Shown: piece by piece, positions 1-32,000 of the stretch
Layout of the letters: each line of letters begins with the position of its first letter
Numbering within the stretch: the first letter of the stretch is position 1
Assembly (NCBI GenBank): GCA_028698185.1
Contig: JAQVDW010000003.1
Span: forward strand, 90,001 to 122,000
Length of the DNA: 32,000 bases
Source of the DNA: Erysipelotrichaceae bacterium
Lineage (GTDB): Bacteria > Bacillota_I > Bacilli_A > Erysipelotrichales > Coprobacillaceae
Reading direction: 5' to 3'
Made by a program: the position numbers and the translations under genes
The notes under the pieces: generated by a model
Told to the model about the DNA's origin: nothing
Databases searched by the model: none
Seen by the model: only the letters and a program-made list of their open reading frames with translations

Positions 1-551
1 ATCAGGAAAACCAAGTGGAAATTCCTGCCCATATCGCCGGAGTGATGCTTGGAGCCATCCTGTCGGACACCCTGATTTTCAAATCGCCTACATGTACTGC
101 CAAGGATAAGGAAGTCGCTTTGACATTGGCTAAAATCGCAGGTGTTGATCTGCAAAAGTTCGGAATGGACATGTTCAAGGCCGGGACATCGCTGGTTGGC
201 AAGACGGTCGAAGAGATTTTCAATCAGGATATGAAAAAGTTCACGGTAAACGACAATACTGTTGCGGTTGCCCAGGTCAATACTATGGACATCGAAGGGT
301 TCATGGACTACAAAGGCGACATGCTTGAATATATGAACGATTTTTGTGAACGCAACAATCTGAAATTTGCTTTATTGTTGCTGACAGACGTTATTAACGG
401 CAACAGTGAGATTCTCGCTGCCGGAAGTCGCCAAGATTTCATAGAAGCTGCATTTGAAGCCAAATTGAAAGACCATCAGGCAACTTTGGCCGGAGTTGTA
501 TCACGTAAAAAGCAAGTTGTGCCGCAACTCACAGCGGTGTTGGCTCAATAA
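1..551 (+). CDS. ppaC: Manganese-dependent inorganic pyrophosphatase (family II, DHH/DHHA2), 5'-truncated by window edge
   Basis: Reading frame 3 is open from the window edge (QENQVEIPAHIAG...). SDTLIFKSPTCT, AQVNTMDIE and GVVSRKKQVVP run closely parallel to the C-terminal half of B. subtilis PpaC. Confidence 0.9.
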   Translation, partial: QENQVEIPAHIAGVMLGAILSDTLIFKSPTCTAKDKEVALTLAKIAGVDLQKFGMDMFKAGTSLVGKTVEEIFNQDMKKFTVNDNTVAVAQVNTMDIEGFMDYKGDMLEYMNDFCERNNLKFALLLLTDVINGNSEILAAGSRQDFIEAAFEAKLKDHQATLAGVVSRKKQVVPQLTAVLAQ

Positions 552-817
552 TGCGTTTAGACAAGTTTCTAAAAGTTTCGCGCATCATTAAACGGCGAGC
601 CCTGTCAAAAGAAATTGCCGAAAGCGGCCGGGTCAAGGTTAATGACAAAATTGCGAAACCATCGACAATCCTGAAAATTGGCGACCGGATTGAAATCGAA
701 TTTGGCCGGACCCTGCTTACCGTGGAAGTGTGCGAAATCAAAGCGCACGTCCTTAAGCAGGACAGCGGTCTGCTTTATCGAATTATCGACGAAAAGAAAA
801 TTGAAAGAGAGAGCTAG
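551..817 (+). CDS. rqcP: S4-domain RNA-binding protein, RqcP/YabO (Hsp15-like) family
   Basis: 88 aa. MRLDKFLKVSRIIKRR... is nearly colinear with B. subtilis YabO. TAATG start/stop overlap with ppaC. Confidence 0.8.
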   Translation: MRLDKFLKVSRIIKRRALSKEIAESGRVKVNDKIAKPSTILKIGDRIEIEFGRTLLTVEVCEIKAHVLKQDSGLLYRIIDEKKIERES

Positions 818-836
818 TTTCTCTCTTTTGTTTTTG
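805..836 (+). terminator. Intrinsic terminator after rqcP
   Basis: AGAGAG (808-813) pairs with CTCTCT (821-826), extendable by A-T and G-U pairs. 7-nt loop contains the stop codon. Followed by TTTTGTTTTTG. Confidence 0.6.
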
Positions 837-852
837 TAGGAGGGAAGTTACC

Positions 853-1725
853 ATGAATAAGACCAAAGGAATAATCCTGATAATCATGTCGGCGCTCGGT
901 TTTGCTTTGATGAGTGTGTTTGTCCGTTACTCCGGAGCCATTCCGTCAATTCAAAAAAGCTTTTTCCGGAATCTGATTGCCTTTATAGTATCATTGTTTT
1001 TTGTCGCCAGGACCCCGGGAAAAGTGAATCTGACCAGAAGATCCTGGCCAAGTCTGATCTTGCGATCGGTGGCTGGGACTGCGGGGATCATAGCGAATTT
1101 CTATGCGGTTGACCATCTGCTTATAGCCGATGCGTCAATGCTAAACAAACTGTCGCCGTTTTTCGTACTGATCTTTTCTTTTTTGTTGCTTAAAGAGAAG
1201 TTGACATCTTTTCAAGTTATTGTGGTTTGCGGAGCCTTTCTGGGAAGTCTGCTGGTTATTAAACCATCATTTCAGGGGATTGATTCCGGAATGATTGCCG
1301 GCTTGCTTGGTGGTCTTTGTGCCGGATTCGCTTATACTATGGTCCGCAAGCTAGGATTGCTCGAGGTCAAGGCCACGTTCATTGTGATGTTCTTTTCCGG
1401 TTTTTCCTGCCTGGTTACCCTCCCTTTTGTGATATTCAATTACACACCTATGTCATATATCCAAATCGGAAGTCTGCTTCTGGCGGGACTGGCGGCAACC
1501 CTTGGCCAGTTTTGCATCACGCTGGCATACAAATACGCTCCAGCCAGGGAAATATCGGTGTACGATTACTCAAGCATAATCTTCAGCGCCCTTTTTGGTT
1601 ATTTGGTGTTCAATCAGGTCAGTGATTTGCTCAGTTGGATTGGGTACCTGGTTATAATTTTGATGGCGGTAATGATGGTCCTGTACAACAAGGGTTATCT
1701 TGGTAAATATAATGGAATTAAATAA
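853..1725 (+). CDS. EamA/DMT-superfamily permease
   Basis: 290 aa with about 10 hydrophobic helices in two halves, typical of the EamA duplication. AGGAGGG RBS 8 nt upstream. Confidence 0.75.
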   Translation: MNKTKGIILIIMSALGFALMSVFVRYSGAIPSIQKSFFRNLIAFIVSLFFVARTPGKVNLTRRSWPSLILRSVAGTAGIIANFYAVDHLLIADASMLNKLSPFFVLIFSFLLLKEKLTSFQVIVVCGAFLGSLLVIKPSFQGIDSGMIAGLLGGLCAGFAYTMVRKLGLLEVKATFIVMFFSGFSCLVTLPFVIFNYTPMSYIQIGSLLLAGLAATLGQFCITLAYKYAPAREISVYDYSSIIFSALFGYLVFNQVSDLLSWIGYLVIILMAVMMVLYNKGYLGKYNGIK

Positions 1726-1782
1726 CAATGTTATTGTGTTCGTTACCTAGTGGTGCTATAATTTTGTCATGAGGTGATTACA

Positions 1783-2088
1783 ATGACCGGGAAGAAAAAA
1801 GTGAAGATGGCCTTAAGGATTTCTCTAGCAGTGTTCAGTCTTGTAGTCGCGGTATTTTTATCGTATACCACGATTGTGAAAATCAATAATACTTTGTCTA
1901 TGCACAGTCAGCTAAATGTCGTGACGAGCCAGAAGGCGGCCCTCGAGGCTCAGAAGGCGGATCTCGAAGTTGAGATTGAAAAGCTTCAGGACAGCAATTA
2001 TTTGGCTAACTATGCCCGGGAACATTATGTTTTTTTAAAAGACGGTGAACGGGTATCCATAATTCCTAATGTCGATGAGAATGAATAA
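1783..2088 (+). CDS. divIC: Septum formation initiator, DivIC/FtsB family
   Basis: Short basic N-terminus, one TM helix (ISLAVFSLVVAVFLSY), then a coiled coil (LEAQKADLEVEIEKLQ) and the tail YLANYAREHY. Lies downstream of the yabO homolog as in Bacillus. I prefer ATG 1783 (GAGGTG RBS at 1771-1776) over the track's GTG 1774. Confidence 0.7.
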   Translation: MTGKKKVKMALRISLAVFSLVVAVFLSYTTIVKINNTLSMHSQLNVVTSQKAALEAQKADLEVEIEKLQDSNYLANYAREHYVFLKDGERVSIIPNVDENE

Positions 2089-2099
2089 GGCCTATAAGG

Positions 2100-2131
2100 A
2101 ACCAACTGCAATTTGCAAGCTGGTTTTTTAT
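2100..2131 (+). terminator. Intrinsic terminator after divIC
   Basis: AACCAACTGCAA/GCAAGCTGGTT imperfect hairpin followed by TTTTTTATTTT. Confidence 0.55.
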
Positions 2132-2155
2132 TTTGTTTCAAAAACTAAAATGACG

Positions 2156-2183
2156 ATGACTGCAACAGATATTGTGATATAAT
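2156..2183 (+). promoter_or_regulatory. Candidate sigma-A promoter for the HAD-ung-folC operon
   Basis: -35-like ATGACT (2156-2161), 16-nt spacer, extended -10 TGaTATAAT (2175-2183). Confidence 0.5.
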
Positions 2184-2204
2184 AACCAAAAATGGAGGCT
2201 GATT

Positions 2205-3023
2205 ATGAAAAAAGTAATTTTTACCGATTTGGATGAGACACTGTTGATAAATCACCATGTTCCAAAAGAGAATCAGGAAGCGATTCAAAAGGCCAAGGAC
2301 AAAGGAGTGAAGGTCATCCCTTGCACGGGACGGGCATTTGGAATGATCAAGGAAATAACCCAGGAAATGGGAATAGACGGCGTTGAGGGGGAGTATGCGA
2401 TCTGTTTTAATGGCGGACTGATAATGGACCTTTCTGACGATTCGATTCTCCACTACCGGCCGATGAGTTTCGATCTGATCAAACCGATTTTTGAAAATGG
2501 TGTGGCCCAAGGTCTATGCATCCTGATCTTTGCGTTAGACAAGGTCTTTATCTTCAATCCCCTGGAGAGCGAGATCCAAAGAAAAATTGCCCAGAAGGCG
2601 GATTTCGAGGTACTTGAAGTCGGTGATTTCCGGCGTCTCAAGGAACTGGAATTGTCGAAGATCCTTTATGTCAATGAAGAAAAACAGGCACTGGATGAGG
2701 CCATTGGCACGCTTGAAAAAAATGTCCGGGATAATGTGGCTATATCATACTCGTCAAACCGCTATGCGGAGTTCAATCCCGCCGGTGTCGACAAAGGCTG
2801 GGCGATCCACTACCTTTGCGAAAAGCTGGGGATTTCAGTAGAGGATACCATCGGGGTTGGAGACAACTATAACGACATAAAAATGATTGAAGCGACCGGG
2901 CTTGGAGTATATATGGCCAACGCGCCCCATGAACTGGCAATCAAGGGTGACTATGTGACTGAGAAACGTTATGATGAGGGCGGATTTGTGGAAGTTGTGG
3001 AGAAGTTCATTTTAAATGATTGA
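2205..3023 (+). CDS. Cof-type HAD-IIB phosphatase
   Basis: N-terminal FTDLDETL (DxD motif), TGR, and C-terminal GVGDNYNDIKM motif. GGAGG RBS. Confidence 0.8.
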   Translation: MKKVIFTDLDETLLINHHVPKENQEAIQKAKDKGVKVIPCTGRAFGMIKEITQEMGIDGVEGEYAICFNGGLIMDLSDDSILHYRPMSFDLIKPIFENGVAQGLCILIFALDKVFIFNPLESEIQRKIAQKADFEVLEVGDFRRLKELELSKILYVNEEKQALDEAIGTLEKNVRDNVAISYSSNRYAEFNPAGVDKGWAIHYLCEKLGISVEDTIGVGDNYNDIKMIEATGLGVYMANAPHELAIKGDYVTEKRYDEGGFVEVVEKFILND

Positions 3024-3672
3024 TTTCACAACGTTTCTGGAAGAACAAAAAAACGAGTCTTATTACGAGGATTTGATGATAAAGGTCGAACTTGCGTACA
3101 AGTCAGCCAGGATCTACCCGCCCCGTGAACAGGTTTTCCGGGCCTTCGAGCTTTGTGATTTTCCCGATGTCAAGGTTGTCATCATCGGCCAAGATCCCTA
3201 CCATGAAGACGGTCAGGCAAATGGATTGGCCTTTAGCGTCAACAATGGGACAAAACTTCCGCCAAGTTTGCGCAACATTTATCAGGAGTTGGCCGCGGAT
3301 TTGGACTGTGAGATTGTTGACCATGGCGACCTGAGCCACTGGGCCCGCCAGGGCGTCCTGCTCATCAACAATGTATTGACCGTGCAGCAAGGAATGGCGA
3401 ACAGCCATTTCAATTACGGCTGGCAGGAATTTACCGCCCGGATTATTAAAACAATCAATGGTTCTACCCATCCGGTTGTATTCATATTGTGGGGGAAAAA
3501 CGCCCAAAAGACGGCCAAGGGGTTGGACTCACGCCATCTGGTGATCGAATCAGCCCACCCTTCGCCTCTTAGCGCCTATCGGGGCTTTTTCGGTTCGCGT
3601 CCGTTCAGCCAGGCTAATGAATTTTTAAGGAAACATAATTTAGGAGAGATTGACTGGTGTTTGAAAAAATAA
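3016..3672 (+). CDS. ung: Uracil-DNA glycosylase (family 1)
   Basis: GQDPYH water-activating loop, LLINNVLTV, and HPSPLSA leucine-loop motif. 8-nt overlap with the upstream HAD gene. Confidence 0.92.
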   Translation: MIDFTTFLEEQKNESYYEDLMIKVELAYKSARIYPPREQVFRAFELCDFPDVKVVIIGQDPYHEDGQANGLAFSVNNGTKLPPSLRNIYQELAADLDCEIVDHGDLSHWARQGVLLINNVLTVQQGMANSHFNYGWQEFTARIIKTINGSTHPVVFILWGKNAQKTAKGLDSRHLVIESAHPSPLSAYRGFFGSRPFSQANEFLRKHNLGEIDWCLKK

Positions 3673-4814
3673 GCGAAGCTTTGAATTATATCGAAAACAA
3701 AAGAATAAAAAGGACCCTTGAACAGTTCAAGGAAACACTGGTTAAGTACGGTTTTCATACCGGCTATGACAACGTGATTCACATAACTGGTACCAATGGC
3801 AAAGGTTCGACCGCAAAGTTTCTCCAGTTGATTCTAAGCAACCATGGATTCAAGACGGGCACATTCACCTCTCCGTATCTAGTCAAACATAATGATCGCA
3901 TGTGCATTGACGGGGAGATGATTGATGATTTGACTTTACTGAAAATCATCAACGACCTCCTTCCGGTGATTGAAGCCGAAGGTCTGTCGATGTTTGAGAT
4001 CGATTTGCTGATATGCCTGAAGTGGTTTGAGGACAAGTGTTTGGATTTCTTGATTTTTGAAGCTGGAATCGGCGGTCTCCACGACAAAACCAATATCTTT
4101 GATTCAAGAATCAGCGCAATCACCAATGTGAGTTTTGACCATCAAGATATGCTTGGTGGCAGCCTCGAAGATATTTGCGAACAAAAAATGGGGATAATTA
4201 GACCGAATTCCACCTTCCTGTCCACGGAAACAAACAGCGGGCTGATTGCGATGATGGAGCAGCGCTGCTTGGATTTGGCGACCAAGTTCATTCAAGTCGA
4301 CCGGGATATCATCAAGATTGAAGGCCAGGATATCGGTGTTGAGTTCGATCCTGAATATCAAAGGGCCAATTGCGCCCTGGCGGTTTCAATCGCCAATGAG
4401 CTGATCCGATTGGATTTGAACGTATCATTGGATGCGATTGCAAGATTTTCCTTGCCGCTTCATTTTGAGCGTATCGACAAATTCATTCTCGACGGGTCCC
4501 ATAACCCGGCGGGGATAGAAGCTTTGTTGAAATCTGTCGCCGCTTTGAAGAATGTGGCCTTCGTTTTCAGCGCCCTGGATGACAAAGACAACGCCCAAAT
4601 GTTGGATTTACTTAACACTTATCCTGTATATGTAAGCAGTTTCCCTGATTTTCGGCAAAAACAAAATAAATATGAAAATTTTACAAATACTTTATCCAAA
4701 ATTTACCAAAAGTATGATACAATAATTCTTACAGGAAGCATTCATTTTGTTTCATATGCTAGAATTTACTTGGGGGAAAAATTTCATGATATCATTAACG
4801 AGGGAGAAAATTAA
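3657..4814 (+). CDS. folC: Folylpolyglutamate synthase / dihydrofolate synthase
   Basis: Mur-ligase P-loop HITGTNGKGST about 45 aa from the N-terminus, SFDHQDMLG, and DGSHNPAG. GTG start preceded by AGGAGA. Overlaps the end of ung. Confidence 0.85.
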   Translation: MFEKISEALNYIENKRIKRTLEQFKETLVKYGFHTGYDNVIHITGTNGKGSTAKFLQLILSNHGFKTGTFTSPYLVKHNDRMCIDGEMIDDLTLLKIINDLLPVIEAEGLSMFEIDLLICLKWFEDKCLDFLIFEAGIGGLHDKTNIFDSRISAITNVSFDHQDMLGGSLEDICEQKMGIIRPNSTFLSTETNSGLIAMMEQRCLDLATKFIQVDRDIIKIEGQDIGVEFDPEYQRANCALAVSIANELIRLDLNVSLDAIARFSLPLHFERIDKFILDGSHNPAGIEALLKSVAALKNVAFVFSALDDKDNAQMLDLLNTYPVYVSSFPDFRQKQNKYENFTNTLSKIYQKYDTIILTGSIHFVSYARIYLGEKFHDIINEGEN

Positions 4815-4834
4815 ATATCAGTGAAGTTTTTGAG

Positions 4835-4863
4835 GTGTCTAAAATCATTTAGGCACTTTTTTG
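4835..4863 (+). terminator. Intrinsic terminator after folC
   Basis: GTGTCTAAA/TTTAGGCAC stem (one G-U pair), 4-nt loop, T-run 4857-4862. Confidence 0.7.
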
Positions 4864-4898
4864 TACATCAATTTTAGCTGTAAAAATGAAGTAGACTG

Positions 4899-4907
4899 TG
4901 GTACAAT
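4899..4907 (+). promoter_or_regulatory. Candidate extended -10 promoter of the glg operon
   Basis: TGgTACAAT. The -35 is weak (TGTAAA region around 4879-4884). Confidence 0.4.
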
Positions 4908-4914
4908 TAAATTA

Positions 4915-4929
4915 AGTAAACGCTTACAT
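4915..4929 (-). promoter_or_regulatory. Catabolite-responsive element (cre, CcpA site) in the glgC leader
   Basis: Minus-strand ATGTAAGCGTTTACT fits the degenerate consensus WTGNAANCGNWNNCW at every specified position. Lies between the candidate -10 and the glgC RBS. Confidence 0.55.
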
Positions 4930-4947
4930 TTCAAGGAGGAGAATACT

Positions 4948-6075
4948 ATGGGTAAAGAAATTGTAGCAATGATTTTAGCAGGAGGACGGGGAACCAGGCT
5001 TAAAGCATTAACTGCTAGTGTCGCTAAGCCGGCAGTGCATTTTGGGGGGAAGTACAGGATTATCGATTTTCCTCTAAGCAATTGTGCCAATTCAGGAATA
5101 GATGTAGTGGGGGTTTTGACTCAGTATGAGTCAGTTCTTTTGGGGACTTATGTCGGAGCTGGAACAAAATGGGGTCTTGATGGAAAACAATCGACAGCTG
5201 CGGTTCTGCCAGCACGTGAACGTGGTGGTGTCGGTGCGACATGGTATGCCGGGACTGCCGATGCCATATATCAAAATATCGGATTTTTGGATGAACACTC
5301 ACCGGAATATGTTTTGATTCTGTCGGGTGACCATATTTATAAAATGGACTATGACAAGATGCTTGAAGCGCACAAGCAAAAAGGAGCGGATTGCACCATT
5401 GCCGTCTTGAACGTTTCATTAAAAGAGGCAAGCCGCTTTGGTATCATGAATACCAATCCTGATGGAACTGTTTACGAGTTTGATGAAAAGCCGGAAAAAC
5501 CGAAATCTACGCTGGCATCAATGGGGATTTACATTTACACTTATCAGGAATTGCGCAAATATCTGATTGAAGATGCCAAAGATGAAAAATCGGCGCACGA
5601 TTTCGGAATGAACATCATTCCTAACATGTTGGCGGACAACAAGAAACTGTACGCTTATGAGTTCGATGGTTATTGGAAAGATGTAGGGACAGTAGAGTCG
5701 TTATGGGAAGCGAACATGGACCTTCTTGAAGACCGTGAATTGGATCTTTACAATATCAAGAAAGATTGGAAAATTTACACCGAAGATACATTGGCTCAGC
5801 CTCAATACGTTGGTGAAGACGCGCAGATTTCAAATTCAATCATCAATCAAGGATGCATGATTGAAGGAACAGTCACTGGCTCAATTCTTTTCGGTGGAGT
5901 CAGCGTCGGAAAAGGAGCAATTGTTGAGGATTCGGTTCTGATGCCGGGGGTATTGGTTGAAGAAGGAAGCGTCATCCGCAAGGCGATTATCGACGAGGGT
6001 GTTGTTATCACGGAAAACTCAAAAATCAACGAAGATGCCGGTGAAGTGGTACTGGTATCTAACAACGAAGGCTAG
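4948..6075 (+). CDS. glgC: Glucose-1-phosphate adenylyltransferase, catalytic subunit
   Basis: MILAGGRGTRLKALT nucleotidyltransferase motif, FGGKYRIIDF, C-terminal left-handed beta-helix repeats. ATG 4948 with AAGGAGG RBS is preferred over the track's upstream start at 4861. Confidence 0.92.
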   Translation: MGKEIVAMILAGGRGTRLKALTASVAKPAVHFGGKYRIIDFPLSNCANSGIDVVGVLTQYESVLLGTYVGAGTKWGLDGKQSTAAVLPARERGGVGATWYAGTADAIYQNIGFLDEHSPEYVLILSGDHIYKMDYDKMLEAHKQKGADCTIAVLNVSLKEASRFGIMNTNPDGTVYEFDEKPEKPKSTLASMGIYIYTYQELRKYLIEDAKDEKSAHDFGMNIIPNMLADNKKLYAYEFDGYWKDVGTVESLWEANMDLLEDRELDLYNIKKDWKIYTEDTLAQPQYVGEDAQISNSIINQGCMIEGTVTGSILFGGVSVGKGAIVEDSVLMPGVLVEEGSVIRKAIIDEGVVITENSKINEDAGEVVLVSNNEG

Positions 6076-6087
6076 GGGGAAATAATA

Positions 6088-7197
6088 ATGGCAAAAGTAA
6101 TTGGAATTGTAAACTTGCACACAACTACAAGTTTTGATGGATTAACGGAAAGAAGACCAAGCGCGTCAGTCAGCTTTTTGGGCCGCTATGCCCTTATCGA
6201 CTTCGTATTGTCAAACATGTCCAATTCGAACATCGATTCTGTCGGTGTGTTGATCCAGGAAAAACCAAGATCGTTATTCAAACATCTTGGTGGCGGGGAT
6301 TCTTGGAACTTCAACTCGAAAGCGGGGGGGATTTCGTTCCTGTACAATGAAAAATATGCGAACAACAAAAAATACAACCATGACTTGAACAATTTGGAAG
6401 AAAACATCCATATAATCGAGTCGGTCAACGCCAAGTATGTGGTTATCGCGCCTGCCCATATTTTGACTACAATGAACTACGACGACATGATCACTGCCCA
6501 TGAAAAAACCGGGGCGCGAATCACTGTTGCTTATCAGCATATCAACAACGGCGGGGAAACTTTTATCGGTGCCCAGACATTGAAAGTCGAAGATGGAATA
6601 ATCAAGTCGTTTGCGGCGAACAAAGGTGTAAATAACGAGTGCGACGTTTCTTTGGAAACTTATGTAATCAACAAGGACGCTCTTTGTGACATAATCCGTG
6701 ATGCCAAGAAAGCTTCATCTTTCTTCAAGTTGAAAGATGCCCTGGCTTACTACGCTTCTGAAAAGAAGATCAATGCCTACGAATACCGCGGTTATGCAAG
6801 ATATGTGGATTCGCTTGAAAACTACTACAAGGTTTCTCTTGAATTCCTTAATCTTGACATCTCGTCGGCCGTTTTCAAATCAAACTGGCCGATCTACACC
6901 CTTACCAATGACACACCACCGGCCAAATATCTTAAAGATGCTTCGGTCAAGAAATCTTTCATCGCCAATGGGGCTTTGATCAACGGTACCGTTGAAAACA
7001 GCATCATCGGACGTGATGTTGAAATCGGAACCGGGGCTATTGTGAAGAATTCAATCATCTTCACTGGTGCGAAAATCGCCGAAGGTGCGGTGGTTGTCAA
7101 CACGATCATGGATAAAAGATCACAGGTCAAAATTCAAAAAGACCTTATCGGTGATCCGCAGACACCACTTTATGTCAAAGAAGGGGATGTTGTTTAA
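6088..7197 (+). CDS. glgD: Glucose-1-phosphate adenylyltransferase, regulatory GlgD subunit
   Basis: GlgC paralog lacking the GGxGxRL motif (VIGIVNLHTTTSFDGLT...). Sits between glgC and glgA, as is typical of Bacillota. Confidence 0.85.
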   Translation: MAKVIGIVNLHTTTSFDGLTERRPSASVSFLGRYALIDFVLSNMSNSNIDSVGVLIQEKPRSLFKHLGGGDSWNFNSKAGGISFLYNEKYANNKKYNHDLNNLEENIHIIESVNAKYVVIAPAHILTTMNYDDMITAHEKTGARITVAYQHINNGGETFIGAQTLKVEDGIIKSFAANKGVNNECDVSLETYVINKDALCDIIRDAKKASSFFKLKDALAYYASEKKINAYEYRGYARYVDSLENYYKVSLEFLNLDISSAVFKSNWPIYTLTNDTPPAKYLKDASVKKSFIANGALINGTVENSIIGRDVEIGTGAIVKNSIIFTGAKIAEGAVVVNTIMDKRSQVKIQKDLIGDPQTPLYVKEGDVV

Positions 7198-8624
7198 TGC
7201 GTGTCTTATTTGCTGCAAGCGAAGCGGTGCCTTTTATCAAGTCCGGCGGACTTGCCGATGTTATCGGGGCATTGCCTAAAGAACTGACAAAAAAAGGCGT
7301 TGAGGCCCTTGTAGTGCTGCCAAAATACAGCGACATGAAAATGTCGGACGAATTGGAATATGTGACCTCGTACGATATCTACATTGGCTGGCGCAAAGTT
7401 TACTGCGGTATTTTCAAGGCTGAAGTGGATGGGGTTGTCTATTATTTCATCGATAATGAAACTTATTTCCGCCGACCTGGGCTGTATGGATATCATGATG
7501 ACAATGAGCGTTTTGCTTTCTTTGACTTTGCGGTCCTTGAGCTGATCAGCCATTTGAACCTTGATATTGATGTTTTGCATCTCCATGACTGGCAGACTGC
7601 GATGATTGCCATGGTCTACAAAGAAAGATACAGCTATTTCCCGGGATATGAAAACATCAAGATTGTCTTTACAATCCACAATATCGCATTCCAAGGAAAA
7701 TGTGACCCTAAACTGTTGACTGACCTTTTCAGTCTGGACAGTTACCTGTACTACAATGGCAATGCCCGTCATGATGATTGTTTGAACATGATGAAGGCAG
7801 CGATTGTCTATAGTGACATCATTACCACAGTGTCGCCAACATATGCCAAGGAAATACTGACTCCCGAATACGGAGAAGGATTGCACACCGTTTTGGAACT
7901 GCGCCGCTATGATCTTTACGGGATACTGAACGGAATCGATTATGATATCAACAACCCGGAAACCGATGGCAGCCTGGTTGCCAATTTCAATTCGGATAAC
8001 TTCCGTGTTGAAAAAGTCAAAAACAAACTGGCCTTGCAAAAAGAGGTCGGTCTTGAACAAGACAGCAGGGTTCCCCTGATCGGAGTCGTTACCCGGCTGA
8101 CCCGGCAAAAAGGTCTGGATCTGATTCTCAACAAGCTCGAATTGCTGATGGAAGAGGAAGTCCAGGTCGTTATCCTGGGGGCAGGTGATCAAGTTTACGA
8201 ACAGGCTCTAAAAGATGTCGCTTGGAAGTACGATGGCAAATTGTCGGTTCAGTTGAAATATGATTTCGGTCTTTCTTGCCGCATTTACGGCGGTACCGAT
8301 ATGTTCTTGATGCCTTCGCTGTTCGAGCCTTGTGGTCTTTCACAGATGATGGCGTTGCGGTATGGTTCGGTTCCGATTGTCCGGGAAACCGGCGGTCTTA
8401 AAGATTCTGTTCCTGCCTTTGACGATGAAAATCAGACTGGTTTAGGATTCTCGTTCGTGAATTTCAACGCCGAAGAAATGTTTGACACAATTCTTTATGC
8501 TTTGCATGTGTATTACAACAACCGTGAGTCTTGGGATGACCTGGTAAAACGCGGCATGAATGCCAAGTTGGACTGGGAGCATTCGGCACAAGAATACTTA
8601 AAAATTTACAAATCCTTGCTTTAA
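7197..8624 (+). CDS. glgA: Glycogen (starch) synthase, ADP-glucose type (GT5)
   Basis: N-terminal MRVLFAASEAVPFIKSGGLADV (KxGGL motif), HDWQTA, and FLMPSLFEPCGLSQM. TAATG overlap with glgD. Confidence 0.93.
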   Translation: MRVLFAASEAVPFIKSGGLADVIGALPKELTKKGVEALVVLPKYSDMKMSDELEYVTSYDIYIGWRKVYCGIFKAEVDGVVYYFIDNETYFRRPGLYGYHDDNERFAFFDFAVLELISHLNLDIDVLHLHDWQTAMIAMVYKERYSYFPGYENIKIVFTIHNIAFQGKCDPKLLTDLFSLDSYLYYNGNARHDDCLNMMKAAIVYSDIITTVSPTYAKEILTPEYGEGLHTVLELRRYDLYGILNGIDYDINNPETDGSLVANFNSDNFRVEKVKNKLALQKEVGLEQDSRVPLIGVVTRLTRQKGLDLILNKLELLMEEEVQVVILGAGDQVYEQALKDVAWKYDGKLSVQLKYDFGLSCRIYGGTDMFLMPSLFEPCGLSQMMALRYGSVPIVRETGGLKDSVPAFDDENQTGLGFSFVNFNAEEMFDTILYALHVYYNNRESWDDLVKRGMNAKLDWEHSAQEYLKIYKSLL

Positions 8625-8631
8625 CCAATCA

Positions 8632-8672
8632 AATGCCGGCACAGATTACCCAAAGTGCCGGCATTTCTTTTT
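8632..8672 (+). terminator. Intrinsic terminator after glgA
   Basis: Perfect 11-bp stem AATGCCGGCAC/GTGCCGGCATT, 12-nt loop, followed by TCTTTTT. Confidence 0.85.
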
Positions 8673-8720
8673 GGATTCAACCAAAAAATGTTGAGATTAT
8701 CGGACATTTACGTGAAGTTG

Positions 8721-8749
8721 TTGCACTGGGGCGGATATTTTAGTAAAAT
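8721..8749 (+). promoter_or_regulatory. Candidate promoter of the lipoprotein-cysS-mrnC-rlmB unit
   Basis: TTGCAC, 17-nt spacer, TAAAAT. Lies 19 nt upstream of the lipoprotein start codon. Confidence 0.45.
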
Positions 8750-8767
8750 GAAAAAAGGAGGTTTCTT

Positions 8768-9280
8768 ATGAGGAAAATATTATTTTCGTTTCTGGTGGCA
8801 ATTATTTTTTTAGCCGGCTGTCAGTCCGACGAATTGTCGAACAATACGGTTAAAAATGGAATAGAATATCAAGTTAGTGATGACATCTCTTTCTACTATC
8901 CGGACACGTTTGAATTGAGCGCGGCCACAGGTGAAGAGGTTTCTTTTGGAAAAGAAGATCAGAAAATATATTACAAGTCGATCAAGGAGGATACCCAAAA
9001 TCAACTTGACGACCTGGATGAATTGTACATTGGCACATTGGAACAGGAAGGTGCCCAGATCATAGATGTATCCAAACCGATAATCGCAAGTGGCCTTGAT
9101 TGCTACTTCATTAAGGGTATTTATGGCGATGTCGCTATCCGTTTTAGCGAGCTGGTCTATTTCACCTCGTCGATGACCTATGTCTACGGTTATCAGGCAG
9201 CCACGGATAAGTACAATGAAAACAGTGATATTATCCGCACATATTTGGAAACATTAGTAATTGATACAGGAGAAAAATAG
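8768..9280 (+). CDS. Lipoprotein of unknown function
   Basis: Signal peptide with lipobox LAGC (Cys18). No recognisable catalytic motif. Its stop codon directly abuts the cysS ATG. Confidence 0.65.
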   Translation: MRKILFSFLVAIIFLAGCQSDELSNNTVKNGIEYQVSDDISFYYPDTFELSAATGEEVSFGKEDQKIYYKSIKEDTQNQLDDLDELYIGTLEQEGAQIIDVSKPIIASGLDCYFIKGIYGDVAIRFSELVYFTSSMTYVYGYQAATDKYNENSDIIRTYLETLVIDTGEK

Positions 9281-10621
9281 ATGATTAAGTTATTTAACAG
9301 TCTGACTAATCAAAAGGAAGAGTTTAAACCAATCAAGGATGACGAGGTTTCCATCTACGTCTGTGGACCTACGGTCTACAATTATGTCCATATTGGAAAT
9401 ACGCGACCGATGATTGTCTTTGATGTCCTGAGAAGGATGTTTGAATATTACGGGTACAATGTTGTTTTCGTATCGAATTTCACCGATGTCGATGATAAAA
9501 TAATCGCCGGGGCGAAAAATGAAGGAATCAGTGAGAAGGAGTTGGCCGAAAAATACATAGCGGCCTACAACGAAGTACGCGAGGCATTGAATCTGGAATT
9601 CCCTACCTATGCGCCTAGAGTGACTGAAAACATGGATCAGATAATCGGTTTTATCCAGGAGCTGATCGATCTAGGTTATGGCTATGTCAGTGATGGTGAT
9701 GTCTACTTCCGGGTAGGCAAAGTCGATGATTACGGCCAACTATCAAAAATCCAGCTTGATGATCTTATTGCCGGTGCGAGCAATCGGGTTGACAATGACG
9801 AACATAAGGAGTCGCCAACCGATTTTGCCCTTTGGAAAAAGACCGATGAAGGTCTCAATTATGATTCCCCATGGTCAAAGGGCCGTCCGGGATGGCACAG
9901 CGAGTGTGTGGTCATGATCAATGATATATTTGATGAAGGCAAGATCGACATCCATGGCGGGGGGATGGATTTGAAATTCCCGCATCATGAAAATGAAATC
10001 GCCCAGTCAATGGCGCTCCACCATCACCCGATTGCCCATACCTGGATGCATAACCAGATGATCAACATCAACAACGAGAAGATGTCCAAGTCCAAGGGCA
10101 ATGTGTTGTGGGCCAAGGACCTGGTCAAGCAATTGGGCTGCAATGTCTATAAATGGCTGATGCTCTCGAGCCACTACCGCAACCCGTTGAACTTCACTGA
10201 TGAAGTATTGAAAAACATCCAAAAGGAAGTTGCCAAGGTTGAAAATGTGCTTAAAAGCACAAATCTGTTTATCCAGATTCAGGAAGTGGCAAATGCCGAT
10301 TATTGCATGGAAAAAGTCGATGCGATGGTGGGTGCCTTAGCTGATGACCTGAACACTTCGCTGGCATTGACAAAAATTCTGGATGTCGTAAAGGAACTCA
10401 ATACGGCAACGCGCCAGAAGGAAGTCGACAAAGACGAGGTCGCGAAATTGTTCAATACGCTTATTAAGATGCTTGAAACTCTAGGGTTCAAAATTGACCT
10501 GGTCAAGCTGACAAGCGAAGACAAGGACCTTTTCAGACGATGGAATGAAGCTAAAGCCATCAAGGATTTCGAAACAGCGGACAAACTGCGCATGACACTG
10601 TCTAAGCGTGGGGTTATCTGA
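9281..10621 (+). CDS. cysS: Cysteine--tRNA ligase
   Basis: Class I motifs HIGN (YNYVHIGNTRP) and KMSKSKGN, plus WHSECV. Confidence 0.95.
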   Translation: MIKLFNSLTNQKEEFKPIKDDEVSIYVCGPTVYNYVHIGNTRPMIVFDVLRRMFEYYGYNVVFVSNFTDVDDKIIAGAKNEGISEKELAEKYIAAYNEVREALNLEFPTYAPRVTENMDQIIGFIQELIDLGYGYVSDGDVYFRVGKVDDYGQLSKIQLDDLIAGASNRVDNDEHKESPTDFALWKKTDEGLNYDSPWSKGRPGWHSECVVMINDIFDEGKIDIHGGGMDLKFPHHENEIAQSMALHHHPIAHTWMHNQMININNEKMSKSKGNVLWAKDLVKQLGCNVYKWLMLSSHYRNPLNFTDEVLKNIQKEVAKVENVLKSTNLFIQIQEVANADYCMEKVDAMVGALADDLNTSLALTKILDVVKELNTATRQKEVDKDEVAKLFNTLIKMLETLGFKIDLVKLTSEDKDLFRRWNEAKAIKDFETADKLRMTLSKRGVI

Positions 10622-11010
10622 TGGATCACAGTTTGAAAAATCCGTTGGTTTTGGCATACCTGGGAGACAGCGTGCTTGAAATGCATGTTCGGATGCACCT
10701 GATTGAAACTTTGAAAATCGGGAAAGTCAACCAGATGAACAAGATGGCGCTTGATTATGTATCGGCAGCTGCTCAACAGGATTTTGTGGCCCACCTGCTG
10801 GCCCATGATGTACTGGAGCCTTTGGAAAAGCAATTGTATTTGCGGGGGCGCAACCACAAGGAATCCCGTTCGAAAAAAAGCAACCATCATCATTCGACCG
10901 GTTTTGAAGCCATTCTTGGCTATCATCATCTATGCGACAATCAACAGCGGATTGAAGAGATAATGGAGCTTTACTATCAGTACAATGACACTAAATTGAG
11001 ACAAATATGA
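10621..11010 (+). CDS. mrnC: Mini-ribonuclease 3
   Basis: 129 aa. LAYLGDSVLEMHVR (RNase III-like signature). Conserved position after cysS, as for B. subtilis yazC. TGATG overlap. Confidence 0.85.
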   Translation: MDHSLKNPLVLAYLGDSVLEMHVRMHLIETLKIGKVNQMNKMALDYVSAAAQQDFVAHLLAHDVLEPLEKQLYLRGRNHKESRSKKSNHHHSTGFEAILGYHHLCDNQQRIEEIMELYYQYNDTKLRQI

Positions 11011-11030
11011 TAAATTATTAAGGAAATGTT

Positions 11031-11747
11031 ATGAGACAATATATATATGGAAAAAACACTGTTGTGGAAGCGCTTAAATCAGGTGGGGTTACCAAGGTGT
11101 TTTTGGCGAATAATGATGAAACTATAAGCAAACTCTGCCAACAAAACAAGATCAAAGTCGAGCCAATCACCAAGGACGGCGCATTCAAGATGGTCGGCAA
11201 GGTGAATCATCAAGGTGTCATCGCACAAGGAAAGGAATACAATCTTTCCAGTGTCGAGGAGATTGTGGCTATTGGCAAAAAGAAACAATATCCGCTTATA
11301 GTCATGCTTGATGGTCTTGAGGATCCCCATAATCTTGGAGCAATCCTGAGATCTTGTGACGCGTTGAATGTCGATGGCGTCATTATCGGAAAGAACCGCT
11401 CGGTCGGGTTGAACGCAACTGTGGCTAAGGTGTCAACCGGGGCGATCGATCATGTCAAGGTGGCTGCGGTCACGAACCTGTCGCGCACCCTTGAGGAACT
11501 AAAAAAGATCGGATATTGGGTTGTCGGACTGGACTTACATGATTCTGTCGACTACCGCAAGGTAGATTACAAGATGCCTTGTGTCCTGGTGGTCGGATCC
11601 GAAGGGAAGGGAATATCCCGTTTGGTCAAAAAAAGCTGCGACCATAGCGTGGTCCTGCCGATGGTCGGCCATGTCAATTCTCTAAACGCATCGGTAGCTA
11701 CGGCCGTGATGCTCTATCAGGTACATAATTCTCGAAATCCGATTTAA
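11031..11747 (+). CDS. rlmB: 23S rRNA (guanosine-2'-O)-methyltransferase, TrmH/SpoU family (RlmB/YacO)
   Basis: N-terminal substrate-binding domain (IYGKNTVVEAL), SpoU motifs DPHNLGAILRS, VVGSEGKGIS and SLNASVA. Synteny after mrnC. Confidence 0.88.
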   Translation: MRQYIYGKNTVVEALKSGGVTKVFLANNDETISKLCQQNKIKVEPITKDGAFKMVGKVNHQGVIAQGKEYNLSSVEEIVAIGKKKQYPLIVMLDGLEDPHNLGAILRSCDALNVDGVIIGKNRSVGLNATVAKVSTGAIDHVKVAAVTNLSRTLEELKKIGYWVVGLDLHDSVDYRKVDYKMPCVLVVGSEGKGISRLVKKSCDHSVVLPMVGHVNSLNASVATAVMLYQVHNSRNPI

Positions 11748-11845
11748 TTATCGGCAATCTTATCAAATTCCATTGCCAGTCAGGAGTCCTGTCATCAAGA
11801 CGGAACTAATTAGTAAGTATTGATTACCAAATAAAAAAGGAAAGA

Positions 11846-11873
11846 GAAGATATCCAAAAAGGGTGATATCTTC
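11846..11873 (+). promoter_or_regulatory. Perfect 9-bp inverted repeat abutting the SD of the sigH-like gene
   Basis: GAAGATATC (11846-11854), 10 nt, GATATCTTC (11865-11873). The AAGAGGA SD starts at 11874. No T-run follows. Confidence 0.6.
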
Positions 11874-11886
11874 AAGAGGAAATGAA

Positions 11887-12480
11887 ATGAACTACTCGCT
11901 CGAAGAACTTTTATATTTATCGAATCAAGGTTGTATCTATGCTCGAGATGCATTCCACAAGGAGGTCTTGAAACTTATTGAAAGCTTGTACCGTCTGGAG
12001 GCTCTTCAAAGCACAGTTTTCAAAAACAAGAGTTACAACGATTCGATCAATGTCGACATCAATGCGATAATCAAGGCTGCGCATGGTTATCGTGATGACC
12101 GCAATTGCAGGTTGAAAACATATCTTTCGCGAGTGATTTCAAACAAAATCAAAACCTCTTTCCAAAAAGACATCAAAGCAAAAAAAGGGATGAGCAAATA
12201 CGACTATGACGATCTTGCGCAGTTTGTGCATCAAGGAGTTGTTTGTGCGCCTCAAAAGATTTACGAGCCCGACTACTATGTCGATATTATCAGTCAAATT
12301 CAAGAGGCACTGAAATACGCCAATATTAGCTTGTCGAAAACAGAGAACCGGATTCTGTGGCTTAAAGTTTTCGGATACGATATCGCCGAGATAGCCAAGG
12401 ATTTGAACAAGCCGGTAAAAGCTGTCTACAACGGGTTGGACCGAATCAAGCAAAAAATGAAGCTTATCAAAAAAGTTTGA
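11887..12480 (+). CDS. sigH: Divergent SigH/ComX-like alternative sigma-70 family factor
   Basis: Occupies the rlmB to rpmG-secE-nusG position held by sigH in Bacillus. Region 4 HTH LSKTENRILWLKVFGYDIAEIAKDLNKPVKAVYNGLDRIKQKM parallels B. subtilis SigH. Region 2 is strongly diverged. ATG 11887 with AGAGGA RBS. Confidence 0.6.
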   Translation: MNYSLEELLYLSNQGCIYARDAFHKEVLKLIESLYRLEALQSTVFKNKSYNDSINVDINAIIKAAHGYRDDRNCRLKTYLSRVISNKIKTSFQKDIKAKKGMSKYDYDDLAQFVHQGVVCAPQKIYEPDYYVDIISQIQEALKYANISLSKTENRILWLKVFGYDIAEIAKDLNKPVKAVYNGLDRIKQKMKLIKKV

Positions 12481-12530
12481 CGGATAGGCGATTTTATGAT
12501 AACCTAGTCTAAGTTAGAAAGAGTGATAAA

Positions 12531-12680
12531 ATGAAAGAAAAAGTTATTTTGGTGTGCAGCGAGTGTCTTTCCCGCAACTACACCATAACTAAAAACAAAA
12601 GAGTCAATGTCGAGAGACTGGAACTCCGCAAATATTGCAAAAAATGCGGTAAACATACGGTACACCGCGAAACCAAGTAG
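12531..12680 (+). CDS. rpmG: 50S ribosomal protein L33 (zinc-ribbon, four-Cys form)
   Basis: Not in the ORF track (49 aa). [49 protein letters not shown], with CxxC...CxxC. Conserved position before secE. Confidence 0.9.
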
Positions 12681-12689
12681 GAGAGAACT

Positions 12690-12878
12690 ATGAAAATTCG
12701 TGAATGGTTTAAGATCAAGGAAATCAGGACACAAATCAAAAAGATTCATTGGTTGGAAAAAGACAAATTGGTTAAGAATTCGGGAATTGTAATCGGGTTT
12801 ACTTTTCTAATGGGTTTGTTTTTCTACGCCAGTGATGGGATTATTGTAATAATATTTAAGATGTTGGGGTTAAGTTAA
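12690..12878 (+). CDS. secE: Preprotein translocase subunit SecE
   Basis: 62 aa, basic N-terminus (EIRTQIKKIHW) and a single C-terminal TM helix. Synteny rpmG-secE-nusG. Confidence 0.85.
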   Translation: MKIREWFKIKEIRTQIKKIHWLEKDKLVKNSGIVIGFTFLMGLFFYASDGIIVIIFKMLGLS

Positions 12879-12879
12879 T

Positions 12880-13437
12880 ATGGCAGATATGAATGATGAA
12901 GGTAGACAATGGTATGTAGTAAATACATACTCAGGTCACGAATACAAAGTAAAAGAGAATATTGAAAAAAGAATCGAATCTATGGGTCTACAGGATATTC
13001 TTTTTAGAATTGTGGTCCCTGAACATGTGGAAACGGAAGTTAAAGACGGAAAAAAAGTTAATGTTTCCAAAACAATGTTCCCTGGATATGTGTTGGTTGA
13101 GATGGTCATGACTGATGAGGCTTGGTATGTCGTGCGTAATACCCCTGGAGTAACCGGATTTATCGGGTCTTCCGGAGGTGGGGCAAAACCATTCCCGTTG
13201 CAAAAATCGGAATTGGATCCGATCCTAAAAGCGATGAACTTGACACCGACTTCATTTGAGATCAATTTTGTCCAAGGAGATGAAGTTCGCGTTGTTGCCG
13301 GACCGTTGAAAGATAAAGTCGGAAAAGTGGAATCAATCGACAGCGAAAAGGAAATTGCCAAAGTGTTGATCGACATTCTTGGTAACTTGAATATCGCGGA
13401 AATCGAATTGGTCCAACTCGAAAAAGTTGAATATTAA
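12880..13437 (+). CDS. nusG: Transcription termination/antitermination factor NusG
   Basis: WYVVNTYSGHE NGN start, PGYVLVEM, and KOW domain GDEVRVVAGPLKDKVGKV. Confidence 0.95.
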   Translation: MADMNDEGRQWYVVNTYSGHEYKVKENIEKRIESMGLQDILFRIVVPEHVETEVKDGKKVNVSKTMFPGYVLVEMVMTDEAWYVVRNTPGVTGFIGSSGGGAKPFPLQKSELDPILKAMNLTPTSFEINFVQGDEVRVVAGPLKDKVGKVESIDSEKEIAKVLIDILGNLNIAEIELVQLEKVEY

Positions 13438-13444
13438 CAAGCAG

Positions 13445-13480
13445 GTCAATCTCTAAGGGGTTGGCTTTTTTTGTTTTTTT
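13445..13480 (+). terminator. Probable intrinsic terminator after nusG
   Basis: GTCAATC/GGTTGGC stem (two G-U pairs), 7-nt loop, then T7-G-T7. Confidence 0.5.
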
Positions 13481-13721
13481 GCAAACTCACAAACTGTAAC
13501 AAAGTCAGGTTGGCATAATGGAAAGGAAACTATAAATGATAAAAATGTTACAATGATGCAAAAAATCACACAATTACCATAATTGCTTGAAACCCACTGG
13601 CCGCGGTGTTTTGGGGTGGGTGAAACTGAAAATATCCGATTAAATGCCCTTTTTTTTGGTGTTGGGGTTGCTTTAATTTTTTGTTTATTGTAAAATTAGC
13701 TTTGAACTTTGGAGGTTTAAT

Positions 13722-15128
13722 ATGTATAAATTAAAACATATCAAAGAATCAATTATCGCAAACATCAAAGAACGCAAGGCGATGTTCATCCCTGTAGTTG
13801 CCGTTGCTTCATTCGCTTTGGTGGGGTATGCTGCGGTTGACCGCGAAGCTCCGGTAATCGATTCTAACAATATTGAATTAGTTTACGGCCAAGAATTTTC
13901 GACAGATTTAGTTGAAGTAAGTGACAATCATGACATCCGATCTGAATTGGATATCATTGCCGATACAAGCTCATTAAATATTAATCAATTAGGTGAATAT
14001 ACGATCAGGGTGACTGCAACCGATCAGTTCCAAAATACGGTCACCAAAAATGTCCTTGTCAATGTAGTTGACAAAGAGGCGCCGGATCTACAAATCATTG
14101 GCAGTCAAGTAGGTTATATGATTGAGGTTCCTGTAAAAGGATCTACAAACATTTCCGATTACATAACAGCCACCGACAATGTCGACGGCGATGTTACTCC
14201 GTTTATCGAACAATCGGCCCAATTGAGTACCGATGAATTAGGATTGCAGACAATCACTGTCAAAGTGGGTGACAGCTCAGGAAACATGACTGACGAGACA
14301 TTCTACTTCAATGTATTGGACACACAAGCTCCAGTAGCTACCTTGTCCAAGGGTGATGCGATCACGTTGAATTATGGCGAAAGCTTTGATTTGAATAAAT
14401 ATCTGACTTACAAAGACAACTTCGATGAAAAGGTGGAAGTTGCTGTTGAGGGAAGTGTCGACACCAAAAATGAAAACGCGACACAGGAACTTACGGTTAC
14501 CGCTACGGATACTTCAGGGAATCAGACCGTAAATGTCCTGACATTCAGTGTCAAGGATACGGCTGCTCCGGAAATCAAATTGTCTAAATCGAGTGTTGAT
14601 ATCCTGACTGGTGCAAGCATCAATCCTAAGTCATATCTGACAAGCGCAATCGACAACAAGGACGGCGACTTGACTGGCAAGGTTGAGATTTCAAGCATCG
14701 ATACCAGCACTGCGGGTAAAAAGACCGTTACCTATACTGTTACTGATAGCGAAGGCAACAAGGCTCAGGCGACATTGAAGGTAAATGTATCTTCGATGGG
14801 AAGCAAGATTCTTGCCACGGCAGCGACCAAACTGGGAACCCCTTATGTTTGGGGCGCGACCGGGCCGAATTCATTCGACTGTTCTGGTTTCACGCAATGG
14901 GTTTACCGCCAGGTAGGAATTTCGATTCCTAGAACGTCATCGGCCCAGATGTCGGCGGGAACAAAGGTGTCTGTATCCCAGGCACGTCCAGGTGACTTGT
15001 TATGGCGTTCAGGCCATATTGCCATCTATGTCGGTGGAAACACCTATATTCACGCGCCTCATACTGGAGATGTTGTTCGTTATGCCACAGGCGTAAGTAG
15101 CTTCACATACGCTATTAGATTTTATTAA
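13722..15128 (+). CDS. Membrane-anchored NlpC/P60 peptidoglycan endopeptidase with four Ig-like (DUF5011-type) repeats
   Basis: N-terminal TM anchor. Four modules of about 85 aa start at DREAPVI, DKEAPDL, DTQAPVA and DTAAPEI. C-terminal NlpC/P60 domain: GTPYVWGATGPNSFDCSGF (catalytic Cys), GHIAIYVG and IHAPHTGD. Confidence 0.85.
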   Translation: MYKLKHIKESIIANIKERKAMFIPVVAVASFALVGYAAVDREAPVIDSNNIELVYGQEFSTDLVEVSDNHDIRSELDIIADTSSLNINQLGEYTIRVTATDQFQNTVTKNVLVNVVDKEAPDLQIIGSQVGYMIEVPVKGSTNISDYITATDNVDGDVTPFIEQSAQLSTDELGLQTITVKVGDSSGNMTDETFYFNVLDTQAPVATLSKGDAITLNYGESFDLNKYLTYKDNFDEKVEVAVEGSVDTKNENATQELTVTATDTSGNQTVNVLTFSVKDTAAPEIKLSKSSVDILTGASINPKSYLTSAIDNKDGDLTGKVEISSIDTSTAGKKTVTYTVTDSEGNKAQATLKVNVSSMGSKILATAATKLGTPYVWGATGPNSFDCSGFTQWVYRQVGISIPRTSSAQMSAGTKVSVSQARPGDLLWRSGHIAIYVGGNTYIHAPHTGDVVRYATGVSSFTYAIRFY

Positions 15129-15130
15129 AC

Positions 15131-15158
15131 AAAAAGAGATTTGATATCTCTTTTTTTT
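15131..15158 (+). terminator. Intrinsic terminator after the NlpC/P60 gene
   Basis: AAAAAGAGAT/ATCTCTTTTT stem, 5-nt loop, T-run to 15158. Confidence 0.8.
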
Positions 15159-15171
15159 ACGGAGGAAAATG

Positions 15172-15966
15172 ATGAATCAAAAATATTTTTTCTTTGATAT
15201 CGACGGGACTCTGGTGGATTTCAATGCTGGGATTGACAGGATCACACCAAAAACAATCGAGGCATTGAACGAGCTTAAAAACCGCAGCCACCAGCTTCTT
15301 GTGGCCACTGGTCGGAGTATTTGCTTCATCCCTGATTTTGTCAAAGAATATGACTTCAATGGATTTGTAACCTGTAATGGAGCTTATGTCGAATTGCACG
15401 GTAAATCCTTGTACAAGGCGGTAATCCACCAAGAAGCAATCCGGGAAGTAATGACTTTTTGTGAAAATACCCGGAGCAATTATTACTTCGAGTCGCGTGA
15501 TGCCATCTATATCAGGGATGCCAGTGATCCGATGCATCAGAAGTTCATCAGGGAATGGTCGATGGATGCCAGAATATGTATCGACCGGTTCGACTACGAC
15601 CGGATTGAGACTTATATCGGTATGCTGGTGTGCCAGACTCCGGAAGTGCTAGAACAGGCGGCCCAGTGTCTTGGTAAATATTTTGACGTCCAGCCTCACG
15701 TCCACGGATGTTCATGTGACCTGACATTGAAAGGGGAATCCAAAGGCAAGGGGATAGAGATGCTCTGCGCCCATTTGAATGTGGATATAACCAATACTGT
15801 TGCTTTTGGCGACGCCCATAACGATTACGAGATGATTTCCAATGTTGGCCTGGGAATCGTCATGGGAAACGGTGTCAAAGAGCTTAAGAAAATCGGTGAC
15901 TACACTACCCTATCCGTGCGCGATGAAGGAATTTTTCACGCATTGAAGGACTGCAAATTCATCTAG
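15172..15966 (+). CDS. Cof-type HAD-IIB phosphatase
   Basis: FFFDIDGTLVD, ATGRS and AFGDAHNDYEM. GGAGG at 15161-15165 favours ATG 15172. The in-frame ATG 15169 is only 3 nt from the SD. Confidence 0.8.
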   Translation: MNQKYFFFDIDGTLVDFNAGIDRITPKTIEALNELKNRSHQLLVATGRSICFIPDFVKEYDFNGFVTCNGAYVELHGKSLYKAVIHQEAIREVMTFCENTRSNYYFESRDAIYIRDASDPMHQKFIREWSMDARICIDRFDYDRIETYIGMLVCQTPEVLEQAAQCLGKYFDVQPHVHGCSCDLTLKGESKGKGIEMLCAHLNVDITNTVAFGDAHNDYEMISNVGLGIVMGNGVKELKKIGDYTTLSVRDEGIFHALKDCKFI

Positions 15967-16024
15967 AACTTGAATATTTTAGCCGATGTGATAATATATC
16001 ACTAGAGGATATTTGCGAGAATAA

Positions 16025-16055
16025 GACCGTGTCAATATTTATTCGCGGTTTTTTT
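16025..16055 (+). terminator. First of two tandem terminator-like hairpins downstream of the HAD gene
   Basis: ACCGTG/CGCGGT stem (one G-U pair), 13-nt loop, T7. Confidence 0.45.
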
Positions 16056-16056
16056 G

Positions 16057-16096
16057 AAAAGACCATGAAACGCTTTGTGCATGTGGTCTTTTTTTG
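16057..16096 (+). terminator. Second tandem terminator
   Basis: AAAAGACCA/TGGTCTTTT stem, 18-nt loop, T-run to 16096. Confidence 0.65.
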
Positions 16097-16241
16097 TTTT
16101 CATCAGGCATGCAAGTTCATGAGAAAGGAGGCACTGATTGGGGGTGGCTCGCTTGAAAAAAACACCGCAATGATGGCTGTTATTTGAATTTTTAATTGGG
16201 ATTTTCACTAATCCCGAAGTGCTGATTTTGGGGAATTCGCA

Positions 16242-16256
16242 ATGAAAACGTTACCA
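16242..16256 (+). promoter_or_regulatory. cre (CcpA) site upstream of the adhE promoter
   Basis: ATGAAAACGTTACCA fits WTGNAANCGNWNNCW at every specified position. Centred about 45 bp upstream of the -35. Confidence 0.55.
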
Positions 16257-16263
16257 TTGAAAC

Positions 16264-16283
16264 TTTGTGAAATTATTTGCGAA
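16264..16283 (+). promoter_or_regulatory. Rex-like (NADH/NAD+ redox repressor) operator
   Basis: TTTGTGAAATTATTTGCGAA matches 13 of 14 specified positions of the B. subtilis Rex consensus as I recall it (WWTGTGAANTNNTNNNCAAW). Ends 6 nt before the -35. adhE is a classical Rex target in Bacillota. Confidence 0.45.
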
Positions 16284-16289
16284 TAATGC

Positions 16290-16318
16290 TTGAAATAAAA
16301 AGGTTAACCATGTATACT
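16290..16318 (+). promoter_or_regulatory. adhE promoter
   Basis: TTGAAA (16290-16295), 17-nt spacer, TATACT (16313-16318). Confidence 0.6.
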
Positions 16319-16365
16319 AGCGTTGTAAATTAAATATTTCACAAATAAATTGGAGGAAGAAATTA

Positions 16366-19029
16366 ATGGCAGAAAAGAAAGTTGCTAAAACTGAAGTTGT
16401 AGCGACGGCAGCGGCTCCTACTGAAGCTGAAACTGACGCGCATATCGATGGTCTTGTAACTAAAGCGTTACAAGCATTGAAAGAATTTGAATCATTTAAT
16501 CAAGAACAAGTTGACCACATCGTGGCTAAATGTTCTGTTGCTGGGTTGGATGCTCATGGTATCTTGGCTGAAGCTGCAGTTAAAGAAACTGGTCGTGGTG
16601 TTTTTGAAGATAAAGCAGTTAAAAACTTATTCGCTTGTGAATACGTAACATCTAACTTGCGTCATACAAAAACTGTTGGAATCATCAGCGAAGATCCAAT
16701 CACTGGAATCACTGAAATTGCTGAACCAGTTGGTGTTGTATGTGGTATCGTCCCAACTACAAACCCTACTTCAACAACAATTTTCAAATGTTTGATCGCA
16801 TTAAAAACTAGAAACCCAATCATCTTCTCATTCCATCCATCAGCTCATGAATGTTCAAAACAAGCTGCAATCGTAATCAGAGATGCTGCAATTGCTGCAG
16901 GTGCTCCTGAAAACTGTATCCAATGGTTGGAAATCAAATCTATGTACGCAACTGGTGCAATCATGAACCACCCAGGTATCGCAACAATCCTGGCAACTGG
17001 TGGTAACGCGATGGTTAAGGCTGCTTACTCATGCGGAAAACCTGCATTGGGTGTAGGGGCTGGTAACGTTCCTGCTTATGTTGAAAAAACAGCTATCATC
17101 AAACGTGCTGCAAATGATATCTTCTTATCAAAAGCGTTCGACAACGGTATGATCTGTGCTTCTGAACAAGCTGCGATCGTAGACCAAGAAATCTATGACG
17201 AATTCAAAGCTGAAATCGGAAGATACCCAGTTCACTTCGCTAACGCTAAAGAAAAGAAATTATTAGAAAAATTCATGTTCGGTGTTGAGAGTGGTGCTCA
17301 AAACGTTGATGCTGCAAAATTAAATGCTGCTGTCGTTGGTAAACCTGCTGCTTGGATCGCTGAACAAGCTGGATTCACTGTAGCTCCTGAAACTCAAGTA
17401 ATCGTTGCTGAATGTGGTGAAGTTGGTCCTAACGAACCATTAACTCGTGAAAAATTATCTCCAGTATTGGCTATGTTGAAATCTACTTCAACTGAAGATG
17501 GTATCGAATTAGCTGGTCAAATGGTTGAATTCAACGGTCTAGGTCACTCGGCTGCAATCCATACAGAAGATCATGACATCACTGTAAGATTTGGAAAAAG
17601 ATGTAAAGCTATCCGTATTATTGAAAACGCACCTTCTACATTCGGTGGAATCGGTTCAGTTTACAATGCCTTCATTCCTTCATTAACTTTAGGATGTGGT
17701 TCTTATGGACACAACTCAGTTTCTAACAACGTAAGTGCGGTAAACTTAATCAATATCAAAAGAATCGGGAGACGTAACAATAATATGCAATGGGTTAAAC
17801 TTCCACCAAAAATCTATTTCGAAAGAAACTCTATCCAATATCTGAAAGATATGAAAGATATGGAAAAATGTATGATCGTAACTGACAAAGCTATGTACAA
17901 TTTAGGTTACGTTGAAAAAATCGAAAACGTTATCCGTCGTCGTAACAACAAAGTAGACATCGAATTATTCTTCGAAGTTGAACCGGATCCATCTTTGGAA
18001 ACAGTATACAAAGGTGTTGAAATCATGAAAAACTTCGCTCCTGATTGCATTATCGCATTAGGTGGTGGTTCTTCAATGGATGCTGCTAAAATCATGTGGT
18101 TATTATACGAAAACCCAACTGTAGTATTCGATGACCTGAAACAAAAATTCATGGATATCCGCAAACGTGCATTCAAATTCCCTGAATTAGGTAAAAAAGC
18201 TAAAATGATCTGTATCCCAACAACTTCAGGTACAGGTTCAGAAGTTACTCCTTTCGCAGTAATCACTGATAAAGCTGAAAACAAAAAATACCCATTGGCT
18301 GACTACGCTTTAACTCCAACTGTAGCAATCGTTGACCCTGAGTTCGTAGCGACTTTACCAAAAGCAGTTGCTGCTGATACTGGTATCGACGTATTGACTC
18401 ATGCGGTTGAAGCATACGTTTCAATCCTGGCTTCTGACTTCACAGACGGATGGGCTAAACAATCAATCAAGATGATCTTCGATTACTTAGAAGAATCAGT
18501 AAATGAAGCAACTCCAATTTCTCGTGAAAAAATGCATAATGCCGCGACTATCGCTGGTATGGCTTTCGCTAATGCTTTCTTAGGTGTAAACCACTCATTA
18601 GCTCATAAAATCGGTGGGGAATTCCACGTACCTCATGGACGTACAAATGGTATCTTATTGCCACACGTAATCCGTTACAACGGAACTATCCCAACTAAAT
18701 TGAATATCTGGCCAAAAATCGAAAACTATAAAGCTGATGTCAAATACATGGAATTGGCTCAATTGATCGGTTTGAATCCAAAAACTCCTGCTGAAGGTGT
18801 TGCTATGTTCGCTGACGCATGTGAAGAATTATGTGCTAAAGTCGGATTGGCTTGCAACTTCGAATCTCAAGGTATCTCTAAAGAAGCTTGGGATGAAGCT
18901 AAACACCGTATCGCTATGAACGCATACGAAGATCAATGTACACCTTGTAACCCAAGAATGCCATTGATCAATGACATGGAAAAAATGCTGGAAAATGTTT
19001 ACAGCTACAAAAGCAAATTTTCTAAATAA
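16366..19029 (+). CDS. adhE: Bifunctional acetaldehyde-CoA/alcohol dehydrogenase
   Basis: 887 aa. N-terminal ALDH domain (MICASEQ catalytic Cys region) fused to a C-terminal Fe-ADH domain (GGGSSMDAAK, HSLAHKIGG, HG). Strong GGAGGA RBS. Confidence 0.96.
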   Translation: MAEKKVAKTEVVATAAAPTEAETDAHIDGLVTKALQALKEFESFNQEQVDHIVAKCSVAGLDAHGILAEAAVKETGRGVFEDKAVKNLFACEYVTSNLRHTKTVGIISEDPITGITEIAEPVGVVCGIVPTTNPTSTTIFKCLIALKTRNPIIFSFHPSAHECSKQAAIVIRDAAIAAGAPENCIQWLEIKSMYATGAIMNHPGIATILATGGNAMVKAAYSCGKPALGVGAGNVPAYVEKTAIIKRAANDIFLSKAFDNGMICASEQAAIVDQEIYDEFKAEIGRYPVHFANAKEKKLLEKFMFGVESGAQNVDAAKLNAAVVGKPAAWIAEQAGFTVAPETQVIVAECGEVGPNEPLTREKLSPVLAMLKSTSTEDGIELAGQMVEFNGLGHSAAIHTEDHDITVRFGKRCKAIRIIENAPSTFGGIGSVYNAFIPSLTLGCGSYGHNSVSNNVSAVNLINIKRIGRRNNNMQWVKLPPKIYFERNSIQYLKDMKDMEKCMIVTDKAMYNLGYVEKIENVIRRRNNKVDIELFFEVEPDPSLETVYKGVEIMKNFAPDCIIALGGGSSMDAAKIMWLLYENPTVVFDDLKQKFMDIRKRAFKFPELGKKAKMICIPTTSGTGSEVTPFAVITDKAENKKYPLADYALTPTVAIVDPEFVATLPKAVAADTGIDVLTHAVEAYVSILASDFTDGWAKQSIKMIFDYLEESVNEATPISREKMHNAATIAGMAFANAFLGVNHSLAHKIGGEFHVPHGRTNGILLPHVIRYNGTIPTKLNIWPKIENYKADVKYMELAQLIGLNPKTPAEGVAMFADACEELCAKVGLACNFESQGISKEAWDEAKHRIAMNAYEDQCTPCNPRMPLINDMEKMLENVYSYKSKFSK

Positions 19030-19038
19030 TAACGACTG

Positions 19039-19062
19039 ACCCGGGAGATTCCCGGGTTTTTG
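19039..19062 (+). terminator. Intrinsic terminator after adhE
   Basis: ACCCGGGA/TCCCGGGT hairpin followed by a T-run. Confidence 0.85.
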
Positions 19063-19253
19063 CTTTGGTTATGTTAAAGTGAGGTAAATGCATACCTCAA
19101 TCATTTTCGGTGGGATCTCGATTAGGGAATAATTTTATGGAATTGTAGTAAATAATGGTAAATGGGCTGATTGGACCATTTGCCACAATTCAGTCATATT
19201 TTCCAAGTATGATATGATTGCAAATAAGAAAATTCAACTTCAGGAGGTTTGCT

Positions 19254-20120
19254 ATGAAAATAGTAATAAAAATGTTGGTCGATGTGACAATGATGGCCTT
19301 GTTCTTGCTTTTGATGTTTGGCTACAAGCTTTCACCGCTTTTTCACGAGATTGCCGGAATAGCCATCGGTGTCGTTTTCATGGTTCATATTCTATTGAAT
19401 CTGAAGGCAACCCAGGGAATATTGGGGTCATTGGCTTCTGGCCGTCTTAAGGGGGCGACCAAGGTCAATGCGATTTTGGATGTGATGCTGTTGGTCATGA
19501 TGCCTTTGGATATCATCAGTGGTCTGTTGGATTCCAAGTTCATCCTTTACAGCCCCTATAACTCCCTCATCTCAACCGTGCACCACGTATTTTCCTGGAT
19601 TGTCTTCGCGATCATCGCGGGGCATCTGTACCTGCATCTCAATTACTTGAAGGCGACCATAAAGTCCAAGTTCATGCGCGGGAAACAGTCCAAAGGGAAT
19701 GCCCTTGCTCTGATGGGGTTGTTGACGGTGGTCGGCGGGCTGTTCTTGAATTCATTCCTGCTGGTCCTCAACATCAACAACGATTCAGACATGGAATCGA
19801 ATGTCAGTGACTTGGATGATGATGACTCCGCATCTTCAACCGAAGATGACCAGATCGCTGACTCTTCATCAGGAGCTACGGATGACGACCAGTCGACTAC
19901 AGACGGTGGTGGAACAACTGACAAGACCATAACTCTAAGCGAGTATCTCAAGGGTTTAAACTGTGATGGCTGTGGCCGTCGTTGTTCTCTTGCGAACCCG
20001 AGATGTGGAATCGGTGAAAACCAGGCTGAACAGGCAACTTTGGATTATGAAAGACTCTATGGCCAAATTGACTCAAGCAATACCAGCCTTGTGGCTGCAA
20101 CAATAAGCTCGAGGGAATAA
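19254..20120 (+). CDS. DUF4405-like 5-TM His-rich membrane protein with an acidic D/S/T tail and a CxxCx3Cx6C motif
   Basis: Five hydrophobic helices carrying conserved-looking His residues (HEIAG, VHILLN, VHHVF, GHLYLH). Tail is NNDSDMESNVSDLDDDDSASSTEDDQIADSSSGATDDDQSTTDGGGTTD, followed by CDGCGRRCSLANPRC. ATG 19254 with CAGGAGG RBS is preferred over the track start at 19218. Confidence 0.6.
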   Translation: MKIVIKMLVDVTMMALFLLLMFGYKLSPLFHEIAGIAIGVVFMVHILLNLKATQGILGSLASGRLKGATKVNAILDVMLLVMMPLDIISGLLDSKFILYSPYNSLISTVHHVFSWIVFAIIAGHLYLHLNYLKATIKSKFMRGKQSKGNALALMGLLTVVGGLFLNSFLLVLNINNDSDMESNVSDLDDDDSASSTEDDQIADSSSGATDDDQSTTDGGGTTDKTITLSEYLKGLNCDGCGRRCSLANPRCGIGENQAEQATLDYERLYGQIDSSNTSLVAATISSRE

Positions 20121-20145
20121 AATTCACTAGTTTTTATCTGAATAA

Positions 20146-20154
20146 TGTTATAAT
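20146..20154 (+). promoter_or_regulatory. Candidate extended -10 promoter for the two-component operon
   Basis: TGtTATAAT exactly. No convincing -35. No terminator between the DUF4405 gene and this site. Confidence 0.45.
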
Positions 20155-20169
20155 CTAATTAACCTAAGA

Positions 20170-20196
20170 CTTTAAGTAAGTTTTAGGTTTTAATGG
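20170..20196 (+). promoter_or_regulatory. Shared 27-nt element, copy A (direct repeats TTTAAGT / TTTAGGT, 11-bp period)
   Basis: CTTTAAGTAAGTTTTAGGTTTTAATGG is 21/27 identical, ungapped, to copy B at 22150-22176. Ends 23 nt before the regulator ATG. Confidence 0.5.
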
Positions 20197-20219
20197 TATT
20201 ACTTAATTGGGGTGAAAAT

Positions 20220-20897
20220 ATGAGAATTTTACTGGCTGAAGATGAACGCGATATCGCAAATGTTTTGCAGGTAGTATTAAAACGCAATCACTATGAGGTT
20301 GATTGGGTCGGCAATGGAGTCGCTTTTGTAGACTATGTCGAAACAGGGAATTATGATCTGGCGGTCCTGGATATAATGATGCCCAAGATGGATGGCTTAA
20401 GCGCATTGAAGATAATCCGGGAAAGGGGATATGCGATTCCGGTAATCCTGTTGACGGCAAAAAGCGAGATCGATGACAAGGTAAATGGGTTAGATTCGGG
20501 CAGTGACGATTATCTGACCAAACCCTTTGCGACAAAAGAACTGTTGGCGCGGATCCGAATGCTTCTGCGGCGGAATAAAACTACGGTCGATAATGAACTT
20601 GCTTATGGGAATATTGCATTGTCCCGGGTTACCTATGTGCTTAAAGGTCCAAAACAAGAGTTCAAGCTGGCTTCAAAAGAGTTCCAATTGATCGAACTGC
20701 TCCTACAGCAGCCTGGCGCTGTCATTTCCACTGAGACGTTCATGGATAAAATATGGGGATATCAGAGCGAAAGTGAACTCAACGTGGTGTGGACCCATAT
20801 CTCCTATATCCGAAAGAAGCTCAAGGAAATAGGCTCCAACGTGACAATAAAGGCATCGCGGGGCGCGGGGTACTATTTGGAGGTAAACGATGATTAA
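20220..20897 (+). CDS. OmpR/PhoB-family response regulator
   Basis: Receiver domain (LLAEDE, LAVLDIMMPKMDG phospho-Asp, LTAKS, KPF) plus a winged-helix output domain (LSRVTYVL..., GAGYYLE). ATG 20220 (MRILLAEDE). Confidence 0.92.
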   Translation: MRILLAEDERDIANVLQVVLKRNHYEVDWVGNGVAFVDYVETGNYDLAVLDIMMPKMDGLSALKIIRERGYAIPVILLTAKSEIDDKVNGLDSGSDDYLTKPFATKELLARIRMLLRRNKTTVDNELAYGNIALSRVTYVLKGPKQEFKLASKEFQLIELLLQQPGAVISTETFMDKIWGYQSESELNVVWTHISYIRKKLKEIGSNVTIKASRGAGYYLEVNDD

Positions 20898-22122
20898 GAA
20901 ACTGCAACGGCGCTTTATTGTTATTGCTTTGGTCAGCGTTTCGGTGGTTTTTGTGACCATAATGGGCACGTTGCTTGTAAGCAACTACCTGAATATTGTC
21001 GAAAAGGCCAGCAACTCGATCGATCTTATCTATGTCTCGGCCGATCAGCTTGAAGCGGGACTATCCTACCGTGATTCAGGAAAAAAGCCGCCAACCGACG
21101 GATTGGATGTAAACTATGATTTCAGGGGACCAGAAGGTATTTTTTCATCACGCTTCTTCATTGTGAAACTCACTGACGGGACTGTCAGCGAAGTCAATGT
21201 CGACAACATCAGTGCTATCGATCAGACAAGCGCCGGCGAAATGGCTTTGGAGGTAATCGCCAATGAGGATGGGGTTTATGAGAATTATCGCTACAAGGTG
21301 TTTGACGAAGGGTCGAGCCAAACGGTAGTTTTCATCGACACTTATATGGAAATGCAGTCGTTCTATGAATTTTTGTCAAACACCGCAATCATGGGCGGTT
21401 TTGGTTTGGGAATGTTTATTCTTGTCGCCTGGTTCCTGTCAAAGATGGCAATAAGACCGCTGGTGGAATCGATTGAAAAACAGAAGCAATTCATCACCAA
21501 TGCTTCCCACGAATTGAAGACGCCATTGACTGTCATTTCCGCCAACAATGAAATGATCGAGCTCGATTATGGTCCGAATAACTGGTCCCAGGGGATCGAA
21601 AGGCAGGTTGGAAAAATGAACAAGCTGACGAATTCGCTGGTCACCTTGGCCCGTCTTGACGAACAGGATTATCATGTCGAGCTCAAGGAAATCGATTTGA
21701 GCGGCCTTGTCAAGGAAGTGGTTGATGATTACCGCGACCTGGCTCTTGTTGAAAATAAGGTCTTTGAGTGTGAGTTGGAACCGTTATCCCTCAAGGGCAA
21801 CGAGGAACTGCTCCGCCAGCTGGTTTCCATATTGCTCGACAACGCATTCAAGTATTCAAACAACAAAGGTTGGATCAAGATCCGCCTTAAAGTCGGAAAG
21901 AAGAAAACTCTTATTGTCGAGAACAGTGTGGAAGAAATAATTTCCGGAAGTCATGACGAAGTGTTCGAGCGCTTCACCAGGCTGGAACAGTCCAGGAACT
22001 CGAGTCTGGGTGGCTATGGAGTAGGGTTGGCCATTGCCAAATCAATTGTGGGCAGACACCATGGCAAAATCAAGGCTTATAGCGAAGACAACAACACTTT
22101 TACAATCAGGATTGATTTTTGA
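20890..22122 (+). CDS. Sensor histidine kinase (2 TM, extracytoplasmic domain of about 135 aa, HisKA + HATPase_c)
   Basis: TM helices at about residues 10-31 and 165-187. H-box FITNASHELKTPLT, N-box LLDNAFKY, and G-boxes GGYGVGLAI. 8-nt overlap with the regulator gene. Confidence 0.9.
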   Translation: MIKKLQRRFIVIALVSVSVVFVTIMGTLLVSNYLNIVEKASNSIDLIYVSADQLEAGLSYRDSGKKPPTDGLDVNYDFRGPEGIFSSRFFIVKLTDGTVSEVNVDNISAIDQTSAGEMALEVIANEDGVYENYRYKVFDEGSSQTVVFIDTYMEMQSFYEFLSNTAIMGGFGLGMFILVAWFLSKMAIRPLVESIEKQKQFITNASHELKTPLTVISANNEMIELDYGPNNWSQGIERQVGKMNKLTNSLVTLARLDEQDYHVELKEIDLSGLVKEVVDDYRDLALVENKVFECELEPLSLKGNEELLRQLVSILLDNAFKYSNNKGWIKIRLKVGKKKTLIVENSVEEIISGSHDEVFERFTRLEQSRNSSLGGYGVGLAIAKSIVGRHHGKIKAYSEDNNTFTIRIDF

Positions 22123-22124
22123 TC

Positions 22125-22146
22125 ACGGCTTCGGCCGTTTTTTTTC
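22125..22146 (+). terminator. Small intrinsic terminator after the kinase gene
   Basis: ACGGC-TTCG-GCCGT (UUCG tetraloop) followed by T8. The short stem may be leaky. Confidence 0.6.
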
Positions 22147-22149
22147 TTC

Positions 22150-22176
22150 CTTAAAGTACGTTTAAAGTTTTATTGC
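22150..22176 (+). promoter_or_regulatory. Shared 27-nt element, copy B (TTAAAGT x2, 11-bp period)
   Basis: CTTAAAGTACGTTTAAAGTTTTATTGC. Has a perfect 7-mer direct repeat at 22151-22157 and 22162-22168. Ends 28 nt before the VTC-gene ATG. Confidence 0.5.
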
Positions 22177-22204
22177 TAAGGTGATATTGTAAGGAGTGAA
22201 GAAT

Positions 22205-22951
22205 ATGGCAAATGACAGATTTGAACGCTTGGAATTCAAGTATCTGATTACCAGGCAGCAACAAAAAAAATTACTGGAAGTATTTCCGGGCGAGATCAAA
22301 ATTGACAGTTACGGGCGCACCGATATTTTCAACCTGTATCTCGATACCGATGATTTTCGGCTGATTCGCAATTCGATTGAAAAACCGGTCTATAAGGAAA
22401 AATTGAGGGTCAGATCATACGGCAAGGCGGCAGGCAGGGATCAAGTGTTTATCGAGTTGAAAAAGAAATACAAAGGTGTTGTCTACAAGCGGCGGATAGC
22501 TACAACCCAGGATGAGGCGCTCGATTCGCTGTTGGCAAGAAAGATCGACTGTTCCAGTCAAATTGGCCAGGAAATAGAATATTTCACCAAGTACTACCGT
22601 TCATTAAAACCCAGGATGTTCATCGGCTACGAGCGGGTGGCCTACTTTGATCCAAACAATCCTGATTTCAGGGTTACATTCGACGAAAACATCAGGTACC
22701 GGCTGAATAACCTGACATTGGACTGCAAGAACGAAGGGGCTTTGCTGATCGACAGCGACCACGTCTTGATGGAAATAAAGATTATGGGATCTTTTCCTCT
22801 ATGGCTGGCACAGGCACTGTCCATGTTGGAAATATCCAAATCAAGCTTTTCCAAGTATGGCAATGCATACAAGGAATGTCTTGAAAAGGGCCAGATTGAA
22901 ATCAAGACAAACATCAATTATAACGGACAAGGAGTAGTATCATATGCTTAA
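22205..22951 (+). CDS. VTC-domain protein (polyphosphate-polymerase-like triphosphate tunnel, CYTH/TTM superfamily)
   Basis: FERLEFKYLI first strand, KLRVRSYG, FIELKKKYKGVVYKRR, VLMEIK and SFSKYGNAY, matching my memory of the VTC family profile. AAGGAG RBS 8 nt before ATG 22205. Confidence 0.7.
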   Translation: MANDRFERLEFKYLITRQQQKKLLEVFPGEIKIDSYGRTDIFNLYLDTDDFRLIRNSIEKPVYKEKLRVRSYGKAAGRDQVFIELKKKYKGVVYKRRIATTQDEALDSLLARKIDCSSQIGQEIEYFTKYYRSLKPRMFIGYERVAYFDPNNPDFRVTFDENIRYRLNNLTLDCKNEGALLIDSDHVLMEIKIMGSFPLWLAQALSMLEISKSSFSKYGNAYKECLEKGQIEIKTNINYNGQGVVSYA

Positions 22952-23636
22952 TTCTATTATCGAACAACTTGCAACCACAACCACAAGTCAAATAACACTT
23001 ACATCGTTTTTTACCTGCATGGTTGCAGCGATGGTCATCGGGTTGGTAATCGCCAAAATGTACGAGTACAAAAACAGCTATAACAAGGGTTTTGTGATCA
23101 CCCTGGCAATGCTGCCCTCAATTGTGACGCTGGTAATCATGATGGTCAATGGAAATATCGGAACTGGGGTGGCAGTCGCGGGTGCATTTTCGCTTGTCCG
23201 CTTCCGTTCGCAGCCGGGAAGTGCCCGGGAAATAAACGCGATATTCTTTACGATGGCCACCGGACTGGCCACCGGAATGGGTTATCTGCTTATTGCCGTT
23301 GTTTTCACCGCAATCATGGCGATATTCAATCTGGTGCTTGTAACCAGCGCCTTTGGTGAAGGCGGCGGGACAATCGCGACAAAGGAAATAAGGATCACAA
23401 TTCCGGAAAATCTAGATTATGAAAATGTGTTCAGTGATATTTTTGAAAGGGCGACAAAAAAGTATCGCCTGGTCGAGGTTAAGACAACCAATATGGGGAG
23501 TCTTTTCAAGCTTCGCTATGAAGTCGAATATAAGGAAGGCATATCCGAGAAAGAGCTGATTGACCAGCTGCGCTGTCGCAATGGAAATCTCGAGATATCG
23601 AGCTCGTATGCGGCAGTGGCCATGACCGAGTTGTAA
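22944..23636 (+). CDS. DUF4956-like membrane protein (4 TM plus a C-terminal soluble domain)
   Basis: AVAGAFSLVRFRSQPGSAREINAIFFTMATGLATGMGY core between hydrophobic helices. About 90-aa alpha/beta-looking tail. 8-nt overlap with the VTC gene. The VTC + DUF4956 gene pairing is recurrent in bacteria, as far as I recall. Confidence 0.65.
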   Translation: MLNSIIEQLATTTTSQITLTSFFTCMVAAMVIGLVIAKMYEYKNSYNKGFVITLAMLPSIVTLVIMMVNGNIGTGVAVAGAFSLVRFRSQPGSAREINAIFFTMATGLATGMGYLLIAVVFTAIMAIFNLVLVTSAFGEGGGTIATKEIRITIPENLDYENVFSDIFERATKKYRLVEVKTTNMGSLFKLRYEVEYKEGISEKELIDQLRCRNGNLEISSSYAAVAMTEL

Positions 23637-23659
23637 ACGGCAATTATTGCCGTTTTTTT
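23636..23659 (+). terminator. Intrinsic terminator after the DUF4956 gene
   Basis: AACGGCAA-TTA-TTGCCGTT followed by a T-run to 23659. Confidence 0.8.
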
Positions 23660-23741
23660 GATGATGTTTTTCAACATGGCACTTCAATTTTTTCCAGGAA
23701 TATGGTTTAATTAATTTAGGTGAATTTGAGGGTGATGCAAT

Positions 23742-24530
23742 ATGAATGTTCTGGTAGCTTGTTCTAATCCAATCAGAATAAAAGACGAATATTTTATTGA
23801 AAGTCTGGGATTTATTCTTGGGGATAAGGTAGTTGTCAGCGAATATCTTGGCAGTGATGATGCCAGGGCCAAAGCGGCGGAGTTGAATCATTATTTTGAA
23901 ATAAATGCTGCCAATATATTTGATATTAGCGGCGGCGACTTGGCCAACGGCGTTTTGGATTATCTTGATTATCATGTCATCACAAAATCTAAAAGCATAT
24001 TTTATGGCTATAGCGATCTGACCACAGTGCTCAATGCAATCTACTCCCAGACAAAAAAGCAATCATGGTATTATCAGTTGCGGTTTTGTAGCTATTATCC
24101 TGAAATACTTGAAAATATCCTGAACCATGACGATCATCTGGAATATGAATTCGTCCAGGGTGAAAAAATGGCCGGAATTGCCATTGGCGGCAATATCCGC
24201 TGCTTTTTGAAGTTGGCGGGAACCAGATATATGCCGGATTTTACAGGCCATATCCTGTTTATGGAGGCCTACAGCAGCAATAAATATCAGGTAATCTCTA
24301 TGATCAACCAGCTGGCCCAAATGGGTGCATTTGACAAGGTCGAGGGATTGATTTTGGGAACTTTCACCAAACTTGACCAGAGCGGTGACCGTGATTTTTT
24401 GGTTACCAAGATAAGGGAGTTTTGTTCAAAACCGATCGCGACCACCCAAGATATTGGCCACCATCAATGGTCGAAAGGCTTTGCGGTTGGCCGGTATTAT
24501 CAATTTGATAACAATTCTATTCGGGATTAG
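23742..24530 (+). CDS. LD-carboxypeptidase-like S66 peptidase (short form)
   Basis: GGDLANGVLDYLDY, FYGYSDLTTV (nucleophile Ser), LFMEAYS (Glu) and DIGHH (His). GAGGGTGA RBS. Confidence 0.65.
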   Translation: MNVLVACSNPIRIKDEYFIESLGFILGDKVVVSEYLGSDDARAKAAELNHYFEINAANIFDISGGDLANGVLDYLDYHVITKSKSIFYGYSDLTTVLNAIYSQTKKQSWYYQLRFCSYYPEILENILNHDDHLEYEFVQGEKMAGIAIGGNIRCFLKLAGTRYMPDFTGHILFMEAYSSNKYQVISMINQLAQMGAFDKVEGLILGTFTKLDQSGDRDFLVTKIREFCSKPIATTQDIGHHQWSKGFAVGRYYQFDNNSIRD

Positions 24531-24590
24531 TATCTTCTAAGGATATTGGTTTTTTGTTTTGGGTGTCAGCTCCAAAATAATTTCCAATAA

Positions 24591-26315
<1,725 letters not shown>

Positions 26316-26336
26316 AATTTCATATTCAAATTCATA

Positions 26337-26368
26337 AAAGTATGGAATATTCTTGCCATACTTTTTTT
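26337..26368 (+). terminator. Intrinsic terminator after pyrG
   Basis: AAAGTATGG/CCATACTTT stem, 10-nt loop, T-run. Confidence 0.8.
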
Positions 26369-26412
26369 AAATTCATATTTATGGTAGAATGAGTAGGGTA
26401 GGGGTGAGTGAA

Positions 26413-26895
26413 ATGTACCGTATAGGACAGTCAATTGATATCCACCAGTTAGTACCGGGACGTGATCTTGTTTTGGGGGGCGTCCATATTGAAAATGATT
26501 TGGGATTGCTGGGTCACAGCGATGCCGATGTGCTGTTGCACGCCATAATCGAAAGCATAATCGGTGCCTTGGGATTGGGCGATATCGGCAAGCACTTCAG
26601 CGACCAGGACCCGCAGTACAAAGGGATTTCTTCGTTGGTCCTGCTGGAGCACTGTTACAGGCTGATGGATGAAAACGGGTACGAGATAAGCAATCTTGAC
26701 AGCATCATAATAATCGAGAAGCCCAAAATGGCGCCTCATATAGATCGTATGCGCAGCAATGTCGCCAAATATTTGCACTGCGAACTGAATGCCGTCAATA
26801 TCAAAGCAACCCGAGGCGAGAAGATGGGATTTGTCGGTCACGGTGAAGGCGCCGTTGCCCAAGCTGTAGTTTTGTTGAAGAGAAAGGATAAGTAA
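26413..26895 (+). CDS. ispF: 2-C-methyl-D-erythritol 2,4-cyclodiphosphate synthase
   Basis: [33 protein letters not shown] and [14 protein letters not shown] 26413 with GGGGTG RBS. A TGgTAGAAT extended -10 lies at 26382-26390. Confidence 0.92.
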
Positions 26896-28328
26896 TGGAA
26901 AGAGTCAGAGTAAGATATGCCCCAAGTCCAACGGGACATTTACATATTGGAGGTGCGCGTACCGCACTGTTTAACTATTTGTTTGCGAAACATCATGGCG
27001 GAGATTTCATTTTCCGTCTTGAAGATACGGATGTTGCCAGAAACATCGAAGGTGGCGAAGCGAGCCAGTTGAAAAACCTGGAATGGTTGGGGATCATTCC
27101 CGATGAATCGCCTTTGAAACCGGTAGAAAAGTATGCGCCATATCGCCAGATGGAAAGATTGGATATCTATAAGAAGTATATCGATATCCTGCTTGAAAAG
27201 GGATATGCATATAAATGTTTCTGCACGCCTGAAGAACTTGAAGAAGAACACGAGCGCCAGGTTGCCAGCGGGGTTGCGCCGATGTACAACCGCAAGTGTG
27301 CCAATCTGACTGCACAGCAGGTCAAAGCCAATGAGGATGCCGGTATGCCTTACACCATCAGGGTAAGAGTTCCGGAAAACAAGGTTTACGAATTCGAAGA
27401 CATGATCCGCTCTAAAGTCAGCTTCGAATCAAAAGATATCGGGGACTGGGTAATTCAAAAAGCCAACGGAATCCCGACTTACAACTTTGCGGTGGTTATC
27501 GATGACCACACGATGGAAATAACCCATGTTTTCAGAGGTGAAGAACATCTTTCCAACACCCCAAAACAGATAATGATTTTTGAAATGTTGGGGTGGGAAG
27601 CTCCTAAATACGGTCATATGACATTGATTGTCAATGAAAACCGTAAAAAATTGTCTAAACGCGACGAAACAATCATGCAATTCGTTTCCCAATACAAGGA
27701 AGAAGGATATCTTCCGGATGCCATGTTCAACTTCATGGCGCTGCTGGGGTGGTCACCTGAAGGTGAACAAGAGATTTTCACCAAAGATGAATTGATCGCC
27801 GCTTTCGATGAAAATAGATTATCAAAATCACCTTCGATGTTCGACAAAGAAAAACTGATCTGGGTCAACAACCGCTACATAAAGGAAAGAAGTCTTGGGG
27901 AAGTTGTCGCTTTATGTCAACCGTTCCTGGAGGAAGCATATGATCTATCCGACAAATCACAGGAATGGATTGAAATGCTGGTAAGTGTATATCATGATCA
28001 ATTGTCTTACGGCAAGGAAATTGTGAAACTTACATCTTTATTCTTCAATGATGATTTGCAGTTGGATGACGAAGCTCGCGAATTCATGCAAGATGAGTCA
28101 ATCCCCAATACATTGGATGTATTTAGCAACCAGATTGCCGCGATTGAAGACTTCAACAGAGAAAATGTTCAAGCCGCAATCAAGGCCACTCAAAAAGAGG
28201 CAAAAGTTAAAGGCAAAATGCTGTTCATGCCTTTGCGTATTGCAACAACTGGAATTATGCATGGTCCGGATTTGGCAAGCTCGATCGTTCTGATCGGGAA
28301 AGAAAAGGTGCTGGACCGTTTGAAGTAA
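26895..28328 (+). CDS. gltX: Glutamate--tRNA ligase
   Basis: [17 protein letters not shown] (HIGH motif) and KLSKR. TAATG overlap with ispF. Confidence 0.95.
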
Positions 28329-28386
28329 AAAGGAAAGTATGATTGCTTTTCTTTTTTAGCAGGGTGATTTTGAAAGGAGCCGAGTG

Positions 28387-29202
28387 ATGAAAAACAGGAT
28401 AATTGCTGCAGTTATTGCTTTTTTTGTGATTGTTTCGGCTACCTTGGTTGTCCTGGCATTCAGCCTTGATCCGATTAGCCTGAAAAAGGAGACCTTTGTC
28501 TTCCAATATGGAGAGGCCATTCCTCAGGAAGTCTACGAGTATGCGAATGGGTCGAGCGAGGTACTCGACCTTTCAACTTTGGATCTGACTCAGGTGAAGG
28601 CCGATATCGGGTCCTATCCGGCGAGCTTGACTTACTACAACAAGACATATGACTTTACCATCAAGATTGTGGATACGACTCATCCTGTGGCTGTCTTGAA
28701 GCAGGTCCAAGTCAATATCGAACCGCATGATACCCTGACTGCCAGTGACCTGGTCGAAGTCACCGACAATTCAAGTTTTGTGGCCTACTTCATCCTGGAA
28801 GACGGGGCCACCAGTGAGACCCAGACCTTCAATGAAATCGGGTCTTACGTTGAAAACATTGTCGTTATCGACGCTTCCCAGAATGAATCGGCCAAGTTGC
28901 GGATCAAGATTGTCGTCCGTTACAATAATGATATTCCGACCTTGACAGGAGTCGAGGATTTGGAAATCTATCTTGGCAAGGATTTTGACCCTTATCTTGG
29001 GGTGAAGGCGACTGACGGCAAGGGCAATGATATCACCGGCAATATCGTGATTTTGAAAAATGATGTGGATACCCAAAGCATAGGTGTCTACACTGTAATC
29101 TACAAGATAACCAATGAACAAGGAAATACAATCCAGGTAAACCGTAAGGTCACTGTGATTGAAAACCCTGGGGTGTTGGATTCGCTGGATAATCGAACCT
29201 GA
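28387..29202 (+). CDS. Membrane-anchored surface protein with Ig-like (DUF5011-type) modules, no catalytic domain
   Basis: N-terminal TM anchor. The last module, IPTLTGVEDLEIYLGKDFDPYLGVKATDGKGNDITG...GVYTVIYKITNEQGNTIQVNRKVTVIE, resembles the repeats in the 13722-15128 protein. Confidence 0.65.
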   Translation: MKNRIIAAVIAFFVIVSATLVVLAFSLDPISLKKETFVFQYGEAIPQEVYEYANGSSEVLDLSTLDLTQVKADIGSYPASLTYYNKTYDFTIKIVDTTHPVAVLKQVQVNIEPHDTLTASDLVEVTDNSSFVAYFILEDGATSETQTFNEIGSYVENIVVIDASQNESAKLRIKIVVRYNNDIPTLTGVEDLEIYLGKDFDPYLGVKATDGKGNDITGNIVILKNDVDTQSIGVYTVIYKITNEQGNTIQVNRKVTVIENPGVLDSLDNRT

Positions 29203-29203
29203 C

Positions 29204-29254
29204 AAAAAAAAGACGGACTGATGAATAAATCTTCATCAATTCGTCTCTTTTTTT
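29204..29254. terminator. Bidirectional terminator between convergent genes
   Basis: A8 run, AGACG...CGTCT outer stem, GATGAA/TTCATC inner stem, then a T-run. The asnB stop codon lies within the T-run. Confidence 0.75.
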
Positions 29255-30839
29255 ATAGTCCGGAATCTCCGTAGTTTTTAAGAACGCGGGCACTTGGATC
29301 GTCAACATCACAGTTTTCCCATTCCTTGTTGGGCATCCAGAAATCTTTGATCCATAAGTCTTTGCCTGGATAATAAGATTCGAAGATATCACGGTACAGA
29401 AGGGATTCTTTTGTGAATGGTGTGTGGGTTGGATATTTCACACTTGCATTCTTCAAGTCCTCATCACTGTAGTGTTCTTGTGCGTATTCTTTAAGGTAAT
29501 CCACCATCGAGTGTCCAACTGCATCGGAGAATGCCGCCTTTTCCCTGAAAAGAATCTCATCAGGAAGATAACCGGTACCTTCGAATGCGTGGCGCAGCAG
29601 ATATTTACCTTTGTTGTAGGTGTTCATTTTCTTGGCAGGATCGATGCTCATGGCATATTCAACAAAGAACTTGTCTCCAAAAGGAACGCGGCCTTCCAGG
29701 GAGTTTGCCGAAATGCAGCGGTCGGCACGAAGCACGTCATACATGTAAAGTTCGCGAATTCTTTTCGCGGACTCTTCCTGGAACGCTTGAGGAGTCGGAG
29801 CGAAATCGGTATATTTGTACCCGAAGATTTCGTCGCTTACCTCTCCTGTCAGGATTACCTTGATGTCAGTGTTTTGCCGGATGTAACGGCAAAGAATGAA
29901 CATCGCCATGCTGGCGCGGATGGTTGTAATATCGTAAGTTTCCAGGTTGTAGATTACTTCCCGCAAGTTGTCCAGCACATCATCTTTGGTCATGATGACT
30001 TCGGTATGGTCTGTTTTCAAAAAGTCGGCAACCTGTTTGGCGTATTTCAAGTCAATCGGATCTGTTTCCATCCCGATTGCGAATGTTCTGATTGGCTTGT
30101 CGGCAAGTCTTTGACCGATTGCACAAACCAAAGAAGAGTCCAATCCACCAGAAAGAAGATAACCGATAGGCGCATCGGATTGCAATCTCTTTTCAACGCT
30201 GACTTCCAATTTCTCTCTAAGTTTGTTTGCGATAGTCGGAATGTCATCTTGAACAAAGTAATCAACAGTGCTCAGGTCATGATATTGAGTGAACTTGCCG
30301 TCTTCATAATAGTGGCCTGGAGGGAATGGATATATTTCATCGCAATATTCCATTAATGCCTTTGCTTCTGAAGCGAAACAAATTTCTTTAGTGACTTTCT
30401 CGTAACCATAAAACATCGCCCGAATTCCCATTGGATCGCGGGCTGCCATCAATTTATTGTTGTTTTCATCTTTGATAACCAAAGCGAACTCGCCATCCAG
30501 CGATTTGACTAGAATTTCGATTCCGTATTTCAGATATCCGGGAATTATGACCTCGCAGTCACTTCCGGAATTAAAGTGATAACTGCTCTCAAGATTATTT
30601 TTTAGTTCAAGGTAATTATAGATCTCACCATTACATACCATAGTACAATTATTGTATTCGAATGGTTGATTCCCATGATCGCTTAAGTCCATGATAGATA
30701 GACGATTGAAACCATAGGCGATACCTTTTTTTATAACTAATTCTTGATCATCAGGCCCGCGATAGCTTGCAGCATCTAAGGCTTTTTGGAGTCTTTGTTT
30801 GTTCATGTCTTCACTTTGAACAACTAGTATTCCACACAT
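29253..30839 (-). CDS. asnB: Asparagine synthase (glutamine-hydrolysing)
   Basis: Ntn amidotransferase requires Met-Cys, so the start is at MCGILVV (ATG 30839, AGGGTGA RBS) rather than the track's GTG 30848. PP-loop LLSGGLDSS. Confidence 0.93.
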   Translation of the reverse strand: MCGILVVQSEDMNKQRLQKALDAASYRGPDDQELVIKKGIAYGFNRLSIMDLSDHGNQPFEYNNCTMVCNGEIYNYLELKNNLESSYHFNSGSDCEVIIPGYLKYGIEILVKSLDGEFALVIKDENNNKLMAARDPMGIRAMFYGYEKVTKEICFASEAKALMEYCDEIYPFPPGHYYEDGKFTQYHDLSTVDYFVQDDIPTIANKLREKLEVSVEKRLQSDAPIGYLLSGGLDSSLVCAIGQRLADKPIRTFAIGMETDPIDLKYAKQVADFLKTDHTEVIMTKDDVLDNLREVIYNLETYDITTIRASMAMFILCRYIRQNTDIKVILTGEVSDEIFGYKYTDFAPTPQAFQEESAKRIRELYMYDVLRADRCISANSLEGRVPFGDKFFVEYAMSIDPAKKMNTYNKGKYLLRHAFEGTGYLPDEILFREKAAFSDAVGHSMVDYLKEYAQEHYSDEDLKNASVKYPTHTPFTKESLLYRDIFESYYPGKDLWIKDFWMPNKEWENCDVDDPSARVLKNYGDSGL

Positions 30840-30864
30840 ATTTATCACCCTTTCGTTTTATATT

Positions 30865-30877
30865 GTATACAGTATAC
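30865..30877. promoter_or_regulatory. GTATAC-A-GTATAC palindrome in the asnB 5' region
   Basis: 13-bp near-perfect dyad lying 26-38 nt upstream of the asnB start codon. Overlaps -10-like TATACT/TACAAT hexamers on the minus strand. Confidence 0.3.
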
Positions 30878-31052
30878 CGAATTGAAAATCTAAATGCAAT
30901 TGTTTTCACGGAATATTGAGAAAAATTTGGCCAATTCATAAAAAGCACGCATATCATCATGGTAGTGGCACAATATTTACCAGTGAGACAAAACCGGAAC
31001 CATATTGATACCAAAATACCGTAAAAACATGCTACGATATTAGTGTCTTTTA

Positions 31053-31081
31053 TTGACAACGATTTCTACTTTAGGTACTAT
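31053..31081 (+). promoter_or_regulatory. Candidate promoter of the last HAD gene
   Basis: TTGACA (31053-31058), 17-nt spacer, TACTAT (31076-31081). Confidence 0.5.
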
Positions 31082-31106
31082 TGAAACAAAGAAAAGGAGC
31101 GCTATA

Positions 31107-31922
31107 ATGAAATATAAATTGATTGCTTTGGATTTGGATGGTACCCTTACAGACTCAAATAAGTTAGTTTTACCCAAGACGGCAGCCATACTCAAAAGGC
31201 TTGCCCAAAAAGGAGTAATTATCACACTTGCATCAGGTCGACCTACTCCAGGGATGCATTATGTAGCGGACACTGTCGAACTTGAAAAAGGCGGCTATGT
31301 TCTTTCCTTTAACGGGGCCAAAATTATCAATTGGCGGACTAAAGAAGTAGTATATCAAAAGACGTATGACAAAAGCATCGGTCATCAGGTTATCGATCGG
31401 GCTAGAGAGTACAATCTATGTTCAATCAGCTACAGTGATGAAGCTATATTGACTCAGACCCCTGAAGATGAATACACGATTGAAGAGGGACGGATCAACA
31501 ACATGGAACTCTTGAAAGTATCCGATATCAAAACGGTCCTTGATGACAACGTCGACAAGCTGTTGCTAACTGGCGATGGTGATTATCTGGCGAAGATAGT
31601 CGATGAGTTCAAACAGCCGTTTGAAGGTCAGCTGGCGATCTATCGTTCGCAGCCATTCTTCATTGAAGTCATGGCGGAGGGCATCGACAAAGCCCAATCG
31701 CTTGACAGCCTGATCAAGGAATTGAACATCAAACAGGAAGAAGTCATCGCTTTTGGCGATGGATATAATGACCTTTCGATGATCGAATTTGCGGGATTAG
31801 GAGTGGCAATGGAAAATGCCTGTGATGAAGTTAAACAAAAGGCGGACACGATTACCCTGAGCAATGACGAGGACGGAATCGCCCATATTCTCGAGCATCT
31901 CGAATTGAACGGAGCATTCTAA
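31107..31922 (+). CDS. Cof-type HAD-IIB phosphatase
   Basis: LIALDLDGTLT, ASGRP and AFGDGYNDLSM. ATG 31107 with AAGGAG RBS is preferred over the track start at 31053. Confidence 0.85.
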   Translation: MKYKLIALDLDGTLTDSNKLVLPKTAAILKRLAQKGVIITLASGRPTPGMHYVADTVELEKGGYVLSFNGAKIINWRTKEVVYQKTYDKSIGHQVIDRAREYNLCSISYSDEAILTQTPEDEYTIEEGRINNMELLKVSDIKTVLDDNVDKLLLTGDGDYLAKIVDEFKQPFEGQLAIYRSQPFFIEVMAEGIDKAQSLDSLIKELNIKQEEVIAFGDGYNDLSMIEFAGLGVAMENACDEVKQKADTITLSNDEDGIAHILEHLELNGAF

Positions 31923-31930
31923 GAAAAATC

Positions 31931-31954
31931 AGGGAATAAATTTCCCTTTTTTTC
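31931..31954 (+). terminator. Intrinsic terminator after the HAD gene
   Basis: AGGGAA/TTCCCT stem, 5-nt loop, T7. Confidence 0.65.
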
Positions 31955-32000
31955 TTAGAATTTTAGTGATATACTACTATTACTAGGAGGAATTTAGCAA

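Follow-up and report, generated by a model that had tools for sequence, protein, structure and literature searches.

A VTC–DUF4956 gene pair under probable two-component control in a gut bacterium is a candidate module for polyphosphate synthesis

The 32-kb window analyzed here, by which we mean the whole stretch of DNA under study, comes from a gut bacterium and carries at 19254-23636 a block that combines a VTC-domain protein, a DUF4956 membrane protein and a two-component system. The best explanation overall, which we hold tentatively and at a little less than an even chance, is that the VTC–DUF4956 pair carries out regulated polyphosphate synthesis with probable export through DUF4956. No published functional, biochemical or genetic characterization of any bacterial VTC/DUF4956 protein was found in the literature. 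A preliminary description of this DNA had called the pair known only by domain name, which holds for its function, but earlier work has already recorded the pair next to Gram-positive pel loci and within Clostridium perfringens NELoc-2.

Organization of the gene block

The remainder of the window was found to be housekeeping, which leaves the block as its only other part, as had been proposed. All five same-strand open reading frames exist where they had been placed, between terminator-like hairpins at 19038-19058 and 23635-23655. The block gave no match to anti-phage defense families. Its features are as follows.

19038..19066, + strand, terminator after adhE, upstream boundary of the block (9-bp GC-rich hairpin, then a T-run)
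19254..20120, + strand, gene 1, ATG start after AGGAGG (five-helix membrane domain, DUF4405/cytochrome b-like)
20146..20154, + strand, extended −10-like promoter element TGTTATAAT, upstream of the regulator box, read from the sequence
20170..20191, + strand, regulator box 1, CTTTAAGTAAGTTTTAGGTTTT (tandem 11-bp repeat at the −35 position; 12.3 bits by weight matrix)
20220..20897, + strand, OmpR/PhoB-family response regulator (Response_reg, E 1.2e-31; Trans_reg_C, E 2.6e-21)
20890..22122, + strand, sensor histidine kinase (Pfam HisKA and HATPase_c; two transmembrane helices)
22125..22146, + strand, intrinsic terminator immediately 3' of the kinase stop, ACGGCTTCGGCCGT followed by T8
22150..22171 (box and promoter, 22150..22182), + strand, regulator box 2, CTTAAAGTACGTTTAAAGTTTT (15.9 bits by weight matrix)
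22205..22951, + strand, soluble VTC-domain (triphosphate tunnel) protein (Pfam VTC, E 1.7e-39)
22944..23636, + strand, DUF4956 membrane protein (Pfam DUF4956, E 2.9e-15; five predicted transmembrane helices)
23635..23663, + strand, terminator, downstream boundary of the block (9-bp hairpin, then a T-run)

Both of the 8-nt overlaps described earlier are real, with ATGATTAA where the regulator and kinase genes meet and ATGCTTAA where the VTC and DUF4956 genes meet. The translational coupling of VTC and DUF4956 was confirmed. The idea of a five-gene unit, on the other hand, had to be abandoned. The terminator between the kinase and the VTC gene makes VTC–DUF4956 a separate transcription unit, so that the block is not one operon; its hairpin at 22125-22146 is kept in the relatives L001 and L002, and in L003 another hairpin takes its position. 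Nor is gene 1 conserved together with the other genes beyond close syntenic relatives. In the best explanation, the block would consist of two functionally linked transcription units and one unrelated neighbor.

Gene 1 has an Asp/Ser-rich acidic linker and a C-terminal CxxCxxxCx6C motif with four cysteines. The window protein itself has no match to Pfam DUF4405, and its match to Pfam Ni_hydr_CYTB (cytochrome b561) is below the threshold (22 bits against a cutoff of 30.1, E 1.4e-4). However, its homologues exceed the DUF4405 threshold, and H31, H45, H110 and H124 together with C237, C240, C244 and C251 are invariant, so the DUF4405-like label given earlier holds at the family level. The family has 951 representative clusters. 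Gene 1 adjoins VTC in syntenic relatives only, one homologue elsewhere adjoins an ArsR-type regulator, and a weight-matrix scan of the window found no regulator box upstream of it. Contrary to its earlier inclusion in the module, gene 1 is probably a lineage-specific, unrelated neighbor that lies outside the conserved module.

The VTC protein

The assignment of the VTC protein was confirmed by a Pfam VTC match of 136 bits against a cutoff of 23, covering profile positions 2-232 of 235. Thirteen residues are invariant (R8, E10, K12, R68, R70, K86, K95, R144, R156, E190, K192, S216 and K217). In a profile alignment (HMMER) to Vtc4 structures, in which the C-terminal third of the bacterial enzyme stayed unaligned, the residues aligned to Vtc4 R196, K200, R264, R266, K281, K294, R361 and R373 are all invariant in the bacterial family, and an SFSKY motif corresponds to the region around K458, the catalytic lysine given in PMC4641920, a position mapped by motif. 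When the model of a 43%-identical homologue was compared by Foldseek, the yeast VTC complex and the Vtc4 tunnel domain ranked first (E ~1e-10), with yeast Vtc4/Vtc3 as the nearest solved structures, and CYTH cyclase-like proteins were matched at an E value of ~1e-5. The VTC protein is predicted to be a Vtc4-like polyphosphate polymerase.

The strongest competing explanation, which we regard as unlikely but worth serious attention, is that the VTC protein has the tunnel fold but works as a hydrolase or cyclase, such as a tripolyphosphatase, polyphosphatase or NTPase, or makes a signaling nucleotide, with DUF4956 being a membrane regulator or an ion or phosphate handler whose ACT-like domain senses a metabolite. 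Most characterized tunnel enzymes are hydrolases or cyclases, and activity is not predictable from the fold alone (PMC4641920). The invariant E10, absent from Vtc4, sits at the position of Glu-4 in the acidic patch of hydrolases (PMC4641920) and leaves room for hydrolase or other triphosphate chemistry; the CYTH cyclase-like fold matches are also significant, the C-terminal domain of DUF4956 is ferredoxin/ACT/PII-like, and a small (p)ppGpp synthetase gene, found in 7 of 79 clusters, hints at nucleotide-polyphosphate signaling. However, both sequence and fold are clearly nearest to Vtc4/Vtc2/Vtc3 and not to the hydrolase/cyclase branch. Of the three acidic-patch positions open to mapping by sequence, two carry a basic residue (R8 and K192), as in Vtc4, and the residue matched by motif to K458 is invariant. 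It is also not obvious why a cytosolic hydrolase would need a surface lipoprotein or a membrane partner that is obligatory and translationally coupled.

The DUF4956 protein and the question of export

The identity of the membrane protein proved correct as well, with a Pfam DUF4956 match of 56.9 bits (cutoff, 30.6), and the motif GNxGxGVAVAGAFSLVRFRS is invariant in DUF4956. Its AlphaFold2 model has a pLDDT of 72. No similarity in sequence or fold was detectable between DUF4956 and the yeast Vtc1/3/4 transmembrane channel or any solved membrane protein. A VTC–DUF4956 fusion model reached a pTM of 0.50, at which the docking geometry is unreadable. Natural VTC–DUF4956 fusions are rare, and many appear frameshifted, which counts against the best explanation; a fusion would also be at odds with the N-out/C-in topology suggested by a charge-based reading of the loops (positive-inside rule).

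In a neighborhood survey of 79 other species, the closest ones, VTC and DUF4956 are adjacent in 76, with a modal overlap of 8 nt (39 of the 76). A Cthe_2159-family gene is present in 65 of the 79 loci, directly 3' of DUF4956 in about 56, and the four examples examined all have a lipoprotein signal. By this comparison, the third gene usual in the operon has been lost from the window lineage, and its absence counts against the best explanation, as does the occurrence in some species of VTC and the two-component system without DUF4956.

Slightly less probable again than a hydrolase or cyclase is that VTC makes polyphosphate that is kept in the cytoplasm or at the inner membrane face, with DUF4956 acting only as an anchor or allosteric control and not in export. 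A preprint on S. intermedius argues for cytoplasmic polyphosphate, other subunits of the VTC complex being missing. The lack of similarity between DUF4956 and the yeast channel points the same way, as do the DUF4956 monomer, whose five short helices are small for a polyanion pore, and the fact that the window lineage does without the extracellular lipoprotein. Weighing against retention in the cell are the Cthe_2159-family proteins encoded in most of the loci, with their lipoprotein signals, and an operator that the pair has in common, in some genomes, with genes for HtrA- and PcsB-like extracytoplasmic proteins. An extracytoplasmic role is also suggested by published accounts in which the pair neighbors secreted CotH kinases and loci for the Pel exopolysaccharide.

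Predicted control by the two-component system

The OmpR-type regulator (Response_reg and Trans_reg_C) and the sensor kinase with two transmembrane helices were both confirmed. The true start of the regulator is the ATG at 20220, which has a conserved ribosome-binding site, and the kinase has an extracytoplasmic domain of ~130 amino acids and no detected HAMP domain. The window regulator is 44-59% identical to VTC-adjacent regulators of other species, compared to 31-40% for unrelated regulators from the same loci. VTC-linked kinases of other species align to the window kinase over its full length, sensor domain included, whereas unrelated kinases align over residues 180-408 only; judged from these alignments, the sensor domain is homologous among VTC-linked kinases.

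A weight matrix trained only on other species, with the window lineage left out, found a tandem TTTAAG-N5-TTTAAG followed by N10 and a −10 hexamer. The tandem repeat lies upstream of VTC in most loci and is conserved in dozens of species. At ≥15 bits, a scan of both strands of 1.03 Mb placed 59 matches in front of VTC and 11 in front of the regulator gene, with 10 at other positions, an enrichment upstream of VTC of ~100-fold. The 32-kb window holds exactly two matches at ≥10 bits, upstream of the regulator gene and of VTC, with identical spacing to the −10 hexamer, and the shared upstream element earlier said to link the module to the sensor system was thus recovered at both promoters by a matrix built without this lineage.

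Box 1, with its −10 hexamer TATTAC at 20197-20202, has a score at which simulation expects 0.5 matches per window anywhere; it is kept in L001-L003 and is predicted to be the autoregulation site of the two-component system. The extended −10-like element at 20146-20154, largely conserved in four relatives, may give the two-component genes a basal promoter. Box 2 is followed after 5 nt by the −10 hexamer TAAGGT (22177-22182) and scores at a level where 0.06 matches are expected per window. It is also kept in L001-L003, its architecture recurs in the 59 upstream-of-VTC matches across other species, and it is predicted to form the regulator-dependent promoter of VTC–DUF4956. Regulation of the pair by the two-component system through the box is well supported by these sequence comparisons.

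Conservation of the two-component system with the pair stood in part: at least 38 of the 67 loci that could be evaluated have a cognate-type kinase or two-component system next to VTC, in nonsyntenic contexts, but about 29 of the 67 have none, which counts against the best explanation. The sensor system had also been called private, which it probably is not in the strict sense, since other genomes have this box in front of HtrA-like and PcsB-like genes. That the five genes are mere neighbors, with a two-component system that serves other targets and lies by VTC–DUF4956 through a coincidence of synteny, is very improbable: the entire adhE-to-pyrG region is syntenic with the window in close relatives, so that local conservation alone proves nothing, the loci without an adjacent system fit this idea and it does hold for gene 1, which appears coincidental, but the same regulator/kinase family occurs by VTC in unrelated genomic contexts and both orientations, and the operator is both concentrated upstream of VTC and present at the two window promoters with the same spacing.

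Under the preferred reading of regulated polyphosphate synthesis with export, the first unit would be an autoregulated two-component system, whose kinase would sense via its extracytoplasmic domain and phosphorylate the OmpR-family regulator. The phosphorylated regulator would bind a tandem TTWARG repeat with an 11-bp period at its own promoter and that of VTC, with the repeat taking the place of a −35 element at a distance of exactly 10 nt from the −10 hexamer. The soluble VTC protein, as a Vtc4-type polymerase, would convert the gamma-phosphate of ATP to polyphosphate and act at the membrane on DUF4956, whose cytoplasmic RFRS loop and ACT-like domain would serve to tether the enzyme or to regulate it. 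A DUF4956 oligomer would probably conduct the growing chain to the cell surface, and in most relatives the Cthe_2159-family beta-helix lipoprotein would handle the product extracellularly. Synthesis and export of polyphosphate by the module are our inference.

Comparison with known systems

The yeast VTC complex (Vtc4/Vtc3 or Vtc2/Vtc1) shares with the module a homologous catalytic tunnel domain (Pfam VTC), with Vtc3/Vtc4 as the best structural matches, and the bacterial enzyme keeps the basic residues of the tunnel and the catalytic lysines wherever alignment or motif mapping could place them. Both enzymes have an obligatory membrane partner, and the yeast polymerase is coupled to a translocation channel in the membrane. 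In contrast to the yeast subunits, the bacterial enzyme is separate, soluble and ~245 amino acids long, has no SPX domain or transmembrane region and keeps the glutamate E10. The partners also differ, DUF4956 having five predicted helices and an ACT-like domain and the yeast VTC/DUF202 channel subunits three helices, with no similarity detected. Control is predicted to be transcriptional in the bacterium, through the two-component system, whereas in yeast it is through the binding of inositol pyrophosphate to SPX.

The regulatory part resembles streptococcal CiaRH. The published CiaR site, NTTAAG-N5-TTTAAG located 10 nt from the −10 hexamer (PMC3091779; PMC8317062), is identical to the operator described here in half-site, 11-bp period and distance to the −10 hexamer. 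The two systems also have autoregulation (predicted here) and htrA-type targets in common, and the window kinase has two transmembrane helices and an extracytoplasmic sensor domain. However, the recognition helix of the window regulator matches the published CiaR helix at just 7 of 13 positions (PMC3091779), its overall identity to a presumed CiaR sequence is 37%, a paralogue level, and no VTC/DUF4956 target has been reported for CiaR.

DUF4956 has the layout of the MgtC/YhiD family, with five transmembrane helices and a C-terminal ACT-like domain, and one source calls a DUF4956 homologue "YhiD." The Pfam MgtC match covers the entire membrane part at a nonsignificant E value of 0.43, and hhalign against Escherichia coli YhiD gave a probability of 0.3%. 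We regard this as a resemblance only.

The same VTC and DUF4956 pair is found in the pel-linked CotH–VTC("PPP")–DUF4956(–DUF4832) genes of Gram-positive bacteria and in the VTC–"tubulin-like" pairs of C. perfringens NELoc-2. There it accompanies a secreted CotH kinase and exopolysaccharide genes, whereas in the 79 surveyed species it accompanies a CiaR-like two-component system and a Cthe_2159-family lipoprotein; no CotH was seen in the 32-kb window. The VTC–DUF4956 pairing recurs in many gut Firmicutes.

The product proposed here, polyphosphate from a nucleoside triphosphate, is that of PPK1 and PPK2, but the folds and mechanisms are unrelated, and the PPKs are soluble or peripheral enzymes with no dedicated membrane partner. 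If our explanation is true, the module, a testable candidate, would be a second bacterial route to polyphosphate.

Conserved core of the system

The window carries a reduced version of a conserved system, without its lipoprotein gene, together with an unrelated neighbor, gene 1, which encodes a DUF4405/cytochrome b-like membrane protein with a four-cysteine motif. Sampling one genome per species, we recovered 79 further loci, mostly from Lachnospiraceae, Oscillospiraceae, Ruminococcaceae, and other Clostridia. The VTC and DUF4956 genes were adjacent and on the same strand in 76 of the 79, with exactly the 8-nt overlap of the window in 39 of these 76, and a gene of the Cthe_2159 beta-helix family (Pfam; proteins of 360 to 810 aa) was present in 65 of 79 loci, directly after the DUF4956 gene in about 56. 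A typical lipoprotein signal was found in all four Cthe_2159-family sequences inspected, and the gene is absent from the 32 kb of the window. A kinase alignable from end to end with that of the window, extracytoplasmic sensor domain included, adjoins the pair in 38 of the 67 loci with enough flanking sequence (13 upstream on the same strand, 22 divergent, and 3 downstream), and the VTC-linked regulators are 44 to 59% identical to the window regulator, compared with 31 to 40% for unrelated OmpR-type regulators from the same loci. These counts define the conserved system as the two-component system, VTC, DUF4956, and the Cthe_2159 lipoprotein, and the association of a two-component system with the pair, proposed in the preliminary description, is thereby seen across species. 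On its own, the window is an ordinary member of the VTC-DUF4956 family, reduced since it is without the lipoprotein. Three close relatives (VTC identity, 59 to 75%) retain all five genes of the block and also the entire adhE-to-pyrG neighborhood, so that the conservation of the five genes there is plain synteny.

Organization of the block

All five same-strand ORFs are present in the window, both 8-nt overlaps (regulator/kinase and VTC/DUF4956) were confirmed, and terminator-like hairpins lie at the edges of the block.

Features of the block in the window (genes: ORF, ribosome-binding site, and conservation check)
19254-20120, forward strand, gene 1
20220-20897, forward strand, response regulator
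20890-22122, forward strand, histidine kinase
22125-22146, hairpin and T8 run, directly 3' of the kinase stop codon, kept in relatives
22205-22951, forward strand, VTC protein
22944-23636, forward strand, DUF4956 protein
19038 and 23635, terminator-like hairpins at the block edges

The block is the sole nonhousekeeping part of the window, the remainder consisting of glycogen synthesis genes, cysS, nusG, adhE, pyrG, ispF, gltX, and asnB. Profile searches with Pfam bore out the domain assignments: VTC at 136.2 bits (cutoff, 23; profile positions 2 to 232 of 235), DUF4956 at 56.9 bits (cutoff, 30.6), a receiver and a winged helix in the regulator (Response_reg and Trans_reg_C), and HisKA and HATPase_c in the kinase. 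The view of the five genes as one module had to be given up: the hairpin at 22125-22146, absent from the preliminary description, splits the kinase from VTC, and gene 1 is not co-conserved. Followed by its T8 run and kept in relatives, this hairpin makes VTC-DUF4956 a separate transcription unit. No known RNA elements were found in the window with Rfam. A role in antiphage defense was dropped, as PADLOC gave no match to defense families. The truncated first ORF of the window (15-551) has a DHHA2 domain, as commonly seen in family II inorganic pyrophosphatases and DHH phosphoesterases. Although ordinary, the encoded protein is the window's only other phosphate-anhydride enzyme.

Two-component system and predicted operator

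In most loci, the region upstream of VTC contains a tandem repeat with an 11-bp period and the consensus TTTTAAGTTCATTTAAGGTTCG, then 5 nt and a −10 hexamer. A weight matrix for this box was built from other species, with the window and its close relatives left out of training. At ≥15 bits, it found 59 sites within 270 nt upstream of VTC and 11 upstream of linked regulator genes, with 10 elsewhere (1.03 Mb, both strands). Exactly two sites in the window reach ≥10 bits, at 20170-20191 upstream of the regulator gene (12.3 bits) and at 22150-22171 upstream of VTC (15.9 bits); simulated sequence gives expectations of 0.5 and 0.06 matches per window anywhere at these respective levels. Both boxes have equal spacing to a TAnnnT hexamer and are kept in relatives, and the matrix scan of the window found no operator upstream of gene 1. 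The shared upstream DNA element postulated earlier is hence conserved across species, a matrix from other species picking just the regulator and VTC promoters in the window. The regulatory link between the two-component system and VTC-DUF4956 through this predicted operator is well supported and far broader than the window. The best NCBIfam matches of the two-component proteins were RppA/RppB, under the equivalog cutoffs.

A conserved extended −10 element, TGTTATAAT, is located at 20146-20154, about 16 nt upstream of the regulator box, making a basal promoter for the two-component genes possible besides the box-dependent one. With such a promoter, the regulator, once bound, would be located immediately 3' of the basal start site.

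Variation among loci

In a few genomes, the box also precedes genes for HtrA-like serine proteases, a PcsB-like M23 peptidoglycan hydrolase, Beta_helix proteins, and an ABC ATPase, and with the HtrA- and PcsB-like genes the regulon resembles an envelope-stress regulon. The sensor system had been called dedicated and private; its link to VTC-DUF4956 stands, but the sensor probably does not serve VTC exclusively. In a subgroup of loci (L043, L045, L069, L080, and L081) with regulators 44 to 45% identical to that of the window, the TTTAAG box is missing and CTTCAAT-type repeats are found instead, together with a conserved inverted repeat overlapping the ribosome-binding site of VTC (CCTGTAC...GTACAGG). 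This subgroup could use a different operator and translational or attenuation control.

An abundant gut lineage is an exception to obligatory pairing: loci L006 (4998-7807) and L007 (protein P0098, with 144 member sequences and 58 contigs) have the regulator, kinase, VTC, and box and no DUF4956 or Cthe_2159 gene. Here, a flavodoxin-like gene follows VTC, and the VTC protein has a C-terminal extension. A gene for a small alarmone synthetase (RelA_SpoT type) was found within or next to the VTC-DUF4956-Cthe_2159 cluster in 7 of the 79 species and hints at a link between the module and (p)ppGpp. Firmicute-like VTC loci about 47 to 50% identical to the window VTC were also seen in an archaeal Methanomethylophilus MAG (L074) and a Bacteroides MAG (L075), where they probably reflect mis-binning or recent transfer.

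Features at loci from other genomes
L011, 2592-3696; L017, 3673-4812; L018, 10288-11571; L048, 10064-12147; L054, 2845-4829: other box-preceded genes (HtrA-like, PcsB-like, Beta_helix)
About 20 to 110 nt upstream of the VTC start, at about 6880-6990 of the locus (L045, 2410-2515): CTTCAAT-type repeats and inverted repeat
L014, 8423-9040; L082, 8422-9051; L043, 10560-11105; and four more loci: RelA_SpoT-type synthetase genes
P0359-P0508; L089, 5001-5858: gene 1 homologues

VTC protein

The window VTC protein (248 aa) consists of the VTC domain only, with no transmembrane segment and, by Pfam, no SPX regulatory domain at its N terminus. The VTC part of P0241, a homologue with 43% identity, stands in for the window protein here, and its AlphaFold2 model predicts a closed beta-tunnel fold nearest to Vtc4. 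The best Foldseek matches of this model were 9umg, 8i6v, and 7ytj (Vtc3/Vtc4) and 3g3r/3g3q (Vtc4), with E values of about 1e-10, and CYTH cyclase-like proteins ranked behind yeast VTC (E of about 1e-5).

Invariant across 15 homologues are R8, E10, K12, R68, R70, E84, K86-K88, K95-R97, R144, R156, D160, E190, K192, and the motif SFSKYG. Profile alignment with the Vtc4 crystal sequences places K12 at the lysine of TTKYW, R68/R70 in HRLRW, K86 in ERK, K95 in SVKAR, R144 in YNR, and R156 in RVRISLD. In Vtc4, numbered as in Hothorn 2009, we take the counterparts to be K200 (K12), R264/R266 (R68/R70), K281 (K86), K294 (K95), R361 (R144), and R373 (R156), and E426 to be among the catalytic or tunnel-lining residues. 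Counterparts are present for the whole catalytic/tunnel-lining set (K200, R264, R266, K281, K294, R361, R373, E426, and K458), with E190 and K217 assigned by motif alone, as HMMER left the C-terminal third unaligned to Vtc4. Hydrolase-type tunnel enzymes have an acidic patch that forms a second metal site. This patch is made up of four glutamates, where Vtc4 has basic residues instead, and the catalytic lysine of Vtc4 is K458 (PMC4641920). By sequence, three of the four patch positions are mappable: two carry basic residues (R8 and K192), like Vtc4, and the third, E10, which corresponds to Glu-4, is acidic and invariant.

Residue conservation and the ranking of folds together place the VTC protein close to the polymerase branch. 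Judged by sequence, it is a close relative of the Vtc4-type polymerases, and polymerase chemistry is predicted. Hydrolase chemistry, with which the acidic E10 would fit and the basic R8 and K192 would not, is a live alternative.

DUF4956 membrane partner

The DUF4956 protein of the window is 53 to 85% identical to thousands of homologues (53 to 60% across families), and the segment GNxGxGVAVAGAFSLVRFRSxPG is invariant. Its model has five helices, followed at the C terminus by a beta-alpha-beta-beta-alpha-beta domain (pLDDT, 72). Foldseek searches of the PDB gave weak ferredoxin/ACT/PII-like matches for the C-terminal domain alone and no match for the membrane part, and no similarity to the membrane parts of Vtc1/3/4 was found with Pfam, PDB sequences, or Foldseek. 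A relationship to MgtC/YhiD found no support (Pfam MgtC E value, 0.43; hhalign against Escherichia coli YhiD, probability of 0.3% and E value of 0.19). An N-out/C-in topology is suggested by how the positive charges are distributed; it would leave both the ACT-like domain and the RFRS loop on the cytoplasmic side, within reach of the enzyme.

A concatenated query recovered dozens of VTC-DUF4956 fusion proteins (P0241 to P0264, from metagenomes), which are rare overall. Many of them have garbled, frameshift-like stretches, in several cases within or near the 8-nt overlap, where a 1-nt indel would yield a fusion, and most are probably assembly or pseudogene artifacts. Given these stretches and their conflict with the N-out/C-in topology, we give the fusions little weight as evidence for a physical complex. 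The geometry of such a complex could not be taken from the natural fusion P0241 either, whose domains fold (pLDDT, 79.6) but with a pTM of 0.50 and hence no docking information.

Gene 1

Gene 1 was rejected as a member of the module, since it has no box upstream and its homologues are found near VTC only in the syntenic relatives among the survey loci. The family itself is widespread (about 950 representative clusters), and one homologue elsewhere adjoins an ArsR-type regulator. The DUF4405-like label of the preliminary description is valid for the family. Four invariant histidines (H31, H45, H110, and H124) lie in transmembrane helices, the C-terminal motif CxxCxxxCx6C is invariant and has no Pfam model, and the variable, acidic, Asp/Ser-rich linker is predicted to be extracellular. 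The DUF4405 threshold is passed by 6 of 10 homologues but not by the window protein itself, which has no DUF4405 match and reaches 22 bits with Ni_hydr_CYTB (cutoff, 30.1). The four histidines would fit a di-heme cytochrome b-like (DUF4405) domain. CiaX is a Ser/Asp-rich, calcium-binding peptide encoded upstream of Streptococcus mutans ciaRH, and its likeness to gene 1 is a loose analogy only.

Function and significance

Bacterial polyphosphate is currently ascribed to PPK1 and PPK2. The VTC family has >7,500 matches, and Vtc4-type enzymes that have a membrane partner of their own occur commonly in gut Clostridia and Erysipelotrichales. The pair had been thought to be known by domain name only, and full-text literature searches indeed found no functional study of it in bacteria. 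It has, however, been noted before: as a "poly-phosphate polymerase" and DUF4956 accompanied by CotH next to pel loci of Gram-positive bacteria, in C. perfringens NELoc-2, and in a preprint on S. intermedius, where cytoplasmic polyphosphate was speculated.

On homology and gene context, the reading with the most support is that polyphosphate would be synthesized at or across the membrane under the control of a signal. A purely cytoplasmic product, as in the S. intermedius proposal, is a live alternative to export. A more far-reaching scheme, which we regard as rather unlikely, is that gut Firmicutes have a PPK-free polyphosphate route in which a Vtc4-like polymerase, bound to DUF4956, would push the chain out to the surface, where the Cthe_2159-family lipoprotein would hold or process it. 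A CiaR-like envelope-stress system would switch this route on alongside HtrA- and PcsB-type genes, and the exported polyphosphate would serve outside the cytoplasm as a chaperone independent of ATP or as a cation buffer. If true, this scheme would explain in molecular terms how bacteria come to have extracellular polyphosphate independently of PPK. A 2026 preprint reports such polyphosphate in B. cereus without naming an enzyme; a VTC4 homologue is said to be absent there, so the VTC-DUF4956 module cannot be the enzyme in that organism.

Should the VTC enzyme make polyphosphate, bacteria would have a second route to this polymer, and the polymerase-translocase principle of eukaryotes would have its first counterpart in prokaryotes. 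What appears to be new here is the identification of the canonical third gene and of the CiaR-type operator, along with the finding that gene 1 lies outside the module. The significance is chiefly that the system is now directly testable, with a three-gene core (VTC, DUF4956, and the Cthe_2159-family lipoprotein), a cognate sensor system, and an exact operator to mutate or use as a reporter.

Comparison with CiaRH and the eukaryotic VTC complex

At the protein level, the window regulator does not seem to be orthologous to CiaR, with an overall identity of 37% to the CiaR sequence used for comparison. The recognition helices, VVWTHISYIRKKL in the window regulator and VVEVYVSKVRKKL in published CiaR, are identical at 7 of 13 positions. 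The resemblance of the operators stands: the streptococcal CiaR operator is NTTAAG-N5-TTTAAG, located 10 nt before the −10 hexamer (PMC3091779, PMC8317062), and the TTTTAAGTTCATTTAAGGTTCG architecture in the VTC loci matches both this site and its distance to −10.

The system also differs from the eukaryotic VTC complex. The channel of that complex is formed by three-helix VTC/DUF202 domains, whereas the window VTC protein has no transmembrane segment and DUF4956 has five predicted helices, and the eukaryotic SPX domain has no counterpart in the window VTC protein. We rate the system as a predicted Vtc4-type polymerase with a nonhomologous partner and transcriptional control.

Follow-up and report, generated by a model that had tools for sequence, protein, structure and literature searches.

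A shared direct-repeat box predicted to join a two-component operon, a VTC-DUF4956 unit and a Cthe_2159 lipoprotein gene in one Bacillota regulon

Direct repeats of two 11-bp units make up both the Pho box of Escherichia coli PhoB and the sites bound by PhoP in Bacillus subtilis, and they take the place of the -35 element at a fixed short interval upstream of the -10. The regulator acts there as a phosphorylated head-to-tail dimer that activates the sigma-70/sigma-A polymerase, and the phoBR operon is itself autoregulated. The phoPQ operon of Salmonella and E. coli is served by one constitutive promoter and a second that is activated by the regulator. A further site of this kind, the CiaR box of streptococci, was defined experimentally as TTTAAG-N5-TTTAAG, and later as NTTAAG-N5-TTTAAG, and is activating (PMC3091779, PMC8317062). 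With regard to the genes considered here, Gram-positive Pel loci include accessory cotH, polyphosphate-polymerase-like, DUF4956 and DUF4832 genes (bioRxiv 10.1101/768473), and the NELoc-2 locus of Clostridium perfringens contains a VTC-'tubulin'-CotH cluster (PMC2879425). Our literature search found no paper describing the VTC-linked two-component system treated below, or its box.

The window analysed here is a stretch of DNA of 32,000 nucleotides belonging to a genome that we denote G000; related genomes are denoted G001, G002 and so on, and individual loci carry L numbers. Within the window, a regulator-kinase operon and a VTC-DUF4956 unit are arranged with their neighbours as follows.

16366-19029: AdhE
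19218-20120: membrane protein of 300 aa with an acidic, Cys-rich tail
20170-20196, plus strand: copy A, the regulator box, CTTTAAGTAAGTTTTAGGTTTTAATGG, with half-sites TTTAAGT (20171-20177) and TTTAGGT (20182-20188) at an 11-bp period
20220-20897, plus strand: OmpR-family response regulator, 225 aa (Pfam Response_reg 1e-31, Trans_reg_C 2.4e-21)
20890-22122, plus strand: sensor histidine kinase, 410 aa (Pfam HisKA, HATPase_c)
22125-22146, plus strand: intrinsic terminator of the kinase gene, ACGGCTTCGGCCGT plus a T-run, stem at 22125-22138
22150-22176, plus strand: copy B, the regulator box, CTTAAAGTACGTTTAAAGTTTTATTGC, with TTAAAGT at 22151-22157 and again at 22162-22168, an 11-bp period
22205-22951, plus strand: VTC-domain protein of triphosphate-tunnel fold, Vtc4-like, 248 aa (Pfam VTC 1.6e-39)
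22944-23636, plus strand: DUF4956 membrane protein, 230 aa (Pfam DUF4956 2.9e-15)
23635-23655: terminator closing the DUF4956 gene
23742-24530: LD-carboxypeptidase
24702-26315: CTP synthase

The regulator carries its phospho-acceptor, Asp51, in the motif LAVLDIMMP, and its nearest relatives in the PDB are DrrD, PhoP, MtrA and BasR. The kinase has a loop of about 130 aa between two hydrophobic segments, and its gene overlaps that of the regulator by 8 nt, the same overlap as is found between the VTC and DUF4956 genes; the terminator behind the kinase gene shields the VTC unit against read-through. No specific NCBIfam family was found for the regulator, the kinase, the VTC and DUF4956 proteins or the lipoprotein introduced below, the top match of the regulator being RppA at 212 bits against a cut-off of 250 bits. 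The protein encoded at 19218-20120, directly 5' of the regulator gene, gives a weak cytochrome-b561-like match (E 1.6e-4) and has an acidic tract of D/S/T residues as well as a tail of the form CxxCx3Cx6C. Its gene has no box, and its linkage with the module is confined to this genus (G001, G002); since no terminator separates it from the regulator gene, read-through into the regulator operon is possible.

The original prediction started from the likeness of copies A and B, and on re-reading the letters, the coordinates and the match at 21 of 27 ungapped positions all proved exact. Both copies do contain paired 7-mers one 11-bp turn apart, and direct repeats of this period, adjacent to a regulator with Response_reg and Trans_reg_C domains, agree with the tandem-site geometry of the OmpR/PhoB type that had been proposed. 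The spacings had also been given correctly: the regulator ATG at 20220 lies 23 nt past the end of copy A, the VTC ATG at 22205 lies 28 nt past the end of copy B, and copy B, described as following the kinase terminator, begins 4 nt past its T-run. When both intergenic sequences (99 nt at 23% GC and 82 nt at 35% GC) were subjected to 2000 dinucleotide-preserving shuffles, the best ungapped 27-mer match averaged 16.2 +/- 1.1, and 21 or more identities were reached in 2 of the 2000. The similarity of the copies is real, and far beyond chance. An ATG inside copy A, at 20193, was considered as the start of the regulator and rejected, given that it is out of frame in G002 and that the ribosome-binding site serves 20220.

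From comparisons among genomes, we think it quite likely that both copies are boxes of about 19 bp, each composed of two TTWARGT direct repeats, for the regulator encoded at 20220-20897, and that this regulator activates its own operon, the VTC-DUF4956 unit and a lipoprotein gene that is preceded by a third box.

G000 contig C10, 7558-7577 (= L039:3559-3578): third box, TTTTAAGTATATTTTAACTT, outside the window on the same contig, about 102 kb upstream

Under this reading, the partner kinase would phosphorylate Asp51 of the regulator and a head-to-tail regulator dimer would bind the box, which would stand in for the missing -35 and recruit RNA polymerase with sigma-A to a -10 that is weak or TGn-extended, a class II, Pho-box-like mode of activation. 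Three transcription units may respond: the regulator-kinase operon, positively autoregulated from a promoter P2 and supplied with a basal level by a promoter P1 upstream of it; the terminator-insulated VTC-DUF4956 operon; and the Cthe_2159 lipoprotein gene. As the latter two units are insulated by terminators and have no -35, they should be silent without active regulator. The promoter elements concerned are as follows.

20146-20154, plus strand: P1, a predicted extended -10 TGTTATAAT upstream of copy A, without a good -35 and with a predicted start at about 20161
20197-20202, plus strand: P2, predicted box-dependent -10 TATTAC, with TG at 20194-20195 and a predicted start at about 20209
22177-22182, plus strand: predicted box-dependent -10 TAAGGT of the VTC-DUF4956 unit, at the 8-nt spacing, with a predicted start at about 22189

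An alignment of 34 box sites from many Bacillota yields the consensus TTTtAAGTt.aTTTAAGGTT....tg.TAtaaT, in which 8 nt separate the end of the second half-site from a -10 hexamer at alignment positions 28-33 (its initial T is kept in 31 of the 34 sites, and the A and the closing T in 32 each), and in which 20 of the sites also show the TG of an extended -10 at positions 25-26. The half-site period is 11 bp, with the exception of the regulator-gene site of locus L029, where it is 10 bp. A consensus scan gave no -35/-10 promoter pair in either intergenic region, and the original remark that no sigma-A -35 precedes copy B holds, there being no TTGACA-type promoter at that place. Relative to the predicted starts, the box would occupy about -39 to -21, in place of a -35, and an arrangement with the second half-site 8 nt before the -10 points to the pho-box type of activator-dependent promoter.

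All three -10 hexamers predicted in G000 are weak, i.e. TATTAC, TAAGGT and, for the lipoprotein gene, TAACAT (predicted start at about C10:7597); at the position of the VTC-unit TAAGGT, G001 reads TAAATT. The VTC ribosome-binding site, AAGGAG, lies at 22191-22196. The predicted leaders of about 10-18 nt are very short and would place the Shine-Dalgarno sequence close to the 5' end of the transcript, which, like the weak hexamers, counts against our explanation. In other loci, distances from box to ATG cluster at 58-76 nt. In all three genomes of the genus (G000, G001 and G002) the string AATGYTATAAT occurs unchanged between flanks that vary, which marks it out as a separate promoter, P1, likely to be the basal promoter of the regulator-kinase operon. 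The original prediction had left two roles to copy A, a negative one or a second, activator-dependent start; the fixed distance to the -10 favours the second start, and some repression may accompany it, since copy A, counted from the inferred P1 start, would cover about +9 to +30 and bound regulator might hinder P1 too.

That the cognate regulator binds the box mainly in order to repress, blocking TGTTATAAT transcripts at copy A and occluding polymerase at copy B, strikes us as unlikely. Such a role would suit the location of copy A downstream of a conserved extended -10 promoter, and CiaR is known to repress some promoters, e.g. manLMN, from differently placed boxes (PMC8317062). However, a fixed distance from box to -10 in 34 sites, with the -35 replaced, is the signature of activation, and outside the genus, in loci such as L037, L032 and L044, a single -10 is visible and the regulator-gene box stands upstream of it. 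Moreover, copy B and the third site both follow terminators, where there is no other promoter to repress.

The predicted link between the box and the adjacent regulator can be followed into other genomes. We searched 60 related genomes with the VTC protein, fetched the wider loci, and scored sites with a weight matrix of 20 nt and 21 bits of information built from orthologous sites. The regulator-kinase pair is linked to VTC-DUF4956 in six genomes from five genera: G001 and G002, of the same genus as G000, and G008, G012, G025 and G055, of other genera, one of them in another family. A TTTAAGT-N4-TTTARGT-like direct repeat occurs before both the regulator and the VTC genes in all six, and every one of the six VTC loci linked to a two-component system has a site of 16.5-29.2 bits at 55-68 nt before VTC, whereas a site of at least 15 bits precedes VTC in 0 of 7 VTC-DUF4956 loci that have no two-component system nearby. 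Half-sites are conserved and spacers vary; within the genus (G001, G002), copies A and B are kept as their flanks diverge.

A wider sample of 80 public loci, amounting to 1.52 million positions, was fetched with the regulator as query. Those with a regulator identity of at least 50% come from Lachnospiraceae, Oscillospiraceae, Ruminococcus, Roseburia inulinivorans, Bittarella, Agathobacter and others, and mostly show the gene order regulator, kinase, VTC, DUF4956, Cthe_2159 protein. Among them, 18 of 23 VTC upstream regions contain a site of at least 15 bits (median best score 20.2), with the boxes of those 18 lying 55-109 nt before VTC, as do 13 of 35 regulator upstream regions, with many more weaker sites at an equal distance. 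Below 48% regulator identity, the same threshold is reached in 1 of 45 regulator upstream regions. Over all 80 loci, 31 of the 47 matches of at least 15 bits fall in the 58 target upstream regions, which account for 0.8% of positions; with 0.13 expected there, the enrichment is about 240-fold. The same regions hold 17 of the 19 matches of at least 20 bits. Both the enrichment upstream of VTC and two-component genes and the presence of the motif in orthologous loci, before regulator and VTC genes and down to about 50% regulator identity, were looked for as checks on the original prediction and were found; the comparative genomics thereby argues for its proposal that the regulator autoregulates and would also control VTC-DUF4956. 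In one Bacillota MAG (L042:7010-7052), two boxes, i.e. four half-sites, stand in tandem 23 nt apart before VTC, an arrangement that suggests that in some lineages two dimers bind cooperatively.

The same data bear on who binds the box. We regard it as very unlikely that another DNA-binding protein, be it an OmpR-family paralogue or a global regulator, owns the box and that the neighbouring regulator is a co-regulated passenger. Candidates for such a protein exist, at least five further OmpR-type regulators being encoded in G000, and the motif does equal the box that a different regulator, CiaR, uses (PMC3091779). Yet the box tracks this particular regulator across families (six of six with it, none of seven without), it precedes the regulator's own gene, and the nearest paralogue in G000 is only 37% identical. 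Furthermore, the regulators of box-bearing loci form a clade with a distinctive recognition helix, NVVW[VT][YH]ISY[LI]RKKL, from which distant OmpR-type regulators retrieved in the same search differ.

If the neighbouring regulator is the owner of the box, the question becomes how specific the motif is within its genome. Scanning the 2.06 Mb of G000 with the full matrix gave 28.3 bits for copy A, 26.6 for copy B and 23.4 for the third site, with the next best at 18.2 and, among the matches listed, nothing below the three box sites exceeding that value. Because the relatives' sites that went into the matrix were chosen by eye as resembling the G000 copies, there is some circularity in the high ranks of copies A and B, of which the third site and the negative controls are free. 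A second matrix, made from seven sites of four other genera only and scored over 4.12 million positions, returned the same top three, namely copy A (25.4 bits), the third site (22.1) and copy B (20.4), after which the score drops. With this matrix, copies A and B rank first and third in the whole genome with one functionally linked site between them; the possibility, raised originally, that the motif is scattered through AT-rich DNA is contradicted by three box sites that outrank the rest of the genome.

A loose IUPAC pattern, TTWARGTNNNNTTWARGT, is not enriched, with 4 matches in G000 and 1-5 in each of five relatives as against 0-6 for the reversed control, and specificity consequently rests on the weighted matrix together with position. 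The extra matches to this pattern comprise a palindrome before a MerR-type gene and others in coding DNA or over an ordinary -10. The palindrome, ACTTAAAGTTAACTTTAAGT, lies on the minus strand at G000:C34:22428-22445, before a MerR-type regulator gene (YSIGEVAKILGITPSTL...), and the same 18-mer is present in G001; it is an accidental match to the pattern and is probably a MerR operator.

Although both regions are AT-rich and the loose pattern also matches unrelated places, chance or low complexity in intergenic DNA is scarcely credible as an explanation, being effectively refuted by the 2 in 2000 shuffles, the enrichment, the genome ranks and the six of six against none of seven, and also opposed by half-sites that are kept where spacers vary, and a shared RNA leader element is no more credible, since the boxes lie upstream of the predicted VTC and lipoprotein starts and so would not be transcribed there, and no Rfam family matches. 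An RNA element had been considered as a candidate and was rejected after positions 20000-22400 had been compared with Rfam at E <= 1, the only result being a spurious match to a viral pseudoknot.

The third site, which we attribute to the same regulator as copies A and B, directly follows a terminator, and 58 nt separate it from the ATG of a gene for a lipoprotein of 511 aa and of the beta-helix type (signal MKKIIAVFTAFIIAGC; Pfam Cthe_2159 8.9e-74). In most other Bacillota the Cthe_2159 gene occupies third place in the VTC operon, and in G008, G012 and G025 it is found directly 3' of DUF4956, whereas in G001 and G002 it lies about 100 kb off, as in G000. A box of 22.6 bits precedes it in G002; upstream of the G001 gene there is no box, and a TTGACT...TATAAT promoter is present instead (L120, G001:C1:218685-223214). 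The loss of the box in G001 as against its retention in G002 looks like regulon rewiring within one genus. A box of 28.7 bits is also found in L064, before a lone gene for a 695-aa lipoprotein, the C-terminal part of which reads like the same beta-helix repeats.

Two further genes preceded by a box were observed in related genomes. In G012, a box spaced correctly to a TATAAT (L210:1501-1518, equivalent to G012:C44:16849-16866) precedes a gene for a 185-aa RelQ/RelP-like small alarmone synthetase, which is inserted between the kinase and VTC genes and is predicted to be a lineage-specific extra member of the regulon; the RelQ-like gene of G000 is located elsewhere. In G001, the box TTTAAGTTAATTTAAAGT (L220, G001:C1:963394-963411, minus strand) lies 8 nt before a TATAAT, ahead of a gene for a GT2 glycosyltransferase of 376 aa, the tail of which passes the membrane several times. 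This glycosyltransferase is a possible extra target in G001, and no close orthologue of it was found in G000 (20% identity).

The regulatory logic set out here is ordinary for the OmpR family, and the new part is a proposed regulon for the VTC-DUF4956-lipoprotein module. The box would place bacterial VTC, DUF4956 and the Cthe_2159 lipoprotein, three families so far uncharacterised, under a single dedicated sensor system, in a manner that spans Lachnospiraceae, Oscillospiraceae, Ruminococcus, Roseburia and the family of G000, and that holds with the lipoprotein gene 102 kb away. It also offers experimenters a handle, as a constitutively active regulator should induce the module and the box could be used as a reporter for the inducing signal. 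A more tentative idea, which we put forward as a conjecture with the balance of probability against it, is that of a widespread and previously undescribed Bacillota regulon in which an envelope-sensing two-component system switches on a Vtc4-like polymerase, its DUF4956 partner and a polyanion- or carbohydrate-binding beta-helix lipoprotein, together forming inducible machinery by which polyphosphate, or another phosphate polymer related to it, is put on the surface of the Gram-positive cell, joined in some lineages by a RelQ-type synthetase. The yeast VTC complex couples polyphosphate synthesis to membrane transit (PMC9911596), and by analogy DUF4956 might possibly serve as a conduit. If this conjecture is true, the box together with a kinase-on or phosphomimetic regulator would be a switch with which to turn the system on in the laboratory.

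Of the described systems, the Pel loci and NELoc-2 resemble the present locus in that a VTC-domain and DUF4956 pair stands beside predicted membrane, cell-wall or polysaccharide-synthesis genes. Their reports, however, describe no dedicated two-component system or box, and their third partner is CotH rather than the Cthe_2159 lipoprotein found here. The likeness to phoPQ lies in promoter arrangement, with a basal promoter that keeps a low level and a box-dependent one that gives a surge by positive feedback, roles that P1 and P2, both predicted, would fill at this locus; the difference is that the basal promoter here lies upstream of the box, such that bound regulator could impede it. From the Pho boxes the present box departs in its half-sites, which are CTGTCAT for PhoB and TTAACA-like for PhoP as against TTWARGT, and the regulator scores 173 bits with the NCBIfam PhoB model, for which the cut-off is 296 bits.

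The closest likeness is with CiaR. For this comparison we used genes from Streptococcus mitis-group genomes that we take to be ciaR, being 99-100% identical to the CiaR sequence used as a probe. Hexamer, direct repeat and 11-bp register are all equal between the CiaR box and the consensus here, TT[TA]A[AG]G-N5-TT[TA]A[AG]G, and the recognition helices are alike and not equal, with NVVWVYISYLRKKL here (NVVWTHISYIRKKL in G000) against SVVEVYVSKVRKKL in CiaR. As in the geometry described above, the CiaR box lies just upstream of an activated -10, and CiaRH feeds back on its own operon (PMC3091779, PMC8317062). Nevertheless, the G000 regulator is 37% identical to CiaR, a level that its closest paralogue in the same genome equals, and orthology was rejected on this identity; a quick tree from a biased sample places CiaR loosely near the regulator clade (support 0.83). 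The two also differ in their targets, which are VTC, DUF4956 and the Cthe_2159 lipoprotein here and htrA, csRNAs and others there, and in their hosts, gut and rumen Bacillota as opposed to streptococci. A regulator only 37% identical to CiaR with the same TTTAAG-N5-TTTAAG box may be useful for predicting helix specificity in the OmpR family.
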